From contig JALGPX010000014.1 in assembly GCA_023515795.1 (NCBI GenBank), positions 186,001-250,000 on the forward strand: a stretch of 64,000 nucleotides of DNA, in the 5' to 3' direction. The stretch comes from Amoeboaphelidium occidentale (taxonomy: Eukaryota). The first letter of the stretch is position 1. The number at the start of each line of letters is the position of its first letter. Positions 1 through 64,000 of the stretch are shown one piece after another. Below the pieces are notes generated by a model. The model had not been told where the DNA came from. It saw only the letters and a program-made list of their open reading frames with translations, and ran no database searches. The translations under genes and the position numbers were made by a program.

Positions 1-899
1 GAAACTTTCTAACTCCCAACTCCACTACTAAATTTAAAGAAGAAGTAGGAATCTTATTAGTAGAATAATAATTCAACATTCTTTCCAACAAAACTCCATA
101 AAACTCCAATAAATCCACATGTTTGTTATTAGAAGCCAAATCTTCATCATCACTTAATAATATAATCTCTTTATACAATTGATCATAATTTATAATTGAA
201 TCTGATGATAAATACAATAATAAACAACTTCTTCTATAATTATCTCTCTTTTGTAGAATATATTGCATTACACTTATCCTATTATTATTATTATTATTGT
301 TATTATTATTATTGTAAGAATGTTTGTTTAGTGTGATTGGTTGAATGTATTCATTAATAAACAATACAATTCTTTCAATACTGTTATTGTTATTGTTATT
401 GTTATTGTTATTGTTATTGTTATAAAAGAGTATTAAATCTACTATAAAATCTTGTGTAGAAATCCTTCTTATAAATTCAGAATACTTTAAATCTTCTTTT
501 AAATATAAATCCATTCCTTCTATTAAATCAAAGTAATCAGAAGGATTCAAAAAAGTACAAGTAATAGTACAAGAAGTAAGGGAAATGTTGTAGAATGTGT
601 TTGTAGTCTTTTTCAAATATTTTATAATTGAATGAGTCATACATTTTCCATTACTTTTTAAAGGTAATAAAATAGATTCTTTAGAATCATTACTGAAGTG
701 TATATTAACTATAGTACTTCCTTCTTCTTCTTCTTCTTTATCTTCTTCCTTTGTTGTTGTTGTAGTTGTTGTAGTTGTTGTTGTAGAAGGATTGTAATAC
801 TTTAATGTCAATTCAATTAGTTCAATTCTTTTTAGTATTTCTTCTATTGAATATTTACAAAGTGGATTCTCTTCTTCTTCTTCTTCTTTTGTTATTGTT

Positions 900-933
<34 letters not shown>

Positions 934-952
934 CTTCTTGTTGCATTGTCAT
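1..952 (-). CDS. Hypothetical low-complexity protein (poly-T/E/N tracts); 3' end runs off the window
   Basis: Hand translation gives an open frame from ATG 952 (MTMQQEETTT...) to base 1 with no stop in very AT-rich DNA. Allelic microsatellite differences seen in the duplicate copy preserve the frame. Confidence 0.6.
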
Positions 953-1001
953 TAACACGTTGTTGTTTGTGGAAAAAGAAAAAATGATTGATTGTGATTC
1001 N

Positions 1002-1309
1002 TTAGAATCATTACTGAAGTGTATATTAACTATAGTACTTCCTTCTTCTTTATCTTTATCTTCTTCCTTTGTTGTTGTTGTAGTTGTTGTAGTTGTTGTA
1101 GAAGGATTGTAATACTTTAATGTCAATTCAATTAGTTCAATTCTTTTTAGTATTTCTTCTATTGAATATTTACAAAGTGGATTCTCTTCTTCTTCTTCTT
1201 CTTTTGTTGTTGTTGTTGTTGTTGTTGTTATTATTGTTGTTTCTTCTTGTTGCATTGTCATTAACACGTTGTTGTTTGTGGAAAAAGAAAAAATGATTGA
1301 TTGTGATTC
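1002..1309. repeat. Allelic duplicate of 681-1000 (overlapping contig ends joined by N at 1001)
   Basis: Near-identical sequence restarts right after the N; differences are confined to the trinucleotide tracts. Confidence 0.9.
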
Positions 1310-1456
1310 CAATAGAAAACACCTTTTCAAGTGGATGAGTCATCATCATCATCATCATCATCATCAACAATAATGATAATAATAATAATTCTATTTAATC
1401 TCAATTAGTATTGGATTAGTACTACTTTTAATATCTACTAATCCTCCTCCTCCTGN

Positions 1457-1621
1457 TGATTGATTGTGATTCCAATAGAAAACACCTTTTCAAGTGGATG
1501 AGTCATCATCATCATCATCATCAACAACAATAATGATAATAATAATAATAATAATTCTATTTAATCTCAATTAGTATTGGATTAGTACTACTTTTAATAT
1601 CTACTAATCCTCCTCCTCCTG
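1457..1621. repeat. Allelic duplicate of 1294-1455 (N at 1456)
   Basis: Same sequence with different (CAT)n/(AAT)n counts. Confidence 0.9.
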
Positions 1622-2006
1622 ATCCTGATGATACTCGAAATGTTCTTCTAATGTCATATACTCCTCTTTTGTATATTATTAGATTAGAATGTATTACTGT
1701 AGTTGTATTAGGATTCAGTTCAATTTCATACTTATTCTTGGTAGAATTCCAACTATATAATAATAATAATAATGATGATGATGATAATGATAATAATAAA
1801 AGCATTCTATCAAAGATTATTGTCATTTAATTAGTAATAAAAGTTACCTTTCTTTATCGTCACTACTATTGCTATTGCTACTACTACCACTACCACTACC
1901 ACTACCACTACTATTGTAGCATGACAACAACTCAATTAATGCTTTTGCCTTTTGATTATGTGAATTGTTTTTCAGTTTAAATGTGACCTTTACCAAAGTA
2001 TTATCT

Positions 2007-2038
<32 letters not shown>

Positions 2039-5000
2039 ATAGACTTGTTGGTCTGTTTCTACTATATATGAAATCATTGAATCATTTCCAGATGCAGTTA
2101 AAGGTTGCTGTAATAAAATGTTCATTAGTTGCTTTCTTTCCTTGATTGTGGATTCAAACAGAGAGTTTGTTTTTAGTAGAGATTGAGCATTGTTCTTGTT
2201 GTTGTTGTTGTTGTTATTGGAATCTGTAGAGGGAAGAATTAGGGGTGGGGGTTTGTGGCGTATTGGTAGAGCATGTACACAATGGTATCCATGTTTATCA
2301 CCGCCACCGCCACCGCCGCCACCACTACAGCTGCTGCTGCTGCTGCTGCTCCAGTAAACTATCAAGTCTACTTCATTTGTTTGGAATAGAGTGAATATTT
2401 TGGTGTAGTCTTCAAGGAGAGGAATTGATTGTTTTAAATATAGAAGTTTCCAGTAGTTTCTGTTTAGTAATTGTAGTTGTAGAAGGTTCTTTTTTGAAGT
2501 TGTGGTAGATGAATTGTTGATTTCTAATTGGGATTTAGTAAGGGTCGCTGTTATTGGTTGATTCTTGGCCTGTTTTAGTTCGTTTCTGAGGAATAGTAAT
2601 AGTCTGTTTGATGTATATAATTCAGGGTCATCTTTAATAGAAGTTGAAGTTGCAGCTCCACCAGATTCACTTGTAATGATGTTGCAGTATGAAAAGTAAT
2701 TGGATGATTCTTTGATCTTTTCCTTGAATGGTAGTAAATCATTAGCAATCACTTTTATAGCTGTGGAATTATTCAGAGTTTGGCATTCAATTCTGTCTAT
2801 AGTGAATTCTTCTTTTGATAGATTTTGTAGTTCCATTCCCAGTAGATACTTGTCTAGTGATGTTTCTGATTGTTTAGTAAAACAGTTCAGTTTCAGAGAT
2901 GGATTAACTGTTAATCTGCAAAAGTGTCTGGTTGTTCTGGAATTACTATTTGATGTGGAATTGAATAGGAATGATAGTCTAATCAAGTGCTTTCCAGTCT
3001 TATCAAATCTCAGTAGAATTGGTATCTTCAGCTGACTGTTTGGAGCGATAGCAACATTAGAGTTGGTTGGAATGGAAATGTATGGATGGTCTGTAAGTTG
3101 ATTGTTGATTTCCAAGGTGATTCTATCCTCCTGAGCAATACTGTCAATATCTTTTGTCCCAATAAGTATACATCCACGATGACTGCTTTTGACTTTGATG
3201 CTAGATATAGGAATATCAGATACATTCTTCAATACAAGTTCGCCACTTATTACTTGTCCCGCTAGTACTGGTATCTCTTCTTTTTCATTACCAGATTGAA
3301 AAGATGTCTCAATTACAAGTCTAGGCATTGGAGGATAGACCGTTAGCTGCAGTGATTGTTTCTTTTGTGCAGGGAAAGTAACGTGTCTGTCGATTTTTTT
3401 GAAGAGTCTGAATGTGAAGCCTTCTATGGTCAAAGGTCCTTCTTTCAGTGGAATGACTTTGAATACTAATTTAACATCAAGGCCTGGCATTATTTTGATA
3501 GACTCATAAGTATAGATATCAGTCTCGGGCATTGAAGTCAGAAGCTTAACATTCTGCAATTCCAATGGAATCAATAATGGATTCTTGACAACAAAAGAGA
3601 CAAAGAAAGGTTCCTTGACACAAAAAGAAGAATTACCAGTCTTCTGTCCAATAAAAAGATCTTTCTCGAAATCTTTCCATCCTTCTTCTGTTAACTCTTC
3701 GTCATTATGCGCAAATGCAGTTCCCAACTGGCTGGGTTTGTTAGCAATCTCAAAAGAATTCGGTTTAACCGCTACTACAGATACTTGGTCATCTTTGGTG
3801 TTTTCTGTGGGCAAGGTACTCCCAATAGTTTCTTGGGCACAGTTAAGAAAGTTGTTCAAATACTTTCCCTGTTCTGAAGGAAGCTGATGCCTGTTTTCTC
3901 TAGAAACACATTTGCCATAGAAAGCAGCTGCTTCTTGTGGACGACCCAGTTTGTACATTAAAACATTTCCTATTTCGGAGTTCAAATAATCTTCTATCAG
4001 CAACCATCCTTTGCCTTCAACCTGATCTAAACACTGTGTGAAACAACGAATAAAATGAGTGTACTTCTCGCTCTCCAGATATTTGATACCAGCAAGTGTA
4101 AGATAAAATACATTCTTCCTAATGAGCGGCTTGTTTGATAATTTCAAACAGCACAGTGCGCATTGTTCGTAAAACATTGCTGCTAGTATCGGATCGATAT
4201 CTGATATTATTCTTATCAATACTTTAATGCAATCTTTATAATTTGACTCCTGTTTGTATGCCTCATGGAACAACAAACATGTTCTCAGTGCATATTCTGA
4301 ATAATTATTGTCGGAATACGTTTTGACGCTCATTTCAAATACACTTTCTGCATCTTTCTTGTCATTCAGAAATATGTGACATAATCCAATCATTTCCAAT
4401 ACTCCAGCGTAATACTTATTTGCTTTATCATTCTGGTAGTCTCTTTTAACATCTCTGTAAACATTTTCAGCGTACCTGATATCACCCAACATGAAAGCAA
4501 AGTCGCCACATCGCCTCAACATTGCCTCATGTGTTGCATATGGATAAACACTCATCCTTTGTTCAACAGGCGCATTGACTTTTAGATCAATGCCGCTATT
4601 GAATGATATGTGTCTAATTGAAGATGCCCTGCTTGAACTCGAGAACAATCGCCGAGCTTGTTGCAATCCCCTGGCAAGACCCTTTCTAGAAGTTACAACT
4701 TGATCGTTCCATTTCAATAAAAGGCTATCCATGAAAGGTATTAAACTATGAAGAGCAAATTCTTTAACGAAAGCCATGACATTTTCCCTGTCTTTCGGAT
4801 CTTCTTTAGCAGGTACCGGAGGAGGAATATCCATATCCAGTAGATTAACCTCTGCGGGAGCTGCATCTAAAAGAGGAGAGCTCAACTTTAACATGAAACA
4901 GTGTAATCCATAAATGCGTTTCACCTCAGCGTACAAATGATCACCTGCACCATCCAACGAAAAGACCATATTAAATCTGAGGACATCAGGAGAAACAAAA

Positions 5001-5527
5001 GCACTGTCATACATCTTCTTCCAAACTTCTTGCAATTCTTGGATAGAAGCGTTGCCAGTAATCACATAAACAAACGCAACAGGATGATTAAAAGTTTCGT
5101 GCTCGCTCTCCTTCCTATACCACCGAGACTGAGTTATCAACTTCTTAACAAAGCGGCTGAATTTCTGTGGACCGTCTTGCTCCACTTCAAAATCTTGTGG
5201 TAACTGAATTTTATATTGCGCTGCTGGTTGAGACAGCGTAGATGGCGACGGCAGTTCTAATGTCCCTTGTGCTGAACCAACTGTAGCGTTCCCTGCAGAC
5301 AAACCACTCAGGTCTCCCACAGAAAATAATTCTTTTTCGGATGATATCAACCTCCAATTGACCTCAAATTTATCCAAGTGATATGTTCCTACGTTAGGTT
5401 CCAAAGAATTGCGAGTCAAGCTCAATCCCTCAAGCGAACAAGTCTGTAGAAGAGGAAGCAGCTTTTCTTGTAGAATTCCAGCATTCTTGTAGTTGCTGGG
5501 AATCAGTAAAACTGTGGGGCTGAACAT
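1557..5527 (-). CDS. TRAPPC8: TRAPPIII subunit Trs85/TRAPPC8
   Basis: Motif RRCGDFAFMLGD..YA...Y..VKRDYQNDKA.KYYAG.LEM and Ig-like C-terminal half. A 41-nt intron (1807-1847) joins the main ORF to the 1557-1806 exon (W...T...L.P...GVYD). First ATG at 5527. Confidence 0.85.
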
Positions 5528-5578
5528 TCTCTGATAGAAACAATCCAAGTTTCGCTCGGCTTGATTTTCTGAAAAGAA

Positions 5579-8500
5579 ATGGTTTGGTTCGCTTTAAACG
5601 ACAGTGGAAATAACCGGGACTCTGACACGGAATCTCTTCAGCTTTCAAAGGAAGATTTACTGCACAAGTTTACTATTCAGTATAACAATGCTTTGAATGC
5701 CATGGTCGAAGATGACACTGTAACAGCTAGAGAGATTCTTTCGGAACTATCAAAGGAAGATTTGATTCTAGACGAACTTGACATTGTACGGTACGCCTTC
5801 GAGAGAGACAATGGAGAACACGAATATGATAATGCCAAAAGTGAATCTGCCTCGTCTGATGGAGACGCAGAGAATCAGGATGAAGAGCACAGTGATTCTC
5901 CCATGCGCCACTTAGCTTTCGCCGTGTATTACAATTTAGCTCAGCTTGAGGAGAAGAGTAAGAATATTTTAGAAGCGGATGCGTTGTATTTTGATGCTAT
6001 CTTGTTAAACAGATACGGTTTCGATGCCTGGCTTAACTACGGATACTTCTTGTTACTGTTAAAGGGTGATTTCTATAAGAGCGTGCTGTGTTTTGAAACT
6101 GTGCTGAGTAGCTTTAAAGAAAATAATGTAAAGGCGATTACTTGGGATGCGCTGTGTGGGTTGATCATGTCGTACTTCATGTTGCTTCGCTTGGATAAAT
6201 GCAAACAACTACTTGAGATTGCATTTGGAATTAAGAAAGATTATAAGTTTGGCCTAAGATTGCAGGAACTTCTGGAACTTGAGCCAAAAGAAATGTGTAA
6301 ACATGAATTGTTTCAATGGCGTGACAGTGTTTTGCGTCAGTTTAACACGAAGGCAGATGATGCTGACCAAGATGACGAAGAACAAAAATACTTTAATATT
6401 TCCCTAGAATCTTTAACTGTTTACAACGTCTTTAGAGGGATGTATGATGCTCTTAGTGATGAAAATGAAGAAAACTTTCATTTGAATGTTTACTTTGATG
6501 TGTTTATGGAAGATGAATTATCATTTCTTCAGGAGGAAGGTGATATGCAAAGATCACCGGAGGAGCATTTCGCCTCAAACGATTCCGATGGCACTGAATC
6601 TAATGAGGACGAAGGGCCATCAAATATCCGTTTGCGGTCTTTAGATCCTGTTAGCTCCATGTCTGCTAAAAAATGTGAGCTTCTGAGATCTCATGCTTTA
6701 AGTACTGATGAAGATGATGCTATTGTGAACTTAGTTGTGAAAAACAATCGTATGTTTGAGATCTTGAGCAGTACTGGATTTAACAGCAAAATGGATGCTT
6801 ATTTGACACTTATTAGAAGGTGCATTTACCTATCGGCATTCCAGTGCTCAAAAGACACAAGCAAAAGAAGCAAAAGATTGCTTAAAAGGAAAGATTCGGA
6901 ACCAGCTGATGATGAAACTGGTCATGCTAGATGGATGCGGCATCTCAAGTCACTGGTCGAATCGCAGGACGACAAAAGTTTTGCCAAAAGACTGTTTAAA
7001 TATTTGTACACGAATAACGGCTCTTTAGACATTTTTACAATGTTTCTAGGGATTTTGGATCTGAATCCTCCGGATAATGTAGGGCCTTTTCTGGTTCATA
7101 TCTTAATGCTCATTAAAAACACTGGCTTCTTTGGTAACAGCAGTCCATTTGAGCAAATTGTCCTACGCCTGTTGCCGCACGGTAGTGTTGATGAAAAAGT
7201 TATGCTGTTATTTGACATCGTTGAAAAGGTTTGGATCTCGTTGAAGAACTTCGATGCAAAAAGTTGTGCTGTAACTGAAGACTTGATTAAGTTTTGTAAC
7301 GAGGCTCTGGCACATGGTTATTTTTTACTATTGACAGAAAAGACGGCAGATACTCATTATTTGTTAGTCAAGTACTGGTTCAATATGGGCAATTTGAAAA
7401 GACAGACACATAATTGTCAAGAAAAGGAAGTATCAGCATGTTTCAATAACGCTCTGTCGTATCTTATTCAAGTTGATAGACCTGTTTTTTATGCTGGTTG
7501 CGAGCTCACACAAGAAACCATTCAGAAAGAAAGCTACAGGACAATTGCGGAAGATTACATGCAAAAATTGAAATTGAAACTTAAACAGACTGGATTTGAC
7601 GGTGCTTCAAAGGAAGATGAGGATTTAGTTAATATGTTTTATTGCTTTTTTGTCCAAGAAGCTGGAGTTACTGAATTTTACAATTATCGAGAATTGCCAA
7701 GACCCATATTTGAACAAGCACTCTCTGGCTTGCATCATGCGGATGTGTTAAACGTCATGATGCACTGTTACAAGTTCTTTAAGGAGGTTGATAATGTTGC
7801 CAAGGCAACTACAACGCTTCTCTTTTGCATTAGCATGATATATGATAACCTATTTGTTTTGGCAAATCAGGAAGAATTCTGTCGATATATAGTTGAAGAC
7901 TTCGACAATACCGTCGCAGATTCGGACCAGGATGTCTATCTTGTTGCTTTGGATACAGTTCAATGTTTATGCTTTTCCATATTTTGTCTGGTGGAGTTGA
8001 ACAATTTTTTGAGAAAAGACTTGAACCTTTTTGACGAAGGGAGCCTTCAGAAGTACAATCAGCAAATCAAATTTGCTGAAGTCATTTCCAAAGATATCCT
8101 CTACTGCAGTGCAGATATCTATGACATGCTCTATGAAGAAGTGGAGACGCAAGACCATGAAACTTTTGCATATTCTTTTGAAGCGCCTTTATCAAGAGAA
8201 TTCTCCACTACCTCGGCAAAAATATGTTATTTTCTGCAGAATTTGATTGACTATTCATGTACACCATTCTTTGTCCGAAATGAACGTTATGAAAAGTCTT
8301 TGGAGTATTTGAAAAGCTGCCATGATTATTTAGCCAGTTTGAGGGAATGCTGTGTTGGAAACGGGAAATTTTTACAGTATATAATTGAGTATTCCAGAAA
8401 GAATCTATCAGTCGTGGACAGCGATGAGATATCTATATCAGATGGAATGATCTTGCAGGCTTACAGTTGTATGTACAATTTGAAGCTTTTTACTCCAGAA

Positions 8501-11087
8501 AACCATTTTGCTCATAATCTTGCCTCTTTGAGTGATTTAGACTTTGAAACACTGCACTCAGTTTACTCAACAATCCATCCAATACTATCTAAGCATTATT
8601 TGGAGAGAAAAGATGCACAAGAAATCATCAAAAGTTTTAGAAAGTCCTTTTTGGCCTTTGTACCAGATCAGCTACTCAAGAACAGCAATATTCGTTACAA
8701 TTCAGAATTTTTGGAGGAAAAACTGTTTAGGGAACACACGGATGTATTTCATCTTGAGAACGAAATCCTTTCGGATATGATGGATGTCACAATCAATGAG
8801 GAGGAAGAAAAAATATTGTTTTTATTTCTTATGGCTGCAAAGATTTCGGTACGGAATTATTTGAACTCGCTTAATGATGAATACTTTAAGACGAGTTCGA
8901 GGATATCAAGCCTTGAAGACGCTGTCCAAGACTTCAAGTTGGTGATCAGCTCTGGCATTCTTCAAGGCAAAGAGCTTTGCGAGGCCTTATTTGAAATGAG
9001 TATTTGTATCGTCTCTATTGTTAAGGAGGAGCTTTCTTGGAGGCCTAGTATCATTATGGACAGATTCGATAAGATTATGAGGCTTGAAATCGTAGGTATC
9101 CGTTTGCTGATTCTTTCTTCGAGAACCATGCGTAAATTTAAAGAAAGCGAGATGCTCATTAGCTGCTACAGCGAATTGGGCCAGTTTTTATATCTTTGCA
9201 TGAGTAGGCCCAGTTCAGGTCGAATATTTTCCCTTGCAGAACAATCAAGAGCTTACCTTGAAGATTTGCAGACCAAACTAGTTCTTGAAGATGGATATTT
9301 CATTACCAAAGAAAAACCAGAATCCCCGACTAATCAATTTGTTTTTCCAGAAACTTGCGACAACCATGAAACAAAAAGCTCTGTTGCATGTCAATACGTT
9401 TTCAGGATGGCGTTCAGATGCTTCAAGAGCGCTAAAGATCTCGCAGAAAAACTTCATGTTTCGGATTGGGAATTGGAATTCATGATGGCAAAATGCAAAG
9501 AAAAATTGGGTGACAGTGCTGCTGCGTCGGCCTTCTATCTTAGTGCTATACAAAGTTTTGTTTCCATGTCTACATCTCCAACGGATTACTTCACATATCC
9601 AGTGACGGTTTTGTCTTTGAAATCCTCTTGGAGATTGCCTGCTTTGGAAGATGAGGGGAAGATTGTTCTTGTAGACCCTTTTTACAAGGCATTTTCATTC
9701 TTCTCTAAAAGAGCAGTCAACTCATCCGCTGATAATGCTTCACTTGATACATTACTTGTTTCCTTGTTGCGTTATTACAAGTCGGTCACCGGTAAAGCTG
9801 TCTACGAACCGAAAATTACTGTTTGGGAGGATTTTAATTCGGTTAACAGCACTCATTTGCTCATCAAGAAGTTTTTGATGATTTCGGATATGTGCTTGGC
9901 TGTAACACCACAGAATCACAGAATAGCTTATCGAATGATGTGGATCCTGGGTAAAATTGGGTGGATAGTTGAAGAATTTGTTCCATTGTCGCCTTTTACG
10001 GCACTTAGACAGAGTGCCTCGTTTATGAGCTGGTGTCAGCAATTTGTAAAGAATTATCTTCAGAAATTCATGTTTTCTGACGATGGGAAGTTAACTCCGA
10101 TTATTGAGACAACATTGTGGCAGAAGCCGGGAAAGCACTTGGTGTATTTTCATTCAATATTCTACATTCTAATTGAAACTTTAATTCACTTCAAGGATTA
10201 CGACACTATGTTTGCTGTGTTGAGAAAGTTTGGTAATCAATTTTTGGAGTATTCTGCATGGCCTAAAGATATTTGGCTAAGAGGATTCGACTGGTATTGC
10301 AAGCACTACCTTTTCCCTGAATTTCTCGCAGCATTTGGGTTGGAAAGAGCGTTCAAAGGAAATCATGAAGATTTTGCAATCTTGGATACAGGTTTCAACA
10401 ATTGCTTCTGGTTTATCAAAGACAAGTTCCCACGAAAAATGATTCTTAGAGCAATGGTAAGTTTTAAATGTAATATGCTCATTTTAGCCGGTTATTGAGA
10501 AATCCATTATGGATGCACCTGAAGCCTTTATCAATCCGCTTTGGCGGCTGGATTTGAATCCAAGACTAACAGCAGTGACAGAAGTTTTAAAGAAAATTTA
10601 CGATGCACGAAGCAAACTTAGAGACAGTGTTCCATTCGTCAAGTATCCGAACGATTCCAAGATGAAATGGGAAGAAATTAACGTATTGGATAAGCTCTTA
10701 TGCATATGTTACTCGTATTTGTTTGTTTGTAAAGGTGTTTTGAACTTTCTACATTCTAAACTTACTTCCTCGCCCTCTGAGGAACTTGTTTCACTAGAAA
10801 TGGATCGCACTTTTACACTATTGGTTCAAATTCTTATTGAAAACATGAAAAAGTCATCTCCTGCAGAAATTCAGACAGTGCTTCAAGCCCAACCAGATGT
10901 CCTGATGGATAAAATGAAGCCTTTTATGAAGAATGGAGTTCGCGTTTCTCAGAGCGAGTCTTTGGATTTAGTTGATCATACCTTTCTAACAGTCAAAGCG
11001 AATTCTTTTGTTAGAGGAAGGCTCCTTTCAAAAGTTCAGTCTATGCAACCTAGTATGGAAATCTCAGGTTCTATTGAAAACCATTAG
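5579..11087 (+). CDS. HIR3: HIRA complex TPR scaffold, CABIN1/Hir3-like
   Basis: N-terminus (F.ALN...KE......Y..AL; Y.NLAQL...A..LYFDA......W) resembles CABIN1/Hir3. A 31-nt intron (10457-10487) joins in frame to the 10509-11087 ORF. Confidence 0.7.
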
Positions 11088-11097
11088 TTGATTAGAG

Positions 11098-12156
11098 CTA
11101 TTCTTCTTTAAATTCTGTGGGTCTTTTTGGCTGATAGTGATTTGTCTCAACAAACTTTCTCCAGACCAATTCAAACAATGCTTTATCTCTACGCACAACT
11201 GCGGCAGCGACGCAAGTTTCATAGGAATCTGTGATGTCTCCGCCATTTCTCAGTAATATAGTCAATGATTCGATTTGTCCAAGTGCGCATGCAGTACTTA
11301 TCGTTTGATCATTCGCTGGACAGCCAGCATCCAAGAAAAACCTAACAGCTTGAGGATTCTTGCTACGAACTGCATTTTGTAGTCCAATGCAATCCATCGC
11401 CTTCATATTAACGCGGAACGACTTCAAAATATTCAATATGGTCACGTTGCCGTTTCTAGATGCTTGATAAACAGCCATGTTTCCAGCAGAGTGCATTTGC
11501 TTGTGTTCGTCCTTCAAAACAGGAACTTCATTCAAAGCGTTTCCGGTTTTTTCGACGAGAAATTCTCCCATATATTGCAGGAAGTTTTCCTTTCCGTGCA
11601 ATGCGCTGAGGTAAAACGAGTAACCAAGAACGTCGAATGGTACTTTGAATCTGAGCAAGTACTTGGCGACATCAACCTGATCATTCCTGGCCGCTGCTGA
11701 AAACATATTCATTAGTAATTGATTATCAACCGCGCCGCGGAATTTCAGTGACAAGTAGTTCAGTATTTCCAAGTTTCCTGTAGCTGCTGCCTGCACGAAG
11801 CTGTATCTCACAGCGTCAAGAGGAAACTTCTTCACTACACGGTCCATATTTTCCAGCTTGGTTATGTTTGAAGCCTTGCAAAGACCAACCCACGCATGAC
11901 CCAATGAACCATATCGTAAGATATCACTACACACTTCAGACAAGTGCGGAACTCTTTCTGTAAGTTTTTTCGAATCGTAAGGGCGAAGACGCGGCAAGTC
12001 CCAGAATCCTTTGCCTTCTTGAATTCTCTGGCATGTTTTGACCCAACCGTGTTTTTCAGCTAATTGAAGCGTTCTGTTCTGATACTTGATAGGATCAAAA
12101 GCTTGGATAGCGCCGCAAACCCATATAATCAGGATAAATCTAACGAACTTGATCAT
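11098..12156 (-). CDS. Ankyrin-repeat protein with predicted N-terminal signal peptide
   Basis: Repeated AA..G.LE.L.YL / AARN.QV.V.KYLL / ASRNG.V.IL.IL units; hydrophobic N-terminus MIKFVRFILIIWVCGAIQA. Confidence 0.75.
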   Translation of the reverse strand: MIKFVRFILIIWVCGAIQAFDPIKYQNRTLQLAEKHGWVKTCQRIQEGKGFWDLPRLRPYDSKKLTERVPHLSEVCSDILRYGSLGHAWVGLCKASNITKLENMDRVVKKFPLDAVRYSFVQAAATGNLEILNYLSLKFRGAVDNQLLMNMFSAAARNDQVDVAKYLLRFKVPFDVLGYSFYLSALHGKENFLQYMGEFLVEKTGNALNEVPVLKDEHKQMHSAGNMAVYQASRNGNVTILNILKSFRVNMKAMDCIGLQNAVRSKNPQAVRFFLDAGCPANDQTISTACALGQIESLTILLRNGGDITDSYETCVAAAVVRRDKALFELVWRKFVETNHYQPKRPTEFKEE

Positions 12157-12298
12157 ACTTTTAAACTATGATAGTTTGACTTGTTAGTTATAAAATAAAG
12201 TTCAAGCTCAGCCTTAGTGCACATGTCACATTGTGAACCAATAATTTCGTGATCCCATTTCACGTGGCTACAGCAACATTTTTATTCGTTTCAAGTAA

Positions 12299-13057
12299 TT
12301 AATAACGCTGAGCACCATTCATGGAGCTCTGTTGGTGCGCATTTGAGTATCCCTGATAGTATTGAGCGCCAGAAGGTGCAAGTGGAAGGTGAGATGTTTG
12401 AGGTGTTGTGTGTTGCGGATAAAAATTGTTTCTTGGAGCGTCGAAAATGTCATCAAACGGCGGAATGTTAACATTACCAACCTCTCTAGTTGAAGTTCTT
12501 GAGTTTTCTAGTGAGCCGCTTGTTGCTTGGACTTGAGGAGAAATCACGTCCGCAATGGCTTTTGATGAACCAGCTACTTCACCGTTCAAACATTTCTGGA
12601 TCATAGCTTGCCCTTCAGGACTTTTAATGACAGGCTCTAATTTGTCGGTTGCGTATGAATACACATGGCCTGTTTCGCTCGCAATCACCAGAAGAACTTG
12701 GGTACCAGTAAGTGTGTGAAGTTCGAACGCCTTCTTCATAATGCCAAACTTGCGCTTACTGAAAGTAATGTGTCGCTTACTTCTGTCTGAGATGTATTCG
12801 ATGCGGATCTTTCTCCTGTTATTGGTGTTCTTGGCGTTATCGTCGTCGTCTTGATCTGCATCACCTGTTTCGACATTGCCAATACTGTTTTCACTGTGCA
12901 ATTTGGATGAGGGATCTTCCTGGCCACCATGTAAATCAAGCCATTGATTTAAATCTTCTGTGACTTCCTGTTTCAGCAACGCCTCTTCGTCTCGTGCTTT
13001 TCGTTTCTTTGGACCAGCAAAGGTTTCAGGTGAGCTAAATGTATTTGTGAACGTCAT
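12299..13057 (-). CDS. MCM1: SRF/Mcm1-type MADS-box transcription factor
   Basis: RRKIRIEYISDRSKRHITFSKRKFGIMKKAFELHTLTGTQVLLVIASETGHVYSYAT; first ATG at 13057. Confidence 0.9.
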   Translation of the reverse strand: MTFTNTFSSPETFAGPKKRKARDEEALLKQEVTEDLNQWLDLHGGQEDPSSKLHSENSIGNVETGDADQDDDDNAKNTNNRRKIRIEYISDRSKRHITFSKRKFGIMKKAFELHTLTGTQVLLVIASETGHVYSYATDKLEPVIKSPEGQAMIQKCLNGEVAGSSKAIADVISPQVQATSGSLENSRTSTREVGNVNIPPFDDIFDAPRNNFYPQHTTPQTSHLPLAPSGAQYYQGYSNAHQQSSMNGAQRY

Positions 13058-13307
13058 TAAAGAATAAACAGAAACAGAAACACGTCGAACCAGCGGCGTT
13101 ACGAAGAAATGAAAGTGGCTTTCGCTGAGACGCTTAAATGGGGCGTTTAGAACCAAAATGGAAGGTGTCAAATGAGGCGTTCGTCGAAGATTTGATCGAG
13201 AAAAGCCACAAATTTTGACACTAACAGAAGTGATTGTAGTAAAGCGCTATTGAGTGTGAAGATAAGAGCTGGACCTTACTTTATTACTGAGATCGCCACC
13301 TCTATGT

Positions 13308-15557
<2,250 letters not shown>

Positions 15558-15569
15558 TTGTGCAATTCT

Positions 15570-18339
15570 CTATTTAATTGAGCGCTTCTTCTTTTTAGAA
15601 GAAGTCTTCAAAGCCTGAAACTTTTGCTGCAATTCAGCCTCCCATTCTATCATCTCGTTAACGTGTTCCTGCTCCCACATATTTCTCACAGCTTTCAAGG
15701 CAGCAATATTAAAACCAACAATATCCTTTTGTTTCTGGAGGCTTGCATGTAGAGACTCTTTAATCTTCATCAAGAGGGCATCCATGTAAAGATCATCGTG
15801 TGTCTTTAAGCCTGTTGAACCCAATTGATTAATGTTTGTTTTTAGTAGAAAACTCAACACGTTAACTGTCAAAACAGGGTTTAAATTCCTTTCTGTCCAA
15901 AATAATACACAGCTTAACATAGCAGGAAGCTTTGAGAACGGAATAGTCCATAAGCATGGTTCTAAATCTGCTGATTTTAGTTTTTCCAAGACTCGCAAAA
16001 CATATTGTTCTGGATAATCACACTTGAAAGCTTGAAGTATCGGGTTGAGCTCTGGCTTTGGAATCTTTCCCTCTGATGCTTTGTACACTTTCCATAAACT
16101 CCAATGTTCTTCAGCAATTGAAAGCGCTTCAGCTAGTCGTTCACCAGCCTTCATGCTTTCTGGAGAGCTTTTTGCAACACCATTTTTATCTAATTCAGCT
16201 GAAACTTCCTGGTCGATTTGCTCTTCTAGTTCTTTTTCTCGTTCTTCTTCTAAAAACAGAGGTTCTTCTGTCTTTTCGAATACCTTGATGCATTTATCCT
16301 GACCGGAGCTAAATACGAGATTTCCCCATTTGCCAAGAGTCAGGCTTCTCACTTCTCCATGATGTTTTCCTACAAGCATAATCTGCTCAAAAGAGTCTCC
16401 GTCAAAGTACTTGACAGTCTTGTCCTTGGAGCAAGTAAAGAAGTAGTGGGTCTGAGGGACAAAGCGAATATCAGTAAGTGCATCGTCATGGGCAAGAATA
16501 GAACGGTGACAATCACCAAAGTCTAATCCCCATAATTTCACGTTCTTATCTGAACTTCCGCTAACTAGCAAAGAGCTGTCAGAGGAAATATCCATACATG
16601 TCACAGGTAGCTAAACAAGATCAGAAAACTGGGAAATATAGACAAACCTTGTGACCATACAAACTCAAGAAAAACTTGAGAGTATCGTGGTAGAACACTT
16701 TTACAGTTGAATCCAACAAAGCTACTGCTATAATTTTCTGATCTGGAGAGTACTTAACGCATCTGACTTCATCTGATAGTTCTAGTGTTCTCATATGAAA
16801 TAGTGTTAAACGACGCGACGTTTTAGAGTAGTTCAAATCTTCTACTGCACCAAAGTCCCAAAATTTAACTGTTTTATCATCACCACCACTAGCTATGCCA
16901 CCCTTGTCCGGGCGCATGTCAATTGACCATATTGGTCCTGAATGTGCTGCAATGCTCTCCAACAATGTACAAGACTGACAGTCATACAAATCTAGAGTGC
17001 CGTCTCTCGTGGAAATAATAACGTGCTTATTTCCAGGCAAGAATAAACTTGAAGTAGGTTTTCCGCCAGTGGATGGAAGCGTTCTTATACAATTTCCTGT
17101 TGTCGTGTTCCACAGCTTGATAACCAAATCACAAGCAGTAAGAATCATACTATCATCAGAACTGACTGCAATAGTTCTTATGTCAGATCTGTGGCCCTGG
17201 TGATCAACTGTGGCTTCAGCCTCGATTTCCAAAGATTCTGTGAGTTTCAATTGTCCAACAGAATTATCTGTGTATCCCAGTAAGAAACGAAGAGAATCCG
17301 AGCTCTTTGGATAAAAATCAAAAGAAGAGATCTTGGATTTAGACTTGTATACACGCTTTGAGAGCAAGTAGTCTACAGCTGTGACTTCTGCAGTCTCGCC
17401 TTCATCCATTTTCTTTTGTCTCTTTTTGAGCAACTTTTTCATATCCTCTCTGTTTCTTATCGCAAAGAATTCTACAGTACTTCCACCTGAATGGCAGGCT
17501 AAATAAGTGTCATCATAGTCAACCATCAAGCTGGCAACACGCTCTTTGCTGCTGCGATCAACATGCCCAACAAGCTTAATCCCAAGGTTTCCTTTCAAAT
17601 CCATTTCTTGATCATCAACTTGCATTTCGCTGTTTTCTTGTATCTTAAGTTTTGCTGCTAAAGCTTCCTTGTCGACGGACCACACTTTTAATTCAGCCTC
17701 TGATGACCCAGATACCAAAACACTTTCGTTCTTCAGCAAGCAAATCGACCAAACTTCTGAACGATGCCCAATAACAGTCTCTATGCAATGAAGAGAGAGA
17801 AGATCCCATACACGAATTATTGTGTCCTTTGACGAAGAAATCAAGAATTTAGATTTGCCGTCGTCATGTAAGAATTCAAGATCTGTAATCTGATCTTTGC
17901 TTCCCTTGAATTTGTGCAAACCCGTCTCTGCAATAACATCCCATAAGATAATATCCGTGTCTTTTGAGCCAGAAGCCAGTAATGTACCTTCTTGGTTGAA
18001 TCGCAGGGTTGTGATAGCGCTTTTATGACCATTTAATCTCATAATGCATTCATGGCTATCTAGATTCCACAAGCGTATCGTTCCGTCTTCATAACCAACG
18101 GCAAATACTCTCTCGTTGAATGACTTTGGAGCCCTTAGGATACGCGTTACTCGTGCCTTATTGTCCTCAGCGCGAAAGATTCCAACTTGTGTTCCTTGAC
18201 GCAAGTGCCAAATTGCAACGTTTTCAAGAGCAGGGCACACGGAAAGCTTTGCGGTAGCATCAAACACGCAGTTTCCGGTACTAGAATATATGGAGCCAAA
18301 TGCGCGGAGCTGTTCGTATCTCAAGTAATTCTTCGGCAT
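15570..18339 (-). CDS. UTP12: SSU processome WD40 protein Utp12/Dip2/WDR3
   Basis: N-terminal K.YLRY, WD repeats, LKFFLSLYGHK|LPV..MDIS across the 37-nt intron 16611-16647, and Utp12 C-terminal domain. Confidence 0.95.
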
Positions 18340-18394
18340 TTTTGATCAAAGATCAGAAAAACGAAGTTTTCATTTGTGAAGTCTATTCTTATTC

Positions 18395-21300
18395 TTATAC
18401 GTTTACAGCTTTCTTATCGACAACAATTCCACGCTTTCCTGCCTTCTTGGCTATGGATTTAGGGTTCAATGGAATGTATGCAAACGGATCTAAACTTCCG
18501 TCCTTCTTCACGTCACCTTTAGCCTTCTTACTTCTAAAATCTTTGCCAGTATGCTGAATACCACGCTTCTTCATTTCAATATGAGACAGCTTCTTAGTCT
18601 TTTGTTTTCTCTTTTTGTTTGTTGCCGTTGCTTCCACTTCTTCATCATCGCTCTCAGCTTTCCTCTTTTGTGAAAACTTGATCCTCTTTCCATCAGCGGA
18701 GCGAGTATAAGCATCTTTCGATTTCATCATTTCCATGTAAGTATCTCCAGCTTCGTCTTCTTCATCTAGAGTTCCGGCCATTAATGTATCTTCATCTTCA
18801 ATAATTAACTTTCCGGAACGATCGGTTTTGAAAGCAGTTGACTTTTTAGACTTTGAATTAATAGAGTCACGCTTCAGAGATGAGGAGCCAGAGTGGATGA
18901 CGTTCTTCGCAACGCTTTTGCTCATAAAATCCAAAGGATCTTCGTCATCTGATTCTGCCTTAATATGAACGCCTTCTTTAGTTTTTTTGCTTCTTGAGTT
19001 ATTCAACTGCTTAAATAGCTCCGGCAACTCTTCTTCGTCGTTAATATCCTCGTCTTGACTATCCCTCTCTTCCTCCTCGTCCATCATGAGTTCATCGAAC
19101 GATTTGGATGCGTTTGACTCATTTTCTTTAAACTGAACCTTCTTTTTCTCGCTGCGCTCCTTCCGCTTTCTAATATTGGAAACCAACTTCGAGTGCTCTT
19201 GAGGAATAAACTTAACAACGCGGTCCAAGCCATACTTCTTGACCATTCTCTCCAAGATATAACGACATGCCAGTTTGAAGTGGGACTTGTGTTCATTTGT
19301 CCAACGCAGACAAGCGAAAATAATGGCGCTCATGTACCCAAACTCTGTGTCTGACATCATTTCATCTCCACCGTCTTCATCACTTTCAGGTTTGAAAGGA
19401 ACGTCAGAGTTCTTCTCGACAATTTCCGGGCAAGCTTTAAGAACAACCTTAATAAAACCAACACATGCTTTGATAATTTCCCTGTTTTTGCAATTGATAG
19501 CATACGCAAGCACAGTTTGAATCATGACTTCAAGCATTTCATCAGGAATATCATCCTTTTCGGATGAAGTTCTGAATTCATAAAGAAGTCTGGAAAGTGC
19601 GTGAATAGTTGCTGAAATCATTTGCGGAGTTCTTGCGGCAAGACCAGCCAAAATCATATTAAATAGCTCCATTAGACTTGCTTTGAACATAATAGGCTCC
19701 TCTCCTTCTTCGCTCATAATTAATTCGCACGTTCCCTGAGACTCTTTTTCTGCCTTGACTACAAACTTCGAAATCGATACCAGACACTCGTAAGATTCTA
19801 CTCTGGCCTTTTCGCTATTCTCTTTCGTTCCTAAAACAACTTCAGACAAGGCAGCTGGGATAAACGAGCAATCTGATTTTCTTCTCCAATTCAAGTTGTT
19901 AATAAGTAACTTCATCATGGCAAACCTCTCTTTCTTGGAAGAAACGTGGACTTTCTCAGAGACTGAAACTATTTCTTCTAGCAAAGGTGTCATAAAAGAC
20001 TCGTTCTCAAGGAACGATGCCTTTGCTTTTTCATCGTCGATCAATAGTATTCTGTTAAGAATACGGTAGCATTTCTTCTGCATGTTTCCTTCAGCCTCTC
20101 CGATTCCCTTAATAGACATTTTGGCCAAAACAGCCAAAGATTCAACGCCAAGACGCTTGGACAGCAAAATCGCGCTGGCCAAATCTAAAAGGGATTGTTT
20201 CTTCGCCATAAATTCATTATTTTCTGCACCTTGCGTAGCATCTGGCTGTAGCGCTAAAAATTGTCTAAGAGTGGCCTGAAAGAAAGCGTTCAAGTCGCTG
20301 TCTGGTGCAACTCGCATCCACGCATTAATGCATTCCAACACGCAGGTTTTCATTTGAATCATTGAAAGTGGAAGATCCTGTTTCACTTGAGACACTTCAG
20401 ACAAACACAAATCAACATACTTTGTGAAAAGATGCGGCAGAATATCTGTTGCCTTTGAAGATAAGACGCCGATACTATCTCTCGCGATTTCGCTTGTCAT
20501 AACTGTCTCATCGGAGATACTTTCTGCATCTTTGTAGCTTTCCAAAGAAGTCAACAAAATTCGTAAACCTTTACAAATATCAGGAAGAAGGTTTAAGTTT
20601 GAGCCAATTAGAGGAATCACAACTTCAAACAATTGCGGCAAGCATTCTTGAGCGTCAAGAGGTGCGTTGCAAAATGACGAAAATAAGCCCCATAATTGAG
20701 ACCAGACAATAGCGCACAGTTTTCCCTCCATTTCGGTTGACTTCAAAGACAACAATTCTTTTCCTCTTTCAGCTAAAGACTGCGACAACGGAACAATAAA
20801 ATCCAAGAAAAACGCCAACTCTGGATCTTTGATGTTTTCTTTCATTATAGGAACAACCCAAGGTCTTGTGAATCCAGTTTTAGTCAATCCAAAAGGCATT
20901 ATTTTCACAAACTCTTTGGCGCCAACAGCAGAGATAGCAGAGCCAATTGCTCGCGTGAACTCTTCCATACCAGCAAAGTGCTCATTGTCCCCATAAACTT
21001 CATCGTCTGAAAGTTTTTCAATTAGCGGATAAGAAAGCTTAACAGCGTTTGGATTTGTGCGAACGTGGGAACCAAGATGAACAAACATGTCTCCTACAAG
21101 ATCCATCACAACATTCCACCCACTCTGATAAGAAAGCGATAAACCATCAAGCAATACACTAACAATTTCTTTAATAGCATCTTCATTCATCTTTTCGTCA
21201 TAAGTCAAAGAAATTATGGAAGACGCAGAAAGTTTCACAGCTTCGTGCAGCTTCTTTGTTTGCTGCTGTGTATGAGGCGTAAATTGTAACAGTTGAAATA

Positions 21301-22282
21301 CTGTACGAAAGACACGTGATACAATATTCCTTGATTGTTTAATGTCAACAACATACAGAGCACCAAGGCAACCCACAACCGTTGCAAGCCAAGAAGGGAT
21401 CAAAGAATCATTAATATCTGGTCTTCTTTCTAAAATATTTTCCAGAGTATCAACAAGTAACTCATTGTCTTCAACGCCAGAAGCATTTATCATTTCGAAT
21501 AATTCACAAAGAGCGTCATAAATTGCTAGAAGCAAATGACCGTTCTTGCTTCCTAATTTAAGCTTGCTGATGCTCGAACATAGCGATAAAATCGAGGAAC
21601 CAGACAAATAAGGCAAGACCTCACGCACTATACCAAAAGATTTGAAAAGATCCTCTTCGTTATCATGCGATTTGAAAGAAGAACAAACATGCTTCACAAC
21701 CAGTTTCTCTGCAGGATGATGCACCAAAGGAGGAGGTGGTGGGTGCGATAAGATTCGAACAACACAGGATACTCCAACTTTGCGTACCTTGGGCTTTTCA
21801 TCAGAGCATTTCGCAAGCAAAATCTGAAAAATAGAGCACACACTACTCGATGACCACGCGGAAGCTTCCTGAGATAGAACCATGTATGATAACGCGTCCA
21901 TAGCATGACGTTGAATAATTGAACTCTCCGTGTATTTCTGCAGAATTTCCATAAGTATCAAAGATGTCTCTTCGAACTGATTCTGCAATACTGGTGCATT
22001 AACATGAGAGCACGCCACAGAAAACAAAGAAACTATCGCAGTCATATCAGCTTCGTCGGTAGAATCTTCATTTTGAATGTTGTTCTTCAATAATATCAGC
22101 AAATTAGCGTAATAAGCGGTCGGAGTCAGATCAAGATTGCTGTGTTGAATGACATCCTCTACAGCTGAGAGTAACGCGACGAGCTAAAGATAAGACACGA
22201 AGAATTACAATATTACCCTCTTTTGGTTCTCGAGACCCGCATTGGGTTTTCTGTACTTGGCGAAAATATCACTTAGTTGCAT
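18395..22282 (-). CDS. RRP12: Pre-rRNA processing HEAT/NUC173 protein Rrp12
   Basis: C-terminal G..FRSKKAKGDVKK.G.LDPFAYIPL; first exon MQLSDIFAKYR...LENQKR with 33-nt intron 22184-22216. Confidence 0.92.
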
Positions 22283-22322
22283 GTCAAAAAAATTGAACAG
22301 TTTCTTTTCTCAACCAACAACC

Positions 22323-22684
22323 ATGCCAAATCCACTGGTTTCCACAAATTTACTCAGCGTACGTTTTCATATATATTTCTCATTAGTAGTTTTTGCGTTA
22401 CGGAGCTTTAGCAGGAGGACTTTTGTATGGAGTAACTCACAACTGGTCACTTTACCGTCAGCACAAGAAGGCTCAAGATGAACATGACCACCACCAGAAA
22501 GTATTGGACAAAGCAAATGAATTATGGTCACAGCACGTAACAAAGCAGCTCGGAGGTTAGTTAATTAAGTGGATTGTTGTTAAATATTTTAGTGAACTTC
22601 GACCCTGATAGCCCAGCTTTTGATCTCGAGAAGGTGTTGCAGTACGCTGACTCTCAGAGTAGCGCTGCCCCTGCTGGACATTAA
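22323..22684 (+). CDS. TIM11: Mitochondrial ATP synthase subunit e (Tim11/Atp21), 3 exons; not in the ORF track
   Basis: Spliced with introns 22359-22389 and 22556-22592: MPNPLVSTNLLSFLRYGALAGGLLYG...DPDSPAFDLEKVL. Shows the LRY.AL..G...G motif and C-terminal P..D.E pattern. Confidence 0.85.
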
Positions 22685-22721
22685 TCGAAAGCAACTTCGC
22701 TAATAAATACCTTAAAGAAGT

Positions 22722-25358
22722 CTATTGATTTGATTCCACTGGGAATACCACTCTTTTTGGCCGAAGTTTCTGTTTGCCTCGGCGACAATCAGGTTCTGCT
22801 ATAGTATTTCGATCTTCCATCACATTAGGGGCTTTGTTCTCATTCATGGAAGCGCCTAGTTTCTTAAAAGTAGATTTCAATCCTGTTGCATTAAACATTG
22901 GTGAAAACTTCTTGATCTTGTCTTGGTGATCGTGCTTCTTGGATGGCATTTTCGGTGTGTTGCATGAATATGTTAGCTCTTCTCCATTTAAAGTCGCAGT
23001 ATCCTGATTTTCAATTATATGTGCATCATTAAAAACCACTTGGACGCCACCTGAAGGACTTTGGTGCATTTCACCATCAACAACAAACACACCATCCTCT
23101 TCCTCGCATACAGCCTGATAACCATCGAACTTTGAAGCCCTTTCAAGAATACTGTTGTGAGGCACAGAATGACGTCTGCCAAGTGGGGAGTCCGCTTCTG
23201 CGCCATATGAACACTCCACAAATACATGACTTAGTTTTTTCTTTGAGACGGTACATGTCTTTGGTGAACTTTGCAACGAAGACACGAGCAAGGCCTTTCG
23301 AAGTCTCATAATCTCCACTTCTTTTTCCTTCAGCAATTTATCTTTTTGTTTTAAACGCTTAGTTAAAGTCTTTTCTTTCTCCTTCAAATTCTCAAGTTGT
23401 TGATTGCTATCCAATAGTTGTTTCTCAAGCACTTTCAGCTGGCACTCAAAACCTTCTTGTACCTTACGCAGTGTTTCCATGTCATCTGTAGGACCCACGT
23501 TATCTTGGGATGGTGCTAATCTTTCATTCAAAGCCTCGATTTCCCGATCCTTTAATTCGATGATAGATGCAGCATACTCAAGATCTCCAAGATACTCTAA
23601 AATTTGTGCATCATAACTTTGAGTTAACAGTTCCAATTTCTTGGAGCTTCTTTCTTCTGCCTCTTCTAACTACCAAAATAAGTTTGCGATTTCATCAAAT
23701 TACCATATTTTTTAGCATATCATTGTAAAATTCTTCCATTTCGACTATATTTCTTGTGTAATCATCAACCATTTCATTTCTCAACAGGTTTTGGTTTGAA
23801 GCTTTTCCATTGTTAGTTATTGGAGAATTTTCGTTACTAAACTCTCTAAACTTCCCTGTCAACTTTTTTATGCTCGCACTCAGCGGCTTCTTTAATGATG
23901 AGAAATTCTTCATACTGCCTTTCTGTACCAAGCGGTTTAATCCATTATTTGATAGTCCAGAGTCAATCTTACTCAAAGGTTGAGATTTAAGCTCCCTTGC
24001 TATCGCACTGAACTCCATCACATGACTTGTCTCATCGTAACATTTATGAGACGGATTGATATTGATTATGAAGGTCAAAGCACCCTTCTGCGAGCTTGTT
24101 AGTTCGTATTCAAGTATCTGTGTAAGTTTCGAGTTTCTGAACGACACAAACTCTCCACCTCTAGAATTAGAAGTTTTACCTCTTATGTCCCTAATACAAG
24201 CTTGCAAAGCAGATAGAGAATTATTGATAGCTCCAGCCTCTTTCATTCTTTCTGTTGTAGTCATAGTTGAACATCTTTCGCTGCCCGCCAAATCAACAAA
24301 CATCAGCGTGCTCATGCTTGTATATTTGATGATTTGCGAGTAATCCTCTATGACTCCAAGATCAAATTTTGGAATCTTAATTAATTGCAGAAGAAACAAA
24401 GCATGGCTTCTGCTCGACATTGAGTTGTGTTGTGTTGCTTCAACTCTTCGATGCGTGTAGACCCTATCTAGCAATACTTGAGCGTCACTTAATGACCTGA
24501 TTCTATGCTTTGATAATTTGTCGACAAACACTGCCCTCTTACTTGTTGGCGCCCGTTTGAGGTCCAAGCTCTCATAAGTAGTATCAAACAAATCAAAGAT
24601 CTTGTCGCCGTAGTTTTCATAAGCACTAAAAAATAATGCGTACTCATATTCATTATCATCAGGAGATAAACATTCTTGAAGTGCTTTGTAATCCTCTTGC
24701 TTCTGCAGTTCAACTTCATTGAATCGAAAAGGTTTTAGTGAAATATCGGAATGATTTTGACCTATTGAAATCAGTATCGATTCAATAGACCTTAAAACGA
24801 GCCCAGAATTATCAGGCGTTCCATAAATTGTAAAGCTTTTCCCTGCATTAGTAACTCCGTAGCAAAGTATCGTTCGATTTTGACCTGAAACAACAACGCT
24901 TTCGACGGCAGGCTTTCCTATCTCATTGAAAAAGCTCTCCTGTGAAGTATCGCCATTGAAAACTCTGTTAAACAGAAAGATTCCATCATGCCTGTTCTTC
25001 GTTTTGAACGCATGGCTTTCGCTTGGCGCAGACAAGCGCACCCTACGATCATCCAAGATTTCGATCACACTTTGCTCCATGCTATCAATGGGCCTTATCC
25101 TCAAAAAAGTCTACAGTAATTAAGTAAAACACGACAAATAGATTTACTTCAATTGGCCCATTGTTCAAATCATTACTTAAGAAATGATCTTGGTCATTCA
25201 GCAAGGTCGAAGGTTTCAAGGGATTAAGGATGTTTGGCGTCCCTAATGGTGCTGTAAGAGTTCTGTACAAAGGCCTGGGTGTCCTATTAATCAATGAAAG
25301 AGTGTTTCATCATTATCAGTTACCTTGTTACAGCGACATTTTCCTTTGTTGTCGGCAT
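22722..25358 (-). CDS. Kinesin-6-like motor (Klp9/KIF20/KIF23 type) with coiled-coil tail
   Basis: FLRIRP, YGVTNAGKSFT, SSRSH and VDLAGSER motifs with a long loop-6 insertion. Introns 25284-25323, 25111-25147 and about 23670-23702. N-terminal KEN motif. Confidence 0.85.
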
Positions 25359-26396
25359 GTTTGGGATTCAAATCGCTAAAAACGGTGGCGTCGAAGTTAT
25401 GGAGTATCTTAGCACGTTGGCTAAACCAGTGCCTTCTAATGGGCAGGTTCTTGTTAAGAATGCATTCGCTGGAGTGAATTATATCGATACTTATCATCGC
25501 AGTGGTTTATATCCTGTTAAGTTTCCGCTAATTCTTGGTCGCGAAGGAAGTGGGATAGTTGATGAAGTCGGTCCAGGCGTTACAAAGTTCAAGAAGGGAG
25601 ATCGCGTTGCTTATTTTGCACAGGGGTCTTACGCTGAGTACACTGCTGCTCCTGTTTCGACGACTGCTCTACTTCCAAATTCTTGCAAGTTCGAAGATGG
25701 TTCGATCGCGATAGTTTCTGGCCTTACAGCTCTGATGTTAAGTAGGAAGGTTTATTCTGTTGACTCAAATGATGTTGTTTTGGTTCATGTAAGTCCAAGT
25801 TCGTGGAAGGTTAATGTCTAGGCTGCTGCTGGTGGAATAGGTCAATTGTTGTGTCAGATATGCAAGCATCATGGCGCGAAGGTAATTGGCACTACTTCTA
25901 CTGCGGAAAAGGCCAAGGTAGCTAAAGAAGCTGGTGCAGATCATGTTATTCTGTATACCGAGCAGAATGTGCAAGAGGAAGTCAACAAAATTACGAACGG
26001 TCAAGGAGTTTCCGTTGTATTTGACGGGGTTGGTAAGACAACATTTGACATAAGTTTGTCATGTTTGAGAAGACGTGGTTGGTTAATTTGCTTCGGTAAT
26101 GCTAGTGGCAAGCCAGAACCTTTTGATATTCTTCGATTGACTAAACAGGGTTCCGTTACTCTTTGCAGGCCGACTCTCTTTGACTACATAGACACAGAAG
26201 AAAGATTTACACAAAGTATGTTCATGTTCACGATAATAGTTTATTTTTAGTGATGGATGACTTGATGCAAAATTATGTTTCAAAGAATGTGATTAAATTT
26301 GATATCACTGAAATTCTGCCTTTGAGCGAAGCACGTAAAGCACATGAAAAGCTTGAGGGAAGACAGACTACCGGAAAGATTGTTTTGAAAATCTGA
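25357..26396 (+). CDS. ZTA1: NADPH:quinone oxidoreductase (zeta-crystallin/Zta1 family)
   Basis: GVNYIDTYHRSGLYP, ILGREGSG, H|AAAGG.G, FDGVGK.TF and R.TTGKIVL; two short introns. Confidence 0.9.
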
Positions 26397-26532
26397 GCAG
26401 CAAACCTTGTTAAATTTCAAGGGACAATAAACGAGATGGTTGTGCCTAAACATTGAACTCCACATGTACAATCTATTTAACTTCCTTTTCTTACTACTAA
26501 AATTTGAAACTTTTAAAACTAAAGAATCTATA

Positions 26533-28253
26533 TCAAGTAGAATCCTTATTTAAGTCGCTTGCCGTCTTTTTCACAAGCTCAAAGTAAAGCGCTTTCCAAT
26601 GTTCTACTTCAATCTTCAGTTGTTCAATCTCTTTTATAGTAGGGTCTTCGATAGGTGATGGGGTTTCGAGTATTACAATAGGTTCTTCTGCGACCGTTTC
26701 GACAGTTTGTTTTTGAACGTCAACAACTTTCTGCGCAACTACAGATTCCGACATGAACAAATCTAAGATCAAATTCTGTACATTATCATCTAGCTTTGCA
26801 TTATTTAGCATTTTATCGAATGACTTAATCACTCCAGCTTTAACTGTTGTTTTGGCTGCACTGTAAATGTTGTGTTTGAACCACTGCTCGTAGTTGCTAT
26901 CAAATTCATGAGTAGCGCGATGAAGAAATGTGACAATCCATGAAATTATATCAGAATTCTTTTCTACAGTCCGTTCCATTAGTAATAGACTTGGTTCAAT
27001 GTTCATGATACTCTCTTTGGTCGGATTGTACGTTAGCCAGTCGAAAAGCAGAGCTAATTTCATTGAGTCTGATATTGTTCTTTTTGAGTTCCTTAATAAT
27101 TTTCCTATAAGGGCGTAACGAGGAATTACACTTGAAGCTAACAGACTGTTGCTCGGATGAAATCCTCCAATAATGAATCTAATTGCATCGGAAAATATAG
27201 AGTCAGTTCCTGGGCTTCCGAAATACGTTTCCAGGAACCAGTTAACATAAAAATCATCGTTGTCTCCCCATTTGACCTAAAATGTTATCATCAAATCTAA
27301 AATTACATTCTGCATTATAAAAAGGAGCTGTTTTTCTATCTGGAAACTTGTCCGAACTTGGTGATACTGTTTCGATGTTGGCGTGTGCAGAAGAATTTCC
27401 AACGATGTACAACCAGGAATACTCCCTGTATTAGCAACGATTTCTTTTAGCAGGGATTCTAATTGCGGAATATGCCTCAAATCCAACAATGCTCTTATTA
27501 AATCACGCCCAATTTTAGCGCAATCCACAAAACGTGTCCTCAGCATCTCTTCACAATAAAGAATCTCGGAATTCTTTAAGTCTGTAATAGTATCATGTGC
27601 AACCAAACACCGCAGGAAAACGTAAACACTCATTGAAACTATCTTTGGATGCCGTAAAACCCAAATCTTGTGTTTGTTCAGTAACCCTAAAACGATCTTG
27701 ACTATTGCAATGCTTGATGAACTGAGATCACATCCAGATACGTTCCTTAGCAGCTTAAAAATCACCACGTCCATCTCGGGTATCTGTTTGCCAAGGAGTT
27801 GATCAATTAACCAGAAAAGTTGATGTTTCGCATGTATCTGCATAAACGGGAATACTTCGCCACAGAAGTGCAGCATGTACTGCACAATACCTCTAAAATT
27901 GTCCCACACAAATACCGACAGAAACATAAAGTAGTCATTTCCTATGGATTTTAATTTCAGTAAAGAGGAAAGGGTACCTCGATCCTTGTCGGTGAGTAAA
28001 CCGTACAGAAGAGCGTTAACGACTTGCTTTTTACGAGCTGAATTCTGAGATGCTAATTGTGACTGAAGCGCCGACATAAGGTCAAGCTCAGAATCATCAT
28101 TTTCAAGCAAAGGCTTCAGGTACTCGAAATCGCGCTCTAATTCCTAAAAAAGAACATAAGCGCTACAGAAGGCTGCGAGGCTACTTTGTCAATTTTATCC
28201 TCCTCTTGGAAGATATCGTAAGCGAAAATTTTTGATGCAAAGTCGAGAGACAT
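26533..28253 (-). CDS. INTS3: Integrator/SOSS subunit INTS3-like (N-terminal domain), multi-exon
   Basis: LLYGLLT, C.KIGRDLIR.L and KLAL.FDWL.Y...ESIMNIEP motifs typical of INTS3; short GT-AG introns join the ORF pieces. Confidence 0.8.
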
Positions 28254-28531
28254 CACTGAATCGTTGTAAGAAAATGTTGCGCAGAAAGCACTAACCGTCT
28301 TATAGACAAGTCTTCGCTTTTAAACATGTAATAATACATAAAAAATAGCATTCGCTTCTTAATATCTTTCACAGTTACACACAATTTCAAACTAATGGAA
28401 GCGCTATTGAAGATATAAATGCTTCCAGTGATTCTTACTGGAGCCAGGCTGGTGTTAGCGAGCAATCATCCAGCTCGATATCAAGGCCTTATCGTCACAG
28501 AATGAGCAGTTTTTTTCTGAAGTGCCAATAA
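28235..28531 (+). CDS. Putative 69-aa three-exon orphan gene (weak Apc13-like resemblance)
   Basis: Introns 28266-28305 (GTAAGA..ACTAAC..TAG) and 28328-28374 give one open frame; AATAAA overlaps the stop. Confidence 0.35.
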
Positions 28532-28580
28532 AGCCAGCGCATAAGTGCCGAATGCTCAAATTCTTTCTTCGAAACAACTA

Positions 28581-30432
28581 ATGGCTGATCATCATGAGAA
28601 CACACAGCCTTCTAATGTTCAACAGACAGTAAATGATGATCATCAGTTCTCACCAACAGATATTCCACTTGGAGTGAGGATCAATATCGAGGATTTGAAT
28701 GATCATGAGTCAAATGAAAGGTTGGCTTTCTTGATTTCTTACAAGCTTATGTAAAAGGGACATAAAAAGTGCACCATCTGTAGACAACGAAAATGAAAAA
28801 AGAGTCAGTGATACCATTAATGATAGTTCTATACATGCACGGCCTGATTCTGATGATTACTCTTTTGAGGGCTTGTCACATCGTAGGAAGGCCTTTGATC
28901 TGGCCAAAATGTCTGAAATGCAAAAGAAGCTTTACTATTTCTTTGAAGAACCTGTGGGGATACCTGCTAAATGCTTTCAGTTTCTCTCGTACTTCCTGAT
29001 CTTGTACAGTACTATTGAGGTGGCCGTCGAGACTTTACCGGAATTTACGTCACCAGATGGATCGAGTTTCCTACCTACTATGCCAGGAATGTAAATTTCA
29101 ATACTTTTAACGTTATAATTTAGTTTCGCGATGGAGTGTTTCATATTTATCGTTTGGTCTGTTGAACTTCTTGGTCGAATTTATGCGTCGACTAATCGGA
29201 TTCTTTTCTGGTCGGATATACTCAACTGGGTTGACCTTGTGGCAATATTACCGTTCTTCTTCTCTTTATTTAAAATTTCTGACCCGTTCCTACAGAATCT
29301 GGCGAGGATCTTGCGATTGACTCGAGTCACAAAAGCTGTTAAGCTTGCGCGGTACTCAGAAGGTGTGAGGCTAGGAAGTAGAGCATTAGCCAGAAGTATG
29401 GATGCAATCTGGATGTTATTATTTTTCTTATTCTTGTCGGTATTATTCTCATCATCAATAATGTTTTGGGTGGAAAGAGGCACTTGGAATGCAGCTGAAA
29501 GGAAATGGATTAGAGTAGATGGAACACCATCGCCCTTTAGTTCTATACCGGTTGGATTTTATTGGTCAATGGTGACCTTGGCGACGGTAGGTTATGGAGA
29601 CGTTGTTCCTATTACTCGTAACTTTTTTCGATGATGCACAATATAACATTTAGCGCTGGGAAAATTTGTGGCTAGTCTTACAATGATTCTTTCCATTATG
29701 ATAATCGCGTTACCAACTTCGATTATTGGTTCAAACTTTATAGCCGAGTGGCAAATATATCAGCAACAGGTGTTACAGAAAAAAATGAGGAACTTCAAAC
29801 TACAAGCTCAAAAAAGCTCTGAAGAAACATCGGAATTAGACATTGTTTCTAGTAGGGATAGATTTCGGCTTGTGACTGAGCAAAACATCATCATGGTGCA
29901 AGCAATCGGCGAAATTCAAGAGAAGCTTAATGATCTCAATCCACCGCAGTACTATCAGCTTTACAAGGTTCATAAAGCAAAATGCAGGATGCTACAACTA
30001 AAGCTGGAGGATTCAGAAAAAGAGACACAAAAGTGGAAAATGAAATTCTCGGAACTCAAGAAGAGACATCGATCAAGCATAGATTTTGTTGATCAGAGCC
30101 GAGATCATCTTAACTTTGACGGGTTTGACGCACAATCCCATGAAACTCACGTCCTCGCTCCTTCAAGTGCGATCTCGAACTTTCAGCGAACCTCTAAAAA
30201 TATCTACAAGGGTGCCAAGAAAATAATATCTCATATTCGACCTCACGGACATGATGACCTGGATGAATCTATGAGCCATCATTCCAAAGATCACAAAATG
30301 GCCAGATTTCTAACCCTTGATCCAGAGTTGTTAGATCACAGCCAAAAAATCGGAACAGAACGAGCAGATTCACAAGAAGTTACAAATAATTCCGAAAACA
30401 AAGATCAAGTAGAAAAATTGGACGATATTTAA
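28581..30432 (+). CDS. Voltage-gated (6TM Kv-like) potassium channel
   Basis: S4 segment RILRLTRVTKAVKLAR, pore FYWSMVTLATVGYGD, S6 IIALP.SII.SNF; multi-exon. Confidence 0.92.
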
Positions 30433-30437
30433 CGCTT

Positions 30438-32664
30438 TTATGAATAGACCGAGTCATTGTCATTACTAGGTTTTTCGCCTGTCAAAGCGCTATCCAATTG
30501 AATGTTGTCAAACTCTTCCTTTGTCTCCTCGTCCTCTTGCTCCTTCTGTATTTCTGGTTTTGGCGGCTCGTCGTCAGGATCAAAGGATTTCAATACTTCA
30601 TCAAGAGCAGATTCTCTCCTCTCGATTTCTGGGGGATCTTCAGATTCACTTCTCGGAGATATGATGTCGGTCTCAGAAGAAGCAGGCTTTAATGTTCCAT
30701 TCAAGAATATTTCATTGAACGAGCACACCAAGTCTTTCATTAATCTCGATGCATGTCTATCTGGAGAAGCCGCATTTAAATCAAGTTGCTTTGGTCGAAG
30801 AAATAAGTCGCCCCAGAAATTGAATATGGTTCCTAATTGAGCGGTTTGTTCCGAAATGCTGTCATCCTTGTCTTCATCCGAAATAAGAATTTTGTTAAAG
30901 CAATGCACTAGATACTTCAAAGTATGGAAATGTGGGATAGGCAAGTTCAAAATTAATTCTCGAACAGAATCCGTTCTTTTGTTGTCGTCAGCGTCACCAG
31001 ACTTTGACAAGTACAACGTTTTGAACGCTTCATAATCATCAAACAACAGTAAAGGAACAGGAAGCTCCATAAGGTATCTTCGAAGAACAGCCAACAATGC
31101 AGGAAGTGAATATGATGAAGTTAAATCTGGCACTCCGATTTCTTCTGGAGAATCAAGTAACTTCTTAACTTTGATAGTCTCAGAAGGAGAAACATCCAGT
31201 GACTGCATGAAAAGAGAAAACATATAGCCGCAATCTTCAACTTTTGCCTTATTCGTTAGACATGTGCAAATATTTCTGACAATCCAAGGAACAGTCACGC
31301 CAAAGAGTTTGTAGTGATCTTCCACGCTTACCCCAAACAACGATGTGGATGCTACATTGACATAATAATCTTTGAACATAATAGTAGGAGGCCTAATCAT
31401 TCCAGATCTAAATCTCTCGACAAGAGAATCAATCTCTTTCTCGGGAACCACAGTCTCTAATCCCACTTGGATAGTGCTTGACACTCTTTGAAGAGATAAT
31501 CCCAAGCCATTGAGAGCCGTTGATACCGTTATCATGGCTTGTTTTTCTGAACCTATTCTGGACAGTTCCATGTTTTGAACGAAATTCAAATGTTCCGTCA
31601 CAAACATTTCATAGCTTTCTCTGAACTTTTCAGCCTCCTCCACACTAGTCCTACAAAATTAAGTCATTTAAATCCGAACCGTACTGGTAAGCCTCTCTAG
31701 CGGAATTCCTTTCTGTGTCGGCTGCAGCGATCTTTTCCGCTAAAACTTCGTCTTCACTCTTATTCCACTGATAGAACCAATTATCTTTAGGTACAAACTT
31801 ACTAAATCTGCCGACCAACCTGATAACATCTCTTTCAACCATAATTTCTCCAAATGCCGTGGAATCATCGTCATTTTTGATCAAGTTTCCGTGGTTACTT
31901 TTCATGTAATCAGAAATATCCTGCCCGTTAATGACCTTGTAAGTTCCAAGAAGTGGATATTTGATTTCTTTAGCAGGAATCGTTGACTGCATCTTTTTAA
32001 CGATATTCCGGAATTCCGTAAGAGAAACACTTAAACTTCCTTGCGTCAGAAGTATTTCCAATTTATCAGCAGCAGGAACATCAGAGTTCGCTGCATCAAG
32101 TTCTCTTTTGAGCTGGTCATAATTCTTGCATGAATTCTCGTATAGAGACCGCTTCCTCTCACTCTCCAGCTTCAAACGTGTCAACTGTTTGCTTTTGCCA
32201 TCAAAATCAAGCTGCTTCGATCTGAACAACTGCCGACTCTCCTCCAGCCACACTTTCATAGATTCAGAGGTGTCCCGTAAGATCGAAGAAAACAACAGTA
32301 ATTCCTGCCCATACTTTTCACATTCAGACAAAGTTAAACCAAACGCCTAACTAATCAGCCATCGCCAGCATAATCCGACCTGTTTTAAATTGCTTTCATC
32401 GTCTTTACCAAACCCTGAAGCATCCAATTTCGATATTCCGCTTCTATTGCGAAGGTTTTTTATGGAACCGGAATAATTTTCGTGTATCTGGCAAAGTTCT
32501 TGACAGAGCGAGATGACTTGCTGATGTTCAACCTGACCTTGCAGCACCTACGAAAGAAAGTAAGAATTCTTTTATTATTTAAGTTAAGGAAATACTTTTG
32601 AATGCAAATTAGCCACCGCCAAGTGGGTGTTATCCCCGAGCCAAAAGTGTTCAGCAAACGTCAT
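30438..32664 (-). CDS. F-BAR/DEP/RhoGAP protein (Rgd2/Rga8-like)
   Basis: N-terminal MTFAEHFW (FCH-like), helical region, DEP-like segment, and LFGV..E...VP.IV / LRRYLMELPVPLL RhoGAP motifs; about 3 short introns. Confidence 0.75.
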
Positions 32665-33104
32665 GTCGCGGAAAACTCTTCCAAAGTGTTTGAGCAAGGC
32701 GTACAAAAATATCCTTCCTGTCTCATGAAGGCAACTGCTTCACTGAACATTTCCAGTTTAAATCCCTTCGCTTTCCGTAGGATTGTAGCCTTGAACTTCA
32801 AATCCTTTGCTGATGCAGGAACATCCATTGAGCACACTTCTCCGTAAAACTCATAAACATTCCCGAGCTCATACTCAAAGACGCCCAGAAGTTCTGTATC
32901 GACACTTAAAGATTTACCATGCGAGCTCAGTTTTAATCTTCCAGCTGTTATATCATACTTTTCAAGTCTACAAATTAGAAACTATCTCATCAAAGCAATA
33001 GTAACTAGTTACATTCCATATGTTCTAATCATCTTTCCATAAGACAAATCTGCGAATTGATCATAAATATCCTCAATGGTAAGCACGAGGGCTGGTCTTG
33101 CCAT
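32661..33104 (-). CDS. TEN1: CST complex OB-fold subunit Ten1; not in the ORF track
   Basis: Spliced 132 aa (intron 32968-33012): G.MIRTYG.LEKYD....RLKL...LSVDT.LL.....G..YEFYGEV...KATILR.AKG..LEMFSEAV, following the animal/plant TEN1 pattern. Confidence 0.7.
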
Positions 33105-33145
33105 GCTTTTGGATGTTCAAACAAACGATTTCTCAAAAGCGACAA

Positions 33146-33913
33146 ATGATTCTTACAACAATTATCGCCAGGCTGAGGGATGGGCTTCATTTAACAGCTT
33201 CCATGGACGAAGAAGAGGTCAGCTTTCTTCCTCTGTTTTCATCGTTTTATTTGTAGGCTCGTGATATTTTAGAGTACAAGCAAGTCGCTAAGGATTTGAT
33301 AAAGAATATTGTGCAATCCCATGAGGAAAGTCACTGTTCAGTTGGCTCAGGCGCCTGCGTATTCCAGTAAATAGTGATGAAACCGTAAAGTATTTATTCT
33401 TGTAGTTACATGTTGGACTCTTCCTGTATATATTTGACCCTCTGCGACAAGACTTATCCACAACGATTGGCCTTTTCATATTTAGAGGAGGTCCAGAAGG
33501 AGTTTCAGGAGCAGCACGGGGCTGAGGTATCATCCGCTGCAAGGCCGTACACTTTTGTCAGATTCGACACAAATATCCAAAAGATTAAGAGGCAGTACCA
33601 GAACTCACAGACGTCTCGAAACATTGCGCGACTGAATGAAGACTTACAGGATGTCACTAGAATTATGACCAAGAATATTCAAGATGTCCTGGGAAGGCAG
33701 GACGCACTGAACAGTATCGTTTCATACTACTGCAGCGGAAGCTAATTGTTCTTAGAAATGACGGACATGTCTAGCAAGTTGGCTTCAGATTCAAAGAAAT
33801 ATTTGAAGGGTACTAAAGATCTGAATCTGCAATTACTGTACAGGAAGTACGGCCCGCCTGTGATTGTTATTCTAGTCGTGTTGATTGTTGTTTATGCCAG
33901 ATTCTTCTGGTAA
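33146..33913 (+). CDS. SEC22: Longin R-SNARE Sec22
   Basis: MILTTIIARLRDGL.L.AS, YPQRLAFSYLEE, ARPY.FVRFD, L.DVTRIMTKNI and a C-terminal TM; 3 introns. Confidence 0.92.
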
Positions 33914-34101
33914 AAATCTTACGGGTTGTGAGATGATGCGAGCTTAATAAAGAGGCATTCTGCAATTATCATCATTTATTGACCACTTGTTTAAAATGTA
34001 ACTCAAAGATCAGATATAATTCGTCAGAACACGACTGTAACATCGTGATTTCTGATCTGCCCATCTTTGATAAGCGCTGAAGCAACAATTTTAATTCAGC
34101 A

Positions 34102-34875
34102 ATGAACGAGGATCTATTGCAAGTAGGCTCCCCCTCAGGGTAAGCGTGATAATTCATGACTTCAACTTTTTGTAGGCGGCCTAATATGACACTCGCAGAG
34201 CGAAGGGCAAATCACAATGCAATCGAACGGGCGCGAAGAGAGTCGCTAAATTCAAAATTCTTCGAGTTAGCCAGCTCAATACCATCTCTCAAAGAGGCAC
34301 GAAAGCCATCGAAATCTGTTATTGTGCAGAAGGCGCTGGAATACATTCAGAATTTCAACAAATACGCTCATGCACAAGAGAAGGCACTCAAGGATCTTTA
34401 CGATAGGAACAAGGAGCTCTTACTCGAAGTTAACGAGCTGAGACAGAAACTAGGTTATTCTCCAAAAGATAGTGATTATGGGTCGTCTATTAGTGATCAG
34501 AGGATGGCATCAGAGCAATTTCCTGTAATTCCGTCACAGAATCTCGTTTCAAACTCGCCACTATTAGCATCTTCTCCAAAGCCTTCTCTCATGGGCAGCT
34601 CTCCATTGTTGATTAATACAACTTCTTCTCAAGTGTATGCGCCAGGCGATAGCGCATTGTTTGGAACATCTTGTCCGATTCAGATGCAGAACATGACTTT
34701 GAATGATATAGGCGGATTACCTCTTTCGTACAGTGGCACAACTCATCCAGCATCTTTCCATCTCCCGCGGCATTCAATGAAATTTGGCTCAGTTGATCCC
34801 ATCTTAACTCAGAATGGTTCTGCTGCAGATGAAGATGACAACGACGATATTCTCGATGAAATGCTAATATTTTAA
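34102..34875 (+). CDS. bHLH-leucine zipper transcription factor (Max-like)
   Basis: RRANHNAIERARRESLN..F.EL...IP.L...SK..I..KALEYI followed by a heptad repeat; short first exon and an intron at about 34140-34175. Confidence 0.85.
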
Positions 34876-34904
34876 TAGTAATAGTTAAACGAATAAAGAA
34901 CGAT

Positions 34905-36227
34905 TTATTGCTCTCTTCGATGAACGAATACTTCAGCCAAAGCTTGTAAGTCTTTTGTTTCATTTGATAGTTCATCACAAACACGTATGCCCTCAATTTT
35001 ATGACATCCTGGAGCAGATGGAAAGAATTTCAATTGAACCCGCCGGGACTCCTCTGGTCTAAGTTCTCCCAAAGGCGTATTTGCTTCATCCAAGAACCAT
35101 ATAGTTCCCATTTTCTCCTTCTGTGATATGAGTTTTAAGTTTGCATTCTGCCTGCTCAGATTTTTTACGTCAAAAGTCAGAACGAATGGAACTTCAACCA
35201 CAATGTTTTTAGGACAATCGATGATTTTGATGTCAACTAGTTCAGAAGGAGCTGCTTTCCTTACCAGCTGGTTTGTCTGTAGCCTTCCGATTTCACCCAA
35301 GTTTGATCGCCAAAGTATGTCCAAACGACCTAGATTTGTCGAAGCGATTGCATTAATGGTTGACTGGTCACTTCTCGGTCGTAGTCTAAATAGATACTGT
35401 CGTGTATCTTGCGGCTGCATTGAAACAAAATCCCCAAATACAGACACAGAATCTGCGCCATAATGATTCAAATCTTCGCAAGCAAAGTATTCTGACGGTT
35501 CTAACTTGAGCCTTTCGATAAACATTGGGATTGCCATTTGATTTTGTATTTGTGCCTCAAGATACAAATGACCCGTGCCAACTGAATTGACTTTCGTTCT
35601 GACCGCTAACGGATTCAAAACGTTGAACTTGTAAAATCGTCTAAAAGATCGTTTTTCTTCACCAGAAGAAACATAATTAATTGAGCACACTAATATATGA
35701 GTTCCCAGTTCCCGTATCTCGTGGTTGACCATAAATTCAGCTGTTTGGTTCGCAAGTAACCCATGATGAGATTCTTCTGTAGTGTCATGCAACAGGAATT
35801 TTTGGGTGGTAGTCTGCAGCTCCGCCCTAAAATAGAGGTTCCGCACTCCTGAAGCAGAGTCATTATTTATGCAAATGTAAGCAGAGAACGTTTCACCAAG
35901 GTAAATATTTCCAAAACTGCTCGGTAACAATAACAGATCGCTAAGCGAGAATGTAGACACTTCCAGATCTTCATGCTCTGGTCCTTTGCTTGCCGGTAAA
36001 TCTGAAATGTCCAAGAGGGCGGGTGTGTTTACAGAAGATTTCTTTGTAGACGGTGCTGCTGTAAAATTCGACAGGTTCTTGTCTCGCAGCTTTGCAAAAC
36101 CATCATCCCCTAGAGATAAAGAAGTTCCGGAAACGTCATGAAATATCGCATTTGATGATGCAAAGTTCGGTTTAGAAAGCCTCATGACTTTTAACGACAG
36201 TTGATGCTGTTGGCTATCCGACGACAT
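34905..36227 (-). CDS. TRAPPC13: TRAPP subunit TRAPPC13 (DUF974)
   Basis: LSLKVMRLSKP, LLLP.SFGNIYLGETFS.YI and LGRLDI.WR.N.GE.GRLQT. Confidence 0.92.
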   Translation of the reverse strand: MSSDSQQHQLSLKVMRLSKPNFASSNAIFHDVSGTSLSLGDDGFAKLRDKNLSNFTAAPSTKKSSVNTPALLDISDLPASKGPEHEDLEVSTFSLSDLLLLPSSFGNIYLGETFSAYICINNDSASGVRNLYFRAELQTTTQKFLLHDTTEESHHGLLANQTAEFMVNHEIRELGTHILVCSINYVSSGEEKRSFRRFYKFNVLNPLAVRTKVNSVGTGHLYLEAQIQNQMAIPMFIERLKLEPSEYFACEDLNHYGADSVSVFGDFVSMQPQDTRQYLFRLRPRSDQSTINAIASTNLGRLDILWRSNLGEIGRLQTNQLVRKAAPSELVDIKIIDCPKNIVVEVPFVLTFDVKNLSRQNANLKLISQKEKMGTIWFLDEANTPLGELRPEESRRVQLKFFPSAPGCHKIEGIRVCDELSNETKDLQALAEVFVHRREQ

Positions 36228-36252
36228 TTTTCGGTTACAAGAAAATCTATTG

Positions 36253-36304
36253 TGAATAGAAAAAGCTGCGTCTTTTTATACAGCGGTCATAGATTTTTTG
36301 ACTC
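36253..36304 (-). ncRNA. Candidate Fanzor omegaRNA 3' scaffold
   Basis: Lies between the Fanzor stop and the element end. Hairpins GTCA-loop-TGAC and GCTGY..GCAGC; stems are retained in the allele at 37011-37061 while the loop differs. Confidence 0.5.
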
Positions 36305-36545
36305 AAATTTGCCTACTGAAACTGGGGTGTCTTTCTCCTGTTAAAAAGTAATGAACTGCGATAATAGCCATGTTAATTGCTGCTGATACATCCTTGTGAA
36401 CAATCAGATCGTGTCCAATTGAAGTCTTGCAATCTTTACATTTCCACATCCTAGTTCCTTCGTAGCCGTATTTGTCAAGAGGGTTAAAGCACATTGGGCA
36501 ATTCTAAGAAGTCCAAAATCTCTGAGCAACGACGGGCTAAGTATA
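36303..36545 (-). pseudogene. Fanzor (eukaryotic TnpB) C-terminal remnant: RuvC-II tail, Zn finger, RuvC-III
   Basis: LARRC/(frameshift)FWTS*NCPMC...RMWKCKDC...HKDVSAAINMAII...G.RHPSF matches the TnpB/Fanzor pattern TS..C..C...C..C...RD.NAA.N. In-frame TAG at 36504-36506. Confidence 0.85.
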
Positions 36546-36862
36546 TATATCACTCAATGATTAAACCCTCGTAACATTAACAACTCAGTTCTATTGTCTG
36601 TGAAGTTTTAATCCATCTCTGTGTGCATGTATCACTATCTTGAAGCACCACAACTTAAACAGCAGCAACAACAATGTTCTCCATGATTGCTATGCTCCGT
36701 TCAGGGTGCTGGCTGACTTGTATGAGTTTCTTGTGATCTCTCCTATAGTTGTTCTTCGGGTTCTCATTTTTGAGTGCTGCTGATAGCTTGATTCATGTAG
36801 CAAGCGAAATTTGATTCTTCTGACAGTTATAGTTCGCATGACCAGAATTCTATTCAGTCATN

Positions 36863-37262
36863 ATCCCCTAGAGATAAAGAAGTTCCGGAAACGTCATGAA
36901 ATATCGCATTTGATGATGCAAAGTTCGGTTTAGAAAGCCTCATGACTTTTAACGAGAGTTGATGCTGTTGGCTATCCGACGACATTTTTCGGTTACAAGA
37001 AAATCTATTGTGAATAGAAAAGGCTGCGTCTTTTTATGCAGCGGTCACATTTTTTTGACTCAGACTTGCCTACTGAAACTGGGGTGTCTTTCTCCTGTTA
37101 AAAAGTAATGAACTGCGATAATAGCCATGTTAATTGCTGCTGATAGCTTGATTCATGTAGCAAGCGAAATTTGATTCTTCTGACAGTTATAGTTCGCATG
37201 ACCAGAATTCTATTCAGTCATTCAGTAATTTTATCTCTGCGGATTGGTATTTATACTGGAAA
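36863..37262 (-). mobile_element. Alternate haplotype: duplicate of 36105-36252 plus internally deleted element allele (37011-37262)
   Basis: Same flank as copy A; junction at TGCTGCTGATA removes 397 nt; bounded by Ns at 36862 and 37263. Confidence 0.85.
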
Positions 37263-37263
37263 N

Positions 37264-37660
37264 TTAAACCCTCATAACATTAACAACTCAGTGCTATTGT
37301 CTACGAGATTTTAATCCATCTCTGTGTGATTAGATCACTATCTTGAAGCACCACAACTTAAACAGCAGCAACAACAATGTTCTCAATGATTGCTATGCTC
37401 CGTTCAGAGTGCTGACTTGTGTGAGTATCCTGTGGTCTCTTCTATAGTTGTTCTCCGGGTTCTCCAATTAATCTGCTGCTGATAACTTGATTCTTGAAAC
37501 AAGCGAAATTTGACTCTTCTGACAGTTATAGTTCGCATGACCGGAATTCTATTCAACCATTCAGAAATTTATCTGTGCAAGTTGGTATTCTTACTGGAAA
37601 TAAAAATTCTGTTTTGCCTTGACCGACCGGTCCAGGTTTCGACTAAGTGTTTGGGTGACC
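37264..37660 (-). mobile_element. Diverged paralogous copy of the same element (5' part), different insertion site
   Basis: Aligns by eye with 36561-36861 and 39596-39787 with many substitutions. Ends at GGGTGACC, then has a different flank (MTMR 3' end). Confidence 0.85.
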
Positions 37661-37694
37661 AAAAATTTTCTATTGGACATCAACCAAAGCTTTG

Positions 37695-39549
37695 CTAAAC
37701 TTTCCGCAGAAGCATATTACGCTTGGCAAGAAGATCATCGCGTTCTTGTAACGCTCTGGCAATATTCTCATCCAAGTTCCCAGAAGTCTTATCATTATTT
37801 GCTCCATTATTGTTTGTTATGCATGTTCCAAATGCACTCTTATCCCATGCACAATACATGCTATCCCACAAAAGAATGTCTTTAGGGCTAACAGAGGGTC
37901 TTAAGACATGCTGCCCTGAAGGAGAATACAAACCGCTTGTATAAATAGAAATGTTGTCGTGGACATGATTCCAAACAGATAAAGTTTTCGTTTTAAGTTG
38001 AAGTTCTAGCCGTTCTCTTTCGCAATTACCAAGAAATGTTCCAAACTGGCAATTCTGAGAGTACTTGTGCAGATCCAACAGAAGCCTTTCATTATACTCA
38101 AACTCACCAGGAAACTGCAACATTAAATTCCGAGTAGACTCTAAAAATTGAAGGAATACTGGAGAAGTTTCTTTTTCTTCCTTAGATCCCGATTTATGTG
38201 AGTGTTGCGCAGCTGAAGAAGAAGTCTTTGGCTTCATTGTCCGAACGTGTCCGCATCTTTCAGAGAATTTGTGGCCAAACGAAAGCCATTCTTTTTCTAT
38301 AAGAATCTGAAACCCCTTGAGAGTTCTGTAAAATGGATCCAAACATATAGATGCTAAACCACTTAATTGAGCTGTTCTATCCCAACCATCGGAACAGTGA
38401 ATCAAAACATTCTGTCCATTCTCAATTGCTTTCACTATAAGCAATGCAGACTCCATAATATTCCGTATATGTTTAAGCCATCCAGATGAATCTATTCCAG
38501 AGTATAAACGATCCACGCCAGTATCTGGCTGAGAACACACTAAAAGTTAACGTAAACGAAGTTTTGAAATAACCTTCAACCAACTTGTTCAAAGAGTCTC
38601 TCATAACATGAATATTATCTATACCCATAAATAATCTGTCGCAATTTCTATAGTTTTCCAAACTCTCTGTCCCAGCACCCATCGCCCTGTTGGCCATGGC
38701 GTTAGAAACTGGGCGAGCGTCGATAATAAAATTGTGATGATTATCTGAGGAATCATGGTTAGACTCAAATATAGATTCAATAAGTTTCTCATCCTGAATA
38801 CTTCGCTTTGATTTGATACCGACGAGAGGCTGACTAGACCTTGTTATTGATGCACCTGTTTGCCTGTGTAAATATGAAAGTGCCGGCAGACGACCTCTAG
38901 ACCGGAACTTTGCAGCATGATAAAGCACAGCATCACTGATTTTTGTAGGAACAACCAGAATACGAGGATACGTAGGACATAAATTATAGCCAGCATTAAC
39001 ATCAGAGATTCTCCACGCAGATCCATTATCTGAACCAACACCCATCCTTTCGAACTCTGCAAAAGGATCATACAACTCCCAACCGTTAAACTCTGCCGTA
39101 GAATTCGTCTTGGATACATGTCGAAATGAAAATGCATAAGAATTTGTAAGACTGGCGCCCTGATGGTCCAAAGCACGGCTGATCGTCTCGTAAACGGCTT
39201 GAGCATCGGCAGCAGAGGATACCAATAATCGGAAGAACGTAAAATCTCTGCAATTAAGAACAATAGAATAATACGATAAGGAATTGGAGTTGTCTGTAAT
39301 AACATTCGCAGCAACAGAATTTCTTTTGAGACTTGCCACATTCGAGTAAGGAACCCAAATTTCGTAAGGCAATCCTTCCGCATTAGCCACATACCGAATT
39401 ATAAGATCGTTAACAGTCAAGTGTAAAGAAGCTTTGTGATCGTTGGCGGCATTGATCACAGTCTTGCCATTAGACGCTGCCCCATTCGAAGGCGCCTGAA
39501 TATTCCACGTATTCGGTCGCCAGTTGAGCAAGACATCCTCCACCTTCAA
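37695..39549 (-). CDS. YMR1: Myotubularin PI3P phosphatase (Ymr1/MTMR); first exon lost at the gap
   Basis: HCSDGWDRT catalytic motif, FRSRGRLPALSY, IDARP..NA.AN and NIHVMR.SL; intron 38540-38573. Confidence 0.93.
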
Positions 39550-39595
39550 AAGTTAGGCCGATACTTTCGTGAATGAAGTCGAACTTTTGAAATTN

Positions 39596-39787
39596 GCTGA
39601 TAGCTTGATTCATGTAGCAAGCGAAATTTGATTCTTCTGACAGTTATAGTTCGCATGACCAGAATTCTATTCAGTCATTCAGTAATTTTATCTCTGCGGA
39701 TTGGTATTTATACTGGAAATAAAAATTGATTTTAGCCCTTACCAACCGGTGACCGGTCCAGGTTTCGACTAAGCGTTTAGGGTGACC
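39596..39787 (-). mobile_element. 5' end of element copy A/B, with ACCGGTGACCGGT palindrome and terminal GGTGACC
   Basis: Identical overlap with 36779-36861 and 37139-37262; followed by the repeat of the left flank. Confidence 0.85.
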
Positions 39788-39817
39788 AAGAAAATCTATT
39801 GCGGTTTGAAAGAAACA

Positions 39818-40830
39818 TCATTGACCAACTTCAGTAGTTTCATCCCTCATGAGCATGTTTACTAATCTTTCAATAGCTTCTATGCAGTTTTCGTCCGTTT
39901 CGCTGAGGTGCAACTCTCTTATGATAGGATAAACCTTCTTCTTTCTCATGTATTCTCTACCTTCGCGTGTCATTGTAAGCAAGATCAGGATATCGACCAA
40001 ATCATTTCTGATTTTTGGTGATACTTCTCTAGTCTTATCAGACTCCAGGAACTGCAGCTCGTCAGGCATTCCATCCATGTCTTCAGCTGATAGATCTTCC
40101 GGCCCAGCTAGAGGCAGTAATACATGCACAAGCAAAGGAATCCTCTCATTAATGATTTCGATGTGCTTTTCTGTAGCTAACATGCAATTCTTTATCACGC
40201 TAACAACTCCAAAGCGCCTTATTGGTGACGAACTTTTCATATCGACAAGCAATAAACCAATAGGATAATCGAACTTCTCCGACATAAAGAACTCTCTTGC
40301 TTTCAGGCTATTTAGCGTAAGATTGCTAAACACGTTTGCCAAGTAATCAAACGAAGCCTTCTCGTTCAGTGTCTTGGGGCTGATAAAAGCCGAGATGATT
40401 TGGATTAGGAGCATGCCACTATCTGCTAATAAGATGCATACTTCAGGCGAAGACGTGATGTTGCTGAGAAGAATGCACGCTTCATCTGCAAACGGAGACT
40501 TGGGCATCAAGATCATAGAGCAAATAATGTCCAGCAAGCCAATATCCACAAAATCTTTCAGTTGTTCTACGGTAAGCAGTGCAGTTGCGTTAATGAGAGC
40601 CTTGATGGCTCCTTGCCCAATATCATTTCTAGCACACGCCTTTCTCAAGGCTGCAAGCATGTCGCGGTCATTCACAATGATGTTTGCGAATTCTGCTGAT
40701 TTGGATACGCCAACAATGCAGTCAATGGAGCCCTTACGAACCTAATCATTACTTTGCGCGAAAAGTAACGACATACCTCAGGCTTTGGATCATCTAAAAG
40801 ATCGAGTAGTTCAATCAAAGCTTCCTTCAT
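39818..40830 (-). CDS. HGH1: eEF2 chaperone Hgh1/FAM203 (ARM repeats)
   Basis: DYLANVFSNL, RR.GV.S.IKNC, LLPLAGPE, LQFL..DK.RE and R.KKVYPIIRELH; intron at about 40742-40776. Confidence 0.92.
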
Positions 40831-40853
40831 CTATTGCAGGAAAAAATGAATTT

Positions 40854-42896
40854 CTATTGACCTTTAACTCTACCTTGATTATCATTCACGGCATTAGATG
40901 GTGCATCACTGACAGTGTCTGCCTTTTCATTCATGTCTCCATTGTTCTTGTTTCTCATTAAAGACTGTGATCCTCTTTCCATAGTCCCTTCGCTATCTTG
41001 TTCCAAACGCTTGAGGGCAGCCTCACGCTCCATTTGGATGTCTTTGGTTTTCTTATTGTAGACTTCCAACAAATCGGAAAGTATACTTCGAAGCTTATCA
41101 AGATCTTCCTTTTCTTCTGGTTGCTGATTTGCAACCATCTTATCGCTGGCTTTCATCAACTGTCTGTGTAGTGATGATAAATATCTCTCAATATCTACAT
41201 CCTTCTTCTCTTTTTTATCGGGTCTCCAGCTGGAAAATATCTTGGAAAACCCTTTTAACCCGCTTTCTTTTTTCTTAGATGCACTTTCAAGGTCAGCATC
41301 TGAAGGTGCAGTAGTGATCTCGTCAATAAACTTTTTCATTCTTCCGATGTTATTCTGTACCAAATGATTCAGCTGAGCCATATAAGGCTCCTTCTTTCCA
41401 TCAAAAGGAGTCATGTTTGCCAACTGCTGGATAGTTTTAGAGATTAACGTTAACGTTCTGGCATTTCTGGGATTTGGAGGTTCTCCGTCATTGGATAGAC
41501 CAAACAACTGAGGGCCTAGACAATAAATAAGCCAAGTGATCATTTACCTAAAATTGCAGCATTGAAAAATCTCAAGAAAACAAAAGCAGTAACAACGGTG
41601 TATGGGACAACTTTGTCTGTTGGAAACTTTTCTGATGCTTCCTTTCGCAAAACTGAGAAGACCTTCTTTAATGGAGCTGGACATTTCGAGGCAGAATTAA
41701 GGATTCTATCCATTGCCCATTTGATGTAAGCTTCCAAAACAGTGAAATTTTCCTCAACACTATCAGTCTTTTCTAATCTCGTTGGGTCCAATTCACAAGG
41801 CCTATTCTGAACCAGAATTTCTGTGATAAACTGTTGAAGAACCTGTTTCAGATATCCCATACCAACTAATTTCATGTATTGATCTATAGCCTTGCTTCCA
41901 AGAGAATTGTGTCTGAAAATAGTGTTTGCGTCGGCGGTAGCCCTTATTTCACTCGCAGATATTCCACACAAAAATCTAGGAGCCTGACCTGCAAAATGAC
42001 TGATGGTGACCAAATTCTTAGCAACTTCTTCTCTTTCCTCTGTATTTCTACCTAGAGCCTGTGCTACTCTGAACTTTTCATCCAAAATCAGTTCAAGCAA
42101 TTTCGAGTAATTGCTCAACGGCAGAATATACTCCTCGTTATAAAGATACTTGGCTCTGATCACGCCCATTACACCACAATTAGAAGACATCAAAGGAGCG
42201 CATTTCGTGTGACAACAGGCACCACAAGAACATTTCATTCCAGAGTGGTTGATGCCCCACAAAAGATTGCGACAATGATGACAGGTTTGAGGAGTCGTGA
42301 ACAAGAATGGCTGAAACTCGTGGCTTTTATCAGCCTTCTTATCTTCTCCATATTCTTCTGAAGAAGCAGATGCTTGCAGAGTGTACCAGGTTTCATGGTA
42401 CTTACTGTCTTGATCAAGTGCTACTCTCGGAATCACAACCTGACCCATCAATCTATCTTTTATCAATGACTTGACCCACAATTCCACTATATTGATCAAT
42501 TAAACTTTGACCTCATGCAACTTACATACAACTTCTTTGAACTTTTCATTCAGATCAACCTCAAATTCGTCATCAAACCATGGAGTTTTAGATCTTGCAA
42601 CAACCTTGGTTTTCTTAAGAAAAAACGTTTCAGTAGTCTTTTCAGTAGACGATCCCCTATTTCTCCCTAGCGTTGCAGCCTTTTCAGGAGGAGCAAGCAA
42701 GCTGTTCTGTGAGCTTGAAGAATTTCTCCTGGCTGTTCCAGGATCAATATCAGCAATGATCTTTAACACAACATAAGAGTCACATTCTTCATCTCTGTTG
42801 ATGTTCTTTGCCTCCAAGATCTTTATCAATAAACCTTCACTATTAGCCTTTTATCTTGTGAAACTTACGGTGATCTTTCCTCAAAGCCTTGGCCAT
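40854..42896 (-). CDS. C2 + C1 domain RasGAP (GAP1-family-like)
   Basis: C2 (IKILEAKN..P.FDD.F), C1 (H.F...F..P..C.HC..LLWG..GMKC.C..CH.KC), and RasGAP FR.NSL, FLRFF.AAIL.P, RTLTLISK.IQ.LAN; 3 introns. Confidence 0.9.
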
Positions 42897-42933
42897 TTTG
42901 ACTTTGTTATAAAAATAGCAGAACCATTTTCAG

Positions 42934-43626
<693 letters not shown>

Positions 43627-43645
43627 AAAAAAAGACTTTTATGAT

Positions 43646-44427
<782 letters not shown>

Positions 44428-44759
44428 ATGTTGCTTTGTTGAAAAAAATTGTAGCTGGATTCTCGATGTCACGCTGAATGATTGAGCACGCGGTTACAGT
44501 CACATTATCCATTTCATTGGCCCCTCGTGTTTACGCGGTTATGAGTAGCAATGTTACAAACATCTAGCGGCTAAGATTGTGATGGTGTTCGAGGATGGAG
44601 TATTACACGGCAGCCGTGGGAATCGAGGCTGGTCTTGCCACGACGTTCTGGTGGCCGACGTGTCTGTTCAGAGATATAGACACATCATTCACTATTGCAG
44701 TATATCAGGATAGAGAACAAAATACGACTCAAAATGACTTGTAGAAACATGAAAACATT

Positions 44760-46518
44760 CTAATCCTTGTGTATAATCTGATCTTGCCTCCGTTTCTGCA
44801 CACCAGTTCCTGCTTTGGCTTGTGACGCTAAAAAAGATTAGTTTCAACGTTATGAAAGATGTACCTTCGTGTTTAGCTAAAGCAGCTGGGATTTTGGCGT
44901 TTGACTTCATAAGTAATTGTCGCAAGTCAAAGAATATCTCTGAATCCTCCAAAGTCAAAAAAGTAAGAGCAACTCCACTCTTTCCTGCTCGCCCAGTTCT
45001 ACCAATTCTGTGCACGTAGTCTGATATTCTTTTCGGCATATCATAATTTATAACCATTGAAACGTCTGGAATGTCAATACCTCTTCCAGCTACATCAGTT
45101 GCAACTAAGATCTCTTTCTTTCCGCTCCTTAGTAGCTGAAGAGATGCCTCTCTAGCGTCTTGTGTTTTACCACCATGAATAGTGACTACCCGATAACCTT
45201 CTCTTTCTAGAATGCTGCCAAGCATGTCGACGTTTGCTTTCTGATTAACAAATACAATTACTGGTGGAACAAGTTCTCTTTCAAGAGTAGCAAGAAGTCG
45301 GGCCTTTTTAGCGTCTTCTTGAACCATCTCGACAACTTGTGAAACAGTTTCAACGACTTGCCCAGCTGAACCAACAGTAACTACTACTGGAGATCGCATA
45401 TAAGTTTTGGCGATTCTCTCCACTTCTACAGGCATCGTTGCAGAAAACATTATAGTGTGCCGTTCCTTCTGCGACGACATGGAATCCAAAATTGACGTCA
45501 AACTGCTTTCAAACCCGAGATCCACCATTCTGTCGGCTTCGTCAAGAACAACAAGGCTACAGTCACTTAAGATAACGATACGTCGCTCCAAACAATCTAA
45601 AAGTCTACCAGGTGTTGCGATAAGGATGTCAATACCAGCTCTAGACTGTAGCAGTTGGTCTTCATAAGATTTTCCTCCCACAATTGAAAAACACCGAAAA
45701 CCAAAAGGTCTACAGAACTTTGAAGATTCATTTTCGATCTGCTGTGCTAGTTCTCGAGTAGGAACCAAAACTAATGCGGAAGGTCCGTGATCGTCGTCAT
45801 GAATCCGATCCGATCGGTTAGTATTATTCAATAGAAACGTAACAATAGGTATAAGGAAGGCAGCAGTTTTACCAGAACCTGTTTCTGCGATGCCAATAAG
45901 ATCTTTCTTTTCCAGTACAACGGGTATCGCCTGTCTTTGAATCGGTGTTGGTTCATCATAACCGATATTCATAACAACATCTTTTAGATCTACCGGCAAA
46001 GGAGCCTCCAGCCATGATCTTATTGGCGCAACATTTGACCCTCGAAGCGATATATTGTAATCTTCACGGAAAATACGCCAGTCTCGATTTGTCAAATACT
46101 GCAAAGGCTTTTCAGACCAATGCAAGTCTTCATAAGGATTCTTCTTGGATTTATATGAGTAGCCCAACGAGTCTTTGATCTCTGTCGTTCTTCTAACGAT
46201 AGGCAAATGCTGAGCCGTAGACGTATCCTCCTCGTTGTTCCAACCAAACACAAACTTTTTCGTCGACTTCAAGTCAGTGCGCTGTCTTTTAGGAAGGGGC
46301 TCCACTGTTTCATTCTTATGCTCATTATTTGAGACAATATCCATTCGTTGCTTAAAGCCACTGGAATCTTTCTTCTCTGCTCCCAATTGATGATCTAGCT
46401 GAACGGCTCGCTTCTCCTTGGGCACAAAAACTGGGCCAGTGGAGGATGGACCCCTCTGAGATGCGGCCTTAGCTCTACTCAGTATATCTGTGAGTGACAA
46501 TTTTGATGACTTGTCCAT
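44760..46518 (-). CDS. PRP28: DEAD-box splicing helicase Prp28/DDX23
   Basis: KF.F.W...EDTS, HWSEK.L...T.RDWRIFRED and DEAD; a 37-nt intron (44828-44864) gives the C-terminus ASQAKAGTGVQKRRQDQIIHKD. Confidence 0.93.
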
Positions 46519-46831
46519 TCTCCAAGATCGAGTTTGATTCAAGGAAAAAGAAGTTGATGAAGAATATTTGCTCAGAAGCAGATATGGTACTTCAACGGGG
46601 CATTCAGAGTTACTCATTAGGTCTATATTTCCGCGCTGTCGATATTAAATGTGATGCGGGCAAGCTCCATCACAAAAATTCCAACGCATTGTTTGACATT
46701 GAGCAGTTGATTCAACAGATGCTTCAAAGTTTCCAGAATAGGAAAACTTTCATTTCCGGGGACGAATTCGAATTAAAAGTCTCGTTTAATGATAAAAGAG
46801 GCTACCTCCTTCTACAAAAAGCCGGGTTTTA

Positions 46832-47818
46832 TTATTTCATTGGAGATAGAGACGCAACTTTCAGATAGGCGCGGTACATGAACTCGACAAGAGACCATAT
46901 GCCTCCCATAATTGCAAAAATTCTCGTAATGAAACTAACAAAGGATATCGGATTTGATTCAGAGACTCTGACAGAAATAGGTTCCAAATCGTAATTCAGG
47001 TAGATGCCTGGCGTTGAGCGCGTGGCTGCAGTGTCCGCACTCTCATATTCCGCAGAGTGTTCTGTAACAGCAAATTGATTTGTTAGAAGAACATTGCGAA
47101 AACGATCCATGTAAATTGTAGGCACGACAGATAAATAGTAGTCAAAAGTAGCGAAAGATAAAGATGCAACCTTTGTCAAACCATCAATCGGATTTTTTAA
47201 GCCAGGATAGTCCTTTCCGAACTGCAAATGAGTGATATGATGAGTAAGATTGATCGAATTGTGGTCCACATGCGGCCCATAATTCCCATGGCCTAGTACG
47301 TTTATAAAGAGTTTTCCAGAAACTTTGTTTAGTGTGGCAGTTCCGTAGATTTGGCACGAATCCTTCTCTGAAAACATCGAGGAGCCAAGGCCAAGAAGGC
47401 CCCAGCCAGCTGCCTTTTTGTTGGCATTCATTATGATATTATTTATATGAAGGTCGTTTTTCATATCCTTTCCAAGTTCTGATGTATCGGTCAAGTCTAT
47501 GGATGCTTCGGTAAACTTGAAATATCGACTTGCATCCTCCACTAATCCACCGTTATCCACAAGAATCACAGCCAAATACTTGCATTTCGTCGCTACAGTC
47601 ATATCTAATGTCAGTTCCAGCTTTCCTTGAACCGAATTGTCAACAAGGAACTCGTACTTGTGATGAATCTGCAAGTATTCGTAAAGCTCAGAAAGAAACA
47701 AGAACACAAGAACAGAAGCAACCACAATAGATAAAATGCCTCCTTGCTCTGTCTGCTTTTTGTAGCTGGAGTCCACCTTGGAGAAAATATCAAAGCTTGA
47801 AAGCCTTTTTCCAAACAT
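46832..47818 (-). CDS. ERV41: ER-Golgi vesicle protein Erv41/ERGIC2-like
   Basis: L.SFD.F.K, GG..S plus TM, CQIYG...NKVSG, N.TH.I.HL.FG and PGIY..YD.EP. Paralogue assignment is uncertain. Confidence 0.8.
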   Translation of the reverse strand: MFGKRLSSFDIFSKVDSSYKKQTEQGGILSIVVASVLVFLFLSELYEYLQIHHKYEFLVDNSVQGKLELTLDMTVATKCKYLAVILVDNGGLVEDASRYFKFTEASIDLTDTSELGKDMKNDLHINNIIMNANKKAAGWGLLGLGSSMFSEKDSCQIYGTATLNKVSGKLFINVLGHGNYGPHVDHNSINLTHHITHLQFGKDYPGLKNPIDGLTKVASLSFATFDYYLSVVPTIYMDRFRNVLLTNQFAVTEHSAEYESADTAATRSTPGIYLNYDLEPISVRVSESNPISFVSFITRIFAIMGGIWSLVEFMYRAYLKVASLSPMK

Positions 47819-47839
47819 CTTTTCACAATACCAAAAAAA

Positions 47840-48478
47840 ATGACTGAGCAGAGCACTTTGCTTTTAAAACGACAATTAAAAGGTGAATTTCACATATAGG
47901 AACACGCTAAATCTCCAAAGAACTTAATAAGAATCCCGTGGAAGGCTTTTCGGCAGGGCTCTTTGACGATGGAAATATCTACGAGTGGGAAGTTATGGTA
48001 CGCTTTGATTAGGTCGATTCTCACAAGTAAAGATAATTGGACCTCCGGAAACACTTTACGAAGGCGGATTTTTTAAAACTAGGCTCAGCTTCCCGAAGGA
48101 GTATCCACAAGTAAGATTATTTCGAACGTCTGACCTCTGAAGATGCCACCGACGATGAAGTTCGAGTGCGACTTTTGGCATCCAAATGTCTATCTTGATG
48201 GAAAAGTCTGCATTTCAATATTGCACCCGCCTGTAATTCTGTTTTATTTCCTTCGAAATAACTATTAGGGAGACGACAAGTATGGTTACGAAAAGCCGGA
48301 GGAGAGATGGCTTCCGGTGCACACGGTTGAAACGATTTTACTCAGTGTCATTTCTATGTTGTCAAGCCCTAACGATGAATCCCCAGCAAATATCGAAGCT
48401 GCTAAGGAGTGGAGAGAGAATCCTGATGCATTTAAAAAGCGAATTCAAAGAATTGTCAGAAGATCTCAGGAAATGTAA
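47840..48478 (+). CDS. UBE2G1: Ubiquitin-conjugating enzyme UBE2G1/Ubc7-family, 5 exons; not in the ORF track
   Basis: Spliced: [22 protein letters not shown]...[13 protein letters not shown]...[39 protein letters not shown]. Confidence 0.93.
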
Positions 48479-48525
48479 TTCTAGAGTCAGCAAAATAAAA
48501 GGACTTCGCATTAACGTGCATGTAT

Positions 48526-49674
48526 TCAGAGCTTTGATAGTTCCGGGGAATTAATGACTTCCCAACAGTAATTAGCCGCGGGCTTCATTAAAGATGCATA
48601 GAGATCTGCTTTGGCGCTGCTGGCTTGTCCCAAGATTTTTCGCGCTGCAACACCCTGCAATATAACAGCTGTACGAAAAAATGAGAATGAAATACAGAAT
48701 TTCCAGCCTTCCGACGATATAGCATGACCGCTTAACTCCGCGTACCTTGAAACCAGTTCATTTACTCGAGGCAAGTCATGAACTGCGTAGTCTCGGAGAC
48801 CATGCATTTCTCCAAAGTCGCCTTTCATGTAAAATGGTAGCAGCAGATTAGCCAAGTCTGAAAAGGGACTTCCAACAGTTGATAGCTCCCAGTCTAGCAC
48901 AGCAAGAATAGCTGGTTTCTTATCATCAAACACAACATTGTCCAATTTGTAATCACCGTGAATTACCGTTGTGTATTCCGGTACTTTATGGCAATTTTCT
49001 TGAAACCACTCCAAAATTTGATCTAATCTTGGAATAGGCGGCGTTCCTGCAATCGCAGCTTGTTTCAGAGATACTTGCTTTAGAACGTTAACTTGGCGCT
49101 GGTAAAAGTTGATGTGCTTAGCTTTAACACTCAGAGGTACTTTATGCAACCAAGCTAATACTCTTACTGCTTCATACCAATATGATCTCTTGTTGGCCAC
49201 ACCAACCAACCGCGTATCCACGTGAACACGCCCATTAACGAACTCCATTACGTAAAACTCAGTACCAATTACAGAAACATTGTCGCAATAAATGTAAGGC
49301 TTTGGCACAGGTATTTGACCATTAAGGGCTGAAATAATTTTGAACTCTCTTCGCATATCATGTGCAGTATTATCAAGAACTTTTCCTTGAGGCCTCTTTC
49401 GGAGAACCAGCTTCAAACTTAAAGCATTAGGCCACATCGAGGAAAGCTACCTCCCAGCAGTAATCAAATAGGTTGGATTCGACTGCCCAAACATGAACTG
49501 TTGGAGCTCCCAATTACCTTCAACTTTGCTTAACTCTGTAACATTCTTCTGCAAATAAGTCTTCAAGGCTTTCAAGTCTATTTCGTGCCTTTCAATTAAC
49601 GTTCTAACTTGAAACGATTACCCTGGCCTGATTTTCCCAACAGAATCGCTGGTGCAGAAACTTCCTGTTGTCAT
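48526..49674 (-). CDS. APH-family phosphotransferase (ACAD10/11 kinase-like domain, standalone)
   Basis: QF.FGQSNPTY, VLRKRP.G...AH...RE, HGDYKLDN and VLDWELST; two introns. Confidence 0.9.
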
Positions 49675-50368
49675 GCCCGATGGACTCTTTTAAGAGGACA
49701 GAGGGTGCGTGGAACTCTGTTCACATTTTTCAGGGGTACGAATGGCGTGATTCTATTGGCTGATTTTGTGATTGGCGTTCAACTTATAGGTTTCGAATAG
49801 ATATCACCTTTCTCATATGAAAAGTATATCTGTTACATCCTTAGATAGATCAATAAGTGACTTCTGCTCTTCATATTAAACAATTATCTTTCGTCTTAGC
49901 GTTTCAAGTAGCGCGGCGTGAAGGACGCAGAAAAAACTGAGCAAAATTTGACGGAGTTTGAGATTATTTACATTTTTAAGTTACTGCTGATATCAAATCG
50001 TCCGTGTTCTCTTCAAGGTATTCACATGCTGAAACAATTTCGTGCATAGTACACTTTTCCATCATCCAACAAAGGAACACCTGATAGAGAACCCTCTTTA
50101 TTTGCTCTCCCCAAATACTTAACTTTCTGTGCACTTTAAGTTTACACTGAATCGTCACCTGATTTTCCAGTCATGATCAGTTAACTCTGATACGCTCGAA
50201 TGGATGATGATCGCTCCGTAACAATCATTAAAAACGTGCTTTAGCAGCTACTACAGGTATGATCATAAGGAAAAATCAATAAGTAGTAGTAAAGCAGGCG
50301 TGCCTGAAGCGTTACATTGAAATCCTTTCAAAGGTTAATGTTGACAGNNNNNNNNNNNNNNNNNNNNN

Positions 50369-50487
50369 TTAAAAACGTGCTTTAGCAGCTACTACAGGTA
50401 TGATCATAAGGAAAATCAATAAGTAGTAGTAAAGCAGGCGTGCCTGAAGCGTTACATTGAAATCCTTTCAAAGGTTAATGTTGACAG
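50369..50487. repeat. Duplicate of 50228-50347 across an N gap (contig overlap)
   Basis: Same sequence on both sides of the N run, with one A-tract length difference. Confidence 0.85.
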
Positions 50488-50977
50488 GGCGTCTGGCCCT
50501 GTCTTTCCAGTGTCGTCTCGTGCCTTTCTACAGTTATTCCTCAAGACTCCTTATATCTGTGCAAACTTTCGTGGTGTATTGTACATCAAGGAGTTGTGAT
50601 AGCTCCACACAATATCGCCCTCCTTTTGTTGCTAGAAGAATATCTCTGCGCTCAGCTTTAATATATACAACAGATGCCACAGCTGTTCCGATCATAAACG
50701 TATGAAATATTAGAACGGACACATAAAGCCTTTCTATGCGTGATATCTTTGTCTTGTTACAATGCAGATTCGTCACCTCATAGCAACTCTGAAAACGACA
50801 ATATATCATCGTCTGATTTCACAAATAAAAACGTCCATCGGGCTTCGCGTAGCAATGAAGAGCGCATTTGATGCGTTCTGAAGCGTCTACCGCTGGTTCT
50901 GATACATGCCAAAAACCTCCATCTCCAACGATCCAATCAAAGGGCGAGTTGTTTCCAAATTTCTTTGTTTCTCAACA

Positions 50978-51498
50978 ATGACAACAATGAATCCAGAACA
51001 ATTGACTCCATTAGAACAAGTACAACTTGAAATCACTGACGTCACTAAAAAATACAACGAATGCAGCGCCAAGTTGATGGTCCTGTTAGACAAGACTGGC
51101 AAGACTGAGGAAGAGAAAGAAGCAATGGCTGGTTATAGAGAAATCCGCGCTGGGCTAAGCGCCCGGTTGGAAACCTTGGGTAAAAAGTAGCTGGTTCTTT
51201 TGAAGAAAGGTAACACGTTAACTATTGCCACGAAACAATTCTTATTTCTAGTAAAGACGACCAAAAAGAAGATGAAAGAGCCCCAATTAAGCGTTATTGG
51301 GGACTGCGTATATCCTTTTTCTGTTTGGTCCTCTTCCTGTTCATCCAGTTCGTCTTCGCGGCGACAGTCAAAGCCAATACGCCAACCTGGCCAAAAGCAA
51401 TTGCAGATATCGCAGCCGCTTTTGTCCAAGTCTTCACAATCGCGCATGTTTATATCGCAGGATTCCGAAACATCCGTGAAGCGCTCCAAGAAAGATGA
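50978..51498 (+). CDS. Possible small coiled-coil + 2TM protein or pseudogene
   Basis: Helical ORF 50978-51190, then a protein-like frame 51253-51498 (RYWGLRISFFCLVLFLFIQFVFAA...). Needs a 65-nt intron (51187-51251) or a frameshift. Confidence 0.35.
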
Positions 51499-51844
51499 GC
51501 TGCTGAAGAAGGAAGAGTAATTAAACCAAAATGTGTTGATCTTCAAACGCAGGCGTACTGTTAATTGATTTGGTAGTGTTAAACGATAGATAATAAACGA
51601 AGTTAATAATTTGGTTAGCTACATTCCATGTGCCTCAAATAAGACAATGCGAGAGCGTGGCACTGAAAGAGTGATAAATACAAGTCAAGCAAGGCTGAAG
51701 AATCAATCTTTCCTTGTTGCAGGTCTGTTGTAATAACCGCAGTATCATTGTCGCATGATGAAACTAGAGAACCGGTGTCTTAGTCAGCCAACCAGCCAAC
51801 TTCTAGTCGCAGCAAAACTTTCTATTGCAAATGAAAATTTGAAA

Positions 51845-52267
51845 CTATCTTTGCTTCTTTACAACCAGACCTTTGATTATTTGAGCTTTCCTCTTTGCAT
51901 TAGGAGGTTCCTTGTCTGCAGCAGGCCTCTTTACTTTGTGGACCTGAACGTTCTTTGATGATTCTGCCTCCTTTAAAGTCTCCAACTCTTTCCGGAACGT
52001 CTCAGATTCTTTCTTATCACGAGATATTTCTTCAATGTGCTTTTCTCTGGTGTGCTTTGTAACTTCATTGATAAATTCAACTTCGTCCTCATCAAGACGA
52101 CCTATTCGCGCACTCAACGAGTAATTCTTTATGAATTCCTCCTCTTTGAGTTGTTCTTGTTCCTTGAGTTGCTCATATAAAGACTTTTGTGGCTGATCGG
52201 ATGACACTTGAATATGTGGGCCCCTTCCGGAATCTTCCTTGATATCTTTCGCCTCAGAGTCTGTCAT
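51845..52267 (-). CDS. FAM192A/PSME3IP1/Fyv6-like nuclear protein
   Basis: KSLYEQL.EQ...KEEEF......RLDEDEVEF motif. Confidence 0.8.
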
Positions 52268-52416
52268 ATATTCTGCCAAGATAATGCCAAGTGAGCTAGA
52301 GCGCTTATGCCAAGGATCGCCAGGATCGTCGCGCAGTTTAAAAGGCGAGCTGTCTCAGTTGTGGAGGGCAACGACAAACATCTTCACAAACTCCAACAAC
52401 ATTTCTTTTAACAAAA

Positions 52417-54610
<2,194 letters not shown>

Positions 54611-54637
54611 TTTGGTCTTTATGTGAACATTTGATTA

Positions 54638-55389
54638 TTAAAGATAATCTTGTTCTTTCATATCTTTTAGCAGTTCGTCCAAATCTGTTCCTGTATTTTC
54701 TCTTTTTGTGACATTCTTACTCCCAAACAGCCATTTCGCCGGGGACTTGCTTTTTGGTACTTCTTTCTGTTTTTGCTTCCGATCCAGATTCTCATCCTTA
54801 TTTGTCGCAGGTAAAGGTTTGTCGTCAGCAAAGTCCATGCTCATCGGCTTATCTAATATTTCTGTTGTAACAAAATGGGCTTCGTTCTGTAACGGTGCAG
54901 ATGCGCTTCTTGACCGCACAAAAGTTGAATTCTCACTAGCAGCTGCGGATTCTGTAGCATAACGCTGTAACAAATTGATGCCTCGTATGCCTAAATCTTT
55001 TGAGGTCTGCATCGCTTTCATATGAACATCCTTTAGAGTATCATCTATCGCTCGCTCATGCTTTTTGAGCAGAGGATGAACAAAGTATTTGTAAACAAGT
55101 ATGTATCCCTGAGTCTGGGGCAAGATCAACCACGTTATAAAGGCAATTTTGAACTCAAAGTAAAAAGGAACCCAGAAGATAAAAATGTCCGCTATAGATT
55201 CCGTAAGGGTGAATAAAGCCATTACAATCCAGTAAATGAGCCATGGGACTATCTCTTTAAGGCTCTTTGATCTTATTGCTTTGTAGCTCATGTATGCAGG
55301 ATACAAGGAAGCAACCGCATTGCTTAAAACATTAGAAGCTTCCTCAGGAAGATGAGTTACCAGAGTATTCTTCCAATTGCGACAAGCAT
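54638..55389 (-). CDS. REEP/HVA22/DP1 family ER-shaping protein (REEP1-4-like)
   Basis: MLVAIGRILC|NAVASLYPAY.SYKA, W..YW.V, W.PFY.E.K..F..WL..P.T.G. Confidence 0.88.
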
Positions 55390-55432
55390 TTTGGTTTTGA
55401 AACAATTTTTCGACTTTGATCAAACATCAACC

Positions 55433-56924
55433 ATGTCTCCAGAGTTTAGCACGATCATGGCGCGTTTCCAGGCAGAGGACGGTACCCTTAGTGGTCCTGC
55501 ACTTTCCTTGCCCGTTGACATTACTGCGGAACAGTTGGAATTAGTCATTAATCAGATACTTGGAAATGTGAGCTTTTCCTTTGAACGTGTTCTAATTATT
55601 AGGATGAAAAACTTCCTTATGCTTTCCAAGCAGAAGATGTTGAGATTGTCAAATCTGTGAAGGAAGACGTTATCGAGCCTTTGGGGAAGTCATCGGAAGA
55701 TATTCTTACTATTGTGTATAAGCCACAAGCAGCGTTTCGGGTCAGAATGGTCTCGCGCTGTTCTTCTACATTGAGTGGTCATAATGACGCGATTCTTTCT
55801 GTTGTGTTTAGTCCAGATGGATTCAGAGCTGCATCGGGATCTGGTGATACGACTGTTAGGTTGTGGGACACGACAACTGATACTCCGTTTAAAACGTTGG
55901 CTGGTCATGGTAATTGGATACTTTGCGTTTCATTCAGTCCGAATAATTCATATGTGGCGTCTGGTGGTATGGATGGTGCTGTCATAGTTTGGGATTCAAA
56001 AACCGGAAGCATTCATGGTTCTCCGATGAAGGGCCATTCGAAGTGGATTACATCGCTCGCGTGGGAGCCTTTTCACCAAAATACTTCCTCTTCTAGACTA
56101 GCAAGCGCTTCAAAGGACGGCACTGTCAGAATTTGGAATGTTGTAACGAAAAGATGTGAAATAGTTTTGTCTCAGCATAAAGATGCAATTACAACAGTTA
56201 AATGGGGCGGCGAAGGTTTGATTTATACGGCTAGTCGTGATAAGACCATCAAAGTATGGGAAGCCTCGACTGGAAAACTTTGTAGAAGTTTAGACGGGCA
56301 TGGGTAAGAAGTTTTCTTTTGATTCAAATCTTATTTCTTAGACACTGGGTTAATACGATGGCATTGAATACTGATTTCGTATTGAGAATTGGTCCATATG
56401 ATCGTAATGGTCACAGAAAGTCAGACGATGAGGAAGCTCGAAAAGATGCACTACAAAGATATAACGACGCGAAGAGAGGTTTATCTGAGAAGCTAATTAC
56501 CGGTTCTGATGATTTTACACTGTTTCTTTGGGATCCATCCGTCAGTAAGAAGCCAATAGCAAGACTGACGGGACATCAACAATTAGTTAACCAGGTTGCT
56601 TTTTCACCTGATGGAAGATTAATAGCCAGCGCTTCATTTGACAAATCTGTAAAGATATGGGATGGAGTTACAGGAAAATTCAAAGCGAATCTAAGAGGTC
56701 ACGTTTCTCCAGTTTATCAAGTTTCTTTTTCTGCAGATTCTCGTTTATTAATCAGTTGCTCTAAGGATTCAACACTGAAAATATGGGATATGAAAACATT
56801 CAAATTGAAGTGCGATCTCCCAGGGCATCAAGATGAGGTTTATTCCGTCGACTGGTCTCCTAATGGAGAGAGCAAGGTTATCAGCGGAGGGAAGGACAAA
56901 ATGATCAAATTCTGGAGACAATAG
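55433..56924 (+). CDS. RSA4: Notchless/Rsa4 ribosome assembly factor
   Basis: NLE domain, Y.PQA.FRVR, WD repeats and SDDFTLFLW.P...KP.ARLTGHQ; 2 introns. Confidence 0.95.
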
Positions 56925-57032
56925 AGGACGACTGGTTGCGACAAGAATTCGAATCCATTGAAGAAAACAGGTGATAAAAATAGATTCCTTATATCACATA
57001 CGTATCACTAAATCTGTATCACTAAAGATACT

Positions 57033-57046
57033 GTTTCCATAGCAAC
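57033..57046. promoter_or_regulatory. RFX X-box-like element GTTTCCATAGCAAC
   Basis: 14-nt match to the GTYNCY-AT-RGNAAC consensus in an intergenic region. Confidence 0.35.
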
Positions 57047-57280
57047 GATTTCAGTCCAAACCACCCTCGAGTGACAGTCATCTTGACTGAAGTATGCAAA
57101 ATAAGCAATCTCTGTAGGACTAGTTTCGAGTTGCAGTTGTTTATGTTGAACTAGCGTTGAGAGTGACCCCGAGAGGATGATAAATTCAAGCATCACCCGT
57201 ACTTTATCGTAACAGATGTTTTTACTTGACTTCCTGTAAGCACCAAATTATGATGAAACAACTGTTTGTTTCAACGAATC

Positions 57281-58273
57281 ATGCAGCAACACGTCTCGAA
57301 ACATTCTGGTTTCGACAATTCAGAGCCCCTTTTAATAGAAGCTTCACCTTCTCAACAGTCTAACATGGACCGCTCTGGCTCTAGCACAAATGAAGAGATT
57401 AATGCTTTGAAACGTGCCTTAAGGGATTGTTTCAGGTGTTCTGATACGGTAGCCGAGGCCTTCGCATATCATTTACATGATTTCGATGTACCCGAAGGGC
57501 AAGACCGTATCGACTGGTTGACGAATATGGCATGGGACTTTGGCATTGTCGAACACGGAATTGATGCGTTGAATGCTGCTTTACCAAACGCTGTTACAAC
57601 GACGCCAAAATTGGTCAAGATGAAGGAGTTGTGCCCGCCATTGAGAGACCAAAAGGCGGAAAAAGAAGTCCACGTATGGCAGTTTGTTGATAATGGTGGC
57701 GCTCAGTCACGGACTGAATTGAAAGAGCTATGCCATACAATGTTTGGCAAGCAGCTGTTGTTTAGGGGCGTAAGCGGCGATAGTTACATTGATCAGCACT
57801 ATAGAGGCATGTTTTGCCCGACCATAGGAAGATTTTCTTTCGTTGATTTGCAAAATAATGAGAGAGAGTTCCACTACAACGAGTTTGGCTTGGGTGTCTA
57901 TTGCACATCAGACATTAAGTATGCAATCAAGTGCTCTGGAAATGGGCCCCATTCGGTACTATTCGTATTCGACTGGAATGACACAAGCAACTTGGTTCCA
58001 CATATGATAACAGAAACCGAATATTGGAAGCCTTTTGTTAGACAGCACATCTGCCAGGGTGACAGACAAAAGGCAAATATGATCGGCTATCCTCGTGATG
58101 ATTTACATCTCACATATGATTATATTCAAGGGAAATTAACCAAGAATTACAGAGAGATAAAAAGCTGTCACGAACCAAACCCTAGTGAAATTACGCAAGT
58201 GGCAATCATTAGGGATTACAATGAAATTCTTTATACTCGCTTGAAAGCAGTAATTTATGTTACAAAGCCATAG
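57281..58273 (+). CDS. Intronless ADP-ribosyltransferase-fold protein, DUF3990-like
   Basis: Motif order LFRG, EFG.GVYCT....A, V.FVF, W..FV, YDYIQG, QVAI parallels DUF3990 (LYHG, DFG.GFY.T, W..FV, YD.I.G, Q..F). Confidence 0.6.
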   Translation: MQQHVSKHSGFDNSEPLLIEASPSQQSNMDRSGSSTNEEINALKRALRDCFRCSDTVAEAFAYHLHDFDVPEGQDRIDWLTNMAWDFGIVEHGIDALNAALPNAVTTTPKLVKMKELCPPLRDQKAEKEVHVWQFVDNGGAQSRTELKELCHTMFGKQLLFRGVSGDSYIDQHYRGMFCPTIGRFSFVDLQNNEREFHYNEFGLGVYCTSDIKYAIKCSGNGPHSVLFVFDWNDTSNLVPHMITETEYWKPFVRQHICQGDRQKANMIGYPRDDLHLTYDYIQGKLTKNYREIKSCHEPNPSEITQVAIIRDYNEILYTRLKAVIYVTKP

Positions 58274-58521
58274 ATAATGACAGAGCGCTGAGAACTTGGT
58301 TTATGGTAAAATATATTTAAATTATTCAAATCTGTGTCACTAGAGCTTTCTGCATCTCCAAGGGTTCAAATTCGAAAGTATAGGCCATGGCAATTCCCTT
58401 TACTTCTTGTATCTTTTGGTTTCAACTCAAACAGTATTCAACAGAGGCACAAACCTATGCGGCTAACGATCCTCAAAGAAAACACATAAGGCCCTCTAAT
58501 ACCATCAAAAACAAACTTAAA

Positions 58522-59925
58522 TCACCCTGAAACTTTGACGTCTATCAGCTCATCTTCCTCGATATCCACTTCACCAATAGTGGCAGTTGGATCAAGCTGT
58601 TCACCTTCGAGCAACAAATGAACCGAGCTAGATGCGGACAAGCCTTTCAATTTTTTGTAGTGAGAAATTATCTGAGCAATCTTTGTACTCTTTCGAACTT
58701 GAATCATTTCCAAATTCCTGTTCTTATCCGATAGTTTGATACAGAACTCTCCACCACCTGAGCCACTCTCATCATCACTATCGTCTTCTGAGTGATCTTC
58801 GTCGTCATCAACAATAGCCAGCGATTCGCCTGTTGGGTCATATGAAGACTTGTTCTCTTTCCATTCTTGTTTTAACAAAGCGTAGAGGCTTTTAGGCAAA
58901 ACATAAAGTGTAGATGACTGCCCAAGTGCAAGAGAAGAAGGTGTATTGTAAGCTGAAACTGAAACGACATTATAAAGATAGGTTAACGGTTCTGCTGTTT
59001 TAAGTTGTGTGGAGTACATTTTCATAATCTTCTCAAAAGAATCAGACGGACGTAATCTGAACGACTTTGTCTTTTGAGGCAGTTGATTTCGGGGATCTTT
59101 GTACGGACAGAGAACGATATCATAATGATCATATTTGAATTGGAAGTTTTCTTCGTTTTGGTCCAAGAATTCTTGCAACTCCGGGTCGACCTCTAATATC
59201 GGTTCCTTCTCATAACTAGTCACCTTGTCATCCTTTAAAAGAGCAGCGATTCGTCTTCCACCAGGAGAATCTTTTGAACGAGGAGGAGGTGTTAATGAAC
59301 GATCACGCTTCTTTGGAGTTGGAAGTGCAACTTCGGCATCCGAATCTTCTATCGCAATGATATCTTTGGCTGTGAACTTGAAAGCATCGATCGGTTTATC
59401 CTCTTCAGATGAAATGTCGTCAACATCATCGATGCCTAAAGAAGGAGACTTCATATTCTTCTTTTGCGTGTTACCGCTTGTCTGCCTCACAGCTGAACTG
59501 CTCCCATGAAACGTAAAGAAATCTTCATCATCCAAAGCATCCACTCTCCTATGCGCTACAATCTGCGGTCGTTTTCTTGCAGGAGTTGGACTTTCGTCAT
59601 CCTTCTGGTGCGGAGAGGATTCCAGAAACATGGACTCGTCGAGGTCCAGCGAACCGTCTGAAACATCATTTTCCTGTTGCCTAAGGAGATCCCGTTTTGG
59701 CTTTCTACCTCGTTTCCGTGGGAGAGGCGTGCTAATGCTTGCAACATCATCTTGGTCAATTCTAATGTCATGCGGCGAACTTGACTTCCCAGAAGATTTG
59801 TGAGACAGTGGATTGTCGCTTTCGTTGCCATTTATGCTGCTGCTACTGCTGCTGTCATCTTCGCCGAACGCATTAAAGGAATTATTGAAATCTTTAATAG
59901 AGTTTCGTTTGCTTTGCTTTGCCAT
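58522..59925 (-). CDS. Esc2/Rad60/NIP45 SUMO-like-domain protein
   Basis: Disordered N-terminus with SLTPPP, then two C-terminal ubiquitin-like domains ending L.LEGEQL.P..TI.E.DIE..ELIDV. Confidence 0.75.
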   Translation of the reverse strand: MAKQSKRNSIKDFNNSFNAFGEDDSSSSSSINGNESDNPLSHKSSGKSSSPHDIRIDQDDVASISTPLPRKRGRKPKRDLLRQQENDVSDGSLDLDESMFLESSPHQKDDESPTPARKRPQIVAHRRVDALDDEDFFTFHGSSSAVRQTSGNTQKKNMKSPSLGIDDVDDISSEEDKPIDAFKFTAKDIIAIEDSDAEVALPTPKKRDRSLTPPPRSKDSPGGRRIAALLKDDKVTSYEKEPILEVDPELQEFLDQNEENFQFKYDHYDIVLCPYKDPRNQLPQKTKSFRLRPSDSFEKIMKMYSTQLKTAEPLTYLYNVVSVSAYNTPSSLALGQSSTLYVLPKSLYALLKQEWKENKSSYDPTGESLAIVDDDEDHSEDDSDDESGSGGGEFCIKLSDKNRNLEMIQVRKSTKIAQIISHYKKLKGLSASSSVHLLLEGEQLDPTATIGEVDIEEDELIDVKVSG

Positions 59926-59949
59926 GAATTTTTGTTGGGAAAAAGAAGA

Positions 59950-60444
59950 ATGGATAAAATCACAGGATCCTTCCAACAGGAACAGAGTGATGCAATGAAG
60001 AACGAGGTTATGATGGCGGCCATAATGGAATCATGCCCAGCTAAGGGTGTCATGGCCACAGTTGGAGGATTTGTATTCGGTGGCGCGTTTGGGTTGATCA
60101 TGACCTCTTTCGAAGCTTCCAGTACTGCACAGGCAGCTATTCAAATTTCAGAGACAGGCAAGGCACCGCCGCTGCGCCAACAACTGAAAGATACCGCTCG
60201 AGATATGGGAAAACGTAGTTACAGTATGGCAAAGAGTTTTGCAGTCATTGGCGCCATATACTCCACAACGGAATGTGTGATAGAGAGCTACCGTGCTAAG
60301 CATGATATATACAACTCTGTGTCTGCTGGATGTGTTTCTGGGGCTCTGCTCGCGATAAGGTCAGGCCCTCAAGGTGCTGCGTTTGGTTGTGCCGGTTTTG
60401 CTGCATTCTCTGCTGCTATTGATTACTTTATGGAGGGAAGGTGA
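59950..60444 (+). CDS. TIM22: Mitochondrial carrier translocase Tim22
   Basis: MESC..K...A.VGGF.FGG.FG, ECVIESYRAK.D and GC.GFAAFSAAIDY. Confidence 0.95.
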   Translation: MDKITGSFQQEQSDAMKNEVMMAAIMESCPAKGVMATVGGFVFGGAFGLIMTSFEASSTAQAAIQISETGKAPPLRQQLKDTARDMGKRSYSMAKSFAVIGAIYSTTECVIESYRAKHDIYNSVSAGCVSGALLAIRSGPQGAAFGCAGFAAFSAAIDYFMEGR

Positions 60445-60531
60445 TATCAGATGGATGTATGTTCAAGATTAATAGAGCTTCTTTGCGTCAGATTGTTTTA
60501 CTCTTGATCGTTTCAACCAAGAAACTTCAAG

Positions 60532-61758
60532 ATGCAGTTCGAGGAAAGCAGACTTAAAAGCTTTAAAGATCTTAAAGGAATCAGATGGCCACATCCGAAA
60601 GAATGGAAGACGAACCCAGCGACCCTGGCAAAGTCTGGATTTTACTTTGATCCGGAAAAGGAAGATGTGGACAATGTTACTTGTTACATGTGCAAAAAGT
60701 CATTAAGCGGATGGACTGAACTGGATGACCCTGCGGCGGAGCATCAAAGTCATAGTTCACAATGTGCTTTGGTTGTTTTAGCAAAGGGTAAGTCTAGTAG
60801 CAAGACTCTTGAAGCAGCACGCTTAAAAACATTCACAAGCTTTTGGCCTCATGAAGAACCATCTGCAAAGAAAATGGCATCGGCTGGCTTCGTTTACTTG
60901 CCGTACAAGAATGAAGACAACGGAGATTCAGCAAAGTGTTTATCATGCGGTTTGGAGTTGGATGGCTGGGAAAAGGATGATGATCCTCTACGTGAACACT
61001 CTAAGCGTTCTGAAACATGTCCGCATGTTGTGAAGGGAAGGAAGCAGAGTTCAAAGAAAACAAAAAAGACCTCACCAATTAATGATAATGTAGATGCTAG
61101 TATCATGAAGGAAGATACGATCGCTGTTGGCGATGAAACGACAGTTATGGATCCCGATATAAGCATCGTTTCAACTCGTTCTAGAATAACCAGAGCAACA
61201 AGAGCAAATGCTTCAGTTCTTTTTGAAGAACCAATTATCGCTAAGCCAAAGAAAGAGAGAACTACGAAAAGGAAGAAAGCCGAACCACCAGTGGAGAAAC
61301 AGGAGGAAGCTCTGGAAGACGTTTTGAAGGAGGAGAAAGTTGATATTCTTGAGGCTCCTATAGAAATTGCTGCAGCTACAACGTCGAAAGCGCCAAAGAA
61401 AACAGAAAAAGGGAGAAAGAAACGAAAAGTCGAGACAAAGAAAGAGGATACAAAGGAAAATGTGGACGAAAATTTAAAATCAGAACCACAGGAAGAGGTG
61501 AAACAAGAAAGCGCGCCAGCCGAAATTAAACAGTCGCTTGAGCAGAATGAAGCTCCACCGACTATTATTATCGAAGAAGATGATGAGTTGAAACAGTTCG
61601 ATGACATGACACTTGAAGAGATATTAAAGTTATTACACTCAAAGCAAATCGAAAAGCTTGGAAAATATTGTGATGATGAGCTAGAAACGTTTAAACTCAA
61701 TTTTGAACATTCCATGAAGGAACTCGAAGCGCAAATCCTCAGCTTCACCGATAATTAA
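60532..61758 (+). CDS. BIR1: Two-BIR-domain protein (Bir1/survivin-like)
   Basis: Two R..SF..WP...A.SGF...D...C..C...L.GW...DDP..EH...C domains, a charged linker and a C-terminal helix. Confidence 0.88.
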   Translation: MQFEESRLKSFKDLKGIRWPHPKEWKTNPATLAKSGFYFDPEKEDVDNVTCYMCKKSLSGWTELDDPAAEHQSHSSQCALVVLAKGKSSSKTLEAARLKTFTSFWPHEEPSAKKMASAGFVYLPYKNEDNGDSAKCLSCGLELDGWEKDDDPLREHSKRSETCPHVVKGRKQSSKKTKKTSPINDNVDASIMKEDTIAVGDETTVMDPDISIVSTRSRITRATRANASVLFEEPIIAKPKKERTTKRKKAEPPVEKQEEALEDVLKEEKVDILEAPIEIAAATTSKAPKKTEKGRKKRKVETKKEDTKENVDENLKSEPQEEVKQESAPAEIKQSLEQNEAPPTIIIEEDDELKQFDDMTLEEILKLLHSKQIEKLGKYCDDELETFKLNFEHSMKELEAQILSFTDN

Positions 61759-61832
61759 CTCAGAGGACGTTTTTAATAAAGTATTTGTCTTTAAATTTCA
61801 CATAAACTAAAACGTGCGCCCGTTTCACTAAG

Positions 61833-62803
61833 ATGATTGAGATCACGAACAGAGTTGCAATTATTGGCGCTGGTAGCGTTGGAGCAGCAGTTGCTTATGC
61901 TGTCCTTTTGAGGCATGTCTGCTCTGAAGTTGTTTTAAATGATGTCGACGAGAAAGTGTGCAAAGGACAAGTTGCTGATTTAGAAGATGGCTCATTCTTG
62001 ACTAATTCCAGAGTCAAGTACGGAACTTTGAAGGACTGCGGGCAATGCGATTTAATTGTCATTACAGCTGGCGCAAAGCAACGCGAGGGAGAGACCAGAG
62101 TTCAGTTAATCGATAGGAACCATGCCATTCTGAAGTCCGTTATCAATGGTATGAAACCTCTGAAGCCATCTGCAATTCTTCTACTGGTATCGAACCCGGT
62201 CGACGTTTTGGCTTACTTTGCTCAAAAACTGTCTGGTTTACCTCCTAACCAAGTCTTTGGTTCTGGAACATTCCTTGATACCGCGAGATTAAGAAGAGCT
62301 ATTGCGCACAAAGTCGGTGTTGCGGATACCGCAGTTCATGCTTATGTTTTGGGAGAGCATGGCGACTCTCAATTCTGTGCTTGGTCTTCTGCTCATATCG
62401 GGTAAAGAGTTGCTTTATGAAACGTATTGACTCTGTTAGAAATGTTCCACTGTTGAGTTTCGATGACTTCAAGGATGAGAATGAACTTAATGATATTGCA
62501 ACAAAAACCAAGAATAAGGCGTACGATATCATTAAGGCTAAAGGTGCTACTTATTTTGGCATTGCTGCTGTTGTTAGCTCTATCGCGGAAGCTGTTTTCA
62601 TGGATCAGAGACACATTCGTCCTTTGAGCGTTTATGATGATAACTTGAAAGTTTGCATCAGCCTTCCTGCAGTTGTTGGAAGAAATGGTATTGAGCGTAT
62701 CATTCGAATTCCTTTGAACGAGAAGGAATCTGCTGCATTACAGTCGAGTGCTAATGATCTTCGTAAGATTATTGATCAGTACGAAGAAAAACTTCCTCAA
62801 TGA
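61833..62803 (+). CDS. LDH: L-lactate dehydrogenase
   Basis: GAG.VG, TAGAKQR.GE.R, NPVD, GT.LDTAR, GEHGDS and KGATYFGI; intron 62402-62439. Confidence 0.93.
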
Positions 62804-62976
62804 GACGTTCCAATGGTTGAACTAAATAAAGCGATAACGCATTTTGGTATTTCTTAATAGTTTGTTTCACGTTAATCTTGGCTTTTATGTTAGTGTTACA
62901 AAATGTCCCTTTTGCAGATCTGAAACGAAACTTGGCCTCGTGATTCGATATTTATGACACTTTCAATTTCCGAACA

Positions 62977-64000
62977 ATGAGTTACGCTTCCGCATATAAA
63001 AACTTCATGATATCCCAGAAAGCCGAAACCAAACAAGGGGCACAGGATACTGATGCGATATCACTCAAGTTTAAGCAGGGCTCGATATTCTATGAGCCGC
63101 AACATGGCGAGGCTGCTGGTCCGAAGAAAGCTGAGTATCACGCTGAGGAACACAACACAAAAGACCCTTTAGTGGATCATTCCAAATCGAAAAACAGTCT
63201 CTTCTTTCAGGATTTCTCAGTATATCCAAATTCAAGGAAGGATACTACGTTGGATAATCCGGTATCATATGATCATGCTCCTGCTGCTTCGAAGAATTCG
63301 ATATTCGATACTCCGGTCAGCGCAGGTCTAAGCAAGAATTCTATCTTCAGTATTGATACTACTCCTGCATCAAGTTTAGCAGTCAAAACAGCCTCTCTTC
63401 CTGTTGTTATCACGCCTATCCAGTCTCCGACCGATGGAGTCACATCAGCATCGTTCACTCCAAGATATCAGGATGTTATTAATCAAGAAAAGTCATTTCA
63501 GCTTCCTTTTGTTCCAACTAAGAAGAATATGCTGGGAGAAGGAAGGTTTGGAACGGTTTATCGTGTTTCAGATGGAAAGCACGATTTCGCTGTTAAGAAA
63601 GTATCTCCTGACCCAGAAGCTCAGACAAATGGCTTAGTGGAAGCGTTCGTTTTGAGAAAGATACAAAGCTGGTCATCTTATGAAAGAACTAAGAACATTG
63701 TTAGGTTTTATGGTGTTCAGGTTGAAGAGCAGGGAAAAGGTGACAGTGAAAGTTGTCCTTCCTTTATGCTGGTATTGGAGTTTTGTCCATGCGGTGCATT
63801 GTCAGAATATGCGCTAAATTATCCCTCTGAATGTGGTCGGAGGATGTGGATCAAATGGTGCAAGCAGATTGCCCAAGCTGTTGCGTTTTTACACAGAGGC
63901 TGCAATGACGAAAAAGTCATCCATGGCGACTTAAAGCCGCACAATGTTTTGCTTAATGAGAATCTAGATGCTAAACTGGCTGATTTTGGTAATGCAAGTT
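62977..64000 (+). CDS. Ser/Thr protein kinase, truncated by window end
   Basis: Hand translation: LGEGRFGTVY, AVKK, HGDLKPHNVLL, ADFG. Confidence 0.92.
   Translation, partial: MSYASAYKNFMISQKAETKQGAQDTDAISLKFKQGSIFYEPQHGEAAGPKKAEYHAEEHNTKDPLVDHSKSKNSLFFQDFSVYPNSRKDTTLDNPVSYDHAPAASKNSIFDTPVSAGLSKNSIFSIDTTPASSLAVKTASLPVVITPIQSPTDGVTSASFTPRYQDVINQEKSFQLPFVPTKKNMLGEGRFGTVYRVSDGKHDFAVKKVSPDPEAQTNGLVEAFVLRKIQSWSSYERTKNIVRFYGVQVEEQGKGDSESCPSFMLVLEFCPCGALSEYALNYPSECGRRMWIKWCKQIAQAVAFLHRGCNDEKVIHGDLKPHNVLLNENLDAKLADFGNAS

What the first reader, a model, noticed from the sequence alone, without database searches (positions are those of the whole stretch)
36239..39801. Fanzor (RNA-guided endonuclease) transposon family in a compact basal-fungus-like genome
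Seen: minus-strand remnant FWTS*NCPMC...CKDC...HKDVSAAINM inside a repeat present as two alleles and one paralogue; the reconstructed element is about 720 bp. Known: TnpB/Fanzor proteins end with RuvC-II, a CxxC-CxxC finger and a RuvC-III RDxNAAxN motif, and non-autonomous derivatives keep their ends. Inference: an intact parent Fanzor, possibly an undescribed family, may exist elsewhere in this genome or in relatives.
Basis: partly seen in the sequence, partly recalled or inferred. Interest (0 to 1): 0.9.

Follow-up and report, generated by a model that had tools for sequence, protein, structure and literature searches.

The report
Dead Fanzor1 transposon remnant, new family
A broken mobile element of about 720 bases carrying the tail end of a Fanzor (RNA-guided DNA-cutting) gene sits in several copies in what is likely an aphelid, an algal parasite related to fungi; it is likely an uncatalogued family of a known kind, and no intact parent gene was found.

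Summary
Confirmed. 36306-36536 (-) encodes the last 77 residues of a Fanzor1: Pfam PF07282 E 3e-5; 83% identical to the C-terminus of an Amoeboaphelidium occidentale gene model; full-length relatives (610-1300 aa) fold best onto fungal Fanzor1 (Z 17-18). This copy is dead: catalytic Glu lost, in-frame stop, upstream domains deleted. The 3.5-kb layout is an assembly tangle: 37264-39594 is another locus. The real element is 717 bp between two identical 15-bp repeats; another strain holds the empty site with one repeat, so it is a polymorphic insertion with target duplication. No long inverted repeats; flanks share an AATA(G) motif, recalling the unclassified Mucor MCi-2 Fanzor elements. Copies keeping the Glu exist in DNA and spliced-RNA contigs, but no full-length parent was found. 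Fanzors are already catalogued in this species (84 table rows in Yoon 2023); this family was not seen among 75 rows viewed. Two distant relatives carry a likely FEN1/XPG-like N-terminal domain (weak support). Verdict: new, divergent Fanzor1 family; mobilising enzyme unknown.

The parts
36238..36252 (.). Direct repeat, copy 1 (CAAGAAAATCTATTG); host target sequence, 10 bp upstream of the TRAPPC13 start codon
   Evidence: Identical to 39787-39801; a contig of run X3 joins 36252 straight to the homologue of 39802 onward, so the empty site has one copy
36253..36302 (-). Right end of the element, non-coding; predicted 3' part of an omega-RNA, with a hairpin at 36265-36284
   Evidence: Read-depth step begins at 36252-36260 in 4 of 4 runs; hairpin in the MFE folds but no significant z-score; omega-RNA role inferred from position by analogy with SpuFz1
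36303..36536 (-). Fanzor1 C-terminal remnant: degenerate RuvC-II (Glu lost), in-frame TAG, CxxC-CxxC finger, intact RuvC-III Asp, native stop
   Evidence: family profile iE 5e-20 at 36300-36524; 63/76 identical to P0030
36537..36861 (-). Internal and left part of the element; no detectable similarity to Fanzor proteins
   Evidence: No profile or tblastn match to 31 family proteins in this stretch; a 130-bp X1 contig at single-copy depth covers 36675-36804
36863..37262 (-). Version B: same TRAPPC13 flank, consensus-type right end, 397-bp internal deletion (36389-36785) at an 11-bp microhomology; second allele or assembly chimera
   Evidence: the unique X1 contig carries A-type letters at 36280, 36290, 36306, 36308 and the B-type letter at 36198
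37264..37675 (-). Left part of a paralogous copy, 85% identical, inserted behind a myotubularin gene at another locus
   Evidence: X2 and X4 contigs also run from this end into the myotubularin gene (records 15 and 28)
37676..39594 (-). Myotubularin-related gene; a different locus scaffolded into the element
   Evidence: PF06602; X1 record 7 (17,364 bp) and X2 record 15 (14,385 bp) cover this stretch and run on past 39594 into sequence that is not 39596-42000
39596..39786 (-). Left end of the TRAPPC13 copy; 39596-39678 repeats 36779-36861 exactly (assembly overlap)
   Evidence: 83 bp at 100%; X1 record 8 covers 39744-42000 with 0 differences
39787..39801 (.). Direct repeat, copy 2
   Evidence: X2 record 16 begins to match at 39787
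34905..36227 (-). Flanking gene TRAPPC13
   Evidence: PF06159, PF23647, PF23643; exact 440-aa protein in NCBI nr
39818..40741 (-). Flanking gene with DUF383/DUF384 (HGH1-like, name recalled)
   Evidence: stop at 39818-39820

Best explanation
This is a dead, internally deleted copy of a multi-copy mobile element that carries the tail of a Fanzor1 gene and duplicated 9-15 bp of its target, and it was likely copied in by an enzyme supplied from elsewhere in the genome. Shown: the Fanzor1 tail, its inactivation, the filled and empty alleles, the duplication, the lack of long inverted repeats. Inferred: the enzyme nicks at a short AT-rich motif (AATA[G]) that ends up next to the right end, nicks the other strand 9-15 nt away, and the element is joined through 2-3 nt microhomologies at both ends, as in the unclassified MCi-2 Fanzor elements of Mucor. 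Inferred: the conserved right end is an omega-RNA gene, so such copies would act as 'ghost' guide donors for an intact Fanzor, whose usual job would be to cut empty sites and drive copy-back. Identity as a Fanzor1 derivative about 0.95; this insertion route about 0.5.
For: Protein: (best PDB hit Parasitella Fanzor1 E 7e-10). Empty site: X3 record 21, 189 and 133 letters on either side. Multi-copy: single X1 unitigs at depth 805, 540 and 431 against 105 for unique DNA. No long TIR: best inverted match 9 bp, reached by 72 of 1000 shuffles. Motif: all 4 element-end repeats in the window match CAATAGA-N5/6-TTG, which occurs only twice more (one inside the element, one at 51827); 5 further right-end flanks from runs X1, X2, X3, X4, X5 read, after the end's CAA, ATAG, AATAG, AATAA, AATAT and (variant end) TTAT, so the motif shifts by 0-2 nt against the end. 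Precedent: MCi-2, no TIRs, 11-12-bp TSDs of pattern ATAATTNNNN(N), fuzzy 5' ends (PMC3627910 section 12). Ghost loci and 88-90-nt omega-RNA in Spizellomyces (PMC10432273 section 7); 3'-only copies that stop matching at 36335-36341, 83-89 nt from the end.
Against: Only one filled/empty pair. The other flanks are 30-letter loose ends from different strains, unpaired, and the three left-end contigs of X4 are a consensus at 0.57 agreement. A-run length can change by slippage. The right end does not fold better than shuffles (z 0.45 to -1.71) and matches no Rfam family. No transposase, HUH or recombinase gene was seen in 38 window ORFs. The same junction fits a 9-bp TSD with 3-bp termini equally well.
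Confidence: 0.5

Rival explanations
1. Same dead Fanzor1 derivative, but moved by an ordinary cut-and-paste DDE transposase (MuDR- or P-like): the element runs TTG...CAA (36250-39789), makes a 9-10-bp TSD, and prefers CAA-N9/10-TTG targets whose flanks its 3-bp termini restore, which makes the repeat look 15 bp long.
For: The junction parses exactly so (723 bp); the paralogue has CAA-N10-TTG at its left end; 5 of 5 further right ends keep TTG at the boundary. Mucoralean Fanzor1 elements with 9-bp TSDs are filed as MuDR; the P element restores a 3+8+3 target with its termini (PMC2577343 passages).
Against: No TIR beyond 3-9 bp, whereas the MuDR-type Fanzor elements carry MuDR-like TIRs; the distal TTG is not at a fixed distance in the other right flanks; the TAGA motif shifts register.
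Confidence: 0.33
2. The family moves itself without a classical transposase: the intact Fanzor, possibly with a fused FEN1/XPG-like flap nuclease, opens or cuts sites resembling the start of its guide, and host repair copies the element in.
For: Insertion flanks share the bases that would be the guide seed; the 15-bp repeat equals the 14-15-nt native guide of SpuFz1 and the 14-17-nt cut distance of GtFz1; 2 of 9 long relatives have an N-terminal domain whose 2-sequence profile hits ExoIX (E 0.022) and FEN-1 (E 0.78), and the top Foldseek rows are Exo1/FEN/XPG (best E 0.008).
Against: Flanks share only 4-7 nt, below the 10-nt minimum guide reported for SpuFz1; the N-terminal model is poor (pLDDT 48) and the wide VIA search listed no FEN1-family chain; 7 of 9 long relatives lack the domain; nothing shows the aphelid parent has it.
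Confidence: 0.1
3. The peptide is some other zinc ribbon, or the whole feature is an assembly artefact.
For: In NCBIfam three transposase zinc-ribbon models (E 4e-4 to 2.5e-3) outscore TnpB (E 7e-3); three Ns and a misplaced contig lie in the region.
Against: Those models cover only residues 11-42; TnpB models cover 2-58 and the relatives align over 2-76 with RuvC-II, RuvC-III and upstream RuvC-I. A 34-kb unique contig runs 85 bp into the right end and a 9.9-kb one into the left end.
Confidence: 0.03

Closest known systems
Fanzor1 of fungi: Parasitella parasitica Fz1 (PDB 9cf0/9cf1) and Spizellomyces punctatus Fz1 (PDB 8gkh)
   Same: Best sequence-profile (E 7e-10, 0.004) and structure matches (Z 17.9, rmsd 4.2, 329 aligned; Z 16.9, rmsd 8.3, 419 aligned); alternative Glu six residues before the zinc finger, Gly at canonical RuvC-II, long REC region.
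   Different: 9-17% identity over the fold; RuvC-I is DPG in only 10 of 23 relatives; RuvC-III reads V-N/H-K/R-D; SPu-1 has 30-33-bp TIRs and TA TSDs, this element has neither; this copy keeps only the last 77 codons.
Ghost Spu-1 elements (Saito 2023, PMC10432273)
   Same: Short multi-copy derivative (about 550 nt there, 717 here) that keeps both ends and the region between stop codon and right end.
   Different: Ghosts lack the ORF and have IRs, and their omega-RNA was tested; here a coding tail remains, there are no IRs, and the RNA is untested.
MCi-2 Fanzor1 elements of Mucor circinelloides (Bao & Jurka 2013, PMC3627910)
   Same: No recognisable TIRs; long TSD that begins with a fixed AT-rich motif followed by variable bases; fuzzy 5' end; unclassified.
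   Different: Motif ATAATT and 11-12 bp there, CAATAGA/AATA and 9-15 bp here; MCi-2 copies are 7-9 kb with intact Fanzor and in one subfamily a partial Crypton recombinase; protein kinship with MCi-2 was not tested.
CRe-1,2,3 Helitron2-type Fanzor1 elements of Chlamydomonas (PMC3627910)
   Same: Long TSDs (7-19 bp), internal deletions, excess of 3' ends.
   Different: No Helitron ends or TTTT target identified here; not tested against Helitron sequences.
Other Fanzor families of Amoeboaphelidium occidentale (Yoon 2023, PMC10711439, Tables S2-S3)
   Same: Same likely host; 84 rows.
   Different: None of the 75 rows viewed shows this family's C-terminus; KAI3655706 is not in the table; rows are cut at 400 residues.

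Membership tests
TnpB/Fanzor superfamily | C-terminal CxxC...CxxC finger between RuvC-II and RuvC-III | tested here: met
   Present in the window peptide; PF07282 E 3.3e-5
TnpB/Fanzor superfamily | RuvC-III catalytic Asp | tested here: met
   HKDVSAAIN; Asp invariant in 27 of 27 rows
Fanzor (family level) | Alternative Glu six residues before the first Cys, Gly/Pro at canonical RuvC-II | tested here: met
   Glu and Gly invariant in 23 of 23 relatives; present in P0030 and in X3/X4 loose ends; criterion from PMC10711439 section 22 and PMC10530073 passages
Fanzor (this copy) | Complete D-E-D triad in an open frame | tested here: not met
   Glu replaced, TAG before the finger, RuvC-I absent
Fanzor (family level) | RuvC-I DPG motif | tested here: inconclusive
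   DPG 10, DLG 8, DFG 2, DAG 1, DMG 1, truncated 1 of 23
Fanzor1 rather than Fanzor2 | Large REC-bearing protein with Fanzor1 fold | tested here: met
   Model of relative P0052 (820 aa, pLDDT 72): top 7 Foldseek rows are Fanzor1; Z 17.9/16.9 for PpFz1/SpuFz1 against 9.8 for mimivirus Fanzor2 and 9.2-9.7 for TnpB. Tested on a relative, not on an aphelid parent
Fanzor1 rather than Fanzor2 | Phylogenetic placement among reference Fanzor1a-d / Fanzor2 | not tested
   The tree holds only the relatives found here; window + P0030 form a clade (99/99), deeper forks are weak
Fanzor / OMEGA system | omega-RNA transcribed from the right end into the flank | tested here: inconclusive
   Position and conservation fit; fold not above shuffles; no Rfam hit; contigs cannot show RNA ends
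Fanzor / OMEGA system | RNA-guided, TAM-dependent DNA cleavage | not testable with these tools
   Needs biochemistry with an intact protein
Mobile element | Filled and empty alleles with target duplication; dispersed copies | tested here: met
   X3 empty site; depth and distinct flanks
MuDR-type Fanzor1 elements (ROr-4, PBl-3, MCi-4) | 9-bp TSD | tested here: inconclusive
   One junction allows 9 to 15 bp
MuDR-type Fanzor1 elements (ROr-4, PBl-3, MCi-4) | MuDR-like TIRs | tested here: not met
   Best inverted matches reached by 43 and 72 of 1000 shuffles
MCi-2-like elements | No TIRs, patterned long TSD | tested here: inconclusive
   No TIRs met; pattern seen in 2 window loci and 5 unpaired flanks; TSD proven at one locus
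Helitron2 / Replitron / Crypton | HUH or tyrosine-recombinase partner sharing the ends | not testable with these tools
   Genome not held; none among 38 window ORFs

The most novel reading that the evidence does not exclude
A divergent Fanzor1 clade whose elements have no terminal inverted repeats and no separate transposase, insert at sites that echo the first bases of their own guide, and in some members carry a fused FEN1/XPG-like flap nuclease: an RNA-guided eukaryotic element that mobilises itself. The polymorphic filled/empty site here would make that directly testable.
Probability: 0.1. Interest if true: 0.85.

Novelty: new member of a known kind. Interest (0 to 1): 0.42.

Why it matters
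As it stands: one more dead Fanzor1 derivative in a genome already known to be rich in Fanzors, but from a divergent clade that curated profiles barely catch (PF07282 mostly under cut-off) and that yields candidate full-length nucleases of 610-1300 aa. The more valuable part is the junction: how TIR-less Fanzor elements with long patterned duplications (MCi-2, CRe-1) move has been open since 2013, and here is a recent polymorphic insertion with filled and empty alleles. If Fanzor itself, or a fused flap nuclease, takes part in insertion, that would be a first natural role beyond cutting empty sites.

Tried and rejected
Genome not held. Word search with the window peptide among 136-2000-aa proteins: 1 candidate, none significant. 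Search with whole P0030 returned only its host-gene part, P0037. JGI metagenome scans: parent-type motif 0 matches; CPMC-x16-CKDC pattern 21 loci, 0 of 21 related. Viral contigs: 4 scans, only 2 spurious loci. Prokaryote genomes: 2 scans, none. These are exact-pattern scans, so weak evidence of absence. Single-sequence PDB searches with P0016, P0051, P0054 and the whole P0054/P0051 profile found nothing relevant. The idea that the frame upstream (MRTITVRRIKFRLL...) is the Fanzor N-terminus found no support. No RNA holder was listed by record; X4 is taken as RNA only because 4 of its joints skip intron-like pieces. The atlas gave no answer. Wide VIA search of the poor N-terminal model listed no FEN1-family chain. 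Sigma-70 scan is not meaningful in a eukaryote. No earlier findings. Papers: Fanzor + Amoeboaphelidium 0; Fanzor + PIN domain 1 unrelated listing; Fanzor/XPG/FEN1 listing showed no Fanzor paper among 15 rows.
Full report
OBSERVATION. Read through with X it matches Pfam PF07282 (TnpB/Cas12f zinc-finger domain) at E 3.3e-5, best of 6 families. In NCBIfam three transposase zinc ribbons score slightly better but cover only the cysteines; TnpB models cover the flanking motifs too. A phmmer search of 1.84 billion representatives gave 29 hits at E<=0.001. The best is a 48-aa ORF at 88% whose 90% cluster has one other member, KAI3655706.1 of Amoeboaphelidium occidentale; its last 76 aligned residues are 63/76 identical to the window peptide. 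The window's TRAPPC13 protein is in NCBI nr letter for letter. The host is therefore likely A. occidentale or a close relative (inference); genes are dense, standard-code, with 32-42-nt introns.

WHAT PROTEIN. The relatives share RuvC-I (DPG in 10 of 23, DLG in 8), a Gly at the canonical RuvC-II position, a Glu six residues before the first Cys, the CxxC-CxxC finger and the RuvC-III Asp. Glu placement and Gly are the published Fanzor fingerprints (PMC10711439 section 22 part 1; PMC10530073 passages). Their profile hits Parasitella Fanzor1 (E 7e-10), SpuFz1 (0.004), TnpB (0.045) and GtFz1 (0.065) in the PDB. Nine relatives of 610-1300 aa were found among longer proteins, 35-47% identical to the tail. 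A model of one (P0052, pLDDT 72) has Fanzor1 in the top 7 Foldseek rows and Z 17.9 and 16.9 to PpFz1 and SpuFz1 against 9.8 for mimivirus Fanzor2. So the family is a divergent Fanzor1. In the window copy the Glu is gone, a stop follows, and nothing upstream of 36536 resembles any of 31 family proteins: the copy is dead.

TRUE ANATOMY. Single Ns at 36862, 37263 and 39595 split the region. In runs X1 and X2 the contigs that cover 37640-39594 continue for 15 and 12 kb into other sequence, and 39596-39678 repeats 36779-36861 exactly. So 37264-39594 (left part of a paralogous copy plus a myotubularin gene) is another locus placed inside the element. Without it the element is 717 bp between two identical 15-mers, 36238-36252 and 39787-39801. 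A 336-bp contig of X3 joins 36252 directly to the homologue of 39802 onward: an empty allele with one 15-mer. The insertion is thus real, polymorphic and target-duplicating. Version B shares the TRAPPC13 flank and lacks 397 bp between 11-bp repeats; the unique X1 contig has A-type letters in the right end, so B is unverified. Depth is no copy count, but single X1 unitigs at 805, 540 and 431 against 105 for unique DNA point to about 8 or more copies of the 3' part.

ENDS. No long inverted repeat exists (best matches reached by 43 and 72 of 1000 shuffles). The junction has two readings. (a) Termini TTG...CAA, 9-bp TSD, target CAA-N9-TTG restored by the termini, as for the P element (PMC2577343 passages). 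(b) A longer duplication that starts at a fixed motif next to the right end. Both window loci carry CAATAGA-N5/6-TTG at the left end; the motif occurs 6 times in the window, 4 at element ends, 1 inside the element, 1 elsewhere. Five more right-end flanks, read from 30-letter loose ends in X1, X2/X3, X4 and X5, continue after the end's CAA with ATAG, AATAG, AATAA, AATAT and, at a variant end, TTAT. The 0-2-nt shift of the motif and 3-nt overlaps at both junctions favour (b) slightly. The nearest printed case is MCi-2 of Mucor: Fanzor1, no TIRs, 11-12-bp TSDs of pattern ATAATTNNNN(N), unclassified (PMC3627910 section 12); CRe-1-3 also have 7-19-bp TSDs (passages), and Craig speculated that Fanzor contributes to such duplications (PMC10288648 passages). 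One paired junction cannot decide.

OMEGA-RNA. By analogy with SpuFz1 and its ghost loci (PMC10432273 sections 7-8 and passages) the right end is predicted to encode the guide RNA. Conservation peaks over 36276-36340 and 3'-only copies stop at 36335-36341. Folding gives a recurrent hairpin at 36265-36284 but no significant z-score in 7 of 7 folds (best -1.71); Rfam has no match. Untested.

PARENT. Loose ends in X3 and in X4 (spliced, so likely RNA) read L/V-V-D-E-Y-N-T-S-K into NCPMC, and P0030 has the same with about 15 more upstream residues. Less damaged copies therefore exist. No full-length protein close to this tail was found, though contigs break at this repeat and introns are short, so absence is weak evidence. 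An 11.5-kb unique X1 contig carries the tail at 83% and runs 876 bp further. I put an intact parent in this species or its sampled kin at about one half.

PRIOR ART. No paper in the library holds both Fanzor and Amoeboaphelidium in its main text. The supplement of PMC10711439 has 112 Amoeboaphelidium hits, 84 for A. occidentale. I viewed 75 of the 84; none showed this family's tail, KAI3655706 and eight family motifs gave 0 hits while control motifs gave 13-66, and six further motifs hit only unrelated proteins. Rows are cut at 400 residues, so long members could be missed. The two held supplement files of PMC10530073 have no Amoeboaphelidium entry. Other listings were seen as listings only.

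SIDE LEAD. P0051 and P0054 start with a shared 317-aa domain that weakly matches ExoIX and FEN-1 by profile and Exo1/FEN/XPG by Foldseek, on a poor model that the wide VIA search did not place. It is likely a FEN1/XPG-like nuclease. Nothing ties it to the aphelid element.

VERDICT. A real, polymorphic, non-autonomous Fanzor1 derivative of a divergent and apparently uncatalogued family, shown in a tangled assembly. New member of a known kind. Interest 0.42, resting on the unusual junction and the family's full-length members rather than on this dead copy.

Noticed in passing
P0051 (1-317) and P0054 (1-317), relatives: 2 of 9 long relatives begin with a shared domain (34% identical) with SVDxDF and LAYCLxGCDD...GxG motifs; likely FEN1/XPG-like 5' nuclease fused to Fanzor1 (ExoIX E 0.022, Foldseek Exo1 E 0.008; VIA search did not confirm). 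By eye, three A. occidentale rows of Yoon Table S2 (KAI3661525, KAI3662223, KAI3659068) start with similar motifs.
   Followed up: partly
P0046: A 1170-aa relative with tandem degenerate copies of the RuvC region ahead of an intact-looking one.
   Followed up: no
P0030 / KAI3655706.1: Chimeric gene model: a host protein, then a piece of another Fanzor family (same stretch as in KAI3656925), then this family's C-terminus.
   Followed up: yes
window 36228-36252 and 39802-39817: The empty site is a 41-bp gap between the HGH1-like stop and the TRAPPC13 start; the insertion lies 10 bp from the ATG and a guide read from this copy would run into the start codon.
   Followed up: partly
window 36292-36341: Runs X1, X2 and X3 share a locus that keeps only the right end and the last codons, with the same unrelated sequence behind 36341; an old 3'-only copy of omega-RNA size.
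   Followed up: no
window 675-1621 and 50228-50487: Other near-identical duplications split by N (1001, 1456, 50348-50368), the same assembly signature; 1-2300 is rich in TTG/ATT runs.
   Followed up: no
window 33713-33756, 38539-38574, 40739-40775, 41514-41547: Run X4 skips 32-42-nt pieces with GT..AG ends: very short introns.
   Followed up: no
window 33500-42000: Hot-spring, biofilm and sediment metagenomes (X2, X3, X5) hold this organism or close kin; X2 contigs are about 98% identical over 2-2.7 kb, and X3 holds two types.
   Followed up: no
window 36228-36251: X2 and X5 contigs stop matching at the TRAPPC13 ATG and go on for 62-65 unlike letters; their allele at this site differs from both filled and X3-empty forms and is unresolved.
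   Followed up: no

Follow-up and report, generated by a model that had tools for sequence, protein, structure and literature searches.

Among the Fanzor1 elements catalogued by Bao and Jurka (2013, PMC3627910), MCi-2 of Mucor circinelloides is reported to have duplications of 11-12 bp and no inverted repeats, with MCi-2A carrying a partial Crypton recombinase, while the Helitron2-Fanzor elements of Chlamydomonas, CRe-1 to 3, have duplications of 7-19 bp. In the Spu-1 elements of Spizellomyces punctatus, bounded by terminal inverted repeats of 30-33 bp and a TA duplication, the RNA is encoded in the interval from stop codon to element end and reads 14-15 nt into the flank, and the RNAs of protein-less ghost loci work with SpuFz1 (Saito et al. 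2023, PMC10432273). With that report, loci that supply only a guide and act in trans are already on record and not new. Small scaffolds also exist: in PpFz1 of Parasitella parasitica (PDB 9cf0; Xu et al. 2024, PMC11423790) the RNA is only 75 nt long and its second stem has 4 bp. Our literature searches found no paper joining Amoeboaphelidium and Fanzor and, among the matches listed for Fanzor self-targeting transposons, none on long duplications, judged by title and the start of the abstract.

We analyzed a 64,000-nt stretch of contig JALGPX010000014.1 of Amoeboaphelidium occidentale (the window), for which a candidate omegaRNA had been predicted at the right end of a Fanzor element, with a guide derived from the flank and pointing into the start of TRAPPC13 (the original prediction). 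The locus forms the right end of a multi-copy transposon that has internal deletions and a dead Fanzor1 tail. We consider it likely that this transposon inserted into the HGH1-TRAPPC13 gap of ~41 bp, duplicated 12-15 bp of target, and carries a decaying omegaRNA scaffold before the duplication. What remains at the site is probably the scar of an ordinary insertion rather than a device for targeting TRAPPC13. On this reading the locus adds a family of Fanzor1 ghosts from an unsampled fungus-like host, in which an empty site fixes the element ends.

Insertion site and ends of the element

Single Ns at 36862, 37263, and 39595 divide the region into segment A (36861 downwards) and segments B, C, and D. 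The first 15 nt of the proposed 20-nt guide recurred exactly at 39801-39787, at the left end of the element (p ~3e-9 per given place), and with 15 of its 20 nt duplicated there the 20-mer is not the plain unique flank guide for which it had been taken. Features of the region are collected in Table 1.

Table 1. Positions, within the window, of the element segments and the neighboring genes.
Feature	Position	Strand	Description
TRAPPC13 gene, single ORF of 440 aa	34905..36227	(-)	Three Pfam TRAPPC13 domains; homologues
Unique host flank past the duplication	36223..36237	(-)	Would serve as a 15-nt guide were the whole duplication part of the scaffold (register of PMC10711439); TRAPPC13 ATG lies within it
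Right copy of the 15-nt duplication	36238..36252	(-)	Exact match to 39801-39787; occurs once in the X3 contig that has the empty site
Predicted omegaRNA scaffold remnant, copy A	36253..36338	(-)	Folds and pair counts; position by analogy with published systems (PMC10432273)
Fanzor1 C-terminal remnant	36303..36557	(-)	Degraded DE..TS region, in-frame stops, C4 zinc finger, KD (RuvC-III), RHP..F tail
Interior of the longer deleted copy A	36558..36861	(-)	No protein family recognised
Repeat of the duplication with the TRAPPC13 5' flank	36863..37010	(-)	Second occurrence; assembly repeat beside the N at 36862
Segment B, short ghost form	37011..37262	(-)	Left-end part and the final 135 nt, with an 11-nt microhomology at their junction
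Segment C, left end of another family copy	37264..37675	(-)	83-88% identical; downstream of the myotubularin gene
Myotubularin gene block	37676..39594	(-)	Between two element ends; single N at 39595
Segment D, left end of the TRAPPC13 insertion	39596..39786	(-)	Interrupted by the N at 39595; in the empty site 39817 is joined to 36252
Left copy of the 15-nt duplication	39787..39801	(-)	16 nt past the HGH1 (DUF383/384) stop

The empty site was seen in one 336-nt metagenome contig of run X3, from a related strain, whose gapless alignments covered 133 nt towards HGH1 and 189 nt towards TRAPPC13. The 14 letters between its two joined positions resembled 39816-39802, the 15-nt stretch occurred once, continuing in gapless alignment to 36252, and six other letters over 36190-36252 were present, the position being known for one. 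This contig could be the product of an excision rather than the pre-insertion state. On the HGH1 side, a contig of run X2 departed from the window exactly at 39787. Summed depth in run X1, which is not a true copy number, stood at 104.9 up to 36255 and then at 249-1434 over 36256-36291, a sharp step within the interval (~36250-36256) where the element end had been predicted. The step, several flanks, and the empty-site contig together indicate a multi-copy mobile element with defined ends.

AATAG stood just outside the conserved left end in both left ends of the window and in three X4 contigs, with 7-8 variable bases between. Right ends in runs X1, X4, and X9 read CAC followed by AAAATA, one copy in run X3 having diverged. 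Segment C carried the same AATAG head, three X4 contigs departing from the window at 37674, and the 7-8 nt that follow AATAG differed between segments C and D. Segment D itself matched B over 124 nt and A over 83 nt, in both cases at 100% identity. From these sequences, the 15-nt repeat is likely a target-site duplication of 12-15 bp, a range that allows for chance matches among the edge bases, with a fixed AATAG-like head. Paired flanks are known at one insertion only, and the duplication is thus not established as a family rule.

Both left ends (39801 and 37675) lay 16-19 nt past the stop codon of a same-strand gene (HGH1 and myotubularin, respectively), at AATAG, which may be due either to a preference for such targets or to the survival of insertions where the genome is very compact. 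Near the left end, at 39744-39757 and 37624-37631, a 7-nt unit was found beside the palindrome GACCGGTC, its number varying between copies; this is a possible binding site of the mobilising enzyme.

In layout, the element is by analogy best matched by MCi-2, with which it shares the absence of terminal inverted repeats, a long duplication whose A/T head is fixed and whose tail varies (ATAATTNNNN(N) in MCi-2), and the lack of an assigned superfamily (PMC3627910). The likeness holds for the one insertion with paired flanks, and the AATAG head was also seen at other element ends, where the flanks are unpaired. The two differ in the head, here AATA(G), and in the length of the duplication (12-15 vs 11-12 bp); moreover, the copies here are remnants of 0.3-0.7 kb with no recombinase gene, and compared by eye, unaligned, their ends bore no resemblance to the MCi-2 ends in the available part of the PMC3627910 supplement. 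With CRe-1, CRe-2, and CRe-3 the element has in common a Fanzor1 cargo, a 3' end that is intact and bears a subterminal hairpin, internal deletions, and long duplications (PMC3627910), but it has no TTTT before the duplication, an inverted pair of only 6 bp, no 5' hairpin, and a left end that is conserved between copies rather than truncated. Like the Spu-1 ghosts, it is a Fanzor1 element of an early-diverging fungus-like lineage whose protein-dead copies retain the right end (PMC10432273), and a counterpart of the Spu-1 RNA layout is predicted here; however, neither the ~30-bp terminal inverted repeats nor the TA duplication of these Mariner-type ends occurred at its junctions. The longest inverted match between the ends was 6-9 bp and lay within the target head. 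A 9-bp terminal inverted repeat was rejected as a candidate, being perfect only with segment C and inside the target head.

The Fanzor1 remnant and its copies

The protein remnant upstream of the right end is, on its sequence, a dead Fanzor1 tail. The motif by which Bao and Jurka characterize Fanzor1 (TS-x-x, a C4 zinc finger, then R/K-D; PMC3627910) was present in the alignment, and the remnant matched PF07282 at E 3.3e-5 and 24.4 bits, under the cut-off of 26.3. A query with the 66-aa frame returned 12 representatives at E <= 0.001, and the longer relatives carried DPG/DLG/DFG, E-x-x-T/S-S, a C4 finger, [NH]KD, and a tail reading RP..F. Searched against the PDB, a profile of the 12 representatives matched PpFz1 best (E 7.5e-9), and GtFz1 and SpuFz1 more weakly, making PpFz1 the closest solved relative of the family (PMC11423790), although the window holds only ~84 tail codons with the catalytic Glu region degraded. 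Motif, domain match, and profile agree in placing the right end of a Fanzor1 element here, as originally predicted. Searched by itself, the 66-aa tail had no Fanzor match in the PDB and, in NCBIfam, TnpB models only, all sub-threshold.

The absence of a working protein was likewise borne out. Everything upstream of ~36557 is lost, the first two catalytic motifs are missing (the first RuvC motif is gone and the DE position is degraded), and in-frame stops are present; the window copy has no intact RuvC triad (DPG, the Glu before TS, and the final Asp in one open frame). In other copies, from runs X3 and X4, V-V-D-E-Y-N-T-S was still readable where the window copy is degraded (loose contig ends at 36532 and 36505). 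The nearest named relative was P0133 (KAI3655706.1, MP638_003429, Amoeboaphelidium occidentale), 79% identical in the tail over 83-84 aa, where it retains the DEYNTS motif. The rest of that gene model had no match to the element, and its sequence suggests that KAI3655706.1 is likely a mis-joined annotation in which unrelated sequence is fused to a Fanzor tail. An identity of 79% may point to a related host or to the element having been transferred.

Translated in three frames with stops read through as X, the interior of copy A matched no family, recombinases and transposases included, and none of the full-length relatives (P0141-P0143, 759-1164 aa), in which only the TNB family and no transposase domain was recognised. 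Two of these relatives, P0141 and P0142 (832 and 1164 aa), had all three RuvC motifs and are candidates for activity in the same Fanzor1 branch. A protein-pattern search for other loci in metagenome and viral contigs gave 144, 6, and 16 pattern matches, with 0 confirmed, and the hairpin DNA pattern was found in 0 metagenome contigs.

Segment B was joined at 37145-37135, the matching copies of this microhomology in A being at 36785-36775 and 36388-36378, and the deleted form keeps the 3' 135 nt downstream of this junction, as had been claimed. The loop difference and the change from G-U (A) to G-C (B, 37011-37067) were also observed, but that A and B are alleles was not confirmed. The two differed by seven events in the last 56 nt and by one in 315 nt elsewhere (Fisher p 9e-6). 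In run X1, a 34,211-nt contig at single-copy depth had an A-type end beside TRAPPC13 with one difference, and a separate 62-nt contig at ~4x that depth had the B-type loop (rows 36292 and 36293). By their sequences A and B look like two subfamilies, and the occurrence of B beside TRAPPC13 would be due either to haplotype conversion or to a chimeric assembly.

The G-C pair was the family norm, found in 1266/1371 in run X1 and in all cases in runs X3, X4, and X9. Copy A differed from the X1 majority at 36280 (1266/1371), 36306 and 36308 (3275/3379 each), and 36290 (789/1434), and all four deviations were C>T or G>A. The swap that had been noted in the stem is a one-sided C-to-T change private to copy A, and not covariation. 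Copy A is likely drifting or decaying.

The predicted omegaRNA scaffold and its guide

The Fanzor stop codon occupies 36305-36303 (-), with 50 nt from there to the repeat end at ~36253, placing the right end of the element where omegaRNAs overlap or follow the stop. The two hairpins predicted within this span were found as a GTCA/TGAC stem (36302-36299 paired with 36289-36286) and a GCTGY/GCAGC stem (36284-36280 paired with 36269-36265), both on the (-) strand; in copy A, a possible third stem and a closing helix extend into the coding tail. With a distance from stop to end this short, compared with Spu-1, a scaffold would extend over part of the coding tail, as it does in GtFz1. Whereas RNA expression is established for Spu-1, the RNA here is a prediction from sequence.

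The folds did not exceed chance. The hairpin region of 57-58 nt folded at z -0.57 (55/200 shuffles as good) and -1.07 (31/200), and 30 choices of start and end ranged from z -1.65 to +1.23. With G-U allowed, the pattern of a 4-bp and a 5-bp hairpin arose in 629/2000 and 306/2000 shuffles, and with Watson-Crick pairs only in 110/2000 and 40/2000, segment A itself failing the strict pattern. The B-type end formed three stems, which a helix involving the coding tail closes off (helices of 4-6 bp, z -0.5 to -0.6), and A folded more weakly; the three-stem outline of Fanzor1 RNAs reported in PMC10711439 is similar. Solved Fz1 RNAs have a first stem of 7 bp (PMC11423790), which appeared in folds of neither A nor B, and Rfam returned no match at the hairpins, its one match over the window being a chance snoRNA elsewhere (E 3.1). 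Between A and B, a comparison of two sequences only, 0/19 helix pairs had changed on both sides, two on one side, and one was broken. Among other copies in runs X1, X3, and X4, both hairpins had pair-breaking variants, and two fragments from different runs, unphased, hint at a GGCC/GGCC version of hairpin 1. A minimum free energy fold that paired the coding tail with the flank was rejected, its partner being site-specific sequence. The candidate omegaRNA draws its support from its place at the Fanzor1 right end and, in outline, from the B-type fold, although the folds are within chance; by position and analogy it is likely a scaffold remnant, and the 50-90 nt before the duplication likely a decaying scaffold.

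As predicted, the proposed 20-mer (36252-36233) ends a few nucleotides before TRAPPC13, 5 nt short of the ATG at 36227-36225 (-), a start supported by a 440-aa protein of 99% identity; beyond that match, the best homologues were 43-44% identical, in Mucoromycota, which makes the host an early-diverging fungus or one of its relatives. Since the gap between HGH1 and TRAPPC13 is that small, the closeness of the flank to the ATG needs no explanation, and any flank there would point into the TRAPPC13 start. The findings give no support to guide regulation of TRAPPC13. Antisense control was rejected because the RNA would be of the same sense as the mRNA, and a bacterial promoter scan was set aside as irrelevant to the host. 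The element, HGH1, and TRAPPC13 have the same orientation, and the TRAPPC13 mRNA likely starts inside or upstream of the element on the same strand, so that it may itself cross 36253; a transcript across that position, suggested as a check on the omegaRNA, would be an unspecific sign of it.

Yoon et al. report that Fanzor RNAs end ~15 nt beyond the duplication and place the duplication in the scaffold (PMC10711439), an assignment also made in a 2026 review (PMC13565253), and SpuFz1 is reported to plateau at 13-nt guides (PMC10432273). The proposed 20-mer is not a guide of 14-15 nt beyond the target-site duplication. A register from 36252 would match the filled left junction at 15/15 positions with native upstream bases, and therefore the element would cut itself; this register is the least consistent with published cases. 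A register after AATAG leaves a match of 9/15 at the filled left junction, and one after the whole duplication gives a guide that covers the ATG and has its full site at the right junction. Given a duplication that exceeds a TAM in length, every register tried leaves a match of 9-15 nt at one filled junction, such that a duplication of 12-15 bp confronts duplication-in-scaffold models with a near-complete target at the element's own junction.

By comparison with published systems, we suggest that the right end of the intact ancestor gave rise to an omegaRNA extending into the flank, and that the intact Fanzor would cut the emptied site, with repair restoring the element and so helping copy-back. 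The constant target head AATA(G) would then sit in the scaffold, moving the guide start from 36252 to between ~36246 and 36237, and the target of such a guide would be the insertion site of the element, not TRAPPC13 as a gene. The window copy would need a Fanzor protein in trans. In an intact copy, the guide start would reveal how self-cutting is avoided, or whether Fanzor cutting makes long duplications.

The ends and the long duplication could have arisen in other ways. Were they Crypton-like recombinase ends, the repeats would be recombination sites, AATAG would be part element end and part target, and the hairpins would be DNA signals with no RNA role left. Such ends would accord with the lack of any terminal inverted repeat beyond the short match in the target head, with the continuation of both the left end and the target by TTG, and with the recombinase fragment of MCi-2A (PMC3627910), as well as with a 6-bp inverted pair inside the left end and before the 3' hairpin, in the positions of Helitron2 repeats (172/5000 shuffles). 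Yet Crypton terminal direct repeats are reported as 4-6 bp (PMC3212892), with no longer duplication, against 15 nt here; C and D disagree in the bases that follow AATAG, as would be expected of a target duplication; and Helitron2/Helentron elements need asymmetric inverted repeats of 8-15 bp and a 5' terminal hairpin, of which neither was found at either end (left ends folded at z -0.11 and -0.16). We regard this origin as very improbable. A scar of Fanzor cutting, in which the right end is joined immediately ahead of AATAG by the mobilising enzyme and the position of the left junction is fixed ~15 nt downstream by a guide-directed cut, seems to us quite unlikely; if true, the register from 36252 would be right and guides would influence where copies land. 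The length suits the cuts of SpuFz1 (after base 16-17) and GtFz1 (14-17, non-target strand) (PMC10432273), and Craig has proposed a Fanzor role in the odd duplications of Chlamydomonas Helitrons (PMC10288648). Furthermore, an X4 right-end flank from a different locus shares AATAGAT and then TTGTAAC with the flank at TRAPPC13 (chance ~0.002 after 5 offsets x 5 flanks, a rough, post hoc figure). However, this second block occurred in only 1/5 other flanks, the middle 5-6 nt, the would-be seed, differ entirely between the two flanks, and no common TAM was visible upstream of three left flanks; a two-part target specified by a protein, or a parent flank carried along as in Replitrons (PMC10288648), explains the likeness equally. 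Highly doubtful, too, is the bolder version in which the guide RNA helps to choose as well as cut insertion sites, the 15-bp duplication being a guide-length scar, each flank the next guide, and sites alike beyond AATAG in the manner of the X4 flank, which would amount to RNA-assisted transposition in a eukaryote.

The preferred reading of a decaying insertion scar must also be weighed against a ghost that is still alive. The copy at TRAPPC13, or the short B form, might still be transcribed and load an intact Fanzor in trans, either guarding the filled site from excision or converting empty alleles. Ghost RNAs do so work with SpuFz1 (PMC10432273), the closed three-stem fold of the B-type end has the shape given for Fanzor1 RNAs (PMC10711439) and its pairs are preserved by the family-majority bases, the deletion in B spares the last 135 nt, and filled and empty sites coexist among related strains. 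We nevertheless judge this unlikely: among proteins of 117-2000 aa the search for an intact close relative of this tail gave three candidates and 0 passing, weak evidence in itself, copy A has private transitions in its stems, and non-autonomous elements retain their ends for transposition anyway, so that a spared end is no sign of RNA function.

Assembly order in the window

The gene order across 36862-39595 is not to be trusted, because the myotubularin contigs of runs X1 (17,364 nt) and X2 (14,385 nt) continue past 39594 into sequence that differs from the window. The myotubularin block is likely another locus scaffolded between element ends in error, and the repeated TRAPPC13 flank at 36863..37010 had one difference in 148 nt from its other copy. 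The true order is likely HGH1, the element, and TRAPPC13, the stretch enclosed by the repeats measuring ~717 nt with A and ~319 nt with B. Elsewhere in the window, Ns occurred at 1001 and 1456 and an N run at 50348-50368, and sequence was duplicated on both sides of single Ns, as at 36862. Positions 1-2300 consisted of simple repeats of 26% G+C, compared with ~40% elsewhere, and could be a low-complexity gene end or foreign DNA. Within the myotubularin gene, an X4 contig skipped the 34 nt at 38540-38573, which have CT..AC ends (GT..AG on the gene strand); this is likely a 34-nt intron, and run X4 may hold spliced sequence.

Follow-up and report, generated by a model that had tools for sequence, protein, structure and literature searches.

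A decayed Fanzor1-like element between HGH1 and TRAPPC13 of Amoeboaphelidium occidentale, flanked by a candidate gene-end hexamer

Fanzors have been listed in both Cryptons and Helitrons (PMC10530073; PMC13565253). The closest described systems are found in the available parts of Bao and Jurka (2013), a paper that predates the knowledge of Fanzor nuclease function (PMC3627910). MCi-2 combines a Fanzor and a partial Crypton recombinase with the absence of terminal inverted repeats (TIRs) and with duplications of ATAATT plus 4-5 nt, while CRe-1/2/3 show 7-19-bp duplications directly after their TTTT target if the 5' end is lost (PMC3627910). Non-TIR Fanzor elements with an AT-rich hexamer repeat are, as a kind, known since 2013 (PMC3627910). 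Fungal Cryptons are bordered by terminal direct repeats of 4-6 bp (Kojima and Jurka, 2011; PMC3212892). As for the nuclease, the Fanzor1 reRNA is described as three-stemmed, with the target site duplication (TSD) as part of the scaffold (PMC10711439), the enzymes cut 14-21 nt past the TAM (PMC10432273), and homing is experimentally supported only for bacterial TnpB/IscB in the available portion of a 2026 review (PMC13565253).

The locus described here lies in a window of 64,000 nucleotides from A. occidentale (contig JALGPX010000014.1, positions 186,001 to 250,000), which we compared with contigs from public metagenome runs, named X1 to X6 below. We propose a decayed multi-copy Fanzor1-like element without true TIRs that inserts at a poly(A)-type signal, is served by a Crypton-type mover in trans and left a 9-bp repair scar at one site. 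As a whole, we consider this reading somewhat favored. Its structural elements are listed in Table 1.

Table 1. Features of the HGH1/TRAPPC13 region (positions within the window).
Feature	Positions	Strand	Remarks
TRAPPC13	34905..36227	-	Pfam; downstream co-oriented host gene
15-bp duplication, right copy	36238..36252	-	Host spacer, ending 10 nt short of the TRAPPC13 ATG; single copy in the X3 empty allele
Core hexamer AATAGA	36246..36251	-	After the element right end; probably poly(A)-type signal of the host; predicted closing partner in the last RNA stem
HGH1/TRAPPC13 copy, body	36253..36861	-	Internally deleted; ~717 bp including left end; X1 records 1 and 4, single-copy depth
Element right end	36253..36302	-	GAC/GTC stem, GTGACC-type subterminal motif, GCTG..CAGC hairpin, TCTATT; putative omegaRNA scaffold
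Fanzor1-like nuclease, C-terminal remnant	36303..36557	-	TS, C4 zinc ribbon, KD motif; stop-broken; PF07282 E 0.012 (below curated cut-off)
Redundant contig between two N joins	36863..37262	-	TRAPPC13 start, third 15-mer, element with 390-bp deletion at 11-bp microhomology
Second independent copy at MTMR 3' end, left part	37264..37674	-	83-88% identical; terminus AATAGA + AAATTTTT + GGTCACC; right end outside the window
Myotubularin-related (MTMR) gene, 3' part	37695..39594	-	Pfam; 34-nt intron 38540-38573; mis-scaffolded, not cargo; X1 record 7, X2 record 15, spliced X4 contig
HGH1/TRAPPC13 copy, left end	39596..39786	-	GGTCACC twice, ACCGGT palindromes, start of short ORF
15-bp duplication, left copy	39787..39801	-	16 nt after the HGH1 stop; occupies the place of the element's own 14-15 terminal nt in other copies
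HGH1 (DUF383/DUF384), last exon	39818..40741	-	Pfam; upstream co-oriented host gene

The gene identities proposed in a preliminary description of this DNA (TRAPPC13, myotubularin-related, HGH1 and RasGAP) hold by Pfam. Its treatment of 36238-39801 as one element has to be abandoned: single-N joins at 36862, 37263 and 39595 link overlapping contigs, the blocks between them overlapping one another by 83-124 identical bases, the TRAPPC13 start is repeated over 288 bp at 97%, and the MTMR block is pasted in. This block forms the end of a 17.4-kb X1 and a 14.4-kb X2 contig that continue for 15.4 and 12.4 kb past 39594 into other sequence. MTMR thus belongs to another locus with its own element copy, and its role as cargo or nested target is excluded by the same contigs. 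An X4 contig shows the MTMR intron spliced out, such contigs giving neither strand nor ends. The earlier reading missed both this misjoin and the nature of the element as a Fanzor remnant. The short version in the redundant contig is either a second allele or an assembly chimera. In run X1, which may be the window's own source and is not independent of it, both flanking contigs (TRAPPC13 and HGH1) and the interior of the element have a depth of 100-105, which fits a single allele of ~717 bp. Further N joins with duplicated flanks are present at 1001, 1456 and 50348-50368 (876-1000/1185-1309, 1294-1389/1457-1552 and 50228-50347/50369-50487, respectively); the assembly repeats sequence at scaffold joins. 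The C at window position 36198 is unsupported, X1, X2 and X4 reading G and X3 reading A at the equivalent place, and is probably a consensus error.

The cargo is recognizable as the C-terminal end of a Fanzor1-like nuclease. Within 36306-36533 the TS, C4 and KD parts of the [TS]-[TS]-x-x-C4 zinc finger-x(5,50)-RD-type motif can be read, with a stop inside. A complete RuvC D-E-D triad in an intact ORF is absent from the internally deleted HGH1/TRAPPC13 copy; longer relatives bear the D and DEYxTS motifs. A full HMMER scan yielded 12 relatives, the 10 long ones matching PF07282 at E 0.0013 or better. Two proteins of the same family come from A. occidentale itself: KAI3655706.1 is 79% identical to the remnant over 84 aa, and KAI3657820.1 has a near-identical C-terminus, as judged by eye. 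Both are partial or fused gene models. KAI3655706.1 is annotated with 375 aa, of which the last ~95 residues correspond to the Fanzor C-terminus and the front does not align with the relatives; judging by this alignment, the model probably results from a fusion across a remnant of the element. With a profile of the relatives, the best solved chain is the P. parasitica (Parasitella) Fanzor1 (E 1e-10), and in the atlas one relative has eukaryotic and giant-virus clusters as its neighbors. Viral Fanzor loci, 79 in all, are 20-43% identical and have no DNA in common with the element. Protein searches with C- and N-terminal fragments, which are weak tests, found no full-length member, and a profile search returned four proteins, none of them closer. 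The N-termini of KAI3658238.1 and KAI3661525.1 we take, by eye, to be XPG/FEN1-like. These two proteins (1219 and 783 aa, respectively) are A. occidentale entries of the Fanzor table in the supplement of Saito et al. (2023), in which the row of KAI3658238.1 adjoins that of KAI3657820.1, the latter labeled neither FZ1 nor FZ2 (PMC10432273). The protein family is therefore already in print as a table row (PMC10432273), where we saw no account of the ends or the target of the element.

The ends of the element recur in several runs. Their summed contig depth is 10-30 times that of the flanks, which indicates a multi-copy family and is not to be read as a copy number. Scans for further copies with the end pattern gave no match in viral contigs and none in prokaryote genomes; the sole match in metagenome contigs falls inside a bacterial ORF with no other similarity and was rejected as chance. 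The termini had been described as lacking inverted repeats, which is right insofar as there are no true TIRs, but short inverted matches exist near both ends: a 9-mer located 3-5 nt inside the right end reads, in reverse complement, as the MTMR-type terminus AATAGAAAA, and GGTCAC/GTGACC forms a 6-bp asymmetric subterminal inverted pair. Similarly, the double GGTGACC and the palindrome reported for the 5' end are present (39748/39781, and ACCGGT at 39745/39752), but the MTMR-side copy has a single GGTGACC (37654). In X2 and X3 contigs (window 37203 / 39660), the first ~130 nt of the left end are joined to at least 255 nt of unrelated sequence, representing either a 3'-truncated copy or another interior.

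At HGH1/TRAPPC13 the copy is bounded by a perfect 15-bp duplication. Besides the two copies in Table 1, a third 15-mer lies at 36996 in the redundant contig; neither strand of the window has any other. Read along the minus strand, the order is HGH1 stop, 16 nt, 15-mer, GTCACC. The repeat had been given with a leading C at both ends; the 15-mer is in place, but the C is not common to other copies, as the left-junction match in three X4 contigs and one X6 contig reaches only through AATAGA and the letter before it is not constant. The predicted empty allele with one copy of the repeat is present in a public metagenome contig of run X3. In this contig of 336 nt, window position 36252 is joined to 39817 with 14 letters between, which resemble window 39802-39816 (five runs were compared over the TRAPPC13 side). 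X3 represents a diverged strain, with 14 differences in 189 nt, and the single repeat copy is called from the joint 36252->39817. The expected spacer of about 41 bp between HGH1 and TRAPPC13 also comes out at 41 bp when reconstructed from the window. The site is filled in run X1, and the X4 contig stops inside TRAPPC13. A decayed Fanzor1-like element has thus truly inserted between HGH1 and TRAPPC13, and the site is polymorphic for it. The depth bin holding the HGH1-type junction has single-copy depth in X1 and X2, where no second contig covers the junction, and this junction looks private to one site. X2 and X6 contain a different repeat-like end that finishes with AATAG directly on the TRAPPC13 ATG (window 36228-36237); 62-65 nt beyond this point both contigs end, as would be expected at a repeat. 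The 41-bp spacer may thus have received two independent insertions, the other one stemming from a diverged relative or a different element.

What the copies share at their junctions is much shorter. As first described, CAATAGA precedes GGTCACC by 7 and 8 nt at the two insertions of the window, and GGTCACC begins 30 nt (HGH1) and 34 nt (MTMR) after the stop of the co-oriented gene. Among the matches listed (24 of 109 loose-end rows), left junctions with AATAGA comprise these two, three X4 contigs and one X6 contig, left junctions being detectable only when the alignment passes through the hexamer. The three X4 contigs diverge past AATAGA from the window and from each other (agreement 0.57). The X6 contig has the 14 terminal nt of the MTMR copy and a different flank, of which three letters are seen, and may represent the same locus as one of the X4 junctions. 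A single X1 contig of 28 kb stops aligning at 37653, short of the left terminus. On the right, AATARR directly follows CAC(A)0-2 in all five junctions readable among the matches listed, loose letters being taken as abutting: AATAGA in the window, X4 and X6 record 25, AATAGG in an X6 consensus row and AATAAA in X2 record 11. Two X3 contigs are without the usual right end beyond 37051. Recurrence of the motif at other copies, as anticipated, is therefore observed outside the window.

The same junctions tell which letters belong to the element. Since the 8-nt spacer between AATAGA and GGTCACC at MTMR is repeated letter for letter at the different locus in X6, it is element sequence, and a 7-8-bp TSD is not supported as a family rule. 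The alternative rule of a 14-15-bp TSD is not supported either, because unrelated loci have the same terminal nucleotides and the MTMR-type spacer begins none of the four readable right flanks outside the window. Mimicry of the whole left end by the target flank was rejected: the TRAPPC13-side flank scores 7, a value reached by 6 of 40 other AATAGA sites and by 16% of random 17-mers. Both ends are paired in only one copy and were read singly in the others, and the left hexamer may be either duplicated host DNA or element sequence. TTGTAAC is common to two right flanks at a similar offset, which may be chance. The family signature is the hexamer; the 15-bp duplication is real but seen at one site only.

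The hexamer is also a word of the host. Within 60 nt after 40 ORF stops of the window, element sites excluded, AATAGA ranks first of 4096 hexamers (7/40, P=5e-6) and AATAAA fifth (6/40). When overlap with the stop is included, AATAGA is found at 11 and AATARR at 19 of the 40 stops, the antisense word at none. A role mainly as promoter motif was discarded, as AATAGA ranks 49 upstream of ATGs (3/39) vs. first downstream of stops. The 40 ORF ends include several intron-cut ORFs, so that the share at true gene ends is likely higher. The suggested poly(A) signal is borne out to the extent that AATAGA behaves as a strand-specific gene-3'-end signal; being the top hexamer after stop codons, it is quite probably the host poly(A) signal itself. 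Its frequency alone does not account for its fixed position at the junctions. Targeting of gene 3' ends as a safe harbor is plausible, with the gene context known for two junctions only. At the RasGAP gene (40828-40860), AATAGA covers the stop and recurs 18 nt later, its final letter doubling as the first of the likely HGH1 start codon; here the gene-end signal overlaps with the following start.

Because the readable copy ends have only this six-base word in common and it is the one most enriched after stops, the element likely lands at gene-end signals. Landing would occur at the hexamer in gene orientation, the upstream gene would retain its signal at the left junction, and the second hexamer would close both the element's own transcript and the last omegaRNA stem; this part of the model we regard as probable. 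At the right end, three stems are predicted, the last of which pairs UCUAUU with the downstream AAUAGA; the z values of -1.1 and -1.8 are not significant alone, and the placeable indels of other copies fall in loops of the predicted fold. This predicted layout corresponds to the one reported for Fanzor1 reRNAs (PMC10711439). No folding signal was obtained for 165 nt of 3' sequence (z +0.96). The mover may be Crypton-like and would act on a circle junction in which two inverted arms enclose a short spacer, which we suggest tentatively. The inferred circle junction has arms of 8-9 bp around 3-7 nt, shorter than the 11-13 bp around 6-8 bp of tyrosine recombinase sites (PMC3212892), and the right-end TCTATT is explained equally well as an RNA stem. 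In the internally deleted copy, no recombinase, RepHel or DDE transposase gene was found for the element.

The longer duplication at HGH1 would need a separate step. After a cut in the empty chromatid on the downstream side of the hexamer, the broken end would have kept 9 nt of the target and primed on the left end of the element at a TTG microhomology, which would have replaced the element's own first nucleotides. CRe-1 and MCi-2 display an equivalent geometry (PMC3627910). Such a Fanzor cut-and-copy scar is a serious candidate, falling just short of an even chance; gene conversion from the empty homologue or a shifted crossover would give the same appearance. The guide would begin with the nucleotide next to the hexamer, its first nine bases being the 9 additional ones of the duplication. 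A TAM located wholly in AATAGA would turn the filled right junction into a self-target, which would count against the model. The full extension of the model, a Fanzor family landing at the host poly(A) signal with a left end that serves as replacement signal, a host signal that completes the last guide stem and sets the guide start, and long duplications on one side as fossils of Fanzor-driven homing in a eukaryote, is in our opinion rather doubtful.

Three other explanations keep the element and assign a different origin to its borders. The first, unlikely but the best of them, keeps the same element and target and invokes a Helitron2/Helentron RepHel as mover, with the inverted pair and hairpins as rolling-circle signals and a long duplication of the CRe-1 type. 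The expected layout is there: a hairpin directly follows the 3' GTGACC, the left end (the MTMR type only) forms a 5-bp 5' hairpin over GGTCAC, and Fanzor-Helitron2 elements with 7-19-bp duplications are known (PMC3627910). Yet, the asymmetric inverted pair measures 6 bp vs. 8-15 bp, a purine-rich hexamer stands on both sides vs. an insertion after TTTT without duplication, and no RepHel is seen. Somewhat less likely still is a DDE transposase without TIRs, Dada- or MCi-5-like, whose fixed 6-bp TSD would fall on AATAGA/AATARR and make the left hexamer duplicated host DNA. On the present data, a fixed 6-bp TSD is formally equivalent to a recombination core; Dada elements are without TIRs and show fixed TSDs of 6-7 bp together with short subterminal inverted repeats (PMC3706591), and MCi-5 combines a Harbinger transposase with a putative TSD, ATTTAT, and likewise lacks TIRs (PMC3627910). 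However, the right-junction spacing varies by 0-2 A, the subterminal motifs lie at unequal distances from the ends, no such enzyme is seen, and the target is no multicopy small-RNA gene as in Dada but the 41 bp that separate two protein genes in the empty allele. Finally, a true 14-15-bp TSD as family footprint, from a staggered cut such as in target-primed reverse transcription of an element RNA, would suit the perfect 15-bp repeat of the paired copy, single in the empty allele, and the variable A run at the right junction, but is very improbable given the 14 left-terminal nt common to unrelated loci, the four deviating right flanks, the mostly intact left ends and the lack of a poly(A) tail. 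A non-LTR retroelement or SINE would be expected to have a 3' poly(A) or simple-repeat tail and long TSDs that differ from copy to copy, whereas no more than 0-2 additional A are present here.

Returning to the Crypton-type model, several consequences would follow if it is true. A DNA transposon could persist in a gene-dense genome with spacers of ~40 bp via a motif near many gene ends, each insertion leaving the upstream gene with its 3' signal. For a Fanzor family not yet characterized, the model would also predict where the TAM lies and where the guide starts, and the unexplained long duplications of MCi-2 and CRe-1 would become repair scars, a genomic record of Fanzor homing. The evidence base for these expectations is a handful of junctions. 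Among the literature matches listed, from a search of openly available papers, we found no paper on the element itself or on a DNA transposon aimed at poly(A) signals, nor any mention of the poly(A)-signal link or of the element-borne left terminus.

The nearest counterparts, as far as the available parts of these papers describe them, are the Fanzor1 elements MCi-2 and MCi-5 of Mucor circinelloides (Bao and Jurka, 2013; PMC3627910), with a 3' Fanzor, no TIRs, an AT-rich hexamer at both ends (ATAATT and ATTTAT, respectively) and an unclassified mover. MCi-2 additionally resembles the present element in that the duplication continues beyond the hexamer, and in its fuzzy 5' ends; it differs in its 11-12-bp duplication in all five complete copies and its partial Crypton recombinase, whereas here the extension is seen once and no mover gene is seen (PMC3627910). 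In contrast to both, the hexamer described here matches a host gene-end signal (PMC3627910). CRe-1/2/3, the Fanzor1-Helitron2 elements of Chlamydomonas reinhardtii, resemble our element in the long duplication directly downstream of the target motif upon loss of the 5' end and in the subterminal inverted motif followed by a 3' hairpin (PMC3627910; PMC10530073). They lack a second TTTT at the right end, and their asymmetric inverted repeats span 8-15 bp, whereas here the motif flanks both ends and the pair spans 6 bp (PMC3627910; PMC10530073); moreover, only ~9 nt of the 5' end are missing here, unlike in CRe-1/2/3 (PMC3627910). Cryptons (PMC3212892) and Starships (PMC11162782) likewise have no TIRs and a short terminal direct repeat of 4-6 bp that reflects the target core. 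They differ in that no recombinase gene was found here, a Fanzor is carried and the arms are shorter than in typical sites (PMC3212892; PMC11162782). With AATAGA at both ends of the one paired copy and the motif at the unpaired ends of the others, a 6-bp terminal direct repeat without TIRs appears, by analogy, to fit Cryptons and the related Starships best (PMC3212892; PMC11162782).
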